Positions 1-64,000 of a stretch of DNA of 64,000 nucleotides are shown here, piece by piece. The notes beneath the pieces were generated by a model. The model made no database searches. It saw nothing but the letters and a program-made list of their open reading frames with translations, and was not told the origin of the DNA. The stretch is from positions 64,001 through 128,000 of the forward strand of contig JBHLMP010000001.1 in assembly GCA_048938025.1 (NCBI GenBank), read 5' to 3'. The stretch's first letter is position 1; each line of letters begins with the position of its first letter. Made by a program: the position numbers and the translations under genes. The DNA is from Promethearchaeota archaeon. Lineage in GTDB: Archaea; Asgardarchaeota; Lokiarchaeia; Sigyniarchaeales; SOKP01.

Positions 1-594
1 AGATTAATTGAGCAAAAATGTAAGAAATTAAAAATTCCACAGCCTTTTCACTCTACTTATGCTGCTTATAAGGCTTGTTCTAATGGGAAAAAAATAATAA
101 TTAAATTAGACACTCATAACATACCCAATTTGCCAAAGAATGATAGAATTATAGGAATTGCTAAAAATGCAAAACAATTCAAAAATTTAATAAAAGAACA
201 TAAAGAATCTTCGTTATTTTTCCAAGAATATTTAGGTAAACCCGATATAATATACAAGATATATGTTATAGATCGTTGGGCTGTTTCTATTACTTCACAT
301 AATCGATTACAACTAAATGAAAACTTATCTCCATTAGATTTAATACATATTAGGGTTCCCATTGAAAAACAGCTAAAAAGAAGAATTTTAAGATTAGGTA
401 GAACCTTACGAATGCCAATTTTTGGTATAGATTATATAATAAATAAAGATGGCGAACCTTATGTTGTAGATATTAATGATTTTCCAAGTTTTAGGAGCAT
501 TCCTGAAGCAGTAAGCTTAATTTCAGATTATATTTATAATATTATAGTTACAAGACCAGAACTGTTAAAAGTTCCGGCAAAAGTGAAGGGATAA
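1..594 (+). CDS. ATP-grasp protein, ITPK1 (inositol polyphosphate kinase)-like; 5'-partial
   Basis: Frame is open from base 1 (RLIEQKCKKLKIPQPF...). C-terminal FGIDYI..PYVVDINDFPSF resembles the ITPK1/RimK ATP-grasp end motif. Confidence 0.7.
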   Translation, partial: RLIEQKCKKLKIPQPFHSTYAAYKACSNGKKIIIKLDTHNIPNLPKNDRIIGIAKNAKQFKNLIKEHKESSLFFQEYLGKPDIIYKIYVIDRWAVSITSHNRLQLNENLSPLDLIHIRVPIEKQLKRRILRLGRTLRMPIFGIDYIINKDGEPYVVDINDFPSFRSIPEAVSLISDYIYNIIVTRPELLKVPAKVKG

Positions 595-638
595 GATTAG
601 AATTTAAGAATTAGCAAAATTCAAGTTATTTTACTATT

Positions 639-1733
639 TTATCGCTCCCTTTTATTTTCAATAAACTCTACTAAGCGTTCTTTAGCGATAAAATCTTCTA
701 ATTGCTCTGGTGGATGCTTCATAAAGAAAGAACAAGCTGTTTCTAACACACCACTAACATTCCTATCTCTGGCAATTTTTGAAATTCTTATGCAATCAGC
801 TATGATTCCAGCAGAATTATTTCCATCTTCAACAAACATCGTAAGATCAACTCTCACAGGAGCACCACCAAATATTCGTCCTTCAAGTCTCATATAAGCT
901 TCTTTTTGATTTTTTAAAAAGGGGATATAATCAACAGCAGATATCTGACATTCAACGGTATCTTTATTTTGGAGCTTTGCTATAACCGCTTCTGTTTTCG
1001 ATTCACGTTTTCCTTCTTCATATACTAATTCACCATCTGGTTTATGAGTTAAAAGATTGCAAAAATCACTACAACCACCCCAATCTAATTGAATAGTACG
1101 ATCTAATATTGCGCCCCGCATGGGAAAAAGATTTGCTAAAGAACGATGGATGATTGTTGCACCAATTTGAGATTTTACATCATCTCCTATTATTGTTAGA
1201 TTTAAGCTCTCTGCTTTTTTAATTATTTCTGGATCTTTTGCAACATATGAGGGCATACCATTAACTACACATGCCCCTGCTTCAAGAGCTGACATGGCAT
1301 AAAATTTAACAGCTTTATGTGCTCCAGTGGGAAGGAGTATAACTGCTATATTAACATCTCGATCTTTCATTTCTCTTACAACATCAACAGGTTCTTGACT
1401 ACTGGATACTGGAACAATATTTTTAATATTACTATTTAAACCATCCATTATAGGGCCTTTTAATATTGGAGCCTCCAAGAAATCAGGTTGATAAAGTTTC
1501 ATATTACAATTAGGCTCTGCAAAAATTGCTTCACTCATGTCCTTTCCTACTTTATTTGTATTTACATCAAATCCAAGTACAAAATTAATATCATCTATAT
1601 TGTATTCCTTTATTTCAGGTAATAATCCAATAATTTTGTTAGGATTTTTTTTGTAGTTTTCAGTTCCTTGCACTAACGCACTAGCAACATCCCCAAAACC
1701 AATGATACATGTATTTATTTTTTTATTCGCCAT
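639..1733 (-). CDS. ino1: myo-inositol-1-phosphate synthase
   Basis: N-terminal GFGDVASALVQG Rossmann motif, GFDV..KVGKD, GDDVKSQIGATIIHR, SKT and D..NSAG motifs. Confidence 0.9.
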   Translation of the reverse strand: MANKKINTCIIGFGDVASALVQGTENYKKNPNKIIGLLPEIKEYNIDDINFVLGFDVNTNKVGKDMSEAIFAEPNCNMKLYQPDFLEAPILKGPIMDGLNSNIKNIVPVSSSQEPVDVVREMKDRDVNIAVILLPTGAHKAVKFYAMSALEAGACVVNGMPSYVAKDPEIIKKAESLNLTIIGDDVKSQIGATIIHRSLANLFPMRGAILDRTIQLDWGGCSDFCNLLTHKPDGELVYEEGKRESKTEAVIAKLQNKDTVECQISAVDYIPFLKNQKEAYMRLEGRIFGGAPVRVDLTMFVEDGNNSAGIIADCIRISKIARDRNVSGVLETACSFFMKHPPEQLEDFIAKERLVEFIENKRER

Positions 1734-1876
1734 GATATTCTTAATATAAAATTATTATATTTAAATCATTTTAAATTGAAGCGATCTCTATATATGTTAT
1801 CAATTGTTGAATGACGTTTACATTTTATCAATTTCAACAATATTTAAGAAGATTCATTACAAATACAATATAAAAA

Positions 1877-2770
1877 ATGGCTAAAAAATTAATTTTTTCA
1901 GCAGTTAAGGATCATGAAGTTATCAAAAAGGTTATTAAGAACTTAAGAAATGATTATGAAATTTCATTAAAGTTCCATGATCCAACAGAAGACTTTCTTG
2001 ATTTAGAGAAAATTTCTGATTTATTCGAAGATATTGATTTATTAATTGTAAAAGTAAGAAGTGAATGTTCAATAGATTTACTCCATCTTGCTAAATTATA
2101 TCAAATACCTATTTTGCATGATATTGATACTGTTTTGATGTGTAAGAATAAAATTGCTCTTGATTTAGCAATCAGAAAGATTTTAAAAGAAAATTCAGAT
2201 GTCTTAAATCACTTTTCAATTCCTAAATCATGGACACATTCCCTTAAAAACATAGATAGATTTAAAGAATGGGCTTTACCAAAATTGCCTATTGTTATAA
2301 AAAGTCATTATCAACATGATAAATATAATAGATTTAATTTTTTGGTTCAAAAAATTGGAGAAGTTGAAAAATTTTGTGAAAGATATAAAATTTTCTTATT
2401 TTATGATGTATACATTCAGGAGTTTATTAAATGCGACGGTATGGAATATAAAGTATATGTTATTGGAGATAAAATTTATGGAATTGAAAGGGAAAATCCA
2501 TTATATATATATTTGAGAGAAAAGCCAGAGGAAATCGATGTGGAAAAGTTGAAAAGAAAACAATTTAAAATTTCTGATGATATAAGAATTTTAGCCGAAA
2601 TCCTTTCAAAAGAATTAAATTTAAAAATTTTTGGATTTGATTTAATTAAGCCAATTAATCTTGAAAAATATTATATTATTGACTTAAATGATTTTCCGAG
2701 CTTTAAAGGAATTCAGAATGTAGAAAATACTATAGTAGCCTATATTAAAAATTATTTATTCAAGAATTAA
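1877..2770 (+). CDS. ATP-grasp protein, ITPK1-like
   Basis: PIVIKS, IQEFI, YKVYVIGD, IFGFDLI and YYIIDLNDFPSFKG motifs. Confidence 0.75.
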   Translation: MAKKLIFSAVKDHEVIKKVIKNLRNDYEISLKFHDPTEDFLDLEKISDLFEDIDLLIVKVRSECSIDLLHLAKLYQIPILHDIDTVLMCKNKIALDLAIRKILKENSDVLNHFSIPKSWTHSLKNIDRFKEWALPKLPIVIKSHYQHDKYNRFNFLVQKIGEVEKFCERYKIFLFYDVYIQEFIKCDGMEYKVYVIGDKIYGIERENPLYIYLREKPEEIDVEKLKRKQFKISDDIRILAEILSKELNLKIFGFDLIKPINLEKYYIIDLNDFPSFKGIQNVENTIVAYIKNYLFKN

Positions 2771-3621
2771 GCCATTGAAGTTATTATTAAAACTGGTAAT
2801 ACTATAGCATAAGTAATTATCCCATACATAACGCAGAAATATCCGAATTGAACCTTTTTTGCTAATTTTAATAAAATTTCAATTGAAATATATCCTACGC
2901 CAAAACTGACAATTGTGATAACAGCAATAGTTAATAAATCAAGAGTGCCAAATACAGAACCTTCGCCAAAAATAATATCTACACCAATAGAAGCAAAAAC
3001 AACAGGAACTGACATTAAAAAGCTTAATTTCAAAGCATTTTCTTGATTATATTTTTCATATATTATCGTTGAGACTGTAACTCCTGAACGTGAAACCCCA
3101 GGTAATATGGAGACTCCTTGAGTTAGACCTGATAAAAAGCTATCTTTTATGATTTGATCTTTTGAAACATCAGTAATAGCATTATCACCAAAAGTTTTTT
3201 TAGCTTTTAATAAAATTACTCCAGTAACAATTAATAAGCCAGAAATTACCAAAGTAATTACATCTCCTTGGAAAGCAGTAAATCTAGCAATAATTAAAAC
3301 TTTTAATAAGAAATAAAGAGGTATTGCGGTAATTGCCGTACCAATTGTAGCATAAATAAGCCAATTTCTTTTCTTTATATCGATATCGTCTATACCATCA
3401 GTTTTAGGCATAAATGATTTAAAAACACTAATAAAATCTGTTCGAAATTTAAATATAACAGCTAAAGTTGTTCCTAGATGTAACCATATGGCAAGACTAA
3501 AGGCTTCTTCGGGAGAAATGTTGAAGAAATTAATAGAAAATATCATAACTTGTCCTGATGATGAGATAGGAAGCCATTCAAATAAGCCCTGTAAAATTGC
3601 GATAATTATATATTCAATCAT
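2767..3621 (-). CDS. uppP: undecaprenyl/polyprenyl-diphosphate phosphatase (BacA family)
   Basis: QGLFEWLPISSSGQ and LPGVSRSG motifs; polytopic membrane protein. Confidence 0.9.
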   Translation of the reverse strand: MIEYIIIAILQGLFEWLPISSSGQVMIFSINFFNISPEEAFSLAIWLHLGTTLAVIFKFRTDFISVFKSFMPKTDGIDDIDIKKRNWLIYATIGTAITAIPLYFLLKVLIIARFTAFQGDVITLVISGLLIVTGVILLKAKKTFGDNAITDVSKDQIIKDSFLSGLTQGVSILPGVSRSGVTVSTIIYEKYNQENALKLSFLMSVPVVFASIGVDIIFGEGSVFGTLDLLTIAVITIVSFGVGYISIEILLKLAKKVQFGYFCVMYGIITYAIVLPVLIITSMA

Positions 3622-3624
3622 CGT

Positions 3625-4104
3625 TTAAAATGAATATTTGTTTAATCCTTTCAATAAAGAATCAATAATCTCATCACGAGCAATTCTAAATCCCTCAATT
3701 TCTTTCATTGATGGATCTTCAATATCCCCATTTAACCCCGAGAATTCTTTTAAAGTTAAAATTTCCTTATTACCAGTATCAATAAATTCCATAAGCTCTT
3801 TTTTATGCTTTTCTGTCAAAGTGAAAATCAAATCTGCATTGATAATTAATTCTGGGTGTTTTTTCAAATCGATTGATATAGAATTATCAGACAATTTAAT
3901 TCCAATCTCCTTCATAACTAATTTTGCATCCATTGATATAAGCATTCCCTCTCTAGCATGAGAAGAAATCCCTCCAGATTTAACCTCAACATCTAAATCA
4001 TGTTTAGAAAAGAAATTTTTTAAAAACCCTTCAGCCATCCGGCTTCTTGCAGTATTTACACTACAGACAACTAAAATTGATTTATAAGGAAATTTTATAA
4101 CCAT
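3625..4104 (-). CDS. low-molecular-weight phosphatase (LMW-PTP/ArsC family)
   Basis: P-loop VCSVNTARS (CX5R) and DIEDP motif. Confidence 0.85.
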   Translation of the reverse strand: MVIKFPYKSILVVCSVNTARSRMAEGFLKNFFSKHDLDVEVKSGGISSHAREGMLISMDAKLVMKEIGIKLSDNSISIDLKKHPELIINADLIFTLTEKHKKELMEFIDTGNKEILTLKEFSGLNGDIEDPSMKEIEGFRIARDEIIDSLLKGLNKYSF

Positions 4105-4144
4105 TATTTAAATTAAAAGATAGATGTAAAAAAATTATTATTAT

Positions 4145-4819
4145 TTAAGAAAAACTCTTCTTATTCACGAATTTTACTCCTTTTTTTTGCATACTTTTTA
4201 ATGAATTTAATATATTCCCTGGGGGGAGATCAACTCCTCTCGTTAAATCCGCTATGAAGTAAACATCATATCCAAAATCTACTCCATCTAGAGCAGTGAA
4301 ATAACAACAATAATCTAATGCTAATCCACAGACGAAAATTCTCTTAATATTTAATGATTCTAAATATTTTCTTAATCCAGTTTCAGACTTTTTATCATTA
4401 TCCTGAAAACCAGAATAACTATCAACTTTGGGCTTCATCCCTTTTTGGAATATTTTGTTTGCTAAATTTACGTTCAGATTTTTATGAAATTCAGCGCCTC
4501 TTGTACCTTGAACACAATGATCAGGCCATAAAACAGGTCCTATAGCAGCATCTTCAGAGATATATTCATCACCTGGATTTTTTCCGGGATGATTGCTAGC
4601 AAATGATAAATGATTTTGAGGATGCCAATCTTGTGTTAATACAATTAATGCTTTATTGTTTTTAAAAATCTCAGCAATTATATTAATATCCTCAATTATC
4701 AAATCTCCTTCCTCAACTGGTAATGAACCCCCTGGAATAAAATCATTTTGCATATCAACTATTATTAATACATCGTTTCCATCAATCTGAATGTTTTTTT
4801 CAAACTTTAATTTTTCCAT
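4145..4819 (-). CDS. pncA: nicotinamidase/pyrazinamidase
   Basis: DMQNDF, QDWHP, WPDHCVQGT, DSYSGF and GLALDYC motifs. ATG at 4819 follows AGGTG. Confidence 0.92.
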   Translation of the reverse strand: MEKLKFEKNIQIDGNDVLIIVDMQNDFIPGGSLPVEEGDLIIEDINIIAEIFKNNKALIVLTQDWHPQNHLSFASNHPGKNPGDEYISEDAAIGPVLWPDHCVQGTRGAEFHKNLNVNLANKIFQKGMKPKVDSYSGFQDNDKKSETGLRKYLESLNIKRIFVCGLALDYCCYFTALDGVDFGYDVYFIADLTRGVDLPPGNILNSLKSMQKKGVKFVNKKSFS

Positions 4820-4846
4820 AATACACACACCTTATCAATATAATAA

Positions 4847-5524
4847 TTAAATTTTTTTATATAACAAATAACACGAATTAATTAATAACCAAAATAAGAT
4901 ACCAAAATGAACTATCCATTCAGTTGTTGGCATAATTGTATATACTGCTCTACCAAAATTATAACACAAGTCAGGATAATAATTACAAAAATTAGTTGTA
5001 AAAAATGGTATTAGGTAAAAAATAAAAATCCCTGCTACAATATAACTTATAATTGTTTGCATTTTTGAAAAATTTGGATTTTTACTCATCATAATACTAA
5101 ATATAGTTAAGAATATTGATGCTCCCATCCAACTTAGAAGTGCAAATAATCCGTGTAAGGAACTAATAAATTCATTTACTCCTGTGAAGCTTTCAGTTAG
5201 AACAGTAGTTATAGAAGAAAAGATTGACGTATATAAACCAATTTTTATTAAATATCCATTTACATTTTCATTCTTGAGGCATCTCACAAAATATATTAGA
5301 AAGGGAATTGAAGTAATACCAAAAAGAATTATTCCGATTCTTAAGTAAATTCCTCCTGTTTGGTGACCTAATATACTTATTGATTTCTGCCAAAAGATAT
5401 ATTCTGGAGATAATAAAAGAGCTAAAATAGTACCAAAAAACCCGAAAATAAATGCTAATATTCCAAAAAAGTATCCCGGTGCATGATTAAAGAGTTTATC
5501 AAAAAAATCATAAACTTTCTTCAT
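4847..5524 (-). CDS. DUF998-like membrane protein
   Basis: About 6 TM helices, SISILG, a conserved His (LHG) and a terminal EW; paralog of the next gene. Confidence 0.6.
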   Translation of the reverse strand: MKKVYDFFDKLFNHAPGYFFGILAFIFGFFGTILALLLSPEYIFWQKSISILGHQTGGIYLRIGIILFGITSIPFLIYFVRCLKNENVNGYLIKIGLYTSIFSSITTVLTESFTGVNEFISSLHGLFALLSWMGASIFLTIFSIMMSKNPNFSKMQTIISYIVAGIFIFYLIPFFTTNFCNYYPDLCYNFGRAVYTIMPTTEWIVHFGILFWLLINSCYLLYKKI

Positions 5525-5600
5525 AATTATTCTCCAAGATTTTATAATTTAAAAAAATTTACATAAGAAACTAATAAAATACATAACAAAACAATTGAAA

Positions 5601-6251
5601 TTAAATTTTTTTATAAATCATATAAGTCGATATAATAAAATACCAAAGAATAATAGCAAAAGTGTCTATCCACTCTATAGAAGGTAAAATTATTACTAGA
5701 AAATTTGTTGCCTTAAAAAAATGCAAAATAAAAATGATTAGTAATACTAATAGAAGAAATGATACAATAAACCCTAAATATGCTAAATTCTTTGAAAATT
5801 TTGAATCCTTCATGATTAATAGACTAAAAAGCGAAATGTATAATAATCCAAAAAGCCAACTAATAAACGCAAAAGTACCATGTATTAGCGCAACTATAGG
5901 ATTTGAACCACAAAAACCACCTAAAATTACTAAACTCGCACAAGAAACCAGTGCAATAAGTATTGTGTTTTTCCGGAGTTTTTCATTAATTCCATCTTCA
6001 TCAAACGTTCTCCCTAAAGCAATAACAAACAGTATTGCGAATATCCCAGAAAATACTGATCCAATTTGAAAATAAATTCCTCCAGGACCTTTACATAAAT
6101 AACTTACCGCTTTTTTCGTAAAATCATAACCCGGAAAAAGTAAAAATGCTATTATATCACCAGTAATTCCAAATATAATTGATAATAGACCAAATACCCC
6201 TCCTGAAACAGATTGTAGAATTTTATTAATGACTGAATTTAGTCCTTTCAA
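5601..6251 (-). CDS. DUF998-like membrane protein (tandem paralog)
   Basis: PGYDF..AVSYL..GPGGIYF, IHG and EW motifs. Confidence 0.6.
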   Translation of the reverse strand: MKGLNSVINKILQSVSGGVFGLLSIIFGITGDIIAFLLFPGYDFTKKAVSYLCKGPGGIYFQIGSVFSGIFAILFVIALGRTFDEDGINEKLRKNTILIALVSCASLVILGGFCGSNPIVALIHGTFAFISWLFGLLYISLFSLLIMKDSKFSKNLAYLGFIVSFLLLVLLIIFILHFFKATNFLVIILPSIEWIDTFAIILWYFIISTYMIYKKI

Positions 6252-6408
6252 CGTTAATCATTTTGATAAATATTTTAAATATAAAAAACTAATCGAATCC
6301 TTTTCTAGAAAAATGTCAAATTAAACCAGATTAGGGGATCATGCATGAATCCAAAAAGATTAAATTTAACACTCTAATTATATTTATTAAACTATTGATA
6401 CTAAATTT

Positions 6409-6504
6409 GCGCTCGTAGTATAGATTCTGTAAAAAATCAGAAGTATAATGGTAGAATCTCGGATTCCCATTCCGAGGACCCGGGTTCAATTCCCGGCGGG
6501 CGCA
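6409..6504 (+). tRNA. tRNA-Gly(CCC) with a 25-nt intron in the D-loop (6424-6448)
   Basis: Acceptor GCGCTCG/CGGGCGC, anticodon arm TCGGA-TTCCCAT-TCCGA, T-arm CCGGG-TTCAATT-CCCGG. The insert forms a bulge-helix-bulge-like motif. Confidence 0.9.
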
Positions 6505-6516
6505 CTTTCAACTATT

Positions 6517-8703
6517 TTACCATGATAATCCTTTTATAAAGCGTAAATTATCAATGATTTTTTTTGCCTTTTGGATAGGTACTTCCATAAAAGCATAAAA
6601 TTCATTTTGCCAGAATGCCTTTCCAGAGGTAGTTGATCGTATATCTTCAGCGAATTTTATTGAATTCCTAACAGGAATTAATATCTCGATAATAGCTTGA
6701 TAATCCTTTTCCTGATCTATACTTTTTATTTTAGCAGAAAATTTTGAAAGTAAGGTAGTTACAACTTTAATATAATCTGGAGGAAGTTGGATAATAGAAT
6801 GATATATAGGTTCTAATAGGATTATTTCAGCTTCATTTAAACCATTTTTAATTGCATCGTAGAACATGGCAGATAATTCAGAAAAAGCATTTTCTTCACT
6901 AGTTTTTTCAATTATTAGATCAGAAATAATAATTTTAGTTTCTGCTAGCTTTTCTCCACATAAGGGACCATATAAGCTTATTTTTTCAAGGATTTCAAGA
7001 ATTAGATTTTTGTAAAACTCATTTAATTCAGGTTCACATTGATATATTAAAACGTTCTGGTCATCATCACATTTCCAGAATTGTTTAATCTCAATATCAG
7101 ACAAGTTAGTTTTTTCTTTTAAGATTTCTTTTAATTTATTAAAAGGTTTTATTGTTTTATAATCAATATTTTGAAAAAACCTTACTGTTTTATTATCTAA
7201 TCTTTCAATTATCAATTCTAAGGAACAATGACCATTAGGAGATATCGCTTTAATTAGAGAGGATTTATATCTACAGGACTCCTTAAAGACAGCCCTAGGT
7301 TCCGATATTGAAACATTTACACCTCGCTTTTCAATTTCATGAGCACTAACTTCAAGATGTAATGGACCCATTCCAGATAGTAAAAATTCTCCATTTTCTT
7401 CATTAATCTCGAATTTCAAATTAGGATCTTCTATTAGTAAATTTTCAATAAGTATTTTCATCTTGTCTAAATCTCTCAAATACTCAGGTTCAATGGATAC
7501 AGTAACAACTGGAGTAGTTACATACTTAACACTCTCAAATGGGACCATATTGTCGGTATAATCACTTTCTATAATAGTTTCACCACTTTTAATTTTCTTA
7601 AGTCCTTCGATAGCAACTATATTTCCAACAGGTATTCTATCTACTTGTTCTCTTCGCTGACCCATAAAGATTGCAATTCTTTGTATTGTTTCATAGTTAT
7701 TCTCTCCTAATAAAAAAACTTCATTCTTTTTTACACAATTTCCTGAAAAAATTCTTCCTGTTGCAACTAAACCATGCTTGTCAACCTGAACTTTACTTAG
7801 ACATATAATTAAAGGACCTTCAGGATCACAATTAACCATTTTCTGACCTAACTTGGAATTAATATCACCATCCCAAATTTTAGCAATCCTATATTTCTGC
7901 GCATCTATAGGATTAGGTAGATGGTCAACAACCATTTCCAATATAGCTTTATGAATTGGAAAATAAATAGCTAAATCTGTATAACTCTCCTTAGAATATG
8001 TATCTTTATTATATCTCTCTCTAATATCTTTAAACTTAATATCACTTTTTTCTAAAATACCTAGGGTAAAACCCCATTTATGAAGAGCTGAACCAAATGC
8101 AACATTTCCAGCTAAAGGAGAAACTTTCCATCTTTTATTATAAGGATGTTCAGCATGTCTTTCAATAAGAATATTAAAACTTTTAATTATTCTAATGTAT
8201 TTTTTTTTAATTTCTTCATCTGAAAGTTTTAACTCTCGAATTAGTCTGTCTACTTTATTGATAAAGAGAACTGGTCTTACTCCTTCTTGTAATGCTTGTT
8301 TAATTACTGTTTCAGATTGGGTAATTATTTCTTCAACAGCATCCACAACTACAATAACTCCATCGATTAACCTTAAAGCACGAGTTACTTTTCCACTAAA
8401 ATCTAAATGACCGGGAGTATCTACTAAATTTATCAGGAAAGGTTCATATCCTTCAAGAGATTCATAATACAAGGAAATATTAGCAGATTTCATTGTGATT
8501 CCACGTTTCTGTTCTTCTTCCAAAAAATCTAAGGCTCTAGCTTCACCAGCCAAATCTGGTGATAAGAATCCAGCTTCACTTAGAAGGGAATCGGATAATG
8601 TAGTTTTACCATGATCTATATGACCAACTAATCCTATATTACGAATATTTTGAGGTCTTTCCATTAAACCCAGAATTTCTACAATCTCCTTTCGGCGTGG
8701 CAT
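6517..8703 (-). CDS. elongation factor 2 paralog (aEF-2p-like, no diphthamide loop)
   Basis: GHIDHGKTT, RGIT, DTPGH, NKVD and GMGPLHLE motifs. Domain IV lacks the H-R-G diphthamide motif (reads IIEKTSEENAFSEL). Confidence 0.88.
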   Translation of the reverse strand: MPRRKEIVEILGLMERPQNIRNIGLVGHIDHGKTTLSDSLLSEAGFLSPDLAGEARALDFLEEEQKRGITMKSANISLYYESLEGYEPFLINLVDTPGHLDFSGKVTRALRLIDGVIVVVDAVEEIITQSETVIKQALQEGVRPVLFINKVDRLIRELKLSDEEIKKKYIRIIKSFNILIERHAEHPYNKRWKVSPLAGNVAFGSALHKWGFTLGILEKSDIKFKDIRERYNKDTYSKESYTDLAIYFPIHKAILEMVVDHLPNPIDAQKYRIAKIWDGDINSKLGQKMVNCDPEGPLIICLSKVQVDKHGLVATGRIFSGNCVKKNEVFLLGENNYETIQRIAIFMGQRREQVDRIPVGNIVAIEGLKKIKSGETIIESDYTDNMVPFESVKYVTTPVVTVSIEPEYLRDLDKMKILIENLLIEDPNLKFEINEENGEFLLSGMGPLHLEVSAHEIEKRGVNVSISEPRAVFKESCRYKSSLIKAISPNGHCSLELIIERLDNKTVRFFQNIDYKTIKPFNKLKEILKEKTNLSDIEIKQFWKCDDDQNVLIYQCEPELNEFYKNLILEILEKISLYGPLCGEKLAETKIIISDLIIEKTSEENAFSELSAMFYDAIKNGLNEAEIILLEPIYHSIIQLPPDYIKVVTTLLSKFSAKIKSIDQEKDYQAIIEILIPVRNSIKFAEDIRSTTSGKAFWQNEFYAFMEVPIQKAKKIIDNLRFIKGLSW

Positions 8704-8785
8704 CTTCCATGAATATTTTTCCTATCTTTTATATAGGATTATTATTGATTTGATTAAAATTTTAGTATTATAAATTTAGAATAAG

Positions 8786-8881
8786 GGGAAATGACCTCTC
8801 ATAACTCAAGATCTTCTTCATCTTATTGGTTTTGAAATACCAAAATCAGTTGGGTCAGAGTTTTCAAAAAAGTCATTTCCC
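8786..8881 (-). ncRNA. box C/D guide sRNA candidate (predicted target Cm34 of tRNA-Leu CAA)
   Basis: Perfect 10-bp terminal stem 8786-8795/8872-8881. C TTGAAAA (8867-8861), D' CTGA (8849-8846), C' ATGAAGA (8821-8815), D ATGA (8802-8799), both pairs in K-turn geometry. 12-nt guide AGATCTTGAGTT. Confidence 0.7.
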
Positions 8882-8901
8882 TAATAATATTTAATTCATA
8901 G

Positions 8902-9537
8902 TTATAAATTAATTTCCCCATTAATTCTTACAATTCTTCCATCAACATGTAATCTTTTATCACAAAATAGTTCGATTGCTTTCGGAAAAATTTTATGCTC
9001 CCATTCAAGAACTCTTGGTCCAAGAGTATCTTCTGTATCAGTATCATAGACAGGTACACATTTTTGGATAATAATTGGTCCGTGATCAGATTCCATATCC
9101 ACAAAATGAACTGTACAACCAGATACTTTAACACCATATTCTAAAGCATCTCTGTGAGCATGCATCCCTCTAAAAGAGGGTAATAACGCGGGGTGAATAT
9201 TCATAACATTTCCATTAAAGGCATTGATGAATTTTTGACTTACTAATCTCATGTAGCCAACTAAAGTAATTAATTCACACTCATATTTTTCTAATACACT
9301 AATTATTTTTTGATCAAATTCTTCTCTTGGGACATGGAGATACTTATCAGATTCTATTAGAACATAAGGTATATTATGACTTTTAGCACGTTCCATGCAA
9401 AATGCTCCTGCTTTATTGCAAATCAATACTTCTACTTTAGCTTTATTCTTTAAGATTCCATTTTCACATGCTTTGACGATTGCTTCAAAATTACTCCCCG
9501 ATCCGGAAGCTATTGCTCCTATTTTTATTATTGACAT
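8902..9537 (-). CDS. purN: phosphoribosylglycinamide formyltransferase
   Basis: ASGSGSN, GYMR, NIHPALLPSF and GCTVHFV..DHGPII motifs. Confidence 0.95.
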   Translation of the reverse strand: MSIIKIGAIASGSGSNFEAIVKACENGILKNKAKVEVLICNKAGAFCMERAKSHNIPYVLIESDKYLHVPREEFDQKIISVLEKYECELITLVGYMRLVSQKFINAFNGNVMNIHPALLPSFRGMHAHRDALEYGVKVSGCTVHFVDMESDHGPIIIQKCVPVYDTDTEDTLGPRVLEWEHKIFPKAIELFCDKRLHVDGRIVRINGEINL

Positions 9538-9948
9538 AGATCCTCTTAATTATCTTTTTTAAAAAAATTTTACTCAAATAGAGCATATTGAGAACTATTT
9601 ACATCTAAATTATAATATTAAGACATCGAAGTTCTTCTATTTTACATAATAAAAAGATTTTTATTTGATTAACTTATATATTAATTAGAAATTAGAAGTA
9701 ATCTATTCTAAAATTTAGTCTCTTGTATTATTTTATATAATATTTGAGAGAAAACAATTCTATTTATAAAAACATCATTTAAAAAGAAAATTTGAAAAAT
9801 TCGGATATATAAATTCTTAAAGTCAAATTAAATTAAGATTTTTAAATAGATCCTAAGCAAAAAATAGAGTATTTTAAAAATAGAGATATTATCAATGATT
9901 TTACTTCTAAATAAAATTTATATGAATTATTCAAAAAACTGAAGATTT

Positions 9949-11859
9949 ATGAGTTTTGAAGGAGAATTACAAAAAATCAAGGATGAAATAATAGAAAATC
10001 TTCCTCCTGAAATTACTGTTAAAAAAATTGAATTCGAGGGTCCTGAAATTGCAGTATATTCTGAAAATTCTGATGTTGAAGCGACCGAAAGCTCAACAGT
10101 CCTAAAAGATTTAGCAAAAACTATGCGAAAGCGAGTTGTTTTTCGCTGGAATGTAGAAAAGCGTAAAGACCCTTCCGAAACTGAAAGTTATATAAGAAAT
10201 TTAATTGGTGAGGAAGCAGAAATTACTGCTATTGAATTCGATCATACTCGAGGTGAAGTTATAATTGAATCGGGAAAGCCTGGTTTAGTTATAGGTAAAA
10301 AAGGAATTAATTTAAAAGAAATTAGAACCAATACATTTTGGCAGCCTAAGACAATTAGAACTCCACCATTAGCGTCGAGAACAATTCAATTGATAAGAGG
10401 AATGTTGACAAAAGAACGGCAAACTCAAAAAGATATTTTACTACGAATAGGAAAAAGAATACATAGACCAACTGTATTTAAAGATTTAAATATTAGATTA
10501 ACTGCTTTAGGTGGATTTCGTGAAGTTGGGAGATCATGTATTTTAATGCAAACTAGAGATAGTAATATTTTACTAGATGTGGGATTAAATGTAGGAAATC
10601 CTATTGATAAATTCCCTTTTTTTGATATTCCTGAATTCTCAATTAGAGATCTGGATGCTGTTATCATTTCACATGCCCATCTAGATCACTGTGGTCTTGT
10701 GCCATTTCTTTATAAATACGGTTATCTTGGACCAGTCTATTGTACATTACCTACTCGTAATCTATCTACTATGTTACAATTGGATTTTATACAAATCTGT
10801 GAAAAAGAAGGGACTCCACCACCTTATTCTAAAAGAGATGTTAAACAAACAGTACTTCATACAATTCCACTTTCTTGGGGAAAAGTAACAGATATTGCTC
10901 CTGATATTAAATTAACACTCCACAATTCAGGTCATATTTTAGGTTCTTCCATGATTCATTTACATTTTGGTAAAGGAGGATATAATTTTGTATACACAGG
11001 AGATTTTAAATATCAAAAAACACGTTTACTTGAAAAAGCTAATGTCAAGTTTCCTAGAGTAGAAAGTTTACTTATCGAATCTACTTACGGTGGACCACAA
11101 GATCGCATCCCAAGCAGACAAGAATCTGAGAGAGAACTCAGACAAATTTTAAATACAACACTTAAAAGGGGAGGAAAAGTTCTAATTCCTGTTTTAGCAG
11201 TTGGACGAGCACAAGAACTAATTATCGTTTTAGAAGAATATATTTCTAAAGGATTAATTGATAAGGTACCAATATTTCTTGATGGGCTGATTTCAGAAGC
11301 AACAGCAATACATACGGCAAATCCTGACTTTCTTAGTTCAGATTTGAGAGAAAAAATCTTACATCAAGGAAAAAATCCTTTTTTATCTGACTATTTTGAG
11401 ACGGTCAGTTCTCAAGATGAAAGATTAGATATTGTACAAGGTGGTCCTTGTATAATCTTAGCAACTAGTGGTATGTTAATCGGAGGTCCTTCAGTGCAAT
11501 ATCTTAAAGCTTTGGCAGAAGATAGCAACAATTCGTTAATCTTTGTGTCTTATCAAGTACAGAATACTTTAGGTTCGAGACTTCAAAAAGGCTTCAGAGA
11601 ATTTCAGTATGTAGATGCCAAAGGTAGAACACAACTCGTAAAAGTTAACTTAAAAATCTTTACACTTGAAGGATTTAGCGGTCACTCATCACGGAGCCAA
11701 ATATCTCAATTTTTACGGAGAATCCAACCAAGACCTAAACTAGTTATTGTAAACCACGGAGAAGAATCAAAATGTGTAAGTTTGTCGACAATGATACATA
11801 AAAAATTACGTAAAAGTACGAAGAGTCCTAAGAATTTAGAGACAATTTTATTGAAATGA
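9949..11859 (+). CDS. aCPSF1 (FttA) KH/beta-CASP ribonuclease, transcription termination factor
   Basis: EFEGPEI, KPGLVIGKKG KH domain, GGFREVGRS, HAHLDH, GHILGS and GFSGH motifs; 636 aa. Confidence 0.95.
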   Translation: MSFEGELQKIKDEIIENLPPEITVKKIEFEGPEIAVYSENSDVEATESSTVLKDLAKTMRKRVVFRWNVEKRKDPSETESYIRNLIGEEAEITAIEFDHTRGEVIIESGKPGLVIGKKGINLKEIRTNTFWQPKTIRTPPLASRTIQLIRGMLTKERQTQKDILLRIGKRIHRPTVFKDLNIRLTALGGFREVGRSCILMQTRDSNILLDVGLNVGNPIDKFPFFDIPEFSIRDLDAVIISHAHLDHCGLVPFLYKYGYLGPVYCTLPTRNLSTMLQLDFIQICEKEGTPPPYSKRDVKQTVLHTIPLSWGKVTDIAPDIKLTLHNSGHILGSSMIHLHFGKGGYNFVYTGDFKYQKTRLLEKANVKFPRVESLLIESTYGGPQDRIPSRQESERELRQILNTTLKRGGKVLIPVLAVGRAQELIIVLEEYISKGLIDKVPIFLDGLISEATAIHTANPDFLSSDLREKILHQGKNPFLSDYFETVSSQDERLDIVQGGPCIILATSGMLIGGPSVQYLKALAEDSNNSLIFVSYQVQNTLGSRLQKGFREFQYVDAKGRTQLVKVNLKIFTLEGFSGHSSRSQISQFLRRIQPRPKLVIVNHGEESKCVSLSTMIHKKLRKSTKSPKNLETILLK

Positions 11860-12149
11860 GGAAATCTCTAAGGAGAAAAAACCTAATGGAGACTTGGACA
11901 ATCCCCAACAATTTGTCCTCATATGAATATACTATTTAAAGCAAACACTAAAATTAATAAACCTTAGCTCCAAGATTTTATTAGAACACTCTCATTATCA
12001 TCCGGCAAGTTCCCTTTTCTGATATGGATTTTCGAATATATTGAAATTACTTTCTAAAGGTTTAGATATTAAATTTAATTCTAGTTCTAAAAATTAATTT
12101 TTTTAAATAGTATTAATTACTATGTCTAAATAGAATTTAGTGGTATTAT

Positions 12150-13091
12150 TTGAATATTAAAATCTCCAGACTAAAAAATCGATCAATTACAATAATTAGA
12201 CATATTGTTCAAATTATAGCTTTCTTATTGATAAATTATATTATTTTAGAAATAATTTTCTCGATAAATTTATTACGTTTAGAGGGGATAATAAAATTTT
12301 TGCCTGTTTTAAACTCTCCCAGAAACCCACTTTCAGAAGGGGCAGGTATTCTTGAATACATCTTTTTCTTTCTCGCAGAAGGAATATTTCCATTCCTACT
12401 TTTAGGGATTCTTATTTTAATAATATTATTTACTAATAGATTTTTTTGCGGATGGATATGCCCCATTGGGACAATTCAGGATGCATGTGCAGCAGTACCA
12501 ACAAAAAAAAGAACAATCAAAATAGATACTCACAATAGCTTATTAAGAATCAAATATATAATTGTTATTTTTATGTTAATAATCCTTCTTCCTTTAGGTA
12601 TCTCAAGAGTAACCAATTACTCATTTTATCTGCAATTTAAAGAAAATTTAGGTGACCTATCCAAGAAACCTTTGGGATATTTCTCACTATCGGAGTATAT
12701 TTTTGTTTTCCTCCCTAATATGATTAAAGATATATTTACTTCTGGAAGCTTAGCACCATTATTTGCTACTGTATTATCTTTTTTTATATTCTTTATCTAT
12801 TTAATTCTCATAATTTTATCAATATGGTATCCAAGAGTATATTGTAGATATTTTTGCCCATTTGGAGCTGTTGCATCTACTATAAGTGAATATTCATTAT
12901 TGAAACTTTCAAGAAGCCCTGTAAGATGTGTAGGAAGAGCGGACTGTGGAATCTGTGAAAAAGTTTGTCCAAAACAAATAAGAATCTTAGAAGAACCTTT
13001 TGAATTTTTTACAGGTAAAGGTGAATGCAATTTATGTTTAAAATGTAAGGAAGAATGCCCATATAAAGCAATAAGTATAAAATTTGGATAA
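12150..13091 (+). CDS. NapH/MauN-type membrane 4Fe-4S protein
   Basis: RFFCGWICPIG and YCRYFCPFG motifs, two C-terminal ferredoxin motifs, TM helices. Confidence 0.85.
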   Translation: MNIKISRLKNRSITIIRHIVQIIAFLLINYIILEIIFSINLLRLEGIIKFLPVLNSPRNPLSEGAGILEYIFFFLAEGIFPFLLLGILILIILFTNRFFCGWICPIGTIQDACAAVPTKKRTIKIDTHNSLLRIKYIIVIFMLIILLPLGISRVTNYSFYLQFKENLGDLSKKPLGYFSLSEYIFVFLPNMIKDIFTSGSLAPLFATVLSFFIFFIYLILIILSIWYPRVYCRYFCPFGAVASTISEYSLLKLSRSPVRCVGRADCGICEKVCPKQIRILEEPFEFFTGKGECNLCLKCKEECPYKAISIKFG

Positions 13092-13255
13092 ATTTGACAA
13101 AGTTTGGAAAGAAAATATAGAATAAAAAATAAAATCACTTCCTTATTTAATACAAAAAATTTCAATTTTTTACAAAAATCTAAATGATAGATTTTCTAAT
13201 CTTTTATCAAAAGCAATGATGTATTATAAGCTAAATTTTATATCACAATAAAGCA

Positions 13256-14458
13256 ATGGATCCAAAAACAATTGAACAATTAGGAAACCGGATGAAGAGA
13301 GATGTAAATGTAGGTATCCATGGGATATTAGATTCAGAAGCTACTAGATATTATGAAGAAGAAAGCAAAGATATTAGACCACCTTTCTTTAGAGATGTTG
13401 ACCGAATTGTACATTCAAAAGCCTTCAGCCGTTATATCGACAAATCACAAGTCTTCTTTGATGTAAATAACGCAAATATAACTCATAGGTCTCTGCATGT
13501 AACTTTAGTCTCAAGAGTTAGCAGACAAATAGGACGTGTTCTAAGATTAAATACTGATTTAATTGAAGCAATAGCTCTAGGACATGACATAGGTCATAGC
13601 CCTTTCGGTCATATAGGTGAAGAAATACTAAATGAAATCAGCAAAAGATATAATATGGGAAATTTTAGCCATAATGCTCAAGGTATAAGATGGCTTTCTT
13701 ATCTTGAAAAAAGATATCCTAAAAAGCCTGCTAAGGGTCTTAACTTAACTTTGCAGGTTCTTGATGGTATTCTTTGTCATGATGGTGAAGTGAATGAGCA
13801 AAAATTGAAACCTCTTAAAAGAAATGGAAAAACTTGGGATGAGCATCTAAGAGAATATGAAGATTCTTTCAATGAAAATGAAATAAAGAGAATCCCAATG
13901 TCTTATGAAGGCATTACTGTAAGATTTGCTGATACTATATCATATATTGGGAGAGATATTGAAGACGCTATCTTGTTAGGCCTTTTAAATCGAAATGATC
14001 TACCTAACTCATGTAAAAAAATTTTAGGAGATACAAATCCTAAGATAATAAATACTTTAATAACCGATTTATTAAACTTTAGTTTAGACAATGATGTAAT
14101 CGGCTACAGTGATGATATTTTTCAAGCTTTAAAAGAATTAAAATCATTTAATTATAGAAAAATCTATAATAGACGAGATTTATTAAAAAAAAATTCTTTG
14201 GATAAAACTTTCATCGATAAGTTAAAAGAAAGATTCGAATTAATTTTTAAACATTGTCTAAAAGATTTAGAAGAAGAAAATTACAATTCACCGATCTTTA
14301 AGGACCACGTAGAATATATTGATGACGAAAATTTCTCTATTTATTTTAACACCCTTAAAGATCAAAATAAATTACCCTTAATTGTGAGAGATTATATAGC
14401 GGGTATGTCTGATAGATACTTTAGCGAAATCTATATAAAATTTCAAAAACACCTTTAG
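13256..14458 (+). CDS. HD-domain dNTP triphosphohydrolase (dGTPase-like)
   Basis: RDVDRIVHSKAF, THRSLH, GHDIGHSPFGHIGE, ADTISY and DYIAGMSD motifs. Confidence 0.88.
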   Translation: MDPKTIEQLGNRMKRDVNVGIHGILDSEATRYYEEESKDIRPPFFRDVDRIVHSKAFSRYIDKSQVFFDVNNANITHRSLHVTLVSRVSRQIGRVLRLNTDLIEAIALGHDIGHSPFGHIGEEILNEISKRYNMGNFSHNAQGIRWLSYLEKRYPKKPAKGLNLTLQVLDGILCHDGEVNEQKLKPLKRNGKTWDEHLREYEDSFNENEIKRIPMSYEGITVRFADTISYIGRDIEDAILLGLLNRNDLPNSCKKILGDTNPKIINTLITDLLNFSLDNDVIGYSDDIFQALKELKSFNYRKIYNRRDLLKKNSLDKTFIDKLKERFELIFKHCLKDLEEENYNSPIFKDHVEYIDDENFSIYFNTLKDQNKLPLIVRDYIAGMSDRYFSEIYIKFQKHL

Positions 14459-14547
14459 ACTAAATTCATTCGCTTGAAATTTATTTTATATATATCATCA
14501 AAAGATGATAAGATCCTTATAATACATATTTATAAATATAAAAAGGG

Positions 14548-14721
14548 TGGATTACACATTTGAGGATAATTCATAAAAAGCTATCTCAGTTTTACGGGGT
14601 TTTTTTCAGTCATTCCCGAAATTTGGACTTCAATCCAAATTTTCACGGGGTTTTTTTAAAATTAGGTTTTTTTAAACTGATATCTTTTTCTATCCTCCAG
14701 TTTAAATGTATGTGTAATCCA
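14548..14721. ncRNA. putative structured RNA or nested inverted-repeat element
   Basis: Nested stems 14548-58/14711-21 (11 bp perfect), 14562-68/14691-97, 14575-92/14674-89 (imperfect) and a central AAATTTGGA/TCCAAATTT hairpin. Two ACGGGGTTTTTTT direct repeats. Confidence 0.5.
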
Positions 14722-14893
14722 AGTTAAATAATATAGATCTTAGTAAATAAATCTATCTTTTTTGACAAAAAAATAGTCAAAATATATTGATGAGATTTTG
14801 CGAGTCCTCTTTTAGTTTTAGACAATTGAGAAAGGTTTTTTAAAGTAATCAAATTATATTTTACAAGTATTTTTTCAATATTCTTTTTGTTTT

Positions 14894-14966
14894 AGCCCAG
14901 TAGTGTAGAGGTCAAGCATCGGGGGCCCTGAACCCCTGGACCACGGTTCGAATCCGTGCTGGGCTA
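14894..14966 (+). tRNA. tRNA-Gln(CTG)
   Basis: Acceptor AGCCCAG/CTGGGCT (A1-U72), anticodon arm GGGGG-CCCTGAA-CCCCT, T-arm CACGG-TTCGAAT-CCGTG. No encoded CCA. Confidence 0.93.
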
Positions 14967-15019
14967 TTCTCAATATTTTAAATTTTATTAGGGGAGTTAA
15001 CCTTAGATTCCTATTAAAT

Positions 15020-15373
15020 TTAACCAGTTCGTTTAATAATATGGTAACCAAATTGAGTTTTTATTGGTTGAGAAATTTCTCCTATTTTCAATTTAGTGCA
15101 CGCATTCCAGAATTCAGAAACCATATCACCTTTGGAAAAATCTCCTAAATTTCCACCTTTCTTTTTACTAGAACAACTAGAATGTTGTCTTGCTAACTGT
15201 TCAAAACTTTCTCCTGCTTTTAAATCTTCATAAAGTTCCTGTGCTTGACTAAGCTTATTAACTAAAATATGACTTGCCTTTATTTTCCCACTACGGATAG
15301 CTGCTCCACCAGTTCTTACACTAGAAACCTCTTTTTTCTTCTGATAATCCTTACCATATTTTGGTTTACCCAT
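15020..15373 (-). CDS. parvulin-type peptidyl-prolyl isomerase
   Basis: ASHILV, FEQLARQHS, GGNLG, MVSEF and TQFGYHII motifs. Likely start is ATG 15373 (MGKPK), not the overlapping TTG. Confidence 0.9.
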   Translation of the reverse strand: MGKPKYGKDYQKKKEVSSVRTGGAAIRSGKIKASHILVNKLSQAQELYEDLKAGESFEQLARQHSSCSSKKKGGNLGDFSKGDMVSEFWNACTKLKIGEISQPIKTQFGYHIIKRTG

Positions 15374-15440
15374 AATGATTTCAAGAGAAAATTTAAATGA
15401 TATATAATTAAAAAAGAGAAAAATTTTTTCTAAAAATAAT

Positions 15441-15866
15441 CTAATTGACAATTAAATATCTAAAATTTTTAATTCCTTCAATACTATTTATTTCAACAAC
15501 AATTTCTTGAAAATCAGAAAGTTCTCCATTAAACATCAGATAAATTATTGTTTTATGATCAACAAAATTTTGATTCTTACTTACAATCTGATCTTTATAA
15601 ATATTTTCAATTCTATTTAATTTTTTCAGAACATTCCCATCATTAGGTGCTACAATTATCATATTTCCAATAATATTTTTATTTTTTGAGGTAAATTCAC
15701 TATAAGTATCAATATTATATGTATCGATATTAGAAGTATCAACAGTTGACATTAATCGCAATAAGGCATCTCGAATTAATTTAGACTTGTTATCATAATT
15801 TAAAGGTACTAATTTATTTATGAATTTTTTTAAACTTTCACTTATATTAAATGACACAATTGGAAT
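15441..15866 (-). CDS. ribbon-helix-helix (CopG/NikR-like) regulator with ACT-like C-terminus
   Basis: (I)PIVSFNI..L..FI......NKSKLIRDAL RHH pattern. Start inferred at ATT 15866 (alternative GTG 15857). Confidence 0.7.
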   Translation of the reverse strand: MPIVSFNISESLKKFINKLVPLNYDNKSKLIRDALLRLMSTVDTSNIDTYNIDTYSEFTSKNKNIIGNMIIVAPNDGNVLKKLNRIENIYKDQIVSKNQNFVDHKTIIYLMFNGELSDFQEIVVEINSIEGIKNFRYLIVN

Positions 15867-15949
15867 ATTTTAACACCTATAATATTAATAATCGTATTAA
15901 AATATATATCGAATATAACTATATAAATATTTTGAGAGGAAAAAAAAAA

Positions 15950-18316
15950 TCACAATTTAATGGATCGAGCAATTACGTCCTTAAATTTTTCAACATCTTC
16001 CACTAATCGATCGGCGTTTTCATCGCTGATTTTATCATCTTTTTTATATTTATTCAGCTCTGTGAGCCAATACTCAATTCTGTCAAGGATCGCTTTTTCT
16101 TTGTCTCCTAAAAGTTTTCTTAACCTAATAAAAGTATCATGGAGTTTATTTCTAATATTTTGTGCTTTCCATCTTAACATACAATAATCGGAAATTTCAG
16201 CTAAATTCTGGGTAATTGCCATTATATCTATGGTTTTTTCACGTTCTTCTGATTTGATTTTGCGAATGAGGTTAATCTCTTCAAATAATAATTCAATGAT
16301 TTTTGCCAAGAATCCCGCCAATTGCGATGGTGTCCCACTCCAAACTCTAACTTCTAATGATTGATTAGCTTCGGAAACATAAATTCGTGTTATAATACGT
16401 CCTCCACCGATTTTAGCTTCACTACAGTGCCAACTTTCTGCTTCATATTTTCCTTTGACGTCACTTCCCTCATGGGAAGTTACTGTACTTACTTCAAAAC
16501 GTTTTATAGTTCTGATTGCAGCTCGAAAAGCAAGCCTTGGATCTATATCTGCAATTAAAAATGCTCGGGCATCATTCGGTAGGTCTGCGATTGCTATTTG
16601 AATATCCTCGATTGTTGCTAAACATGAAACAACTAGGGGACATTTAATCTGAACCTCTTTTTTCCTTATAGGGATGGTGTTTTTTGCTCCTGAAGCTATT
16701 TTATAGATTACATCACCCCCTATTGAAGAAATTCCGCATTGTTTTGGTTCCAAATAAAAATCTACTCCTCGAGAATTTTTTGACTCAATAACAGGTATAT
16801 TAATCAATGGATTTTTAGTTTTATAACTAGATGGAACATCTAAAATAACTTTTACTGAATGTATTGCCATATCAGTTTTATTTCTGACAGCCACCTTAAA
16901 ATGTAGCTGACCCCCAATAAAATCATAATCACGAACTACTTCAATTTTACCTTTATCTGAAGGTTCATTAACTTTTGGTTTTGCACTAGATTTTTCTTCT
17001 ATTGGTACACTATATGCTACAAACAATTTTTTATGCATGTCAATATATCCATCAATATCTCCCCTACCAATTAAAATTGCTAGATTTTCTTCAATACTCG
17101 ATTCTGTAACCCCTAATCTACTTGAAAGTTCTCGTAAAGGCATAGTTCTATAAGCTCTTGCAAATTCCCTTATTTTAGTTTCAAGATGTTTACTTGTCAT
17201 AAATTCTCTTCGTTGAGTAAAAAGACCCTTTATAGAACCAGTCTTAATTAATTCATGAAGGCTTTTTCTTGCTAATTCTATAGCAATTTTTAATTTTTCA
17301 GCAAGTTTAGAAAGTTCAAATAATCCCTGTTCCTTGGAATAGTTTTTGATTTCCTTAAAAATCTGATCTGACGTAATAATTTCATTTCCTCTATCAGCAA
17401 AGAACCCATTTATCTCTTTTGTTCTCATTAAATTAACACAGAAAGACTTGACAAGTTCACTTGGAATAATGAAGATTTTTGCCAAATCTTTAATTGAAAT
17501 TCTGCCCTTTTTCTTGATTTCTTTTATTAAATTATCCATGATATACTGTTGTGTATAATAATTTGCTTTATCACGTGAAAAAGAGCCTTTTATCTGAAAT
17601 TGCTTAATTAATTTGTAGATAGCTTTAATTGCTACTTCTGAGCTCATATCTAACATTATTGCTAAATCTGCAACTTTAATAATTCCCTCAACTTGAAGTT
17701 TTGAAACTAAACTTTCATTCATTTCAGACGAGATGTAATAAAACATTTGACTTTTTTGATCTATAATTCCATAAATCCTTTCTTCATCCAAATATTTATT
17801 AATGAATTTAATCAATTGTTCAGCTGAAATATTAAATGAATTCATTATAGTCGAAAAATTTGTAGCTGGTCCTCTTTTCAGAAGATCTAAAAAGCACTTT
17901 GGGCAAATTTCTTTTCCTATTATATGTCTTAATCTTTTACTACACAAAATTAGTCTATTTCCCTTAATAAGATCATATCTTATAGCTTCTCTTGCGAGTT
18001 TCTCTTTTGATGGGAAGAACAGACCCGGTGTTTTTAAATAAGAATTCCATCCACACTTATTATTCGTACATTGTAAATAGTGCTGCCCAGAAGATAATCT
18101 TTCTAATGTTAAAAGAGATTTACAATCGGGGCATTCACTATCTTCAACAACAGTACATTTATAATTCGTTTCTATAGCTTTTGCTTTTGAATATATAAGA
18201 TTATGTTTTTTGCATTCATGGATCTCTGTTGTAGCAATATGATTAATACAAAAACTAGATTTGCATTTCTCGCAAGTAAAATCGATTTTCTGGCTTTCAC
18301 AGAATAAACATTTCAT
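15950..18316 (-). CDS. Zn-finger + tandem winged-helix (DDRGK/UFL1/PCI-like) + beta-sandwich/platform-like domain protein
   Basis: N-terminal Cys/His clusters, five LA..L.I....G.I.G repeats, then a beta-rich FKVAVRN..VDFYLEP domain and a helical tail. Confidence 0.6.
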   Translation of the reverse strand: MKCLFCESQKIDFTCEKCKSSFCINHIATTEIHECKKHNLIYSKAKAIETNYKCTVVEDSECPDCKSLLTLERLSSGQHYLQCTNNKCGWNSYLKTPGLFFPSKEKLAREAIRYDLIKGNRLILCSKRLRHIIGKEICPKCFLDLLKRGPATNFSTIMNSFNISAEQLIKFINKYLDEERIYGIIDQKSQMFYYISSEMNESLVSKLQVEGIIKVADLAIMLDMSSEVAIKAIYKLIKQFQIKGSFSRDKANYYTQQYIMDNLIKEIKKKGRISIKDLAKIFIIPSELVKSFCVNLMRTKEINGFFADRGNEIITSDQIFKEIKNYSKEQGLFELSKLAEKLKIAIELARKSLHELIKTGSIKGLFTQRREFMTSKHLETKIREFARAYRTMPLRELSSRLGVTESSIEENLAILIGRGDIDGYIDMHKKLFVAYSVPIEEKSSAKPKVNEPSDKGKIEVVRDYDFIGGQLHFKVAVRNKTDMAIHSVKVILDVPSSYKTKNPLINIPVIESKNSRGVDFYLEPKQCGISSIGGDVIYKIASGAKNTIPIRKKEVQIKCPLVVSCLATIEDIQIAIADLPNDARAFLIADIDPRLAFRAAIRTIKRFEVSTVTSHEGSDVKGKYEAESWHCSEAKIGGGRIITRIYVSEANQSLEVRVWSGTPSQLAGFLAKIIELLFEEINLIRKIKSEEREKTIDIMAITQNLAEISDYCMLRWKAQNIRNKLHDTFIRLRKLLGDKEKAILDRIEYWLTELNKYKKDDKISDENADRLVEDVEKFKDVIARSIKL

Positions 18317-18525
18317 AATTTGAAATTCTTTTTAGTTTTTGAGTCTATATAATATTTAAGAAAATTTATGCTTATTATTTTTTATATAGACCAATTTTAT
18401 TTTTTTAATTACAATGGAATTTTCTATAGATTTTTAAATTTTTTATTTTACTTTATTTAATAGCATCTGAAATAGCTAAAAAATAAAATTCTTGTTCCTC
18501 AATAATAGAGGAGGTATATATTTCA

Positions 18526-19254
18526 TTAAAATTTTACTTCTGGGAAAACACGAATCTGTAGAAAAGATAAAATCATAACGATAGCGTTGAAAACAATTAT
18601 AATTAAAATCATGATTATTAAAATCCTATTTTTTCTAGAATACTTTGGTTTTATAATTTGAGATGTTCCATGTTTTGCTAAAGCTAAAGGAAACAAACCT
18701 ATAAACGTACCTAGTGAAAAATAAAAAACAATAAAAAGGCCATCAATAAATCCAAAATCGGCACTTAATGAATATTGCAAAGCCTGAGAATAAATGATCA
18801 ACTCAAAAATACATGGAGCAAATCCAGCTAAGATTCCAAAAAGATATGGGGTTTTCTTTTTTTCCCAATCAAACTGAAAAATCTCATCTATGTGTTTTGA
18901 ATGAGGTAGATAATCTCTTCTCATAATAAAAAATAATAAAATAAATCCTGCAAACATCGAGGTAACTGCTCCAAAAAAATTAATTGTATAAACATCAGGA
19001 ATTATATCAGGAACAAAAATTTTTGGAATAAGAGTAATAGAAATTGTTATTGTCGCTATTATTAAATTGGAGGACATCAAACCTAACCCATACAACACTA
19101 ATATGAATACACTTCTTTTGGGTGTTTTTGATATACCAAATGACCAAAAAAAGAAAATTGCCTTATCTTCACATGGTATAAAAGTATGCAATATTCCTAA
19201 AAGGAATGCAGGTGTAAAAACTAAGATTAATGGAGGCGGATAAAATTCAAACAT
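18526..19254 (-). CDS. membrane protein of the UreH/DsbD_2-like transporter group
   Basis: LGILHTFIPCED and GFAPC motifs, FSLGT, about 6 TM. Confidence 0.55.
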   Translation of the reverse strand: MFEFYPPPLILVFTPAFLLGILHTFIPCEDKAIFFFWSFGISKTPKRSVFILVLYGLGLMSSNLIIATITISITLIPKIFVPDIIPDVYTINFFGAVTSMFAGFILLFFIMRRDYLPHSKHIDEIFQFDWEKKKTPYLFGILAGFAPCIFELIIYSQALQYSLSADFGFIDGLFIVFYFSLGTFIGLFPLALAKHGTSQIIKPKYSRKNRILIIMILIIIVFNAIVMILSFLQIRVFPEVKF

Positions 19255-19373
19255 TTCTCTTATGAAGATTCAATTTTTCAATTATTATAGCATTTTCTTT
19301 TCTGTGAATATATTTTCAATGATCATATTTAGAATTTTTTATTATATTAAAAGGAACTTCATAATCACAACTC

Positions 19374-20645
19374 TCAATCTCTTTTTAAGCATTGTTTACT
19401 TATTCCATAAAATATTAAAATTAGGAAAAAAGTAGGGACAAAATTAATTGGAAACCAATCTTGAATAAGAAACCATATTCCCATAAAAGTCAAATCAAAA
19501 AAAATTAAGAAAAAGAAACTAGGTTTAATAAAATTTTTTGTTATTTCAGAATGTCGTGGTAAGTTAAATATTATTATAATTAAGATTGGCGTTAGAATTA
19601 AGAGATGATGATCCCAGGAATCAAAATAAGCAATAAGCATAATTAAAATGCCAAAAGAATATCCAAAAATTAAATTTTCAGAATTTGATTTACCAAAAAT
19701 ATAAATAAAGAAACCTAATCCTCCTGTAATCAATAAAACACTTAAAAATATAAATAATTGATAATTTAATAGTTGTTCCTCTGAAAAACCAAATAAAAAT
19801 AAGAGATTTTCTATAATTTTTGTAGCACTAAAAGAATGATTTATGTAAACTGTATCCTCTCCGGTAAAATTAATTGCTATAAAGCCTTTTAATAGGGAAG
19901 GATAGATTAAAAATATAAAAAGATTTAGAGATAAGGGCAATAAAACGCCTAAAATACGTATTAATGTATTTAAAAAATTGATATTCAAATTCTTTTTTTT
20001 AAAATCATAATTGATCGCAATTAGGAATGGAATCATAAAAATAGTTATTGGCTTTACAATTATACTAATTCCAAGAATTAAACTTGCGATAAATTGCCAT
20101 TTAATTTGATCATATTTGAGGTAAATCAGAAGAGATAATAATATTAAAAGTGTAATATAGAGATTGATTTGACCTAAAATATAATTAAAAAGATTAGGTA
20201 CACTCATTAAAAATAAGCTAATATATAATATAACTCTTTTATCATCAATTTCATGATCTTCACCCCTAATTAAAATAATTATTTTATAAAGGATAATACA
20301 GATTAAGATATTTAGAAGTAAATTAACTAAATTGAAAAATACGAACCCTAAGTCAAAACCAAGTAGATAAAAAGGAATAAATAGGACAGCAGATAATGGA
20401 AAATACCGAAATGGCCAAGTACTATAATTTGTTCGATCATAAAGGCCATTAATATCATTTATAAATACTTTCCCAACTGTATAATAAACTCGAAAATCAT
20501 TTCTATCTCTAAAGAAAATTAACGTTAAGATCAATGCCAATATAAAATAAGATATATGAACTACTAAAGCATATTTAAATATCTTATATTGCCATAATTC
20601 TTTAAATCTTTTTTTAATTTTAATTAAAAATGGCTTCAAATTCAT
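19374..20645 (-). CDS. GT-C glycosyltransferase family 87 (DUF2029)-like
   Basis: DF.VYY, FRYFP, GQIN, VKP and SWDHH motifs; polytopic. Confidence 0.78.
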   Translation of the reverse strand: MNLKPFLIKIKKRFKELWQYKIFKYALVVHISYFILALILTLIFFRDRNDFRVYYTVGKVFINDINGLYDRTNYSTWPFRYFPLSAVLFIPFYLLGFDLGFVFFNLVNLLLNILICIILYKIIILIRGEDHEIDDKRVILYISLFLMSVPNLFNYILGQINLYITLLILLSLLIYLKYDQIKWQFIASLILGISIIVKPITIFMIPFLIAINYDFKKKNLNINFLNTLIRILGVLLPLSLNLFIFLIYPSLLKGFIAINFTGEDTVYINHSFSATKIIENLLFLFGFSEEQLLNYQLFIFLSVLLITGGLGFFIYIFGKSNSENLIFGYSFGILIMLIAYFDSWDHHLLILTPILIIIIFNLPRHSEITKNFIKPSFFFLIFFDLTFMGIWFLIQDWFPINFVPTFFLILIFYGISKQCLKRD

Positions 20646-20666
20646 GCTATACTTATCAGATATTAA

Positions 20667-21419
20667 TTATAAGTTAATCTTCATTCTTCTTTTTCTTATG
20701 ATATAAAATATAATACCAAGAGAAAATATAACTGCTAAAATTATTAATGTTGGAATTACATACCAAGGCAAGTAATCAAGGGAAATGTCAAGTACTACCT
20801 CATTATCCTTAATATATAGTTTATAGGAATTTAACGCTCCATTATCATTATAAATAGCAATAATTTTAATATTTTTAGTTGGATTTCCTGGTAATATCTC
20901 ATTCTTTCCTATTTCTACATTTAATGTGGGTAATACCCTATTATCAACATTATACCATTTATATAGATTTAATCCTCCCATATATTCACCTACAGGTGTA
21001 GGAAACCAGAATGGTACTAAGGATTTATAATTTGAGAAATTTAATACTCCAGAGTAATCCTTTGGATTAGAACGATAAACTATTGTAGAATTACTATCGT
21101 TAATTCCCCAGTCTACTTCATTTGTCCACTTCCAAATACTAAATTCTATTTTTATATGCGTTTCATTAACCTCTGATTTATTTATCTCCCACTTCATTTT
21201 TGTACCTTTACTTATATTTTCAAATATACCTGGGTCATCCCATTCCATACCAAAAATAGCATCCATCTCAGATCTTTTACATACATTACATTTCCATACT
21301 AATTTATCATCTATTCCTATTCCAGTGCTAAATTTGGCAGCATTTACCATAGATATATTTGTTGTCATGCACGATAAAATTATTAATATTAAGCAGATGA
21401 GAGGCAATCTTGGTTTCAA
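20667..21419 (-). CDS. secreted protein with C-terminal membrane anchor
   Basis: Signal-peptide-like N-terminus; C-terminal TM followed by RKRR. Confidence 0.7.
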   Translation of the reverse strand: MKPRLPLICLILIILSCMTTNISMVNAAKFSTGIGIDDKLVWKCNVCKRSEMDAIFGMEWDDPGIFENISKGTKMKWEINKSEVNETHIKIEFSIWKWTNEVDWGINDSNSTIVYRSNPKDYSGVLNFSNYKSLVPFWFPTPVGEYMGGLNLYKWYNVDNRVLPTLNVEIGKNEILPGNPTKNIKIIAIYNDNGALNSYKLYIKDNEVVLDISLDYLPWYVIPTLIILAVIFSLGIIFYIIRKRRMKINL

Positions 21420-21422
21420 AAT

Positions 21423-22688
21423 TTAAAATCCTCCCTTTATATCAATATTTAAACTATCTCTTTTCTTTGCCAAACATGCTTTACTTATTCCATAGAAAGT
21501 TATTAACAAAAAAATAGTACATTCAAAATTATATGGAAATAATGGATATGTAAGATACCATATTCCAACGAAAGCTAAATCAAAAAAACTAAAGAAGAAA
21601 AAACCAGGTTTAATAGAGTTAGTAATATGTGAATGTCTAGGTAAATTAAAAATAATTATTATTAATATTGGTGTTAAATTTAGAAGGTGATGATCCCAGG
21701 AATCAAAATACGAAAGTAACATAATTAAAATAGCAAATGCATAACCATAAATAATTGAATTTTCGTCAAATCTTCTAAATATGAAAATTAGGAAACCTAA
21801 TGCACCTAAAAATCCAATAATGCTTATTAGTATGATTAATTGACTAAATGGGATGTTGTAAAAATAGCAAAAATTAGTTATAAGTTTGGAAATACTATAT
21901 GAGAAATTTAAGGCTATAGGATTACTTCCTGTAAAGTTAGTTTCTAAAAAGCCTTTCCATGATTTTGGGTATATAAAAAAAACTATAAAATTCAATGACA
22001 GTGGTAATAATACACCTAATAATCTTACCGTACTTTTAATAAAATCAAACCGAAACTGTTTTTTGTTTAAATCAAAACTAAATATAATTAAAAATGGAAT
22101 TAAGAAAAATGCTGTAGGTTTTATAATAATACTGATTCCTAAAATAACACTTCCTATAAATTGCCACTTAATACTTTTAAATTTAATAAAAATATAAAGA
22201 GATATTAATATAAATAAGGTTATATATAAATTTATTTGACCATAGATATAATTTAAGACATGTGGTAAGCTCATTAAATACAAACTAATATATAAAATAA
22301 CCCTTTTATCATCTTTTTCATGATCCTCATTTCTAATGATCATTATGATTTTGTAAAGGACTATACAAATCAAAATATTTAGGAATAGATTAAATAGATT
22401 AAAAATTATGAAACTAACTTTAAAATCTAAAAAGCCAAAAGGAATAAAAAATAGTGCGGAAAGTGGAAAATAACGAAAATCCCATAAATAATTCGATTGA
22501 TTATACAAATTTTCAGTATCATTCAGAAATATTTCTCCAGCTCTATAGAAGATCACAAAATCATTTTTTTCTTGAAAAAACATAAAAAATAAAATAATTG
22601 ACAGAATGAAATAAAAACTATGAAGTACAATAGCATATCGGAAAATATTATACTTACAAAGCTCTTTAATTCTATTTAATATTTTCAA
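21423..22688 (-). CDS. GT87 (DUF2029)-like glycosyltransferase, paralog of 19374..20645
   Basis: Same motifs and long near-identical stretches (FDSWDHHLL.LTPILIIIIFNLPRHS). Confidence 0.78.
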   Translation of the reverse strand: MKILNRIKELCKYNIFRYAIVLHSFYFILSIILFFMFFQEKNDFVIFYRAGEIFLNDTENLYNQSNYLWDFRYFPLSALFFIPFGFLDFKVSFIIFNLFNLFLNILICIVLYKIIMIIRNEDHEKDDKRVILYISLYLMSLPHVLNYIYGQINLYITLFILISLYIFIKFKSIKWQFIGSVILGISIIIKPTAFFLIPFLIIFSFDLNKKQFRFDFIKSTVRLLGVLLPLSLNFIVFFIYPKSWKGFLETNFTGSNPIALNFSYSISKLITNFCYFYNIPFSQLIILISIIGFLGALGFLIFIFRRFDENSIIYGYAFAILIMLLSYFDSWDHHLLNLTPILIIIIFNLPRHSHITNSIKPGFFFFSFFDLAFVGIWYLTYPLFPYNFECTIFLLITFYGISKACLAKKRDSLNIDIKGGF

Positions 22689-22773
22689 ATTAACAAATAT
22701 TTATTTTGATTTTAAATTCTTAAATTAAATTATTAAAATAAAATTATATGATTTCAAATAACTGTTGATATAA

Positions 22774-24201
22774 ATGTCTTTTGTAAGAAAAAATGATGAT
22801 GATAAAAAAACATCTTTCGGAGTAATTGTAGGAAATAGGGATGTCTTTCCTGATAATCTTGCTAAAGAAGGAAGATTAGAAATTATTGAAATTTTAACTG
22901 AATTGGGTTATGATTATTTAATTTCAAGTGAAAATGATACACAATATGGAGTTGTAGAGACATTTTCAGATGCAAAAAAGTGTGCTGACTTGTTTAAAAG
23001 AAATAGAGATAAAATAATTGGTATTTTGGTAATTTTACCTAATTTTGGAGATGAAAAAGGTATTGCGAATGCTATAAAATTATCAGAACTTGATGTTCCA
23101 ATCCTAATACAGGCATCATCAGACGATATAAACAAAATGGACAGGTCTTCTAGAAGAGATGCTTTTTGCGGGAAGATTTCAGTAACGAGTGTGTTATATC
23201 AATATGGAATTCCTTTCACTCTTACTACAAATCATACATGTGCAATTAAATCGGATGAATTTAAGAAGGATTTAATACGATTTGAGAAAATTTGTAAGGT
23301 TGTTAGGAAAATCAGGAAGGCTAGATTTGGACAGATCGGTACTCGACCTAATGCATTTGAAACTGTGAGATATAGTGAAAAAATTCTTGAGTTTAATGGA
23401 ATTTCTATCGAATCTATCGATTTATCTGAAATTTTAGCAGCAATTCAACAATTAAAAGATGATGATCCAAAAATCAAAGAGAAAATTGAATTTATCAAAA
23501 ATTATACTCCCACTAAAGAATTCCCAGGGGATGGATTATTAAAATTAGCTAAATTAGCTGTGATCGTTGAAATTTGGGTGGCAGAAAATGAATTGGATGG
23601 ATTTGCATTCCAATGTTGGCCCTCGATTCAAGATAATTTTGGTATTGTACCATGCGCAGTGATGAGTATGTTTAGTGAGTCTTTAGTACCTGCTGCTTGT
23701 GAAGTAGATATTTCGGGATTAATTGGCATGTATATATTGCAAGTAGCTTCCGACACACCCTCAGCAATTCTAGATTGGAACAACAATTATGGGGATGATC
23801 CAAATAAAATGGTACTTTTCCATTGTAGTAACCTTCCTAAATCATTCTTTAAAGATACTAAAATGACAATACATCCTATAATTGGAGATGATAAACCTGA
23901 TTCAAGTTTTGGTGCAATTCAAGGAAGAATTAAAACTAACTCATGTACTCTTTTAAGAATAGAAACGGATGATATATATGGAGAGATTAAAGCATTGTTA
24001 GTTGAAGGGAATTATACAGATGATCCTTTAGATACATTTGGTGGATTTGGAGTTATTAACATTCCTAATTTACAAGATATTCTTAAAACTTTATGCAGAG
24101 AGGGATTTGCCCATCATATTGCAGTAACTCTAAATGAAGTAGCAGAAATTGTCAATGAAGCTCTCAATCATTATTTGGGATGGAATATAATTCGATATTA
24201 A
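22774..24201 (+). CDS. L-fucose/L-arabinose isomerase family protein
   Basis: NFGDE, RDAFCGKIS, QCWP, ACEVD, FHCSN and GFAHH motifs. Confidence 0.88.
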   Translation: MSFVRKNDDDKKTSFGVIVGNRDVFPDNLAKEGRLEIIEILTELGYDYLISSENDTQYGVVETFSDAKKCADLFKRNRDKIIGILVILPNFGDEKGIANAIKLSELDVPILIQASSDDINKMDRSSRRDAFCGKISVTSVLYQYGIPFTLTTNHTCAIKSDEFKKDLIRFEKICKVVRKIRKARFGQIGTRPNAFETVRYSEKILEFNGISIESIDLSEILAAIQQLKDDDPKIKEKIEFIKNYTPTKEFPGDGLLKLAKLAVIVEIWVAENELDGFAFQCWPSIQDNFGIVPCAVMSMFSESLVPAACEVDISGLIGMYILQVASDTPSAILDWNNNYGDDPNKMVLFHCSNLPKSFFKDTKMTIHPIIGDDKPDSSFGAIQGRIKTNSCTLLRIETDDIYGEIKALLVEGNYTDDPLDTFGGFGVINIPNLQDILKTLCREGFAHHIAVTLNEVAEIVNEALNHYLGWNIIRY

Positions 24202-24206
24202 TATAT

Positions 24207-25313
24207 TTATTTTTTCCTTTTAACTTTTAGCTCTTTTTCAAAAAAACCAGAGTTAATAATTTTTTGGTGCTCTTCAGTAAAATTTGTTAGAATTTCAAAT
24301 CCCTTTATATTTACAGGAGTATTACTAATTTTATTATGGAAATTAAGAATTCTCCTTCTTGATAAATAAATAGAATATGCAGAAATATCGCACCCTATCC
24401 ACTTTCGATTTAGCTTATCAGCAACTAATAATGTAGTTCCAGAACCACAATAAAAGTCTGCAATCAAGTCTTCTTCATTAGAACCTAATTTAATTATTCT
24501 TTCTAGTAATTTATGGTGTTTCTGAGTCGGAAAACCACTCCATTCTTTTGAAGCGGGTTGCATACAAGGAATTCTCCACACATCATCCACTTTTTTATCG
24601 GTTACAATTCGATATTTTACATGTCCATTTTTATCTTTAACGTTTTTCAAAACTCCGTTTATCATTTCTCTCTTTAATTGTTTTTTTGGTTTTTTGCGAG
24701 GAATTCTTAGCTTATTAAATGTATATTTATTAGATTTGGAATATACTAATATATCATCGTGTGCACGAGGGAGGTTTCTTTTCCCTGCTGAATATTTATT
24801 ATAATAATACCAAATAATATTATTTATAAACCTCTCTTCTCCAAAAATTTCATCCAAGATTAATTTAACATAATGGCTTGCATGCCAATCCAAATGAATG
24901 AATAGTAAACCCGTTTGAGATAATAAATCTTTAAAAAGAATTATCCTCTCATAAAGCATTTGCAAATATGAATCTAAATTCTTCTCCCAATGATCGAAGT
25001 ATGCTATAGTATTATAAACATTATCATTATCTTTAATTTTAATCTGATAATTAGTGCCTGAAAAGAAAGGAGGATCTATATAGATCAAATCTACTTTACC
25101 TTTGAAGTTATTTAATAAATGATATAAAACTTCCATATTATTCCCCCAAAATAATTTGTTTCTCCAGTCTTTCTTATGTAAATTATTTTGGATTTTTTGT
25201 TCATTAACTTCAGGGTGAACTTCAAAAATTTTATAATAATTCAGAAGTCTATTTTTTAATTCTTTCAGTTTGACTGATTTTTCCGATTTTCCCTCCCAAA
25301 TTAATTTTACCAT
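24207..25313 (-). CDS. orphan N6A/N4C DNA methyltransferase (beta class, Mod-like)
   Basis: IYIDPPF precedes FPTQK and ADFYCGSGTT; no restriction gene is adjacent. Confidence 0.88.
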   Translation of the reverse strand: MVKLIWEGKSEKSVKLKELKNRLLNYYKIFEVHPEVNEQKIQNNLHKKDWRNKLFWGNNMEVLYHLLNNFKGKVDLIYIDPPFFSGTNYQIKIKDNDNVYNTIAYFDHWEKNLDSYLQMLYERIILFKDLLSQTGLLFIHLDWHASHYVKLILDEIFGEERFINNIIWYYYNKYSAGKRNLPRAHDDILVYSKSNKYTFNKLRIPRKKPKKQLKREMINGVLKNVKDKNGHVKYRIVTDKKVDDVWRIPCMQPASKEWSGFPTQKHHKLLERIIKLGSNEEDLIADFYCGSGTTLLVADKLNRKWIGCDISAYSIYLSRRRILNFHNKISNTPVNIKGFEILTNFTEEHQKIINSGFFEKELKVKRKK

Positions 25314-25457
25314 TTCTTTATCAAACTATATTTATATTTAGAATTTATTTTTAAATTATATTGTAAATAAATCAGTTATTATAAAGTCTATATTAAAATT
25401 TTTATGATGTTGTTTCTGATTTATTAAAATTAGAAAAAAACGAATTTAAAAGTACAA

Positions 25458-26135
25458 TTACTCAAGATTTGTTCTTTCCAATAAATCCTCAAATTCTTTA
25501 TCTGAAAGGAATCCTTTATGCATCAAAATATCTTTAATTTCGTCCATGAGTTGAGGAGCTCCTTTAGCTTCAAAGATTGTTTCTTCAAGTGCTTTTATCT
25601 TATCATTAAGCGCTTCAACTTCTTTTACTTTTAAATCTTTTTCATCCTTGAGGCTTTCCACCTCTACATATTTATCTGAAATTGATTTTTGTAAATCCTT
25701 TTTAAGACTTTCAATCTCATTATTTTTTTGCTCTAGTTCTGCTCGAAGATCATTTTTTTCATCTTCTAAAGTCTCTATTTTTTCAGATAATTTCTCTAAT
25801 TCTGTAATTTTTGAATTCGCTTCAGATAATTTTTCCTCCATTTCACTTATCGAAGATTTGAATTTATTGGTTTCGGCATCTACATAAAGTTTTTCTTCCT
25901 TGATTCTCTCAAATTTTTTTTTCATTTCATCTAATTCGTCAATTTTTTTCTCTGCTTCTAATAATTGTCCTTTGGTGGTTCTTAAATCTTCTGTTGTATT
26001 ATCTAGGTCTTTTCTTTTCTGAGTTAATTGTCTTTCTAAATCATTAATTTTTGATCTAAGGTCTAATAAAAATCTTCCCTCCACTTTTTGTTTTGCTTCG
26101 GGTTTTTCCTTTGCTTTAGCCCAATCAAAAGAAAT
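25458..26135 (-). CDS. coiled-coil protein with DWAKA head and SHOCT-like tail
   Basis: Heptad-rich; KGFLSDKEF tail. Frame extends upstream of GTG 26084 to ATT 26135, 7 nt after GGTGA. Confidence 0.7.
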   Translation of the reverse strand: MSFDWAKAKEKPEAKQKVEGRFLLDLRSKINDLERQLTQKRKDLDNTTEDLRTTKGQLLEAEKKIDELDEMKKKFERIKEEKLYVDAETNKFKSSISEMEEKLSEANSKITELEKLSEKIETLEDEKNDLRAELEQKNNEIESLKKDLQKSISDKYVEVESLKDEKDLKVKEVEALNDKIKALEETIFEAKGAPQLMDEIKDILMHKGFLSDKEFEDLLERTNLE

Positions 26136-26283
26136 TTCAATTTCACCTCTATTCTGATATAAATTTTATTTATTTTGTATTAGTATATATTTAATTTCTT
26201 TAGATTTATTATTTATAAAAATTTTATTAAATTATTTGAACTAAAAAATAACTATAATAATAAAAAATATGTTTCAAATAAGG

Positions 26284-26949
26284 TTAATCTTTTAAATCTT
26301 TTATTAATTGTTCAAGCTCCTTATCAGTTATAAATCCTTTATGTTCCAATACTTCTCTAATTTTTATCATAATTCTTGGTGACGTTTTAGCTTCCAAAAA
26401 TTGAATTTCAAGAGAATTGATCCTATTAATGAGCTCATTATTTTTATTATTTTTCGCTTCTAAGTTACTTTTAAGGCTTTCTAATTCTATATCTTTTCGT
26501 TTTAAATCATTTTTGAGATTTTGAACTTCCTTTTCTTTAAAATTGATTTTTTGTTCTATTTCAGATGCTTTTTCAGAGGTGAAATTTAATTGGCTCTCTA
26601 ATGTTGTAATTTTCGCTACTGCTTCAGTTAAATTTTTTTCTAACTCTGATTTATTTGATTTTAGCTTTGTTACTTCAATATCAGTATGAAGTTTTTCTTC
26701 TTGCACTTTATCTAAAGTCTTTTTTGCTGAAGATCTTCTTTCTGTTAGCTCAAGTAAACTTTTTTCACGACCAGCTAATTTTTCCCTAGTACTTTTCAGT
26801 TCATCATTTGCTTTTTCTAACTCCTTTATACTCTGGATTAATTTTTGTTCTAGATCATTAATTTTAGTTCTAAGGTCTAAAAGATATCTTCCCTCCACAG
26901 GGAATTTCTTATCAGGTCTCTCCTCAGCTTTTGCCCAATCTATACTAAT
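26284..26949 (-). CDS. coiled-coil protein, paralog of 25458..26135
   Basis: VEGR.LLDLR.KINDLE and KGFITDKE are shared. Start inferred at ATT 26949, 7 nt after GAGGTGA. Confidence 0.7.
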   Translation of the reverse strand: MSIDWAKAEERPDKKFPVEGRYLLDLRTKINDLEQKLIQSIKELEKANDELKSTREKLAGREKSLLELTERRSSAKKTLDKVQEEKLHTDIEVTKLKSNKSELEKNLTEAVAKITTLESQLNFTSEKASEIEQKINFKEKEVQNLKNDLKRKDIELESLKSNLEAKNNKNNELINRINSLEIQFLEAKTSPRIMIKIREVLEHKGFITDKELEQLIKDLKD

Positions 26950-27137
26950 TACTTTCTCACCTCATAATTTCTCTATACTAAATAGATCTATTATATATTA
27001 TTAAATTCGATCTCATATATTTTATATTTCTCTTTCTATATTAAAACTTTAAAAAATATTAATTTATTATAAAGACCAATTATATTAATATTATTTATTT
27101 GATATCTATAAGATAAATTTATTTTTACCTTCTTTTT

Positions 27138-27941
27138 ATGAACAAGATTTCTATCGGATGTGCTGGTTGGGATTATAAAGATTGGATCGGCCCATTTTAT
27201 CCTAAGAAACTTGAGAGACAAAATCATTTAGCTTATTATGCTAAATTTTTTCGGATTACTGAAGTTAACTCAACTTTTTATAATCTCCCCTCTATAGATA
27301 CTGTTAATAAATGGAATTCTCGAACTCCTCCAAATTTTCGTTTCATTGTTAAAATGTGGCAAAAAATAACTCATTACTTAAATGAACCAGCAGTGGTTTC
27401 TAGAATAAATGAATTTTTTTACCATATGGAGCCATTAAAAGCAAAGATAGTAGCATATCTACTACAATTTCCACCGTGGTTTGAATATTCAGAGAAGCAT
27501 TTAAATCAATTAAAACTTTTAATAAATGAGATCTCCTCTATATTTAACTTAATAATTGAACTACGACATAATTCTTGGTTAAAGTCAGAAATCCTTTCTG
27601 AATTTATTGATGGTACTCAAAAAATTCTGGGAACAACCTATATACCGAGTGTTTCTCCATTTTATATACCAAATCAAAAATATTATTATATTAGACTCAT
27701 TGGTGACCGGGAGCTAACGGTTTTTAACCGAATTCAGAGAGATCAAGAAGATGCTATAAGGCATCTTGAACAAAATATCCGGAAATTAAATGAAATGCCA
27801 AATATCTATGAAATATTTATTATTGTCAATAATCATTTTGCTGGATTTGCCCCTGAAACTGCTAATATACTAAAAAAAAGATTAGGTTTAGAATTTCATA
27901 ATTTCGACAAACAGAAAAAAATTTTTGACTATTTAACATAA
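27138..27941 (+). CDS. DUF72 family protein
   Basis: IGCAGWDY.DW.G.FYP, EVNSTFY, LLQFPP, ELRH and NNH..G.A motifs. Confidence 0.9.
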   Translation: MNKISIGCAGWDYKDWIGPFYPKKLERQNHLAYYAKFFRITEVNSTFYNLPSIDTVNKWNSRTPPNFRFIVKMWQKITHYLNEPAVVSRINEFFYHMEPLKAKIVAYLLQFPPWFEYSEKHLNQLKLLINEISSIFNLIIELRHNSWLKSEILSEFIDGTQKILGTTYIPSVSPFYIPNQKYYYIRLIGDRELTVFNRIQRDQEDAIRHLEQNIRKLNEMPNIYEIFIIVNNHFAGFAPETANILKKRLGLEFHNFDKQKKIFDYLT

Positions 27942-28031
27942 TCTTTTTAAACTTCTTATAAACTCTTTTTTACTTTTGAATACTCTTATGAATAAAAAAG
28001 TTTTAAATATTGCAAGTTTGACTAATTTTTT

Positions 28032-28136
28032 ATAGATATTATTGATAATTTAAAGAAAATAGGAGAAGATTGGAGATTAACAGTTCTAGTAGTATGGCTT
28101 TTAGTAGGAATAGCTATTATATTTTTTATAAATTAA
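28032..28136 (+). CDS. putative 34-aa single-TM microprotein (ATA start)
   Basis: IDIIDNLKKIGEDWRLTVLVVWLLVGIAIIFFIN*. BRE/TATA-like AAAAAGTTTTAAATA lies about 25 nt upstream. Confidence 0.4.
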   Translation: MDIIDNLKKIGEDWRLTVLVVWLLVGIAIIFFIN

Positions 28137-28225
28137 AAATTCCGCATAGATTAATCGTTTAATAATTAGTTTTATTAAATCCTAATTCAAAAAGTGTCAT
28201 ACTTAATTGTATAATTGTATGTAAA

Positions 28226-28741
28226 ATGAGTAATAATACCAATGTTGAGGAATTATTTCTTGAAAAATTTGAGAAATTATCCTTAAAAGTCGAGCAATTA
28301 ACAAATGAAATTTCTAAAATGAAAGAGAAATTAGATAAAACCTATAAAGTTAATAGAATTTTTGGTCTGAAAACATTACGAAATTCAACGCCATTAGAAT
28401 TTGCTAAGGATGTATTTGGTATAGGGAGCCCAACTAAAAAATATCTTTTATCAATAAGAGCAATTACAGAAGAATGGAAAGGAAGGAAAAATGATTTTTT
28501 GATTTCAATAAGACAACAAGAAAAAGAAACTCATATGGATCTAAAAGCTCTCGGAATAAGGATTCCAATTAATGATATTAAAAACATCCGGCTTTTAACA
28601 AAACAGATCATTTCATTATTATACTTATCGTGTGAATTAAAAGGGCTTGCTTTTAATGAAATTTTAAGGGAAATATTGATTCAAGTAAACAATGAAGGAT
28701 ATAATATGGTACAGGAAATTAAACATAAAATGAACTTTTGA
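28226..28741 (+). CDS. hypothetical protein (N-terminal coiled coil, possible PC4-like domain)
   Basis: 171-aa ORF with ATG; segment EWKG..LISIRQ....K.LGIRIP. Confidence 0.55.
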   Translation: MSNNTNVEELFLEKFEKLSLKVEQLTNEISKMKEKLDKTYKVNRIFGLKTLRNSTPLEFAKDVFGIGSPTKKYLLSIRAITEEWKGRKNDFLISIRQQEKETHMDLKALGIRIPINDIKNIRLLTKQIISLLYLSCELKGLAFNEILREILIQVNNEGYNMVQEIKHKMNF

Positions 28742-28967
28742 TTCTTATATAGATCGTGAAACTTTTGTTTTACGAAATTTTCTATCTAAAAATAATAATT
28801 TTATAAGATAAAGATTAACTAATTGAAGTCTTTTTAGAAATAGATATTATTATTATAAAATTAAATTAATTTATAGAATATATAAATTATAATAACAAAA
28901 TATTAACTGTAAGGATAAAGACTTTAAACTAATTCAAGATTATTAAAATTCAAAGAAGGCTAATTAA

Positions 28968-29912
28968 ATGGATGAATTTAAATGTGAAATTTTAATCATA
29001 GGTGCTGGTCCTGCAGGACTAAGTGCAGGAGTTTATTGTGCTCGAGTAAACAGAGATGTCATTATTCTTGATGGGAAAGAGACATCTGCTTTAGCAAAAA
29101 CGAAAGAGATACAAAATTGGCTAGGAGAAATAGATATAAAAGGTAAGAAACTATTAGAAAAATTTAGAGCTCATGCTGAGAGTTATTCTGAAAATTTAAG
29201 AATATTTAAAGGTGATGTAATCTCATTAATGCTTGGAATGGGGGTAAACATGATATCGACGCGAACAGCTAATATTACTTCTGATGTTGTTATTATAGCA
29301 ACAGGTAGAGGTAATCGAAAAGAAATTATCAAGGGAGAAGGTGCTCTACTTGGATATGGCCTTTCCTATAATGCATTAAGTGATGGTCCCTTATATAAAG
29401 ATAAAGTTGTGTTTTTATATGGCTCAGATAAAGAAGTTTTTGAGGATGCTTTAGCTTTAGATCAAATAGGATGCAAAATTCATATAATAACTAATGTAGG
29501 AATTGAGGATTTACCTGAAAAGGTTTATGAGGTCAAAGATAAGGGAATTGATGTAATAGAGAATATGGAAATTGTTGAAGCAATACCCAATTCCGAAGGT
29601 ATTATTCAAAAAATAATATGTAGATTTAATAAACCCGAATCAGAAGATTTTGAAGAAATAATAGAATTTGAGTTAGATTGCCTATTTATCTTATCCCATA
29701 TCACATCAAATTCCATATTTAAAAAAGCTGGTATAGAATTAGATGATATGGGAAATATTATAGTTGATGATGAACAACAAACAAATCTAAAGGGAGTATA
29801 TGCTGCTGGTGATGTTACAGGTGGAATATTTCAAGTAATTTTTGCTGCAGCTGAAGGTGCACGAGCAGGAATAAATGCTTGTAAATATCTCCGACAATTA
29901 AAGAAAGATTAA
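28968..29912 (+). CDS. thioredoxin-reductase-like FAD oxidoreductase lacking CxxC
   Basis: GAGPAG, IIATG and GVYAAGD are present; SYNALSDG replaces SYCATCDG. Confidence 0.82.
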   Translation: MDEFKCEILIIGAGPAGLSAGVYCARVNRDVIILDGKETSALAKTKEIQNWLGEIDIKGKKLLEKFRAHAESYSENLRIFKGDVISLMLGMGVNMISTRTANITSDVVIIATGRGNRKEIIKGEGALLGYGLSYNALSDGPLYKDKVVFLYGSDKEVFEDALALDQIGCKIHIITNVGIEDLPEKVYEVKDKGIDVIENMEIVEAIPNSEGIIQKIICRFNKPESEDFEEIIEFELDCLFILSHITSNSIFKKAGIELDDMGNIIVDDEQQTNLKGVYAAGDVTGGIFQVIFAAAEGARAGINACKYLRQLKKD

Positions 29913-29993
29913 ATAATACAAAAGGAAAATTAAAAAATCTTATTAAGATTATATTTTGTATATTTCAAAGTTAATAGATCATGGAAATTAAAA

Positions 29994-30929
29994 TTGTCTG
30001 AAAATAATAGAGTAGATCTAGCTATCATTGGTGGTGGACCTGCTGGATTAACTGCGGCAATTTATGGCGCGAGAATGGGTTTAAAGACTGTTCTCTATGA
30101 GGGAAAAGGTTTTGGAGGTTTAGCTGGAACTGCTCCCAAAATTGAAAATTATCCAGGATTTCAAAGTATCAATGGTCTTGAATTAACTGAAAAAATGAGA
30201 GAACAAGCTGAACATTGGGGAACTACTTTTTTCTTTAATGAAGTCTCTAAAATCAATCCAAAAGAAATGACTATAACTACTTATAAAGGAGAAACAAAAG
30301 CTAAAGCTATTATAATTGCTACTGGTTCAAAACACCAATCACTTGGATTATCTAATGAGTTTGAATTAGTAGGTAATGGAATATCTTATTGTGCTACTTG
30401 TGATGGTCCATTATTTCGAGATCAAGTAGTTGCTACAGTTGGTGGTGGAAATGCCGCTGGTCTAGAAGTAATTTACCTTTCAGGGGTCGTAAAAGAAGTT
30501 TATCTTATTCATAGACGTCATTGCATGCGAGCAGAAGCCTGCATTGCAGATGAGGTTGAGTCATTAAATAATGTTAAACCAATGTATAATTGCACTATTG
30601 AAGAAGCTATAACTAAGGATAATAAATTGGAAGCGTTAAAAATCAAAAACCATGAAACTGGCGAAATTTCTACTATAAGTGTAAATGCTCTCTTCATTGC
30701 TATAGGAGTTGAGCCACAGAGTGAATTAGCGAAAAAGGCCGGAATAGAACTTGATGACAATAATTTTATTAAAGTCAATAAAAATCAAGAAACCAATTTT
30801 TCTGGTATTTATGCAGCTGGAGATGTAACTGGGGGAATACGCCAAGTGTCCACAGCAGTTGGGGAAGCAACAACAGCAGCAATGAATGCGTATTTATTTA
30901 TTAAAAAAGGATGGTATGGAGAGGGATAA
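29994..30929 (+). CDS. trxB: thioredoxin-disulfide reductase
   Basis: GGGPAG, ENYPG, SYCATCDG, GGGNAA, IHRR and GIYAAGD motifs. Confidence 0.93.
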   Translation: MSENNRVDLAIIGGGPAGLTAAIYGARMGLKTVLYEGKGFGGLAGTAPKIENYPGFQSINGLELTEKMREQAEHWGTTFFFNEVSKINPKEMTITTYKGETKAKAIIIATGSKHQSLGLSNEFELVGNGISYCATCDGPLFRDQVVATVGGGNAAGLEVIYLSGVVKEVYLIHRRHCMRAEACIADEVESLNNVKPMYNCTIEEAITKDNKLEALKIKNHETGEISTISVNALFIAIGVEPQSELAKKAGIELDDNNFIKVNKNQETNFSGIYAAGDVTGGIRQVSTAVGEATTAAMNAYLFIKKGWYGEG

Positions 30930-31092
30930 ATAACCTAATTACCTTCATAAAACGTATATCTTATCATCGTTCTCTAAAACAATAACGCCACGAGGGAAAT
31001 ATGAACTTTTTTTAGATAAAAAATAGTTTTTCAAGATTCATAAAATCCCAACTCACCAATAGTTAAAGGAATTAAAAAAAAAGGATTTGGGT

Positions 31093-32532
31093 TTAATTTT
31101 TTATATCATACTTTTTTTTAATCACTAGGGCAATGCTAATACCTAAAGTAGCTACAATCAACCCTAAAATATAACCTGAAATTGCAGGAGAACCTGGTTT
31201 TTTGAGTCCCCCATCCATAATAGTCCAAGAAAATTGAGTAATAATAAACTCTCTTGCATCTGCTGCTGCGCTACTATATTTGGAATAACCTGCATGAAAG
31301 GTTACACCAGTTCGCAAGTTTAATTGTGACCAACCTAATAATAAATTATCATAATTAGACGTCGATAATGCAATTGCATAGAACATGCCATCCATGTCTG
31401 TCACGCTTGAAACATTCCAATTACCGAGAGGTTGATTGAATGAAAAAGCATATCTGAACATATAACCCATATCTGTCACGCTCGATACATCCCAATTATC
31501 GAGAGGTTGATTGAATGAAAGAGCATAGCTGAACATATAACCCATATCTGTCACGCTCGATACATCCCAATTATCGAGAGGCTGGTTAAACGAAGGAGTC
31601 TCGTCGAACATGACACTCATGTCTGTCACACTCGACACATCCCAATTTTCAAGTGGTTGGTTAAATGAAGAAGCAGCGCCGAACATGCCACGCATGTCTG
31701 TCACGCTTGATACGTTCCAATTGATAAGTGGTTGGTTAAATGAAGAAGCCCCGCCGAACATGAAACGCATGTCTGTCACGCTCGATACATCCCAATTGTC
31801 AAGAGGCTGGTTAAACGAAGAAGCCCCGTCGAACATGTTATGCATGTTTGTCACGCTCGAAACGTCCCAGCTGTTCATATTGCCGCTAGTACCAAGATTT
31901 TTGCACTCCTCAAAAGCCCGGTATAAACTGGTCGTTCCCGTTAAATTTAAGCTGTCAATAGCTGTAATTTTTAAATTGCAGCAACCGTCGAAATAACCCC
32001 CTGAATTTCCTAATCGTAAACAACCCCATTGTTGGATTTCGAGTATCTTAAATCGATCTCCGCCTTCATTAAACTGCCAGCCTACGATGGTTCCTGTGAT
32101 ATTAATGGTATATACTCCTTCGGAAGCATAGGTATGGGTAACAGTAGCTTGATTCCAGATTGTGATTGTATCAATGCTCTCGTCTCCCCAATTCACTATA
32201 AAATTATATATTCCGCTTGGTTGCAATGGCAATTGTATTTGATTGCTACCGCTTGAACCTGGTTTAGTTGTATTCCAAACTGAAATAAACGCGTTTGGAT
32301 CTGATGCGACTGGATTTGTGCCACTTGAACCAAAGTTTGATTCTATCGTTTTGCAACATGAAGTATAATCGTTCGAATCTGATGTAATAGGTGCTGAAAA
32401 TTCCAATCTAATAGGTGTATGCTCTTGTCCGTAAATTTGGGACGTAAAGAATAAAATGTTTAGTATTACCAAAGATATTACTACAAAAACTGCATTTAAC
32501 TTTATTAATTTGTTTTTTATCAATCTAATCAC
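31093..32532 (-). CDS. BspA/DUF285 repeat surface protein with PKD-like domain and Loki-CTERM-like anchor
   Basis: VNWGD..HTY..G.Y PKD-like motif, 25-aa FNQPL.NW.VSSVTDM repeats, C-terminal ISGY-TM-KKK. Confidence 0.88.
   Translation of the reverse strand: MIRLIKNKLIKLNAVFVVISLVILNILFFTSQIYGQEHTPIRLEFSAPITSDSNDYTSCCKTIESNFGSSGTNPVASDPNAFISVWNTTKPGSSGSNQIQLPLQPSGIYNFIVNWGDESIDTITIWNQATVTHTYASEGVYTINITGTIVGWQFNEGGDRFKILEIQQWGCLRLGNSGGYFDGCCNLKITAIDSLNLTGTTSLYRAFEECKNLGTSGNMNSWDVSSVTNMHNMFDGASSFNQPLDNWDVSSVTDMRFMFGGASSFNQPLINWNVSSVTDMRGMFGAASSFNQPLENWDVSSVTDMSVMFDETPSFNQPLDNWDVSSVTDMGYMFSYALSFNQPLDNWDVSSVTDMGYMFRYAFSFNQPLGNWNVSSVTDMDGMFYAIALSTSNYDNLLLGWSQLNLRTGVTFHAGYSKYSSAAADAREFIITQFSWTIMDGGLKKPGSPAISGYILGLIVATLGISIALVIKKKYDIKN
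31380..31878 (-). repeat. intragenic 75-bp tandem repeat (about 6.5 units)
   Basis: Repeated catgtctgtcacgctcgatacatccca..ggttgg/attgaa units encoding the DUF285 repeats. Confidence 0.9.
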
Positions 32533-32607
32533 ACTGACTTATTAACATTTTTGTAGATTTCGTAAGTTATGTTATATTTACCTATCAAAGATTTAAATGT
32601 TTCGTAA

Positions 32608-32709
32608 GTGATATTAGGGGTGGCTTTTTCAAGAATTTTTGCCACTGCAGAAGGTGTTTGGGCTGGGATTAATGCTTATACATATATCTGTCAATTAAAA
32701 AAAGATTAA
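32608..32709 (+). pseudogene. decayed copy of the 3' end of the trxB-like gene (29809-29912)
   Basis: Translates IFATAEGVWAGINAYTYICQLKKD* versus IFAAAEGARAGINACKYLRQLKKD*; two 1-nt deletions in its 5' part. Confidence 0.85.
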
Positions 32710-32754
32710 TTACTTCTTCTTGTAAACTTGTACATCAATTGTCAGATATCACCT

Positions 32755-32782
32755 AGATATTACTTTATATTATGTAATATCT
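32755..32782. promoter_or_regulatory. 28-bp palindrome (11-6-11) overlapping the TATA-like element of xerA
   Basis: AGATATTACTT-TATATT-ATGTAATATCT, 10/11 arm match, 19 nt before the xerA ATG. Confidence 0.5.
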
Positions 32783-32801
32783 CGATCATACTGTATCTAT
32801 T

Positions 32802-33725
32802 ATGGTAGAGAGCAAGTTTTCAGATTTTATTGAAGACTTTTTAATTTCCAAGGAAGTAGAAGAAGGCTGTGCCTCCTCAACAATTAAAGCTTATAAATAT
32901 GACCTTGATAAATTTGTCAGTCTTATAGGAGACCTTGAACTGAATTCTCCTATGCTTAGACAGAAAATAAGGTTATTTTTAAAAAAAATAAAAGATTTGG
33001 GATATACTAAAAAGGGAATCGGGAGAAAAATAGCATCATTACGATCATATTTTAAATTTTTAACTCTAAATGAATTTATAGATAAAAATCCTATGAGTAC
33101 GATAAAGTCTCCAAAAATAAAACTTGAGGAAAATTTACCAAAATTTCTTAATGTTAATGATATTAAACTAATATTTATAAAATTAAAAGATAGACAAATA
33201 TTTAATTCTAAAAAAAGCCAACGATATTATTTAATGATAAGATTACTCTATTCTACAATGTCCAGAGTTAGTGAGTTATGTAATATTAAGATAAATGATG
33301 TAGATTTTAATAAAGGGTATATTAAATTAAGAGGTAAAGGAAACAAAGAGAGAATAGTCCCTGTGGATCAAAAAACTTTAAATCTGTTTAAGGAGTATCT
33401 TAGCAATAGAATTTCCTATAGTTCTGAAGATTATTTATTAGTAAATACTAGAAACCAAAAATTAAATCCTCGAGTAGTTCAAGTAGATATTAAAACTATT
33501 AAAGAAAAATGTGGCTTTGCTGAATCTAAAATAATCACTCCTCATATATTTAGACATACAGGTGCAACCCATCTTAGACGTTCAGGAATGGATATCAGCG
33601 AACTACAAGATATTCTAGGACATTCGAATCCAAATACTACAAGAATTTATGCTAAAAATGATATTACTAAATTAAAAGAATCTTACTCTCAGATGCATCC
33701 GCTAAACAATTTAGATAAATTATAG
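32802..33725 (+). CDS. xerA: XerA/XerCD-like tyrosine recombinase
   Basis: SAM-like N-domain (RKIASLRSYFKFL), RVSEL, GKGNKER, TPHIFRH and ILGH....TTRIY motifs. Confidence 0.88.
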   Translation: MVESKFSDFIEDFLISKEVEEGCASSTIKAYKYDLDKFVSLIGDLELNSPMLRQKIRLFLKKIKDLGYTKKGIGRKIASLRSYFKFLTLNEFIDKNPMSTIKSPKIKLEENLPKFLNVNDIKLIFIKLKDRQIFNSKKSQRYYLMIRLLYSTMSRVSELCNIKINDVDFNKGYIKLRGKGNKERIVPVDQKTLNLFKEYLSNRISYSSEDYLLVNTRNQKLNPRVVQVDIKTIKEKCGFAESKIITPHIFRHTGATHLRRSGMDISELQDILGHSNPNTTRIYAKNDITKLKESYSQMHPLNNLDKL

Positions 33726-33860
33726 ATGAACATCTCCTTTTTTAATTAATAAGTTTTTTATAGGTAAAATATAATTTAACAAGTATAAGAAAATTTATAC
33801 TTCAATTGTTCTTTTATAATTTATACATTAAAAATAAATTGGGAGTCTTCTCGAATTACT

Positions 33861-35054
33861 ATGGACGAGGATGAGTTCAGGAATCAATTTAGCAAAAGAT
33901 CTGTTTTTAAAAAGGCGCATTCTCTAGATCAAAGCTACGTGCCAGAAAAATTATATTGCCGGGATGAGGCTATTAAAACTTTAATCTACAATTTTAGGAG
34001 GATTGTAGAAGAAAGTGATCAACCTTCAATTAATTTCTTATTAACTGGAAAAGGAGGCGTAGGTAAGACAGTAACTGCGAAATATTTTGGAAGAAATTTT
34101 AGGACTATTGCATTAGAACGAGATGTTAATTTATTTATTGAATATTATAATTGTATTAATTTCAATTCAAAAAGTAAAATAGTCAGGGAATTATTAGCTA
34201 AGTATACCCATGGTTCAGGACGTGGATTCTCAGACGATGAAGGGCTAAAACTGATACTTTCTCAACTAATCAGAGAAAGAAGTTATATGCTTCTTATAAT
34301 TGACGAAATATTTCGATTGAAACCTGATGAAATATTAGCTCTTCTTGACATTGCCGAAACTTTTGGACATCAAAATGCGAAATTATCATTAATAATAATT
34401 TCAAGAACTCATGATTGGATGACCGTTGAAAATGAAAGAATTTTAAGCAGATTAAATCAAAAAATTGAACTCAAACCCTATAACTATGATGAAGCTAAGC
34501 AGATATTAGATTATAGAAGCGAGCTTGCTTTAAAAGAAAATGTAATAGATGATGATCTTCTAGAAATGATTGCTGAAATAGTAGCAGAACATGAAAATAT
34601 GCGTCATGGGATTGAAATTTTAAGGAAAAGTGGATTATATTGTGATAAAGAGGGCTTAACACGTTTTACTTCCGAGATAATAAGAGAAGCATCCAATGAA
34701 GTATATCCTACCTTTAGGGGGGATGTTATTGATCTTTTAAAAGATCAAGAGCACTTAGCATTATACGGGATAGTAAGATCATTAATGAATACTGATGAAT
34801 CATACACTTTAGTTGATGATGCTTATGAGGAATATCAAGTAATATGTGAAAATTATTCTATTGAACCCCATGTTAAAATGAGTTTTAGAAAATATGTTCG
34901 CCATCTTGACGAACTTAAAATCATTTCTTCTAAAACTGTGAGGATAGAAGAAGCTCAGAGAGGTAGACATAAAGAAATCAAGTTATTGGACATCCCAGCC
35001 GTAAAATTAGCTGAATTATTGGAAGGTCTTTTTGAGAGAAAGTTTATGAATTAA
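33861..35054 (+). CDS. cdc6: Orc1/Cdc6 replication initiation protein
   Basis: YVPEKL..R, Walker A GKGGVGKT, YYNC, IIDE, PYN motifs and a C-terminal winged helix with RGR. Confidence 0.9.
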   Translation: MDEDEFRNQFSKRSVFKKAHSLDQSYVPEKLYCRDEAIKTLIYNFRRIVEESDQPSINFLLTGKGGVGKTVTAKYFGRNFRTIALERDVNLFIEYYNCINFNSKSKIVRELLAKYTHGSGRGFSDDEGLKLILSQLIRERSYMLLIIDEIFRLKPDEILALLDIAETFGHQNAKLSLIIISRTHDWMTVENERILSRLNQKIELKPYNYDEAKQILDYRSELALKENVIDDDLLEMIAEIVAEHENMRHGIEILRKSGLYCDKEGLTRFTSEIIREASNEVYPTFRGDVIDLLKDQEHLALYGIVRSLMNTDESYTLVDDAYEEYQVICENYSIEPHVKMSFRKYVRHLDELKIISSKTVRIEEAQRGRHKEIKLLDIPAVKLAELLEGLFERKFMN

Positions 35055-35159
35055 AACTATACTAGTTATAGATTTTATATTAGGTTATATTTTTATTAAT
35101 AATTTTTATTTGAAATTAACTTAAATATTTTTGTGGATTAAATCTTATTATTGTTCTTA

Positions 35160-35390
35160 TTAAAAACCTTCTTTCTCAGATTTGGATTTACTATACCATT
35201 CCAACCATTCTTTACGACGATTTTTTCTACGTTCTGATTCATCGACTTCTGTTAAATTTTCACTCCTTATTTTCTTCCAATAATTCTCTAATTCAAATCG
35301 AGATAAGGATAATCCACATGATTGACAGACCATTGCTTTCGTATTGGGGATATATTTCATCTTACCCCCACATTCTGGGCATCTTGATAT
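35160..35390 (-). CDS. small zinc-ribbon protein
   Basis: In-frame upstream extension ISRCPECGGKM supplies the first CxxC to pair with CQSCG. Start inferred at ATA 35390. Confidence 0.75.
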   Translation of the reverse strand: MSRCPECGGKMKYIPNTKAMVCQSCGLSLSRFELENYWKKIRSENLTEVDESERRKNRRKEWLEWYSKSKSEKEGF

Positions 35391-35608
35391 ATTTATCCAC
35401 CTTTTGGGTTAATATTTTTCTCGCTCGAGGGTATATTCGACTTTTCAAATTATTTATTTTTTAAAATTATAACTACTTTTAATCTATTAATTAAATAAAT
35501 TTATGAAAGTTAAAATAATTAATGTATGGAATATAATACCTAACTTTATTTTCAATACAATATTTAGAAAACAATAATAACTGTAGTCAATTGATATAGT
35601 GGAAGTTA

Positions 35609-36841
35609 TTGAAGCCAAATGTTTATTATTTTTCAGCACGATCACAAAGCCATGAAGAAAGTATGAGCAAAGTTAAAGGACCTTTAGCTTTAGAGAAACT
35701 CGGAATCAAGGAAAAGATAAAAGAAGGAGATAATATTGTTATTAAAACTCATTTCGGAGCACTTGAAAACACCCGATATCTTCGTCCTAGTTACATCAGG
35801 TTTTTAAGTGATTATATAAAAAAATTGGGAGGAATTCCTGCTGTGGCAGAATCATGTGGATGGGGATTGCCCGAAAGTATCTCAGGAGTTCATACTGAAT
35901 ATAGTGGTCGTGCAAATGAGAAAGAATATCTAAATGTAGCCTTACAACATGGATTTGCTAAAGAAACCATGGGAGCTCCAATTTTAATGCTCGATGGTCC
36001 TATGGGAATAGATTATGAAATTCAAAAGATTAAGGGGAAAATACTTGAGGAAATATTCGTAGCAGGACGTTTGAGAGAATTTGATTATATGGTTATGGCT
36101 ACTCACTTTAAAGGACATCCTAATGCTAGCTTTGGAGGGGCTCTTAAGAATCTGGGTATCGGCTGTGTCTGCAAGGGTCAAAAAATCAGAGCTCATCTTG
36201 GTACAACTTTTGATTACGATTTAAGTAAATGTGCCAAAGATTGTGATAAATGTATAAAAGTTTGCCCTACGGGTGCTTTAAGTAAAGGACTAGATAAAAT
36301 TCTTAAGAAGGATTGGGATAAGTGTCGTTATTGTTATATGTGTAGGTCGATATGTGATAAAGGGGTGATTAGCGCTGGATCATCTACAAGAGAGGATTTT
36401 ATTTCTAGATTTATTGATAATGCTAAGGGAGTAGTGGATTATTTTGGAAAAGATAAAATCTTCTATCTTAATTATGCTATAGACATAACATATCAGTGTG
36501 ATTGTTCAGGAGGCTCAGATGTCCCATTTGTTCCAGATATAGGGATTTTAGCTTCTTTAGATCCTGTTGCTATAGATCAAGCCACGATAGATTTAATTCA
36601 TAAATCATCAATTAGTCCTCAATCAATTCTTTCTAATGTTAAAAATATTCCAACGCAAGGTCCTTTTGAATGGTTTTCATATCTCCCTCGTTTTGACCCA
36701 GAGTCAGGTGAGTTTGATTTGAATCAAGATGGAAAGGAATCAAAACATTGGGAGTTGCAACTGAAATTAGCTGAGGAAATTGGTTTGGGTAATAGAAATT
36801 ACAATTTAATTAAAGTTAATATAGAAAAAAAAAAAAATTAA
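35609..36841 (+). CDS. DUF362 Fe-S protein with ferredoxin insert
   Basis: IKTHFG, THFKGH..FGGALKNLGIGC, two Cys clusters, CDC and DPVAIDQA motifs. Confidence 0.88.
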   Translation: MKPNVYYFSARSQSHEESMSKVKGPLALEKLGIKEKIKEGDNIVIKTHFGALENTRYLRPSYIRFLSDYIKKLGGIPAVAESCGWGLPESISGVHTEYSGRANEKEYLNVALQHGFAKETMGAPILMLDGPMGIDYEIQKIKGKILEEIFVAGRLREFDYMVMATHFKGHPNASFGGALKNLGIGCVCKGQKIRAHLGTTFDYDLSKCAKDCDKCIKVCPTGALSKGLDKILKKDWDKCRYCYMCRSICDKGVISAGSSTREDFISRFIDNAKGVVDYFGKDKIFYLNYAIDITYQCDCSGGSDVPFVPDIGILASLDPVAIDQATIDLIHKSSISPQSILSNVKNIPTQGPFEWFSYLPRFDPESGEFDLNQDGKESKHWELQLKLAEEIGLGNRNYNLIKVNIEKKKN

Positions 36842-36842
36842 T

Positions 36843-37310
36843 TTAAAGAAAAGTATTCCAAGTGGATATGGCATCTTCTTTTCCAACTTTAAACTTCTTT
36901 TCAAGTTTTTCAAAGTTAAGATGAGGTGGCATTCCATCATCCCAAATAGCATTAATGTCTTTGGCAATTGCTCTTACATGCTCTTCGTTATTAGTATAAA
37001 TATCGCATTTGACAACTTGTTTATCTGCATTATACATAGTAAACCGTGATTTAGCAAACAATCTACTAGTTACTTCGGCGTAGGTATTTATTCCAGGTGC
37101 TAGATATTGATATTCAACAGTTCTACCAGATGTATTACCCATTTTGGTTGAAGGATCAATATTAGTAATCCAATTTTCTACTACATATGCAATATCTGGT
37201 TTTACTTTTGAGAATTGCGCTTTAACTTTTTTTGGTTGGCAATAAAATGTATATTTTGGGAGATCCGTTAACCCTATTTGCATAGCTTCTTTTCTAACTC
37301 CTTTTCCCAT
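36843..37310 (-). CDS. hypothetical protein (tandem paralog A)
   Basis: GGTGA precedes ATG 37310; shares LPKYTFY and DIYTNNEEHVRAI with the next gene. Confidence 0.75.
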   Translation of the reverse strand: MGKGVRKEAMQIGLTDLPKYTFYCQPKKVKAQFSKVKPDIAYVVENWITNIDPSTKMGNTSGRTVEYQYLAPGINTYAEVTSRLFAKSRFTMYNADKQVVKCDIYTNNEEHVRAIAKDINAIWDDGMPPHLNFEKLEKKFKVGKEDAISTWNTFL

Positions 37311-37440
37311 AATTTTCACCCATTTCATTTACTTTATAATTGGTGAATTATAATAAGTTATATAAATATTTAAAATCTCTTTTTAAAAGAGCTTAAAGAA
37401 GAAACTTAATCAAAGTCAATATAAAAAAAAAAAGAATATC

Positions 37441-37902
37441 TTAAAGAAAAATATTCCACTGGTTAAGAACTTCCTCTTTACCAACTTGGAATTTCTTTTC
37501 GATTTTGTTAAAATCAATATGAGGTACTATTCCATCATCCCATAGAGAATTATAACCTTGGACAATTGCTCTTACATGCTCTTCGTTATTAGTATAAATA
37601 TCGATTTGAGACACATAATTATCCGGATTAAACGCGGTCACTCCTGCCATCTTATTATATACAACAACATATATACCTAATTGAGTTGACATATAAAAAA
37701 ACTTAGAGCTTCTTGCTTTTGCAGATTCCTCTACAGTGCAAGAAGGATCCACACTCTTCATCCAATCTTCTACTACATATGCAGTATCTGGTTTATATTT
37801 TGAAAACTTCATTTTAATTGTTTTTGGGCGTCCATAAAATGTATATTTCGGAAGATTAGTTAATCCTAATTCCAAAGCCTTTTTTTCAGTTTTTTTGCCC
37901 AT
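37441..37902 (-). CDS. hypothetical protein (tandem paralog B)
   Basis: GGTGA precedes ATG 37902; same motifs as paralog A. Confidence 0.75.
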   Translation of the reverse strand: MGKKTEKKALELGLTNLPKYTFYGRPKTIKMKFSKYKPDTAYVVEDWMKSVDPSCTVEESAKARSSKFFYMSTQLGIYVVVYNKMAGVTAFNPDNYVSQIDIYTNNEEHVRAIVQGYNSLWDDGIVPHIDFNKIEKKFQVGKEEVLNQWNIFL

Positions 37903-38040
37903 AGTTTTCACCCTTTTAATTTATTTTTTAGTTAATTGGTGATTAATAATAACTTATATAAACAATTAAATCTCTTTAAATAGATTTTTCTAAAAAATTC
38001 AAGATAATAAAAAAGATAAAAAAAGATTTCTTTTAATTAA

Positions 38041-39369
38041 CTAGACAGAAACGGTTAGACCTGAAAAAACCAAATATGGAAACAAGGAATTTGATGAAAA
38101 CTCACGTTTTTTTGAGATATATTGACAATTCTTAATCATTTCCAAAACATTTCCACTGACATTTCCAAGTTTTATTGGATTTTTGAATTCACCATTTTTT
38201 ATATAATACCCATTTCTTATTTCCGCGCCGAAAAATCCTGATAAAAATTCAGGATTTAACCACGAAAATTTTCCTATATAATAACCATCTTTTATGTCTG
38301 AAATAATATCATCTAAAGATATATTTCCCGGCATAATTTGGAAATTACTGATCCCATTATTAACTGAACCAGTTATATTTCTTATCCCATTTCCGGTGGG
38401 CTCTTTTTTATTCAACATAGCATATTTTTGATCATACAACCGTTTTTGGAATACACCTTTTTTTATCACTTCTGTTTTTTGATGCGGATTTCCTTCCCCA
38501 TCCCAGGGATTAGAATTCAATCCCCCTTCGAGTAATCCATCATCGATAATAGTGATTTCATCAGAAGCTACTCTATCATTTATACTATAAGCAGAAATCT
38601 TCTCACTTAGCGCTTGTCCTAAGACATGAAATCCAATTACAGGAATAATTGCTTCTCTTAAGACATGTGGTGGGAATATCACAATTGCTTCTTTACTTGG
38701 TTTGGGTGGCTCTGCTATTAAAGTATCTTTTGCTATTTTAGCCCAATTCTCTACTCTTTTCTTAAAATCTAAATGCTCTTTTTCTTTGAAGTATTCACTA
38801 GTCCAATATTCAGATAGTTTCCCGGTTCCCTGTGCCTTTAAGGAATGTTCTAAATAAAAAAATGTTTTTATAGAATCAAGATTTACTCCGTTACTATTTC
38901 TTAAGAAATTATTATTAATGTGTACTCTTAATCGACCAAAAGTTGGAAGCACATCCTTTTGGTCTCCAACTACACTCATTAATTCTTCACAAAAATCATT
39001 CTTGATTCCAATTGGATCTTTTAATATAGCTTTATCAGCTATACCAACACTCGATATTGGTTTTTCTTCTGGAAAATGATATATTGAAGAGATATTATTT
39101 TTAGAAAGTAAATAGCATGTATCAACATTTTTTGTTAATTCTTTTGAGTCCAGGGAATTTCCTTTAACAATCCCTACTCCCGTCTGATCTCCTTTTTGAG
39201 TAAGGATTCGTATAAAATACTCAAAATCTTGAACTTCCCTGTTGGTTTCTGGCTTATTTTTTAAAAAAATCGTTTCATAGATCTTTTTATCAATAAAATA
39301 GATTTCATATTCGCCAATCTTTTTTGCTTTAAGGTTTTTTTCAATCAAGTCAATTTTTTCTTTTGTCAT
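38041..39369 (-). CDS. TldE/PmbA family protein
   Basis: DGEG, PTGNG and GYYIKNGE motifs; no HExxxH. Confidence 0.85.
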   Translation of the reverse strand: MTKEKIDLIEKNLKAKKIGEYEIYFIDKKIYETIFLKNKPETNREVQDFEYFIRILTQKGDQTGVGIVKGNSLDSKELTKNVDTCYLLSKNNISSIYHFPEEKPISSVGIADKAILKDPIGIKNDFCEELMSVVGDQKDVLPTFGRLRVHINNNFLRNSNGVNLDSIKTFFYLEHSLKAQGTGKLSEYWTSEYFKEKEHLDFKKRVENWAKIAKDTLIAEPPKPSKEAIVIFPPHVLREAIIPVIGFHVLGQALSEKISAYSINDRVASDEITIIDDGLLEGGLNSNPWDGEGNPHQKTEVIKKGVFQKRLYDQKYAMLNKKEPTGNGIRNITGSVNNGISNFQIMPGNISLDDIISDIKDGYYIGKFSWLNPEFLSGFFGAEIRNGYYIKNGEFKNPIKLGNVSGNVLEMIKNCQYISKKREFSSNSLFPYLVFSGLTVSV

Positions 39370-39378
39370 CTTTAATAT

Positions 39379-40761
39379 TCACCCTGGACTAATTAATGCT
39401 TCTTTAATTCGAACGTATGTACCTCCACTCCCTACTGGAACGTGGTCTTCATCGCCTTTACCGCAGGTCCCACCATCAAATTTTATAATTCCCTTACTAA
39501 TAGCATCAATCTTAGGTAATGTTTCTAATACAGAGCCACTTAATGCAATTGCTTTTAATAATTTGGTCTTTTCTCCGTTTTCAATTAAATAGCCCGTCTT
39601 AGACGTATTTTGCATTGCTCCGCCAAGGGGATCCTCCATTCCGAATGATCCATGAACCAGCATCACTCCATACTTTACTTCTTTAATCATTTCATCAAGC
39701 GAATAATCCCCTGGTTCAAAATAGGTATTTGTCATCCTTGGATGAACTGGATGAGCAAAACTTTCTCTCCTTCCATTTCCTTTTGGAATAGCATTTAATG
39801 CAGAAGCAGTGCGTCTATCATATATAAAATTTTTCAATATTCCATTTTCCACCAAAATGTTTTTTCCTGCTTTAATCCCCTCATCATCAAAGAAATATGA
39901 CCCAACAGGACCTTCAATTGTTGGTGAATCACAGATTGTGCAAATGCTAGATGCTACTTTGCTGAAAAGTTTTTCTTTTAAATAACTCCTTTCGCGCATA
40001 ACTTGATCTGCTTCAAGACCATGTCCAAAGCTTTCATGTGCTACCATTCCTGCCATGGTGGGATCTAAAATGACAGCATATTTTCCCGAAGGAGCTAATT
40101 CTGCTTTTAGCATTTCTAAAGACTTTTGACATATTTCATCTAACTTATTATCATCAATCTTGTCAAAAATTTCAAAGCCTATTTCACCAGAATCCACATA
40201 ATAATCATAATCTGCAACAAGACCTTCTTTCGCAATAGGAACAATATAAAGCTTAGTCCTTGGAATTACTTGTCTTAATTGACATCCTTCATTGTTAAAA
40301 AAAATCCGTTCCGTAAAATGTTCCATGTATTGAATTTGTGAATTAATTATACGTTCATCAAATTTCATAACATAGTCATAGATATATCTAATTTTCTGGA
40401 TTTTCTCATCAATAAGAACTCCAAGTGGATTGATTTTCGGTTTGATTTCTTTATTTAGTTTCCATCCTTCATATTCTTCAAGATTTTTACCCATATTTGT
40501 AACTTTGGGTAATTTGGCATCAATTTTTTTAATATCTAAAAAATCAGTTATAGTTGTTTCTTTCCATGTTCCTGTAAATGTTCTTGCCACTACACCCGAT
40601 TTTTTTGCATTAACTACAATATTTTCTGATGTACGTGTTTTTGTAATTAAAACTGATGATATGGAATCATAGAGTATGTCGAAATATTGGTTATTTCTTT
40701 TGTAATTATTTGACACTTCTTCAAAAATAGAGAATATCTCTTCAAATGATTTCTCACTCAT
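39379..40761 (-). CDS. tldD: TldD family metalloprotease
   Basis: HESFGHGLEAD, DDEG, GNGRRE, PRMTNT and CGKG motifs. Confidence 0.9.
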   Translation of the reverse strand: MSEKSFEEIFSIFEEVSNNYKRNNQYFDILYDSISSVLITKTRTSENIVVNAKKSGVVARTFTGTWKETTITDFLDIKKIDAKLPKVTNMGKNLEEYEGWKLNKEIKPKINPLGVLIDEKIQKIRYIYDYVMKFDERIINSQIQYMEHFTERIFFNNEGCQLRQVIPRTKLYIVPIAKEGLVADYDYYVDSGEIGFEIFDKIDDNKLDEICQKSLEMLKAELAPSGKYAVILDPTMAGMVAHESFGHGLEADQVMRERSYLKEKLFSKVASSICTICDSPTIEGPVGSYFFDDEGIKAGKNILVENGILKNFIYDRRTASALNAIPKGNGRRESFAHPVHPRMTNTYFEPGDYSLDEMIKEVKYGVMLVHGSFGMEDPLGGAMQNTSKTGYLIENGEKTKLLKAIALSGSVLETLPKIDAISKGIIKFDGGTCGKGDEDHVPVGSGGTYVRIKEALISPG

Positions 40762-40845
40762 ATTTAACCAATTTAGCAAAGAAATTAATTATTTAATTTG
40801 GTTACAATTATGATATGTTTAAAACCTTCTTATTTTACTTGGAAC

Positions 40846-42291
40846 TCATTTAATATCTAGAATCCTTTTCACAAGATCTTTCTTTTCTTCCAGATTGGCT
40901 TGACGCGAAATCATAATTCTTTGTGTCATGGGGCTACCTGCACCATGCATAGATTCTGTCCGATAGCTTACCGATGCAACGCCCATCGTCAAGTTTTCAA
41001 TGAAACGCAATACTTTGTATCGATCATCTGGACCTATCCCTTCACATGTGGAGAGATATTTGCTTATTAAGGGTCCAATTTCTTCAGATTTGAAGTCTGC
41101 CTCTGAAGGTAGGGTACAAATAATACCTCCAGCAATATCTTCAGCCAATCGTCCAATTTCATATGGAAAACGAGTTACATTTTGTTTACATACATTTGCT
41201 AATAGCATATCCATTTCATAATTTCCTGCCTCTCTTTGGAATCCTAAGGAACTACATGCTATTCCACAACTGTAAAGTGTTTCATTTAGATGTACCATCT
41301 CAACTAACTTATCTCGAATATGAGATGCTCTATCTGTCCCATTATATTCTGATATTAGGGCTGATGCTCCAATTAACACATCTCCAACTCCAACTTTGCA
41401 ACCTCCATATGATTGGCGATGGAATCCGGCAAAACGGTTAACTAGATCCCCTGAAAACTCGATTTCCCCTTTCATAAAGATATTCTTATTAGGTATAAAG
41501 ACATTATCAAAAATTACAAAAATCTCTTGTCCTCCAAATTTATAATTTCCTATATCTAATTTCCCTATTTCCATTTTACGAGTATCACATGATTGTCTTC
41601 CATAAACTAATGTTATTCCTTTTTCATTAGTATCAACTCCAAAACTTATTGCATAATCCTCCTCACCAGGACGTAATGTAAGAGTAGGCATAATAATAGC
41701 TTTATGTGAATTTAAAAAACCTGTTTGATGTACTTTTGCTCCACGAACGACAATTCCATCATCACTTTCATCTACTATATGTAAGTAGGCATCCGGGTCA
41801 GGTTGTTGAGAAGGGCGTTTACTACGATCTCCCTTTGTGTCAGTCATAGCACCATCAACCATTAAATCTTGGTTCTGAACATCAATCCAATACTTTTTAA
41901 ATCTTTCATGATAATTAGTACTATTTTTCTCATCTATCTCATAAGTAACACTATATAAGGCATTTGCGGTATCAAATCCCACACATCGTTGAAAGCAACA
42001 GGCAGTCTGTTGCCCTAACAATCGTTGCATCTTAACTTTTTTGATTAAATCATCTACAGATTGATGAATATGAGTAAAACGATTGATAATTTCACCAGTC
42101 AAATGTGAAGTTGCTGTCATAATATCTTTATATTCCTCATTTTGAGCCAGTTCATAAATTTTCATAACTGTATTAATTGAAGGTTGGATAATCGGATGAT
42201 TCCAAAATTCCTTTATTTTTTCTCCAAACATATATAAATTTACTGGTCTTTTTATGCTTTCCAAATATTCTTCTGGTGTTTTTAATGTCAC
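40846..42291 (-). CDS. abfD: 4-hydroxybutyryl-CoA dehydratase (AbfD/HpaB family)
   Basis: CFQRCVG and HRQSYGGCKVG Fe-S ligand motifs, AMTDTKGDRS, ESMHGAGSP. Confidence 0.88.
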   Translation of the reverse strand: MTLKTPEEYLESIKRPVNLYMFGEKIKEFWNHPIIQPSINTVMKIYELAQNEEYKDIMTATSHLTGEIINRFTHIHQSVDDLIKKVKMQRLLGQQTACCFQRCVGFDTANALYSVTYEIDEKNSTNYHERFKKYWIDVQNQDLMVDGAMTDTKGDRSKRPSQQPDPDAYLHIVDESDDGIVVRGAKVHQTGFLNSHKAIIMPTLTLRPGEEDYAISFGVDTNEKGITLVYGRQSCDTRKMEIGKLDIGNYKFGGQEIFVIFDNVFIPNKNIFMKGEIEFSGDLVNRFAGFHRQSYGGCKVGVGDVLIGASALISEYNGTDRASHIRDKLVEMVHLNETLYSCGIACSSLGFQREAGNYEMDMLLANVCKQNVTRFPYEIGRLAEDIAGGIICTLPSEADFKSEEIGPLISKYLSTCEGIGPDDRYKVLRFIENLTMGVASVSYRTESMHGAGSPMTQRIMISRQANLEEKKDLVKRILDIK

Positions 42292-42429
42292 TTTTCTTTT
42301 TCACCAATTTAAAAAAATTTATCCTAATTTTACTTAAGATGTCAATATTAATTAAAGGTAATCTTAATAAATTTAAGGCTAAGATTAAAAAATACAATGA
42401 TTAATTAAGAAATTATGCATCAAAATAGA

Positions 42430-43377
42430 TTATTTTTCTTGAACAGTTTTTTTATTAATGAACTCGTTATTATCTGAATTTTCTTTAACAACATTTGATT
42501 TTTTTTCAATAACACTTAATCTTTTTTCTAAAATTGTCATTGTTTCAATGATATTATCAATTTTTTTGTTAATATTTTTCATGTGATTTTGGATTTCTCC
42601 TAATTGATTTAGTGTAAATTTCATCAATTCAGGTTCTTTTACGGGTTCAATCAACCATTTTAAAATGTTAGTTATTAATAACTGATTATCTAGTTGACTT
42701 AAACCAATATTAGAATCGTTTGTGAATATATCTATGTCTCCCAGTGCGATTACTCTACCTTGACCATATTCATTATATGCTCCTATAATTTGTTCTTCTT
42801 CTTCCTCTCTAATCCATTCCTCATTAGAACTATTGTATTTCTCTGACCATACATTTGTTTTATTTGTTAATAATAAGGGCTTAGCGTCTTTAGTTAATAA
42901 TAAAGAACACGTTCCTCCAATTAAGACTTCCCTTAATCCATTTGCTATCTGTTTATTATTAAATCTTTGAATATGTATTATACTTGTACAATTCTGGTTT
43001 GCACTATTTAATTCTTTTACTAAATTCTTCTGAAAATATATTCCAAAATATGTTCCAGATATATCATTGAGATTTGTTTTTTGTAGATAATCTGCTCCAT
43101 ATTCACTCAAAATTAGTAAATTACCTCCCATTCTAACAAAATCAACAATAGTTTTTATTTCAATATTAGAAAAATAATCATCTATAGGAGTTCCTATAAT
43201 TAGGATGTCTATATCTTGTAATAATTCCTGAGATAAATCTCTATTCTCATTTTTCTTCGTATTAATATTCAATCTCTGTAGAAGTGTAAAAAATTCAGAA
43301 AATTCCTCCTCTTCGATATGTAACATCTCGTTATGACTCAAATCGAAAAGTATATTTGTTTTTTTCAAAAAAGGCAT
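42430..43377 (-). CDS. GIFT (GldG/IFT52)/DUF4350-like domain protein with C-terminal coiled coil
   Basis: ILFDLSHNE, FVRMGGNLLI, TNLN, GQGRVIALGD.DIF and DN..LI.NI.KWL motifs. Confidence 0.65.
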   Translation of the reverse strand: MPFLKKTNILFDLSHNEMLHIEEEEFSEFFTLLQRLNINTKKNENRDLSQELLQDIDILIIGTPIDDYFSNIEIKTIVDFVRMGGNLLILSEYGADYLQKTNLNDISGTYFGIYFQKNLVKELNSANQNCTSIIHIQRFNNKQIANGLREVLIGGTCSLLLTKDAKPLLLTNKTNVWSEKYNSSNEEWIREEEEEQIIGAYNEYGQGRVIALGDIDIFTNDSNIGLSQLDNQLLITNILKWLIEPVKEPELMKFTLNQLGEIQNHMKNINKKIDNIIETMTILEKRLSVIEKKSNVVKENSDNNEFINKKTVQEK

Positions 43378-43558
43378 CTTTAATAATACTAATTTTGTTA
43401 AAACAAGTCTAAAATCTTAAAGAAAATTCATATATAAAAATTATTACATATAAAGCTACTAACTAAAAACTTTTTAAATCTTAATGAATAATGATTTTTG
43501 GAACATATAACTGATTTAATAAATCTTTACCAAAAACGTAATTGATAATTTAGAATAA

Positions 43559-44902
<1,344 letters not shown>

Positions 44903-44907
44903 TGATT

Positions 44908-45396
44908 TCATTTATTTAAAATCTTTTCCAATTCAATTTCATCTCGTATTTCTATATCATACAATCCTTTTAATGGAATCTCTGGTTTTAATTTTCTTGA
45001 TTTTTTTATAACATTAACATGAATGGCTTTTATTTTAAAACCTTTTATTTGATAGAATCTTAGTGCATCTACATTATCATTGGTTGTAATAACCAATACT
45101 CTCTTACAATCATTTAAAATTGCATAATTCTCAAGTTCTTTTAATAGAGCAGTTCCAATTCCAATATTTTCTATTAGACTATTTAAAGTAATTATTTCAC
45201 ATTCATCATTATAAATTCTAAAGGTTATTAGTCCTACCTTTTCATTACCTCTTATGGCTATATATCCAGGTAATTTATCAACAAAATGTACATTTCCTCG
45301 AGTAACAACCTTAATTGAAGCCCATTCACTAATAATTAATCTCTTTAACCATTCTTTATCACTAACGTCCAAAGAACGTATTTTAATATCGAGCAT
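44908..45396 (-). CDS. GNAT acetyltransferase
   Basis: GIGTALL and TTNDNVDALRFYQ..GF motifs. Confidence 0.85.
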   Translation of the reverse strand: MLDIKIRSLDVSDKEWLKRLIISEWASIKVVTRGNVHFVDKLPGYIAIRGNEKVGLITFRIYNDECEIITLNSLIENIGIGTALLKELENYAILNDCKRVLVITTNDNVDALRFYQIKGFKIKAIHVNVIKKSRKLKPEIPLKGLYDIEIRDEIELEKILNK

Positions 45397-45459
45397 TATC
45401 AAAAATGGTTTAATTTATTGTTAAATATCATAGTTAGTTATGGATAATAAATTAAAATA

Positions 45460-46020
45460 TCATCTAAAACAAATTAACCCAAATCTATATAAAAATTTAA
45501 TTGGGGGCCATTCTAAATTAAAATTCAAATTTCTAACAGATTTTGTCACATCAATCCCTACTGCTTCCATTGAATACCTTATTTTATTAGGGTAACGACA
45601 AGGTTTACCACTATCATAAGTACATCCTAAGTTTTTTATATTATAACATAACCGACAAAAACCATCCCATAAAATTAGTTTATCTTCATATTTTTTAGGA
45701 TAATCTGCAATAAATCGCAATATTTCCTTCTCTAATTCATCTCGCAATAAATTTTTCATATATAGAGTATTCCTTATACTTTTTTCACTCTTTTTTGGAT
45801 TTCTAAATTGAATTTCCTTTACATATTTTCCTATATCAAATTTTACATATATAAGAAAGAAACTGTGGAATTGCGAAATTAACTTTTCTAAATAAGGAGC
45901 CTCAGGAGGACATGCCCATGAATGAGCATAATTAGGACATTGGAAATCAGAGTTAACACAATAAGAACGTACATTTAAATTAAAAATTATATCTCTAAAT
46001 TCTATCTCTATAAAGGGCAT
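45460..46020 (-). CDS. DUF2284 metal-binding protein
   Basis: CPNY..SWACPP, CRLC and CRYP...RYSMEAVGIDV motifs. Confidence 0.85.
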   Translation of the reverse strand: MPFIEIEFRDIIFNLNVRSYCVNSDFQCPNYAHSWACPPEAPYLEKLISQFHSFFLIYVKFDIGKYVKEIQFRNPKKSEKSIRNTLYMKNLLRDELEKEILRFIADYPKKYEDKLILWDGFCRLCYNIKNLGCTYDSGKPCRYPNKIRYSMEAVGIDVTKSVRNLNFNLEWPPIKFLYRFGLICFR

Positions 46021-46211
46021 TGTATTATCTTAAATTATTAAATGAGTAATTATTGCATATTTAAAATGCCGAATTGCATTATATTTACTTAAAAACTTCT
46101 GGTAATGAAATCTATCGTGTTAGTCATAATTTTTAAAAAACTTTTATGTAATTAAATCTTAGTGATTAGTATTATATATCCAGAGAGAAAAAAAAAATAT
46201 TAATTCTTGAT

Positions 46212-46868
46212 GTGAAAAGGATGAAATTTATAAAAAATAAAAGAACTGAATTACTAAATGTAGCAAAAGATTTTTATAGCGAAGTTTTGAAGGGTTCGGC
46301 CATGCTTCATGAATGTATTAATGATCTTATTGATGGAAAGATAAATAAAAACAAATTAGAAGAAGTGATACAATGTGAACATAAAGCGGACAAAGCAAAG
46401 GAAAATTATATTAATATCCTTTATAAGGAAAAGCGATCTCTTCCATTTTTAATTGAAGATCGTTATAGATTGATTAAATATCTTGATGTTGTCTCGGATA
46501 ACTCAGAAGATCTTGCTCGTAGTTTGAAAGTGTATCCCTTTGAACTCTTTAATGATATAAAAGCAGATATGAAAATAATTAACGATTTATATAAAGAAAC
46601 AATTGAATCATTAGTGAAAATGGTAAATCTAATGGAGACAGATTTTAAAACTGCTTATCAGAAAAGCTTCCATATTGAAACTTTAAAAAGAAGCGCTCGT
46701 GAGGCAAAATATAAGATTTTAGGGTTGATGTATCAAAAACCAAAAGAAAAATCTCTACGAGTATATTTAACATCTAAAATATGCATAAAAGTATATGATA
46801 TGATTGTAAGAGCAGAGGAAATTAGTGATTTTCTAAGAAGCTTGATTGTAAAATATCCTAGCAAATAA
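46212..46868 (+). CDS. DUF47/PhoU-like phosphate transport regulator
   Basis: EHKAD, LPF..EDR and D...D motifs; lies upstream of pit. Confidence 0.85.
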   Translation: MKRMKFIKNKRTELLNVAKDFYSEVLKGSAMLHECINDLIDGKINKNKLEEVIQCEHKADKAKENYINILYKEKRSLPFLIEDRYRLIKYLDVVSDNSEDLARSLKVYPFELFNDIKADMKIINDLYKETIESLVKMVNLMETDFKTAYQKSFHIETLKRSAREAKYKILGLMYQKPKEKSLRVYLTSKICIKVYDMIVRAEEISDFLRSLIVKYPSK

Positions 46869-46889
46869 TATAATTAAAAGGGGATCTTA

Positions 46890-47846
46890 ATGGCTTTGTC
46901 AGGTATTCTAGTAGTTTTTTTAGTCATAGCAATTATAATTGCATTTGGAATAGGTGGGAATGACGAAAGTTTTGCTGGAATTTATGGGTCAAGAATTCTA
47001 AACATGAAACAAATTATGATCTTGGCTACAATATTCGCTATAACAGGAGCTCTTTTACTGGGTAAAGCTGTAAGTAAAACCGTGGGTAAGGGCATTTTGG
47101 TTAATCTTGATGATGCTATCGTCATAACAATTTTAATTTCTACTGCTATTTGGTTGATTTTATCATCTGCGTGTGGGTTACCAATCTCCACTACCCATGC
47201 AACAATCGGAGCTGTTATAGGTCTTGGAATAGCTCTTAATGCTAGTCTTGACTGGTTTAAAATTCTTGAATTAAGCATTTGGTGGATATTATCTCCAATT
47301 ATAGGTTATATTGTTACATTTCTCGTGTTTAAACTTATGCGTGCGTATAAAGTCAAACATTTAAATGGATTTCAGAGCTTAGAAAAAACCGAAAAAAGTT
47401 TTACATACATAGTTCTAATAGTTATTTGTATCACTGCATTCTCAAGAGCAGGAAATGATTGTTCAAACGCGGTAGGTATTGTAGTTGGTGTAGGAGATAT
47501 ACAAATTAATCTTCTTCTTTTAATAACCGGTTTAAGTTTAGCGGGAGGACTATTAATTTTAGGTCGAGTAGTTATCAAAAGTGTTGGAAGAATCACAGAG
47601 CTATATCCAAGTACCGCTTTTGCCGCACAAATTCCTACAGCAGCCATCTTATTTGTTGGTACTGCATTAGGAGTTCCTTTATCGGGTTCCCATATGTTAG
47701 TGGCATCTCTAGTTGGTTTATCTAAAGCAAGTCATACTCCTACTAAGAAAGGATTATGGAAAATAATATTGATATGGTTAGTAACCTTTCCAGCAGCTGC
47801 AATACTTTCTATAATAATATATTTTCCAGTGAATTCATTTTTCTAA
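46890..47846 (+). CDS. PiT family inorganic phosphate transporter
   Basis: GGND, GLPISTTHA, AGND.SNA and GVPLSGSH motifs. Confidence 0.9.
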   Translation: MALSGILVVFLVIAIIIAFGIGGNDESFAGIYGSRILNMKQIMILATIFAITGALLLGKAVSKTVGKGILVNLDDAIVITILISTAIWLILSSACGLPISTTHATIGAVIGLGIALNASLDWFKILELSIWWILSPIIGYIVTFLVFKLMRAYKVKHLNGFQSLEKTEKSFTYIVLIVICITAFSRAGNDCSNAVGIVVGVGDIQINLLLLITGLSLAGGLLILGRVVIKSVGRITELYPSTAFAAQIPTAAILFVGTALGVPLSGSHMLVASLVGLSKASHTPTKKGLWKIILIWLVTFPAAAILSIIIYFPVNSFF

Positions 47847-47927
47847 TATTAATCTCTTCCTTTTTCTTTGCACAATTGGTAAATACCATATCTTGATCTA
47901 CAGCAAAACCTTCTTAATTCTAATTAT

Positions 47928-48851
47928 TTAACTTGAATATTTGAAAATTATTAAATTTGCTAAAAGTATTAACCCTCCTCCAATGACAGTAAAAATTGAT
48001 AAATTTTTTAAAAAAATAGCAGTATTTATTGTTGCCATAACCGGTTCAAAATAACTCAAAATAACTATATTACCTCCTGTATCATTTTTTAAACCTACAT
48101 TGTATAATGTAAATGCTAATGCTGTAGGAAAAAATCCAAGAATTAAACTAAAAATTATGTCTATTAATGATAATCTCAGAATTTCAGATCCTCCTATCGG
48201 TAGAAACATAAGTATAAGAAAAATCGTCGACCACCATGAAAGAAATATATCAAAATTACCTTCAGATTTAAGATTGCGTTGATTTTGAATCCTTTCATTA
48301 TATATTTTCTTTTTAGAAAATACTAAAATTGACAATGCTAATCCTGAAAAAACTCCAATTAAGATTCCAGGAGTAAATAATTCACCATTCCAAAATTCCA
48401 TTATGATAGCTACTCCTAGGATTGCTAAAGAGAAGCTTATTAAATTCACCTTTGAAACTTTTTCTTCTTTTGTAATAATTAACAGTAATAAGAGATATAT
48501 CCCGCTGGTATATAATAAGAAAGCAGCAATTGAATAACCAGAAATCATAATACTTATAAAATATAAGAAGATCACTATAGGATTAATTATCCCAATAATG
48601 ATTAAAAATTTCCAGTGGAATTTAAAAGACTCCTTCAAGAAATCTTTTGAAAAAGATTTCTGAATTACCATAAATAAAGTTAAAAATAGAGTACCAAAAA
48701 TTCCTCTTAATAAGGCAATAGTATAAACTGAATAACCCGATAAAATTGTTACTAATAGCCCCACATTCCCCATACAAATACCTGATATAAACATACTTAC
48801 TTTTGAGACAAGTGGGTTAGTATTTGTTTTCTTAGATTTTATTGAAACCAT
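47928..48851 (-). CDS. DMT/EamA family transporter
   Basis: About 10 TM; PTALAF.LY..GL and SYFEPV motifs. Confidence 0.85.
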   Translation of the reverse strand: MVSIKSKKTNTNPLVSKVSMFISGICMGNVGLLVTILSGYSVYTIALLRGIFGTLFLTLFMVIQKSFSKDFLKESFKFHWKFLIIIGIINPIVIFLYFISIMISGYSIAAFLLYTSGIYLLLLLIITKEEKVSKVNLISFSLAILGVAIIMEFWNGELFTPGILIGVFSGLALSILVFSKKKIYNERIQNQRNLKSEGNFDIFLSWWSTIFLILMFLPIGGSEILRLSLIDIIFSLILGFFPTALAFTLYNVGLKNDTGGNIVILSYFEPVMATINTAIFLKNLSIFTVIGGGLILLANLIIFKYSS

Positions 48852-49116
48852 TTGTTCTAAAAGTCTAAAACTTTGTTAGTTAAGTTAAGAAGTCATTTAA
48901 GTTTAAAGTTAGTATGCTAAATATAACTTAAATATTTACAAAAAAAAAAAGAAAATTGTTATTAAAATGTTAATGTTTTCAAAAATCAGAAAGATATTAT
49001 AAAACCTTTAAACATATAAAAAGATTAAAAAGAGAAATAAATGTATATTAATCATATTTAACATGAATAATAGGGCATAAATAGAAATAAATTCATTTTC
49101 TGAGATATTGATGTGA

Positions 49117-52100
49117 ATGGTTGAAAAGCAAAAAGATGAAACACTATTAGAAAAAGCACAGTTAGAAGAAAATAATTATAATTGGATAGAAGCAGCAAAG
49201 CTTTATGAGCAAATTTTAAATTACTTCTTGGAAAGGAATATGATTGATAAGGTTGCATTTGCTTATAAAAAATTGGGTTTTACTAATGTAATGGCCTCAG
49301 AAATGGCAGATTCACCCGTTGATTTAAGTAATAGGTGTAAAAATGCTATTGATGCCTATGATAAAGCAATAAAATTGTTTAATCAGATTGGTTCCAAGGA
49401 AGAAGAATTGGAGTGTATGGGAGATAAATTATATGCTCAGATATTTATTTCAACATCTAATGAAGAAATAAAGAATTCACTTAAAGATGCATTTAAAATC
49501 TTCCTTGAAGCTAGTGAATTATACTCTCAAAAAGGAGACAATGAAAGTAAAGCAAGAACTCTGAGTAGAGCTTTATTCTGCATAGGTTGGGTAATGAACT
49601 GTCTATCTGAAGAATCTGAATATGATCTTTTATATTACAAGTATTTAGATTTAATAGATAAAGCTTTGAAATCTGCGATAGAAGTAAAAAATGTCAGAGA
49701 CTTAGGTGAAGTAATATATGGCATTTTCCTCATTTGTTTCTTTCAAATCTATTTTAAGAATTTTAGAAAGGATGATGATTTTAAAAACATTATGATGAAT
49801 CTAAGAAAAAAAATTAATGATACCATAGATTTAATTGGAGATTCCGAGGATTATAGAGCACTTAGCATGATTTATTATACATATGGACAAATTTATTGTG
49901 GTTACGCATGTCATTTTATTAAAAATGAGATAGAACAGATAGATATGTCTATTAAAGGAATAAGTATACTTGAGAAAGCCTTAAATTATGCAAGAAAAGC
50001 TAATAATAACCATTTAATAACTGCATCAATATTCTTTATTGATTGGTGGGCTTTTTTCCAAAGAAGATTAAATTATGTTCAAAAGAGAATTTATGGTGAT
50101 GTCAATGAAATGTTAAAACTGAGTAAGATGGTGGGACATAATCACTATTGTTTCTATGCATTATTTTTACCAGTTTTTTATTATGCTAATATGTCTCAAA
50201 GAAGCTTCTTCACTATTCGTCAAAGAAAATCCTATGCTAAACAGGCTATTAAATATGCAAAAGAAGCCTTAAATTTAACCTCTAATCTACCTTACTCGGC
50301 ATGGCCTTATCAAATGTTAACATACAGTTATTCAGAATTAACACGTCTCTCCTCTTTAAAAGACGAACAGAATAAATATTCTGATAAAATGTTTGACTAT
50401 GCTCAGAAAGCAGTAGAAATTAGTAAGAATTATGAAGGTGGATTAATTCGTGCAACAGGTTATTCTTCTATGTATAGAGCATACAAAACTCTTGCAGATC
50501 TGACTTTGAATGAAGAAAATAAGATAAACATGTTATCCTCGGCTGCTGAAGCGGCAAAGGAATATTTAGAGTATACCCCAGAATCTTATACAGCAGAATT
50601 GATAGGACAAATCCGATTGGGATTATTATTAGAGGATATTGGTATAATCTCAGGAAAAATAGATTCTTTAGAACAAGCGAAGGAAATCTTTTATAACTTA
50701 CTTAATGAAAGCACCGAGAGTGGTCGTTATTCTTATGCTGCTGCTACAAGTGAATACATTGCTCGCATAGAGGATAGATTAGGAAATAATAAGTCTTCTG
50801 CTGAATTATATAATAAAGCTCGAGTTTTGTATTCTGAATCATTAAAAACTATTAAATATAAACCACTTAAAGAAAGGAGCAAAGAGAAAATACAATATGC
50901 GGAAGCTTGGGCATTAATAGAAACTGCTAAGTTATATCATAAAGAAGAGAATCATATTAGCGCAAAAGATTGTTATGAAAAGGCTTGTCAAATCCTGGGA
51001 AAATTACCTCGGTATAATTTTGAGGGTTCATATTATAATGCTTGGATTTATTTAGAAGAAGCAGAACATTTAAGTAAACAAGCAAAACATTCAGATGCTA
51101 TAGAAAAATTTGTTGCAAGTAGTAAATATTTCACTGATGCATTAAATGAATTGGATACAATTATAGAGAAATCCAAGGATAAAATGGAAATAGATCGTAT
51201 TAATAAATTGATTAACGTAGCAAAGATTAGAATTAATTATTCCAATGCTAGAGCGGATGTTGAAAATGCGAGGATTTTAGGGAAAAAGGGAGAGCATCTA
51301 ACTGCAGGAGAAAAATTTTCGGTTGCAGCTTCGCAATTTAAATACATATGCACTAAGTTTGAGTTAGAGAGAGAAAGAAAAGAATTAGAAGCAGTATATT
51401 ACCTTTGCAAAGCTTGGGAAAACATGGAACTAGCAGAAAATTCTGAAGATTTTCAAAGATATTCAAATGCGTCATCCTTATTTGATAAAGCCAGTAATTT
51501 ATTTATTGAAAACAAATTAAAAATGCTTTCTTTGGGTAATTCATCGTTTTGTCAAGCTTTAGAGCTTGGCTGCAAATTTGATGCAACAATTAAAACAGAA
51601 ATAAAAGCAGAAATATATACAAAAATCAAAATAATACTTAGAAAATCAGCTACTTATTATAATAAAGGTGGATTTGAAAGTGGAGCAGAGTGGGCATTAG
51701 CCACCTCTATATATTTTGATGCAAGTTGGCATTTAATTAGAGCAGATCAAGAAGTAGATCTTGAGGAAAAAAATAAACTTTTAGAAATAGGATCTGGGTT
51801 CCTTAAGTCTGCTGCTGAACTTTTCGCTAAAGCAGGTTATAAAAATAAAGAAAGAGAACTCCTAGAAAGTTTAGATATGGTATTGAAAGAGAAAAAAATA
51901 ATTCTGACTGCTTTAAATACAATAATACAACCTGCGATAACAAAAAGTACTGTTGGTATAATTGCCCCAGCTTGTCCTATTGAAACTAGTGAATCTCCAA
52001 AATTAAGTGAGGTGAGTAGTTATACACAAGAATATGATTCAGAAGAAATAAAAGAAGTAATTAAAGAGAAATATAAATTAATTTATAAAGATTTATTAAA

Positions 52101-52941
52101 AGGGCACCCTGAGAAGCAAATTGATAAAATAAGAGTGGGGGTTGCTCAAATAGGTACTTCTGCCACTGGAGATATATTAAATGAGTTTTATGATGAAAAA
52201 CCTCCTGGTCTATTAACTCTTAAAGACACGAAAGTAAATGAAATCAAATCAAAAATAAAAGAAATGGTTCAAAAAGCTTATCAAGCAAATGTGAATATTT
52301 TACTTTTTCCAGAAATGACAGTAGATCTTAAATATAAACAATTTCTTGATGATATTTCAAATCTTGCTAAAAAATATGAAATGTATATTATTCCTGGCTC
52401 ATATCATAATATTGAAGCAAAAAGTAATGTAAGCTCTATTATTGGTCCTGAAGGGATTCTCTGGCAACAAGAAAAACACATTCCTGCCCTTATAAGTCTT
52501 GAGGGAAGAAAATTTAAAGAAGGAATAAACACAAGTAATCTTCCTCGAAAAACATTTGTATGTAATACTAAATTTGGAAGAATAGTAATTGCAATTTGTC
52601 GCGATTTTCTTGATATGGATTTAAGAGTAGAATTGAAAAACTTCGAGCCCCCTATAGATTTAATTTTCAATCCAGCCTTTACACCAGTTACAGCTGATTT
52701 TAAAGCAGTTCATTTTGATGCGCGTAGGTCAATTTATGCATATACTTTTTTTGCTAATGTGGCAGATTATGGTGACTCTCTTATCTATACTCCAGAAAAG
52801 GAACGTACAGAAAGAGTCTTACCTGCAAAGGAGGTAAATATAATTTATAAGGACGTGGATCTCTTTAAACTGCGTTCAGAAAGGAAAAAATGGCAGAAAA
52901 TAAAAGAAGCTGAAACTCGATTTATTCAGAGTACGAGATAG
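49117..52941 (+). CDS. large TPR-like solenoid protein with C-terminal carbon-nitrogen hydrolase domain
   Basis: About 950 aa of helical repeats, then RVGVAQ, LFPE, QEKH and AICRDF (E-K-C triad). Confidence 0.8.
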   Translation: MVEKQKDETLLEKAQLEENNYNWIEAAKLYEQILNYFLERNMIDKVAFAYKKLGFTNVMASEMADSPVDLSNRCKNAIDAYDKAIKLFNQIGSKEEELECMGDKLYAQIFISTSNEEIKNSLKDAFKIFLEASELYSQKGDNESKARTLSRALFCIGWVMNCLSEESEYDLLYYKYLDLIDKALKSAIEVKNVRDLGEVIYGIFLICFFQIYFKNFRKDDDFKNIMMNLRKKINDTIDLIGDSEDYRALSMIYYTYGQIYCGYACHFIKNEIEQIDMSIKGISILEKALNYARKANNNHLITASIFFIDWWAFFQRRLNYVQKRIYGDVNEMLKLSKMVGHNHYCFYALFLPVFYYANMSQRSFFTIRQRKSYAKQAIKYAKEALNLTSNLPYSAWPYQMLTYSYSELTRLSSLKDEQNKYSDKMFDYAQKAVEISKNYEGGLIRATGYSSMYRAYKTLADLTLNEENKINMLSSAAEAAKEYLEYTPESYTAELIGQIRLGLLLEDIGIISGKIDSLEQAKEIFYNLLNESTESGRYSYAAATSEYIARIEDRLGNNKSSAELYNKARVLYSESLKTIKYKPLKERSKEKIQYAEAWALIETAKLYHKEENHISAKDCYEKACQILGKLPRYNFEGSYYNAWIYLEEAEHLSKQAKHSDAIEKFVASSKYFTDALNELDTIIEKSKDKMEIDRINKLINVAKIRINYSNARADVENARILGKKGEHLTAGEKFSVAASQFKYICTKFELERERKELEAVYYLCKAWENMELAENSEDFQRYSNASSLFDKASNLFIENKLKMLSLGNSSFCQALELGCKFDATIKTEIKAEIYTKIKIILRKSATYYNKGGFESGAEWALATSIYFDASWHLIRADQEVDLEEKNKLLEIGSGFLKSAAELFAKAGYKNKERELLESLDMVLKEKKIILTALNTIIQPAITKSTVGIIAPACPIETSESPKLSEVSSYTQEYDSEEIKEVIKEKYKLIYKDLLKGHPEKQIDKIRVGVAQIGTSATGDILNEFYDEKPPGLLTLKDTKVNEIKSKIKEMVQKAYQANVNILLFPEMTVDLKYKQFLDDISNLAKKYEMYIIPGSYHNIEAKSNVSSIIGPEGILWQQEKHIPALISLEGRKFKEGINTSNLPRKTFVCNTKFGRIVIAICRDFLDMDLRVELKNFEPPIDLIFNPAFTPVTADFKAVHFDARRSIYAYTFFANVADYGDSLIYTPEKERTERVLPAKEVNIIYKDVDLFKLRSERKKWQKIKEAETRFIQSTR

Positions 52942-52971
52942 AATAAATCAGTATTGCCTATATTTTAAGAA

Positions 52972-54261
52972 CTAATCAATTTTTGCACCACATACAGGAC
53001 AATTTTTTGGATTATGAAGTTGGAGTGTTGCACCACAAATTTTACAAAGTTTTACTGTTCCTCTTATTTTTGGAGGATTTAATGTTGTAATAGAAATCTG
53101 TTCTTTAATTTCAACCGAAGGTGTTAATTTTCTATCTGAAATCTGAGTTACTGATTCTTTTATCTTATTATTATTAACCTTTACTTCTATCTCTCTACCA
53201 AAAAACCCTCCTATTCGCACTTTTTTCTTCATGTCTGGTCGTGGAATAGAAGGAGGTTTTAAAGAATTTAACTCTATTTCTCCATATAGTTCTTGCTCCA
53301 ATTCTTCATCTCTATATTCTTCTTTAGATTGCTCAATTATAGGTTCTTCTCCTTGTTCTTCTTCATATATCATATTGACATATTCTTCGTCTAATTTTAG
53401 CAATGTTTGGCATTGAGGGCATCTAAAAATATGCATAAAACCTATATTTTTAGCAAGTGAGTATTTTGCCGCACAACAACTATGAAATTTAGTATTACAG
53501 TTAAAACATTTATGTATCTCGTCAGAATGAGCTTCACAAATTGGACAAACTTCTTGTTCACAGATCGTACAAATTTCTTCGTCATCAGGAGAGAGAGTAA
53601 TTAAATCTACTGCCAATTTTTCATAGAAAATTTGATCTTCTACTAAAATTTGATCTTCTTCATCAGTGTGAATTATTTTAAATTCCTTTTTGCTTTGAAC
53701 TAATGATCCAAGAATATTGTGGAAGAGTTTTTCATTAGTGCAATAAAAGGTCCCACCATGGGTTTCACTTGAAATTACTTTCAGTTTGACATCATCATCG
53801 TAGAATTTCTCGTCTCCAACTCGAATAATATCAATAAAAGCTGAAAATTTTTTTGCTTTAATCAACAAATCATAAAGAGCTAAATGATACTCCTCAGATA
53901 ATTTACTAGGAGTATCTGAAATAATTATAACACGATAATCTTTTCTAACTTTTTGACTTCTCTTAAAAATATAAGCAAGAATTTCATATAAGCCATTTTC
54001 TAAATAGCTATGTTCGACTTCACGAGTGTCCCATGCGTCATTTATAGTATTTAAAACTGTTTCTGTTTCCTTTAAGTCATAAGCAGTAATAGGATTATCT
54101 TCTTTTTGAAAAAATACTATACCATAAGAGCTTAAAGCATTAAATTTATTCTTTTCTTTAATAAATGCTCCTATAGCTTTCAGCAGTGGCTTTTTTTTTA
54201 GAAAACTCGTCGTTAAATCAATGTAAAATATGAATTCCTCAGAATTTATGGTTGTTAACAT
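52972..54261 (-). CDS. vWA + RING/PHD-like Zn finger + Zn-ribbon protein (Ssl1/p44-like)
   Basis: vWA strands FIFYIDLT, VIIISD, IDIIRV and ETHGG. Cys pattern CxxC-CxxC-CxxC-FHxxC-CPxC plus terminal CxxC..CPxC. Confidence 0.7.
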   Translation of the reverse strand: MLTTINSEEFIFYIDLTTSFLKKKPLLKAIGAFIKEKNKFNALSSYGIVFFQKEDNPITAYDLKETETVLNTINDAWDTREVEHSYLENGLYEILAYIFKRSQKVRKDYRVIIISDTPSKLSEEYHLALYDLLIKAKKFSAFIDIIRVGDEKFYDDDVKLKVISSETHGGTFYCTNEKLFHNILGSLVQSKKEFKIIHTDEEDQILVEDQIFYEKLAVDLITLSPDDEEICTICEQEVCPICEAHSDEIHKCFNCNTKFHSCCAAKYSLAKNIGFMHIFRCPQCQTLLKLDEEYVNMIYEEEQGEEPIIEQSKEEYRDEELEQELYGEIELNSLKPPSIPRPDMKKKVRIGGFFGREIEVKVNNNKIKESVTQISDRKLTPSVEIKEQISITTLNPPKIRGTVKLCKICGATLQLHNPKNCPVCGAKID

Positions 54262-54411
54262 TTTATCATCAAAGTCAATTCTAATTTATAAGATATTAAA
54301 AATTTATAAAAGAATAATAATAGAAATTGTATTTATTTTTATTTATATTATTAAAATCTTTATTTTTATATTAAAAAAAAGTATTATTAATAAGAATTTA
54401 ATAATTTCAAG

Positions 54412-55701
54412 TTATAATTTAGTTCCACATTTCGGACATTTGAATTGTTCATTCGATGTTATCTGAGTTCCACATTCCGGACAAAACCTAAAATGTAGTT
54501 CCTTTTTATTATCGTTTAAATGGCTATTTATTGATTCTTTGGATTCAGTGGGCTCTGTTTTTGAAGGAGGTTTTAAAGAACTTTTAGTAGTTTTTTCATA
54601 TACTATTTTATCTCCAAGCTTCTTCACTGTATAAACCTTTCCAAAGAACCCACCGATCCTAACGGTATTAGGTTTTTCTTCAGGTATTTGATCTTTTAGT
54701 GGAATATCTTCGTCAACTTCTTTTTTTTCTACAATTGATGATTCTTTAATATCTTGACTCTCTAAGGTTTTTTCTAATCCGTCTATTCCAATATAGTCAT
54801 TGGTGGAAGCTTGAACTATTAAATCTTGATTAATTTGAAGTAGAACATCACAATCTGGATTGGGGCATCTAAATATATGAGGTATACCGATATTGTGATG
54901 AATTGTATAATTTGTAACACAACACTGATGAAAGCTAGTGTTGCATGAATCACAAAATAAAGGAATATCACTAAGTTCTCCACAGATTGGACAGATTTCT
55001 TCATGACAGAAATGACACTTTAAACCTGTTGCATTAACAGGTTCTTTTAGTTTCCGAGCTAACTTATCATAAAAAGCAAAATCTTCTTTACTAATTTTTA
55101 TATGATCTGGTCGATCTGCAAAAATGCTGACTAGTGGTTTAGTTTTTACTAACTTTTTTATTACATCAGAAAACTCTTTTCTATCTTGTACATAAAAGAT
55201 TCCTCCCTTAGTATCACTTGCCAATACATTTAATTTTACATCGTCGCTAAAAAACCTAGTTCCCTTCTCAGAGATTCTTATAATGTCTATAAAAGTGGGA
55301 AAGTATTTTATTTTTGATACTAAATTAAATAATGCTTCTTGATATTCACTACCAAGATCACTAGGAGTATCTGTAATAATAATTATTCGGTTGTATTTTG
55401 ATTTTTTTCTTACTGTCTCAGCTATATAAGAGAAAATATAAAATAAACCATTTTCAAAATAACTTATCTTTTTGGGTCTAAACTTCCAATTTTCTTCAAT
55501 AGCATTAGTAATTATGCTAGCTTCTTTTTTATCAGTTATGAAAACAGGATTTCCTTTTTCTTGAAACATAAGAAGAGAATAATGACCCTTTATATTAGCT
55601 TTATTCTTTTCTTCAATATAATATTTAATAGTTTTTATAAGTTCTTTCTTTCTCAACATCTCCTTAGTTAAATCTAAGTAAAAATAAATATCTTCAGTCA
55701 T
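54412..55701 (-). CDS. vWA + RING/PHD-like Zn finger + Zn-ribbon protein, tandem paralog
   Basis: Same architecture; ATG 55701 follows GGTGTGA. Confidence 0.7.
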   Translation of the reverse strand: MTEDIYFYLDLTKEMLRKKELIKTIKYYIEEKNKANIKGHYSLLMFQEKGNPVFITDKKEASIITNAIEENWKFRPKKISYFENGLFYIFSYIAETVRKKSKYNRIIIITDTPSDLGSEYQEALFNLVSKIKYFPTFIDIIRISEKGTRFFSDDVKLNVLASDTKGGIFYVQDRKEFSDVIKKLVKTKPLVSIFADRPDHIKISKEDFAFYDKLARKLKEPVNATGLKCHFCHEEICPICGELSDIPLFCDSCNTSFHQCCVTNYTIHHNIGIPHIFRCPNPDCDVLLQINQDLIVQASTNDYIGIDGLEKTLESQDIKESSIVEKKEVDEDIPLKDQIPEEKPNTVRIGGFFGKVYTVKKLGDKIVYEKTTKSSLKPPSKTEPTESKESINSHLNDNKKELHFRFCPECGTQITSNEQFKCPKCGTKL

Positions 55702-55872
55702 TATTCTCACACCATATTCCAAACTTCAGTTAATTATTAATAATGATAAAGATAAAACCTCTTTAAAAACTTATTATAAAAGATAAATAAATAAAAAAAT
55801 AGTTATTAATAAAAAATCATATGGTTTATAAATTTATTAGTAGAATTCAAAAAAATTATGTGATATTTCAAT

Positions 55873-57843
55873 ATGGACAAATTTTTAAAACAATTAGGGC
55901 TCTCAAATGATACTATCGATATATATATTAAGTCATTAGGAAGAACCTCTCTTACATATTATGAACTCTACTCAATGGTTCCAAAAATTACTGAAGGGGA
56001 ATTCGAAAATAGCCTTAATGAACTTATAGACTCAGGACTAATAATTCAATTAATCCCTCAAAAACAGGAAATCCTTTTAAAGTATTTAACTATTCCTCCT
56101 TTTGGACCAATAATCGCATATTATGAGAACATTGATGCGAATTTAACAAACATTAAAAATTCAATTCAAGAATTAATAGCTAATTCATTAAAACAAATTT
56201 TTAAGAGTAATAGAATAGTTGATATGGATTCTGTTTTCACCGTTTTTCAAGAAATTAAAAAAGATATTGAAGAAGATAATATTATTCAAAAAAGAGAAAT
56301 TGAAGATATTTTTGAGGGTATGGAGGATCTGAATAAGCTTAAAAAGGAGCTTTCTGAAATTCATCAACAGATTAAAAGCATTATACAAACTCAATTTTCA
56401 GATCTATTAAAATTAATTTCAAATCTTAAAGATGATTTAACTAAAAAAATTAATTCATTAGAATTTAAGAAATATAAGAAAGAAATTATCGAGATAATTG
56501 AAGAATTATTTAAAGCAAGATTAGATGAGATAGTAGGAAATTTTATTAATAAATTACATAATCAAATAGGAGATGAGTTTAGTAATACAAATAAATCTAC
56601 TGATAATATTATGGAGTCTGTTTTTCAATATCGTGAAGATTTTAAAATGCTCCTCTTAAACATGTTAAATAATTTTGAAACAAAAATGAATACCATTTTC
56701 GGAATGATTAAAGATAATAAAGAAAATCTTGTAAATGACATTCAAGCCCTTGAAAGCAAGATCACGGAGAGTTTAAATGTTATAGTTAGAAATTCTATAA
56801 ATGAAGTCTCAAAATTAAATAAACCTATTGAAAGTGTAATGAAAAATAGTTTTGAGATGTTGATTTCTTCTGATAAGGCATTGATTAATGATATTTGGAC
56901 GATAAGGAGTGTAACTAATGTTAATGAAGAGATTCAAAAGTTAATAAATAACACAAATAAAACTCTTTTTCTTATTATTCCTAATCTTGAAAATCATTTA
57001 GCAATTGAACATTTTGGAAAACAATCTGGAAATTTGAAAATAAAGATCGCCTCTTCAGAAGCACACACTAATAGTCTTGTTAAGAAGTTAAAAAGTGTAA
57101 AAAATTTAGAGTATAAAACTCTGCAAAATGAAAATATAATTGCTTTAAAAGGGGATGATAATCATATCGTTATAGGATTAGTCCAAGATAATCAAAAAGA
57201 ACCTCTAGAAGATTTTATTGGATTTGGGAGTAATTTTAAACCCTTAATAAAGATATTCGAGCCTATTATAGATACTACATGGGCAGCAGCGTATTCAGAT
57301 ACTTATTATGCTACTCAACAAACAAAAATTCAAACAACAGCCCCCAAGAAAGTTGCTGCTATAAAACCTACAGTAATTAAGGAAGCAAAACCTATAACTC
57401 CTATAAAAACGGAGTCCATTAAAACTAAAGACATTCCGAAACAGATTAAGGAACCTATTAAAATTCAAGAGAAATCTACTCCAAAACCTCTAAAAGTCAC
57501 TACTGAATACTCAATACCTAAGGAGAAAATAACAGATTTAACTCAAAAACTAAAGAAAAATTTAACTATACTCCCGAAAGCTGGTGATGAAGCAGGTATG
57601 TTTATCAATGATGCCTTTAATAGTCTTATTTTGCAATTAAATAATTTAACGGGAGAGGACTTTAGTTTAGAGTTGCAAAAAATAGCGGACTTAATTTTAG
57701 AGAAAAAAGGTTTCTCAGTTATTTTACACCAATTAAGAAGTACTATAAATGAATACAAAAATCATTATAAATTGTTAAATAAAAATGAAAAAAATCAAAT
57801 AGTCGAATTTATTAATAATTGGAAGCAGAAATTATTTCAATAA
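55873..57843 (+). CDS. TrmB-like HTH + long helical/coiled-coil + PLD-like domain protein
   Basis: LKQLGLS....IY..L and L..L...GLI..Y..IPPF N-terminus, helical middle, LFLIIP/IKIAS domain, Pro/Lys/Thr linker and helical tail. Confidence 0.6.
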   Translation: MDKFLKQLGLSNDTIDIYIKSLGRTSLTYYELYSMVPKITEGEFENSLNELIDSGLIIQLIPQKQEILLKYLTIPPFGPIIAYYENIDANLTNIKNSIQELIANSLKQIFKSNRIVDMDSVFTVFQEIKKDIEEDNIIQKREIEDIFEGMEDLNKLKKELSEIHQQIKSIIQTQFSDLLKLISNLKDDLTKKINSLEFKKYKKEIIEIIEELFKARLDEIVGNFINKLHNQIGDEFSNTNKSTDNIMESVFQYREDFKMLLLNMLNNFETKMNTIFGMIKDNKENLVNDIQALESKITESLNVIVRNSINEVSKLNKPIESVMKNSFEMLISSDKALINDIWTIRSVTNVNEEIQKLINNTNKTLFLIIPNLENHLAIEHFGKQSGNLKIKIASSEAHTNSLVKKLKSVKNLEYKTLQNENIIALKGDDNHIVIGLVQDNQKEPLEDFIGFGSNFKPLIKIFEPIIDTTWAAAYSDTYYATQQTKIQTTAPKKVAAIKPTVIKEAKPITPIKTESIKTKDIPKQIKEPIKIQEKSTPKPLKVTTEYSIPKEKITDLTQKLKKNLTILPKAGDEAGMFINDAFNSLILQLNNLTGEDFSLELQKIADLILEKKGFSVILHQLRSTINEYKNHYKLLNKNEKNQIVEFINNWKQKLFQ

Positions 57844-57867
57844 CTTATATATCATAATATTGTTTTA

Positions 57868-58650
57868 TTATTGGGAAGTTTTTTCCACATTTCTAATCTT
57901 TATCTTATATATAAGAAATCCTCTGATAAAAAAAATGAATACAAATAGAAAACAACCAAGAAAAAATACTGAAACAACAATAGAAATTAAGTAATTGGGA
58001 TTCAGAATTCCAATGATCCCTAAAATTGGACACAGGGGGGCAACAATCAAGAAAGTAAAATAGACACTCTTATCTTTTTCACCAAACCTTATATAAGTAG
58101 TTATATTAAACCATCCGATTAATATCATGAAAAAAGGAATCAAATAAGAAGAAAGTGGGAGAAATGGATAATCTATACCTCCCATTGCAAATGCATAAAA
58201 GTAATTTGCATAAAAAAAAGTAATTAAGGATAAAGCACTTAACGGAGTAGGCACCCCGGTATAACCTGGAATTTTAGAAATATTAAATCTTGCTAACCTG
58301 AGTATCGCTCCTAATGCGAAACAAATAGAACCAATCACTATGAAAATGTCTATATATCCACCTGTTTTAAAAGCTTGATAAGTTAAGACTGCGGGAGTTA
58401 TCCCAAAAGTTAAAGAATCGCTTAAAGAATCCAATTGCTTACCCATTTCGTTTATTGTACCTGTTTTACGAGCAATATAACCATCTATAAGATCTGTCCC
58501 AAGTGTTATAGATATAAGAAAAAATCCTAAAGATAGAAATTCATGAGTTCCTATACATGCGCATACCAATGCTATAAAACCAAGTGTAGTACCGATAAGC
58601 GTTATAAAATCTTTGAATTTCAATAAATTAGGGATACTTGGGGTCTCCAT
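57868..58650 (-). CDS. CDP-alcohol phosphatidyltransferase (PssA/archaetidylserine synthase-like)
   Basis: DLIDGYIAR....GKQLDSLSD, RLARFN and YTGVPTP motifs. Confidence 0.88.
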   Translation of the reverse strand: METPSIPNLLKFKDFITLIGTTLGFIALVCACIGTHEFLSLGFFLISITLGTDLIDGYIARKTGTINEMGKQLDSLSDSLTFGITPAVLTYQAFKTGGYIDIFIVIGSICFALGAILRLARFNISKIPGYTGVPTPLSALSLITFFYANYFYAFAMGGIDYPFLPLSSYLIPFFMILIGWFNITTYIRFGEKDKSVYFTFLIVAPLCPILGIIGILNPNYLISIVVSVFFLGCFLFVFIFFIRGFLIYKIKIRNVEKTSQ

Positions 58651-58801
58651 TCTCTTTTCCTAATTAATTTATTATGTATTAATTAAGCCTTATTGAATAA
58701 AAACATTTTCTTAAGAAATATGTAAGTCTCCGTTTCCTTAACTTTATAAAAGAGAGTTACCATTTTTAGCATAATAATTTATAAAAAAAAATTTGATTCC
58801 A

Positions 58802-59497
58802 ATGTATTGTAATATTTGTGGAGCGGAAATAAAAGACCCTAATCAAAAATTTTGTGAAAGTTGTGGAAATGAGCTTCCACCTAAAGCTATTTCTGAACAA
58901 GGATCAGCACAAACAACGGTAACTCCGACTACAATGCCCCAACATCGCCCTGGTGGGCTGTTTGACATTAACCGGAATTATTACATCCTTAAAGAAAAGT
59001 ATTGGGACTGGGGAAGCGGTGATATCTTAGATGAGAATAATCAAATGATCGGTAGAATGAAAAGAGTTATCTTAAGCATAAGACGTAGAGTTGAACTTCA
59101 AGAAGTTGATGGTACAATTTCAGCTACAATTCATGCTAAACTTGTATCTGCTCGTGGAGCTCAGGATTTGAAAACACCTAATGGACAATTGATAGCGAGA
59201 ATTAAGAAGAAGATTTTATCGCTTTTTCGGCCAGTCTTTTATTTGGAGGCTCCTGATGGTACTCAATGGTATAGAGCACAAGGTAAACTGATGGGATGGT
59301 CCTATAAAGTATATGATGTCTCAACAGGAAAAACAATCGCTGAAATCGAGAAAGCTGATAAATGGAGAGACATTTTTCTTGGTGGATTATTAGATTTTAA
59401 GGACACATATGCGTTAAAAATACTAGATAATGAAACTGATCGAAGGATTTTACTTGGCTTTGTCTTATCAATAGATAATATACTACACGATTATTAA
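58802..59497 (+). CDS. zinc-ribbon + LURP-one/scramblase (Tubby-C-like) protein
   Basis: YCNICG..KFCESCG, repeated beta-hairpin units (DG..IA.I.KK), DTYAL.I and a terminal hydrophobic helix ending ID. Confidence 0.8.
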   Translation: MYCNICGAEIKDPNQKFCESCGNELPPKAISEQGSAQTTVTPTTMPQHRPGGLFDINRNYYILKEKYWDWGSGDILDENNQMIGRMKRVILSIRRRVELQEVDGTISATIHAKLVSARGAQDLKTPNGQLIARIKKKILSLFRPVFYLEAPDGTQWYRAQGKLMGWSYKVYDVSTGKTIAEIEKADKWRDIFLGGLLDFKDTYALKILDNETDRRILLGFVLSIDNILHDY

Positions 59498-59656
59498 TTC
59501 CTAATAATTTCATTATTTTTTTTATTCTTTTTTCCATAATATGTTTATAATTAAAAAAATTTTTATTAATGTATTTCAATATTTTCTTTAAAAGAACTTT
59601 ATTCCATAGAAATAGATTTTTAATTTTTGTAGTATTTCTATAGATGAGAAATCAAT

Positions 59657-60610
59657 ATGACTATAACTTATGAAGAATTTCTAGTTTTTGATTTAGAAAA
59701 TGATGGGGAAAAAACGAAGTTAGATATAGAACAAGAAGATCTCCAGAACTATTTGAATCCTGAGCAGGTTCTAGTTATCATCCGAGAAGATTTAAGAAGA
59801 ATTTATATTTGGAAGGGAGCAAAATCCGCAGTAAGAAAGAGGTTTATTAGTTCAAGAGTTGCACATGATTTACAAAAAGAATTGTTAGATGATCCTAGAT
59901 ATCATCGCTGTAAAATAGTATCTATAGATCAAGGTGATGAACTTCAAGAATTTTTAGACGCTTTTCAACTAGAATCAATGGAAGTTACTGAAAGATTACC
60001 TGATATGCGATACATACGAAATATCGAACGAGAAACAATGAAAGAAGCAGGACAAATTGTTAAAGGAAAAACTGAAGACGCTTACTATTCACCAGCGTTT
60101 CAAGATATAAGTAGCGATGTTGTTATGTCCTCTATTGTTCAAAAACCGAAATTGACTATCGGATTATCTAAAGAAGAGCAAAATCAAATTAAGAAAAAAA
60201 TACTTAAAACTGAAGTTCCCCCTGATTTTAAGAGACAAAATCTCATTCTTGGCCATACTTTATTTGCTGCTGTAACGAAGATTTCAAAAGTCTTCGATGA
60301 ACATGTTGAGGAAATTGTATGGGAGCCAGTCAAGAAAATTCCAAAAGAAATAATGAATTTAGAAAATCATAAATTAAGAGTATATTTAGATAAAAACAAA
60401 GGTATTGTTGAAGCTGTAGAAGTATTGAAAAAAGAAGAAAAACCTAAACAAAATATTACACCTGAAAAGAAAACTTCGAAGCCATCACCCATTAAGAGTT
60501 CAACTTCTAAGAAGGCTTCATTGACTCCAATGCCACCAAAACCTGCCTCGATGAAACAAAATTCAAAAGAAACTGAACCTCAAGAGAAACAAGATAAACA
60601 GGAAATATAA
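59657..60610 (+). CDS. gelsolin-domain protein (single gelsolin domain + unknown domain)
   Basis: L.PEQVLVI....IYIWKG..S and I..IDQGDE..EF are gelsolin signatures. Confidence 0.75.
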   Translation: MTITYEEFLVFDLENDGEKTKLDIEQEDLQNYLNPEQVLVIIREDLRRIYIWKGAKSAVRKRFISSRVAHDLQKELLDDPRYHRCKIVSIDQGDELQEFLDAFQLESMEVTERLPDMRYIRNIERETMKEAGQIVKGKTEDAYYSPAFQDISSDVVMSSIVQKPKLTIGLSKEEQNQIKKKILKTEVPPDFKRQNLILGHTLFAAVTKISKVFDEHVEEIVWEPVKKIPKEIMNLENHKLRVYLDKNKGIVEAVEVLKKEEKPKQNITPEKKTSKPSPIKSSTSKKASLTPMPPKPASMKQNSKETEPQEKQDKQEI

Positions 60611-60743
60611 TTTAGGTGCAAGTCAAAAATTGCCAAAAATCCCTAGCAATAAGGAATAAGTAAAAATTAAAAATTCTCCATTAAATGTAAATTTCAAATA
60701 AATACAAATTAGAACTCATTAATCTTATTATATCATCAGGTTC

Positions 60744-61286
60744 TCATTCTTCCCTATCTTCAGGTATTTCCTTATTCTGATCTTCAGGTTTGTTTTTCTT
60801 TTTAATCTTCTTTAACCCTTCAATAGCTTCTTTCCTTACAAGAGGGCTTACATCTTTAAGAGCTTTTGTTAAAGCATCCAAACTATATGGATGGTGTAAA
60901 TCTCCTAGCTCGTCAGCAGCTTCCATTCGTACATTCTCATTAGGATCATGTAATAATACATATGTTAATACTCCCAATACTTTTGTCTCTCCAAAATCGC
61001 CCAAAGTATCAACAGCTTCTCTCCTTACCTCCGCATCAGGATCTGTTATTGCTGTTATTGCTAGCTGTTTCGAAATTTCATCAGAATTCCCAATTGGCTC
61101 TATAGCGCTTAGATCGACACCACAATATTTGCAAAAATTATGATGAATTTTAATATCATTTCCACAAGCAGGGCATATCCTTCGTGTGTTAAAATCTATG
61201 AATGATCTTGTTGGCGGGGCTATTTCTTTTTTTACTTTATAAGGATTTACATTTGGATCTGGTCTAATATATTTATCTTTTCCCAT
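60744..61286 (-). CDS. zinc-ribbon + HEAT/PBS-lyase repeat protein
   Basis: CPACG...FCKYCG and three D...VR.EA...LG repeats. Confidence 0.85.
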   Translation of the reverse strand: MGKDKYIRPDPNVNPYKVKKEIAPPTRSFIDFNTRRICPACGNDIKIHHNFCKYCGVDLSAIEPIGNSDEISKQLAITAITDPDAEVRREAVDTLGDFGETKVLGVLTYVLLHDPNENVRMEAADELGDLHHPYSLDALTKALKDVSPLVRKEAIEGLKKIKKKNKPEDQNKEIPEDREE

Positions 61287-61392
61287 AATAATCTTATATT
61301 AAATTTGATTCTAATAGGATGAATAATGTAATTTAACCTTTTATTTTTAATTTAATTTAAAATAAAATAATAAAAAAAAGTGGTATAAATTC

Positions 61393-62454
61393 CTATGCTA
61401 TAGTAATATCCTTACTTAAGTAGACATCTTGTACAGCATTAAGAATTTTAATACCTTCTGATTTTGCTTTTTTAAAGGCTTTTCTACCAAGTATCAGACC
61501 CATTCCACCAGATCGTTTATTTATTACTGCGGCTTTAACAGCATCTTGAAGATCATTACCGCCAGATTCTCCACCAGAATTAATTAAACCGACTCGTCCC
61601 ATATAGCAGTTGGTAACTTGGTATCTATTCCATTCAATAGGATGATCTGTGGCTAATTTTTCATACACCAACTTATCAGTCTTACCAAAATTTAAGTCTA
61701 AAAAACCCCTATTTAGAGTGGAAATCTTTTGTTTTATTATATCGGCCTCAATAGTTACACCTAAATGATTTGCCTGGGACTCTAAATCATTTGCAGTGTG
61801 ATAATCCTTTCCATCTTTAATAAATTCTTCTGTATTTCTGAGATAACACCATAGGACACAAACTAAGCCTAATTCATGAGCTATTCTAAAAGATTCGCTA
61901 ATTTCTTGAATTTGACGCCTAGACTCCTTTGAACCAAAATAAATAGTTGCACCTACTGCAGCAGCGCCCATTGACCACGCTTGATCTACATTTGCGAAGA
62001 GTGTTTGATCAGAAAGGGCTGGTTTGGTAAGTAATTCATTATGGTTTATTTTTACTATAAATGGAATTTTTCTCGCATAATTACGTGAAACTGATCCTAA
62101 AACTCCTAATGTGGAAGCTACAGCATTACATCCTCCATCTATAGCCAACTTAATAATATTTTCAGGATCAAAATAGGATGGATTCGCAGCAAAACTGGCA
62201 GAACCACTATGCTCAATACCTTGGTCAACAGGTAATACTGAAAGATATCCTGTTCCAGCTAAACGACCACACTGATTAAACAATCTACTCATATTATTTA
62301 AAACCAAATTATTACGGTCTGAATGCTCCATAACTCTTTCAATAAAATCTGGTCCTGGAACATAAATCATATCCTTCGGAATTCCTGTACATATATGATT
62401 CAGAAGACTTTCAGCTTCAGATCCAAGAAGAATTTTAATCTCATTAAAATCCAT
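61393..62454 (-). CDS. fbaB: class I fructose-bisphosphate aldolase (FbaB/DhnA, bacterial-like long form)
   Basis: [40 protein letters not shown] and GRKAF motifs. Confidence 0.92.
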
Positions 62455-62774
62455 TTTTTTATATCATCTTTTTTAAATTTTAAAATTAAAGAAGAAATAA
62501 GAGTCCTAAAATAATATATTTTTCTATACAAATCATTTTTTTTTAAAAAAAAAAGAGTCGAGCGTAAGCTTATGTAAAATTTATTCTAATTTGCCATTTG
62601 AATTAAAGAATGTTTTTATAGTTCTGGTAGTAGATTATAATAACTGATGTTAACTATTAAAAGAAAATTTCTTTTTATTAAGGATTTTAATTGAATTGCA
62701 TTGACTTTTTTTAGTTTTTCGTTTTTGTGAATTTTATGGATAAAGTTTAAGTTGCATAAGAATTTTTTATAATT

Positions 62775-63104
62775 ATGCCAGATGAATTCGACTTTAAACA
62801 CTACAAATCTATAGAAGATTATAGTAAAACATTGGAAGGTACAAAATATCTTCACAGTTTATATTTGAGAGCGGTAAATCATCCTGTGCGCAAACAAATA
62901 TTAACAATCATTAACGAGGCTAAAAAAATTTCTAAAGAGAAATTATTAAAAATTCTTATAGAAAACGGTGTAATAAATGATGAATTTTCGCTTAATTATA
63001 ATATAGATTATTTAATTAAAGCATTTTGCATTGAAAAGATCGAAGAAAAAAGTAAAATCTATTTTCAAATCACTCAAAGTGGAAAAGTGGTTGATTACCT
63101 ATAA
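62775..63104 (+). CDS. winged-helix (ArsR-like) protein
   Basis: AVNHPVRKQIL and YFQITQSG patterns. Confidence 0.65.
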   Translation: MPDEFDFKHYKSIEDYSKTLEGTKYLHSLYLRAVNHPVRKQILTIINEAKKISKEKLLKILIENGVINDEFSLNYNIDYLIKAFCIEKIEEKSKIYFQITQSGKVVDYL

Positions 63105-63122
63105 AAAAACTAGTTGTGTCTG

Positions 63123-63575
63123 TTAATCACTCATTAATTTTTTATAGCAATTACAACAAGGAATTCCAAAACTGAGATTAATTTTATTTAATTTCTTACT
63201 TCTTAAATTCATGAATTTAATTAACTTTTCTTTTAAAACTTTTTTATCTTCGTCAAAATATAGCTTCTTTAAATTACGGTAATGATTGTATTGGTAACAA
63301 ATAGGGCAAATTTGATAAAAATTAATAAATTTAGAAAAATTTTCTTTTTCTTCTTTTGAAAGTGCTTTTAGCTTTAAATCAGGATTATTATCTATAAGAT
63401 TTCTTAAATTATTTAACTCATTTAACATTTCATCTCTTAATAATGTTGTATTGATTCTCCGATTTTCCAAATTATTTAAATCGCTTATTAAAATTTCTTG
63501 AGTATCTGATTTATCAAAATATTCTATAGCTTTATAAAACAGTGGTAAACGTTTATTTTTCTGCTTTTCACTCAT
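63123..63575 (-). CDS. hypothetical protein with CxxC/CCxC pairs
   Basis: CPIC and GIPCCNCY motifs. Confidence 0.6.
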   Translation of the reverse strand: MSEKQKNKRLPLFYKAIEYFDKSDTQEILISDLNNLENRRINTTLLRDEMLNELNNLRNLIDNNPDLKLKALSKEEKENFSKFINFYQICPICYQYNHYRNLKKLYFDEDKKVLKEKLIKFMNLRSKKLNKINLSFGIPCCNCYKKLMSD

Positions 63576-63649
63576 ATAAAAAAATCATTTTTTTTATTTA
63601 TATTTCCTTTTTTCATAAAATATCTAGTTTGGCAATCTAAAAAATCTTT

Positions 63650-64000
63650 TTAAAGAAATTTCAGATTTTTCTCATTTCGATTAAAAATATCATTCTTTTG
63701 CTCCCCTGTTAATCTTCTGAAATTAATTACTTTAGAAGGAGCAAAATATTCAAAATTAAAATCAATATCATCACCAGCAAATTTACCAGGAATTGGCATC
63801 AGACGCGCTGTTAAAGGTTTGTTCAACCTTACAGAAATGGTACATAAATCCAGTAATATATAAAATAATTCTTTCTCTGAGATATCTCCAGGTAGCGGAA
63901 CAACATCTAAACCTGTACCACAAATAGTAGAGTATAACAAGAGAGAATCTATATTAAATTTATTTTCTGTCAATCTTTTAGATATTATATAATCTTCTAA
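63650..64000 (-). CDS. DUF711 (PFL-like) family protein; 5'-partial
   Basis: YSTICGTGLDVVPLPGD and KPLTARLMP motifs; frame stays open to the window end. Confidence 0.85.
   Translation of the reverse strand, partial: LEDYIISKRLTENKFNIDSLLLYSTICGTGLDVVPLPGDISEKELFYILLDLCTISVRLNKPLTARLMPIPGKFAGDDIDFNFEYFAPSKVINFRRLTGEQKNDIFNRNEKNLKFL

Follow-up and report, generated by a model that had tools for sequence, protein, structure and literature searches.

Two adjacent genes in a 64,000-nt window of a Promethearchaeota archaeon (the whole stretch of DNA analysed here) each encode a vWA domain followed by a cysteine-rich finger. They raise the question of whether an Asgard archaeon carries counterparts of p44 and p34, the vWA-zinc subunits of TFIIH. 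Archaea are usually said to possess XPB and XPD while lacking the TFIIH core. The first-pass annotation of this locus had proposed a p44(Ssl1)/p34-like scaffold or else an Rpn10-like vWA/E3 pair belonging to the Asgard ubiquitin system. Searches of the Asgard literature on vWA proteins, RING/ubiquitin components, TFIIH p44 and Ssl1 gave, among the papers listed, none that describes the family, which may be listed in supplementary tables of Asgard gene-family surveys.

Both genes, named here A and B, lie on the minus strand, with B upstream of A. The features of the locus, in window positions, are as follows.

52972-54261, minus: gene A, an ORF of 429 aa
53686-54249, minus: vWA domain of A with degenerate MIDAS, residues 5-192
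53362-53589, minus: RING-type finger of A, C4HC3 cross-brace, residues 225-300
53227-53361, minus: acidic linker of A, predicted disordered and poorly conserved, residues 301-345
53197-53220, minus: VRIGGFFG motif of A, residues 348-355
52975-53046, minus: C-terminal zinc ribbon of A, CxxC-x11-CxxC, residues 406-429
54262-54411, minus: B-A spacer of 150 nt, from sequence inspection
54412-55701, minus: gene B, 429 aa from the ATG at 55701, architecture as in A
55132-55701, minus: vWA domain of B with degenerate MIDAS, residues 1-190, aligning with the vWA of A
54808-55035, minus: RING-type finger of B with invariant columns, residues 223-298
54640-54663, minus: VRIGGFFG motif of B, residues 347-354
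54415-54483, minus: C-terminal zinc ribbon of B, residues 407-429
55873-57843, plus: divergent gene for a 656-aa coiled-coil protein, its N-terminus weakly matching a TrmB-like wHTH

The ORF listed for gene B spans 54412-55722 (minus strand, 436 aa) from an alternative TTG start at 55722. From the ATG at 55701 the protein begins MTEDIYFY, and the ortholog proteins start at the same point, so the earlier end coordinate of 55701 was right. A and B share 37% identity across 435 columns (BLASTP, E 7e-84), which is far above chance and bears out the first-pass description of two adjacent paralogs. Each part ascribed to them (vWA, Cys-rich finger, VRIGGFFG and terminal zinc ribbon) was found in both. 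The tandem arrangement, with B ahead of A, is conserved in 70 of 80 related loci, and the spacer between them measured 115-580 nt, mostly 135-181 nt, in 38 loci. Orthologs of A at the 80 loci are 44-90% identical, and both genes are under purifying selection (dN/dS 0.13-0.25 for A and 0.16-0.28 for B).

The vWA domains of both proteins are devoid of the canonical DxSxS of the MIDAS, the region reading D-L-T-T-S in A and D-L-T-K-E in B. Also missing from both is a 7-residue KPNRL-type insert found in Rpn10 and in D1 and D2, two paralogs encoded elsewhere in the genome. PDB searches with A or B alone returned weak RING, PHD and CTCF finger matches and no vWA, and a profile of A and B only gave no vWA among the best 60 of 87 PDB matches. 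The vWA signal emerged only when more distant family members joined the profile. With a profile of 50 family members, the vWA of human Rpn10 (PSMD4) was the best sequence match (E 9.8e-6), MERIT40 was matched at E 1.6e-3 and p44 at only E 0.064. An extended profile matched Tfb4 at E 1.6e-5 and p44 at E 3.7e-3. Among solved structures the top match of the vWA was p44; structure-based alignment with human p44 gave 16-17% identity over 175-178 residues, and Foldseek aligned more than 300 columns with the zinc region included. A grouping with unrelated prokaryotic vWAs had been named as the outcome that would speak against a p44 likeness. These matches instead support a place in the eukaryote-type intracellular group of p44/Ssl1, p34/Tfb4, Rpn10 and MERIT40.

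The finger ligands of A (C231, C234, C252, C255, H260, C263, C281 and C284) show no variation among 50-54 family members. Their spacing is C-x2-C-x17-C-x2-C-x4-H-x2-C-x17-C-x2-C, i.e. C4HC3 as in PHD fingers. The conserved positions of the B finger are C229, C232, C237, C240, C250, C253, H258, C260, C261, C279 and C284. An extra CxxC of A (C239, C242), together with D247 and C262, may form a third zinc site. A domain-only model of the finger had a pLDDT of 91.5. All 50 structural matches listed for this model were RING or U-box domains, and they were weak (Z 6 or less); the finger lies nearer to the RINGs of FANCL, Listerin, Deltex and NSE1 than to that of p44. Foldseek with the finger model gave nothing at E ≤ 1e-3 (best 0.026); Rbx2 and APC11, both three-zinc RINGs, are among its top rows. 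In an HMM alignment with RBX2 (E 0.19, to be read as a guide only), I233, Y267 and the extra CxxC fall on E2-contact and third-zinc positions of Rbx. The Ile in CxIC, the aromatic residue and the Pro in CPxC are conserved in the A and B families alike. Active RINGs typically carry a linchpin residue; no basic residue of this kind follows the final cysteine in the A and B sequences.

Pfam scans of A and B gave RING, PHD and Prok-RING matches, all under the gathering score. The PHD model was above cut-off in the distant relatives P0288, P0291 and P0292, and more distant family members also matched Prok-RING_1 and RING models, more weakly than PHD. The family profile matched PHD fingers at E 8e-5 to 5e-4, with MTF2, KMT2D and Jade-1 at 8e-5 to 3e-4. 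The finger is of the C4HC3 cross-brace RING type and, like Rbx and APC11, probably binds three zinc ions. Its RING-type cross-brace fold is that of the p44 C-terminal domain as well, in line with the topology first suggested from the letters.

Beyond the finger, residues 304-345 of A have pLDDT below 50 and the alignment over the linker is gappy. The acidic disordered linker runs up to a basic beta-hairpin (E345-350/E356-361, predicted with low confidence) that carries VRIGGFFG at its tip. Within this motif G351, G352, F353, F354 and G355 (A numbering) are invariant across the A+B alignment; the motif is absent from paralog C and from the five single-copy sister-family proteins examined. The ribbon cysteines are invariant in both proteins, C406, C409, C421 and C424 of A and C407, C410, C422 and C425 of B, each set forming CxxC-x11-CxxC (406-424 and 407-425). 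Pfam zinc-ribbon matches were under cut-off for A, and for B Zn_Ribbon_1 reached E 1.4e-4 and 22 bits against a cut-off of 25.

The family was present in 74 of 301 Asgard genomes, all in a single class and nearly all in a single order. Outside that class, 223 Asgard genomes from 26 other families were searched and it was found in none. We regard A and B as members of an undescribed vWA-RING family of, as far as searched, one Loki-type Asgard order. In the best tree A, B and the proteins of a single-copy genus form a clade (support 98/94), with the proteins of the sister family, which carries a single copy, outside it. The best tree thus places the duplication into A and B inside one archaeal family. 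AU tests of an older duplication gave p 0.09 and 0.053, which is marginal and not a strict rejection, and they leave at most a duplication at the base of the same order. Descent of the pair from the ancient p44/p34 split was considered and rejected on the 98/94 clade, the AU values staying within the order.

A search of the whole genome with PF04056 (Ssl1) found two other genes only, D1 and D2 (contigs C75 and C66), with 47.6 and 37.5 bits and an intact MIDAS (D-T-S-R-S). D2 also matches zf-RING_2 above cut-off. P0383, a protein of the D type, was matched by the A+B profile across positions 5-294 (E 9.6e-12). The D1/D2 type corresponds to Asgard 'Ssl1-like' vWA proteins with two fingers, which form clusters of about 391 aa in the ESM Atlas.

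In the spacer a T-run directly follows the stop codon of B, and TTTATAAAT/CTTATAAAT boxes resembling TATA elements precede the start of A; in so AT-rich a genome these boxes are only suggestive. The 20 sequencing runs listed as containing this DNA include no RNA run. A sigma-70 promoter scan gave 14 sites against 18.5 expected and is uninformative for an archaeon. The divergent coiled-coil protein, whose TrmB match reaches only E 0.14 and 12.4 bits, occurs in all 48 long related loci and is a possible partner or regulator of the pair. The flanks encode purA, a PhoU-like protein, a phosphate transporter, a CDP-alcohol phosphatidyltransferase, LOR-like and gelsolin-like proteins and a DeoC aldolase. 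Most flanking genes recur in the majority of the long loci. The block is therefore just a syntenic one, the conservation of any one neighbour is not specific, and the neighbourhood was rejected as a functional clue. The genes next to the pair are housekeeping genes, with no E1, E2 or ubiquitin gene among them. Elsewhere the genome has five UQ_con (E2-like) and three ubiquitin-like matches over cut-off, and an XPD-like DEAD_2 helicase on a different contig from the pair.

These data bear unequally on what the pair might do. That A and B are the true p44/p34 module of an archaeal TFIIH core, a heterodimer regulating XPD/XPB-type helicases, is very unlikely. The long Foldseek alignment with p44 and the presence of an XPD-like gene would agree with it, as would the ESM Atlas, in which eukaryotic TF2H2 (0.86-0.89) and Tfb4 (0.83) follow the Asgard clusters, values that lie under 0.9 and are leads only. 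Against it, Pfam Ssl1 had no match in A at E ≤ 10 or in B at E ≤ 1, neither protein matched Tfb4 or C1_4 (PF07975), and the profiles favour Rpn10 over p44. The helicase gene sits on another contig, the family was not found in the 223 Asgard genomes outside its class, the sister family is single-copy, and the duplication is confined to one order. Of the p44 resemblance first proposed, the vWA structure and the RING-type finger stood and the Pfam and profile side did not; the further proposal that A and B are the counterparts of p44 and p34 is contradicted by the best tree, which puts their duplication within a single archaeal family. The Rpn10 match in turn brings up a receptor whose vWA docks on the proteasome or a Cdc48-type unfoldase while the rest captures tagged substrates. 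This is highly improbable, since Pfam scans of A and B found no UIM or other ubiquitin-binding motif, and the MIDAS-region motif common to Rpn10, D1 and D2 is deleted in both. A factor for transcription or chromatin, with the finger as a PHD-type reader working with the divergent TrmB-like protein, has as little to recommend it. It draws on the C4HC3 ligand spacing, the MTF2, KMT2D and Jade-1 profile matches, the PHD scores of the three distant relatives and the constant TrmB-like neighbour, but the structural matches of the finger are RING E3 domains and not PHD readers, the TrmB match is poor, and the neighbour is conserved along with its whole block.

A less remote alternative, although we still think it doubtful, is a non-catalytic scaffold in which finger and vWA are solely protein-protein interfaces of a multi-subunit assembly, with no ubiquitin chemistry. 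RING-like domains can act purely as protein-protein modules; the RING of p44 is a structural interface, held to the p34 vWA in TFIIH. By structure the vWA is closest to p44 and Ssl1, whose RING has this role, it has lost its MIDAS like vWAs that only dock, and ubiquitin-system genes are absent from the neighbourhood. There is also a precedent in Ste5 and Far1, which PMC3023161 describes as RING-PH-vWA scaffolds. A pure scaffold accounts less well for the E2-contact-type Ile, aromatic and Pro conserved in both paralog families, and nothing points to which assembly would be scaffolded.

We favour, with a probability of roughly 0.4, the reading of A and B as a lineage-specific RING adaptor or E3-like pair in the host ubiquitin-like system. 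The second suggestion of the first-pass annotation, a vWA/E3 pair, thus fits better than its first, with a putative E3 role. The three-zinc RINGs among the top Foldseek rows of the finger, the genome's E2-like and ubiquitin-like genes and the retention of both genes together under purifying selection speak for the E3-like reading, as do the wider kin with PHD (distant relatives) and zf-RING_2 (D2) above cut-off. Against it stand the lack of ubiquitin-system neighbours, of a Pfam RING gathering score and of a linchpin, the weak structure matches, and the p44 example of a RING-like domain serving as a protein-protein module. On the preferred reading A and B would associate and act together as one RING-type module. 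The finger would recruit a charged E2; it retains the hydrophobic residue of CxIC, an aromatic residue at the Rbx tryptophan position and the CPxC proline. The vWA, its metal site lost, would be the docking point for a substrate or partner, and through the hairpin and ribbon the module would be anchored to a further component. The A-B association, the E2 binding and any ligase activity are what we infer for the pair.

In this Asgard order vWAs of the p44/p34/Rpn10 type are joined to RING-type fingers, and E2-like and ubiquitin-like genes are present in the same genome. It is conceivable, though we think it rather unlikely, that the vWA-RING superfamily of A/B, C and D1/D2 is the archaeal sister of the eukaryotic vWA clade of p44, p34, Rpn10 and MERIT40. 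If so, a vWA-RING adaptor of an Asgard ubiquitin-like system would be the stock from which the scaffold of the TFIIH core and the ubiquitin receptor of the proteasome both came, and A/B would be a living example of duplication into a heteromeric scaffold without a metal site. In any case the recent duplication that gave this conserved pair resembles the way in which p44 and p34 may have originated. Even if not ancestral to TFIIH, the pair would offer a tractable prokaryotic vWA-RING module for studying RING adaptors in Asgard ubiquitin-like systems, a significance tempered by the family's narrow distribution and by the putative nature of its role.

Among known systems, Ste5/Far1 and ArnB (the archaeal vWA protein of the ArnA-ArnB pair) differ from A/B in domain order and partners, and no sequence relationship of A/B to either was detected here. 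The E3 RINGs of FANCL, Listerin/Ltn1, NSE1, Rbx1/2 and APC11 gave no significant Foldseek E value; unlike them, the A/B finger, a candidate E2 binder, has no linchpin residue and is fused to a vWA. Rpn10/PSMD4 has a vWA related in sequence by the family profile; it has no RING finger, and A/B have no UIMs. In p44/Ssl1 (with p34/Tfb4), as in A/B, a vWA precedes a zinc-finger region with a RING-type cross-brace. Unlike p44, A and B have the MIDAS-region motif deleted and the GGFFG hairpin and terminal zinc ribbon added, and their duplication is lineage-specific, in contrast to the p44/p34 split. In D1 and D2 both DxSxS and the KPNRL-type insert are intact, and a second RING/PHD finger stands where A/B have the hairpin and ribbon. 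D1 and D2 share with A/B the vWA and first finger by descent, the 'FRCPxC..LL' signature and an equal phyletic range.

Two adjacent genes, A and B, are located on the minus strand of the window, which has a G+C content of 25-37%.

Gene A, 52972-54261, minus strand: ORF of 429 amino acids
Gene B, 54412-55701, minus strand: ORF of 429 amino acids from ATG; the frame extends further upstream to an alternative TTG at 55722

The ATG start of B is supported because B orthologs begin at the same MxEDxYFYLDL. End to end, A and B share 37% identity (E 7e-84). Both contain VRIGGFFG (residues 348-355 of A and 347-354 of B) and a CxxC-x11-CxxC ribbon at the C-terminus. The first-pass annotation had described a tandem pair of vWA-finger paralogs with VRIGGFFG and a terminal ribbon, and this observation was thereby confirmed at the coordinates it gave. 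In the Pfam scan of A and B, VWA matched A at E 0.032, and all matches to zinc-ribbon, RING and Prok-RING models were below cut-off. With the alignment of 46 A and B members, VWA was matched in 19/46 (best E 1.7e-6) and Zn_ribbon_3 in 39/46. The AlphaFold2 model of A, built from an alignment of 31 rows, had a mean pLDDT of 66.5, while a finger-only model (64 cropped sequences) reached 91.5.

Regions of the model of A
Residues 8-190: confident alpha/beta domain, pLDDT 83-93
Residues 225-300: finger, medium confidence
Residues 304-401: disordered, containing a low-confidence hairpin at 345-361

Close homologs of both proteins number in the hundreds, labelled as Promethearchaeota or Lokiarchaeota MAGs, and their locus tags are frequently consecutive. 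In 70 of 80 related loci, the gene immediately upstream of A, in the same orientation, is B. Among the other ten, six are broken by a contig end less than 700 nt from A, one has a weak B-like match only, and three (L045, L080 and L088) show no B-like match in the 1.9 kb or more available upstream of A. Values of dN/dS (0.13-0.28) show purifying selection on both genes. Across 301 genomes sampled from the phylum, the A/B family was matched at E <= 1e-10 in 74.

Sampled genomes with an A/B-family match
Window's own family: 66/68
Sister family, same order: 6/7, single copy each
Third family of the class: 1/1, weak
Fourth family of the class: 0/1
26 further families: 0/223

As the genomes are samples, the family is described as not found elsewhere rather than absent. 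An exhaustive representative search gave 276 clusters at E <= 1e-3; ten were looked up, and the six that were named were all Asgard. No publication describing the A/B family was found among the papers on Asgard archaea that were searched.

The neighbours of the pair include purA, a PhoU-like gene, a phosphate transporter, an EamA transporter, a CDP-alcohol phosphatidyltransferase, a HEAT-repeat protein and a DeoC aldolase, together with LOR-like and gelsolin-like proteins.

42430-43377, minus strand: protein matching the IFT52 GIFT domain, 315 amino acids; 34.1 bits, cut-off 27.2; OST48_N weaker
49117-52941, plus strand: TPR-repeat protein, 1274 amino acids; C-terminal CN_hydrolase-like region, E 0.01
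55873-57843, plus strand: coiled-coil protein, 656 amino acids, divergent from B; weak N-terminal TrmB-type wHTH, E 0.14
58793-59497, plus strand: LOR-like protein, 234 amino acids; N-terminal zinc ribbon and LURP-one-related/scramblase-like domain; LOR 31 bits, cut-off 24.5
59657-60610, plus strand: gelsolin-like protein, 317 amino acids; N-terminal Pfam Gelsolin E 1.2e-3, 19.1 bits, cut-off 21

Of the neighbours named before this list, the majority recur in most of the 48 long loci, and the coiled-coil gene recurs in 48/48; the block is therefore syntenic and offers few clues to function. Because the TPR gene, convergent with A, is present in only 3/80 related loci, it appears to be an insertion into the block that is specific to its lineage. 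The tail of the gelsolin-like protein is rich in Lys, Pro and Ser. The rest of the genome encodes one XPD-like helicase, and five E2-like and three ubiquitin-like matches were over cut-off.

Three further paralogs were found on other contigs of the genome.

Paralog C, L003:1120-2274, contig C76, plus strand: 384 amino acids; vWA, plain C4HC3 finger without an extra CxxC, zinc ribbon
Paralog D1, L101:835-2016, contig C75, minus strand: 393 amino acids; Pfam Ssl1 47.6 bits, cut-off 27
Paralog D2, L102:817-2019, contig C66, minus strand: 400 amino acids; Pfam Ssl1 37.5 bits, cut-off 27

The resemblance to Ssl1 (p44) proposed for A and B was not upheld in the Pfam search of the whole genome, where only D1 and D2 matched. 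These two are better Ssl1-like candidates than the A/B pair. Both have an intact MIDAS, the first finger as in A and B, a second RING/PHD finger (zf-RING_2 in D2, 32.7 bits, cut-off 27.3) and a 7-residue insert (DTSRSM..D[FY].PNRL) that is missing from both A and B. The A+B profile matched the D-type protein P0383 over vWA and finger (E 9.6e-12), and P0383 as query matched Rpn10 (E 3e-8) more strongly than p44 (0.06). D1 was matched in 68/68, 7/7 and 1/1 sampled genomes of the same three families as A/B and in 0/223 elsewhere; with the same query, D1/D2-type matches totalled 77/301 Asgard genomes, all of one class. In the ESM Atlas, Asgard clusters annotated as Ssl1 scored 0.94 and eukaryotic TF2H2 clusters 0.86-0.89, values below 0.9 being leads only. 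Head-to-head with D2 is a 402-amino-acid RagA/Gtr1-Arf-like small GTPase (L102:2231-3439, plus strand; Gtr1_RagA 78.6 bits, Arf 69.3 bits).

The tree comprised 66 rows: 23/39 A and 23/38 B (subsampled), all 8 single-copy proteins fetched, and 12 C-type proteins as outgroup, whose branches are long. A and B were each monophyletic (100/99 in both cases). They formed a clade (98/94) with a single-copy genus of the same family, which grouped with A (95/91), and the single copies of the sister family fell outside this clade. GGFFG occurs in A, B and the single-copy genus, and was not found in paralog C or the five sister-family proteins examined. AU tests gave p 0.09 for the sister family grouping with A and 0.053 for its grouping with B, which disfavours, without strictly rejecting, an earlier duplication at the root of the order with subsequent loss. 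On either reading, the duplication lies within a single archaeal order and cannot be the p44/p34 split; in this respect the proposed p44/p34 module was not borne out.

The finger has eight invariant positions with C4HC3 spacing in 50-54 sequences (C231, C234, C252, C255, H260, C263, C281 and C284). C239, C242, D247 and C262 are additional in the A family, the B family and single-copy relatives. In an HMM alignment to RBX2, which is weak (E 0.19) and a guide only, these four fall on the positions of the third zinc site of Rbx, and I233 and Y267 on its Ile and Trp. The finger and linker (profile ~177-350) are all that P0337, P0341 and P0343, Promethearchaeia proteins of about 1100 amino acids and other architecture, have in common with A/B. 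Unbiased structural comparison of the finger with 48,161 chains listed 50 matches, all of them RING or U-box domains.

Structural matches of the finger (Z)
4ccg_Y and 7kzp_L, which we take to be FANCL: 6.1, 5.9
Listerin/Ltn1: 5.4, 5.3
Deltex: 5.0
NSE1: 5.0
APC11: 4.3
p44 residues 327-387: 4.2
Yeast chain 6: 3.7

Foldseek gave no match for the finger model at E <= 1e-3; its best rows, all above this value, were the RINGs of Slx1, Deltex, Rbx2, APC11 and NSE1. From both searches, the topology of the modelled finger is RING-type, like that of the p44 C-terminal domain. The p44-like finger proposed earlier thus stands as to topology, but not as to p44 specificity, since FANCL, Listerin, Deltex and NSE1 score above p44.

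For the vWA of A, TFIIH chains were at the top of the Foldseek search against PDB: 8ebs_E (GTF2H2, p44) at E 6.1e-13, chain 6 of yeast entries (presumably Ssl1) at 1.9e-11 and chain 4 (TFB4) at 9.2e-11, followed by AtRpn10 (1.8e-8) and MERIT40 (6gvw_D, 2.3e-8).

Structural comparison of the vWA domain (Z)
Human p44: 18.5-19.6 (best: rmsd 2.7, 176 aligned, 17% identity)
ArnB (8s05_A): 18.2
Yeast chain 6: 17.6-18.3
An integrin and other vWAs: about 17
Rpn10: 16.5-17.2
p34: 16.5-16.9
Sec23/24: 16.4-16.8

Judged from the model, p44 is the nearest vWA fold, but its lead over the generic fold is just 1.4-2.6 Z units. The sequence-profile ranking differs, with Rpn10 ahead of p44. A profile restricted to A and B gave no vWA among the best 60 of 87 PDB matches; with that of 50 A-, B- and C-type members, E was 9.8e-6 for human Rpn10, 1.6e-3 for MERIT40 and 0.064 for p44. 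When four canonical vWA-RING relatives were added, the values were 2.5e-8 for Rpn10, 1.2e-6 for a bacterial BatA-like vWA, 9.2e-6 for MERIT40, 1.6e-5 for Tfb4 and 3.7e-3 for p44. The MIDAS motif has degenerated, reading D-L-T-T-S in A and D-L-T-K-E in B.

The architecture, the metal-less p44/Rpn10-type vWA, the RING-type cross-brace finger, the tandem maintained under selection and the narrow range suggest that A and B may act together as a RING adaptor or an E3-like module in the ubiquitin-like system of the archaeon, a reading to which we give a confidence of about 0.4. The main rival, that the pair is a purely structural scaffold, is less likely. A true counterpart of the TFIIH core is quite unlikely: p44 tops the fold matches, but the profiles favour Rpn10. 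The claim of a p44-like vWA thus holds for the fold, and the structural and profile rankings together place the A/B vWA, without assignment to p44 in particular, as a member of the Rpn10/p44/Tfb4/MERIT40 group.
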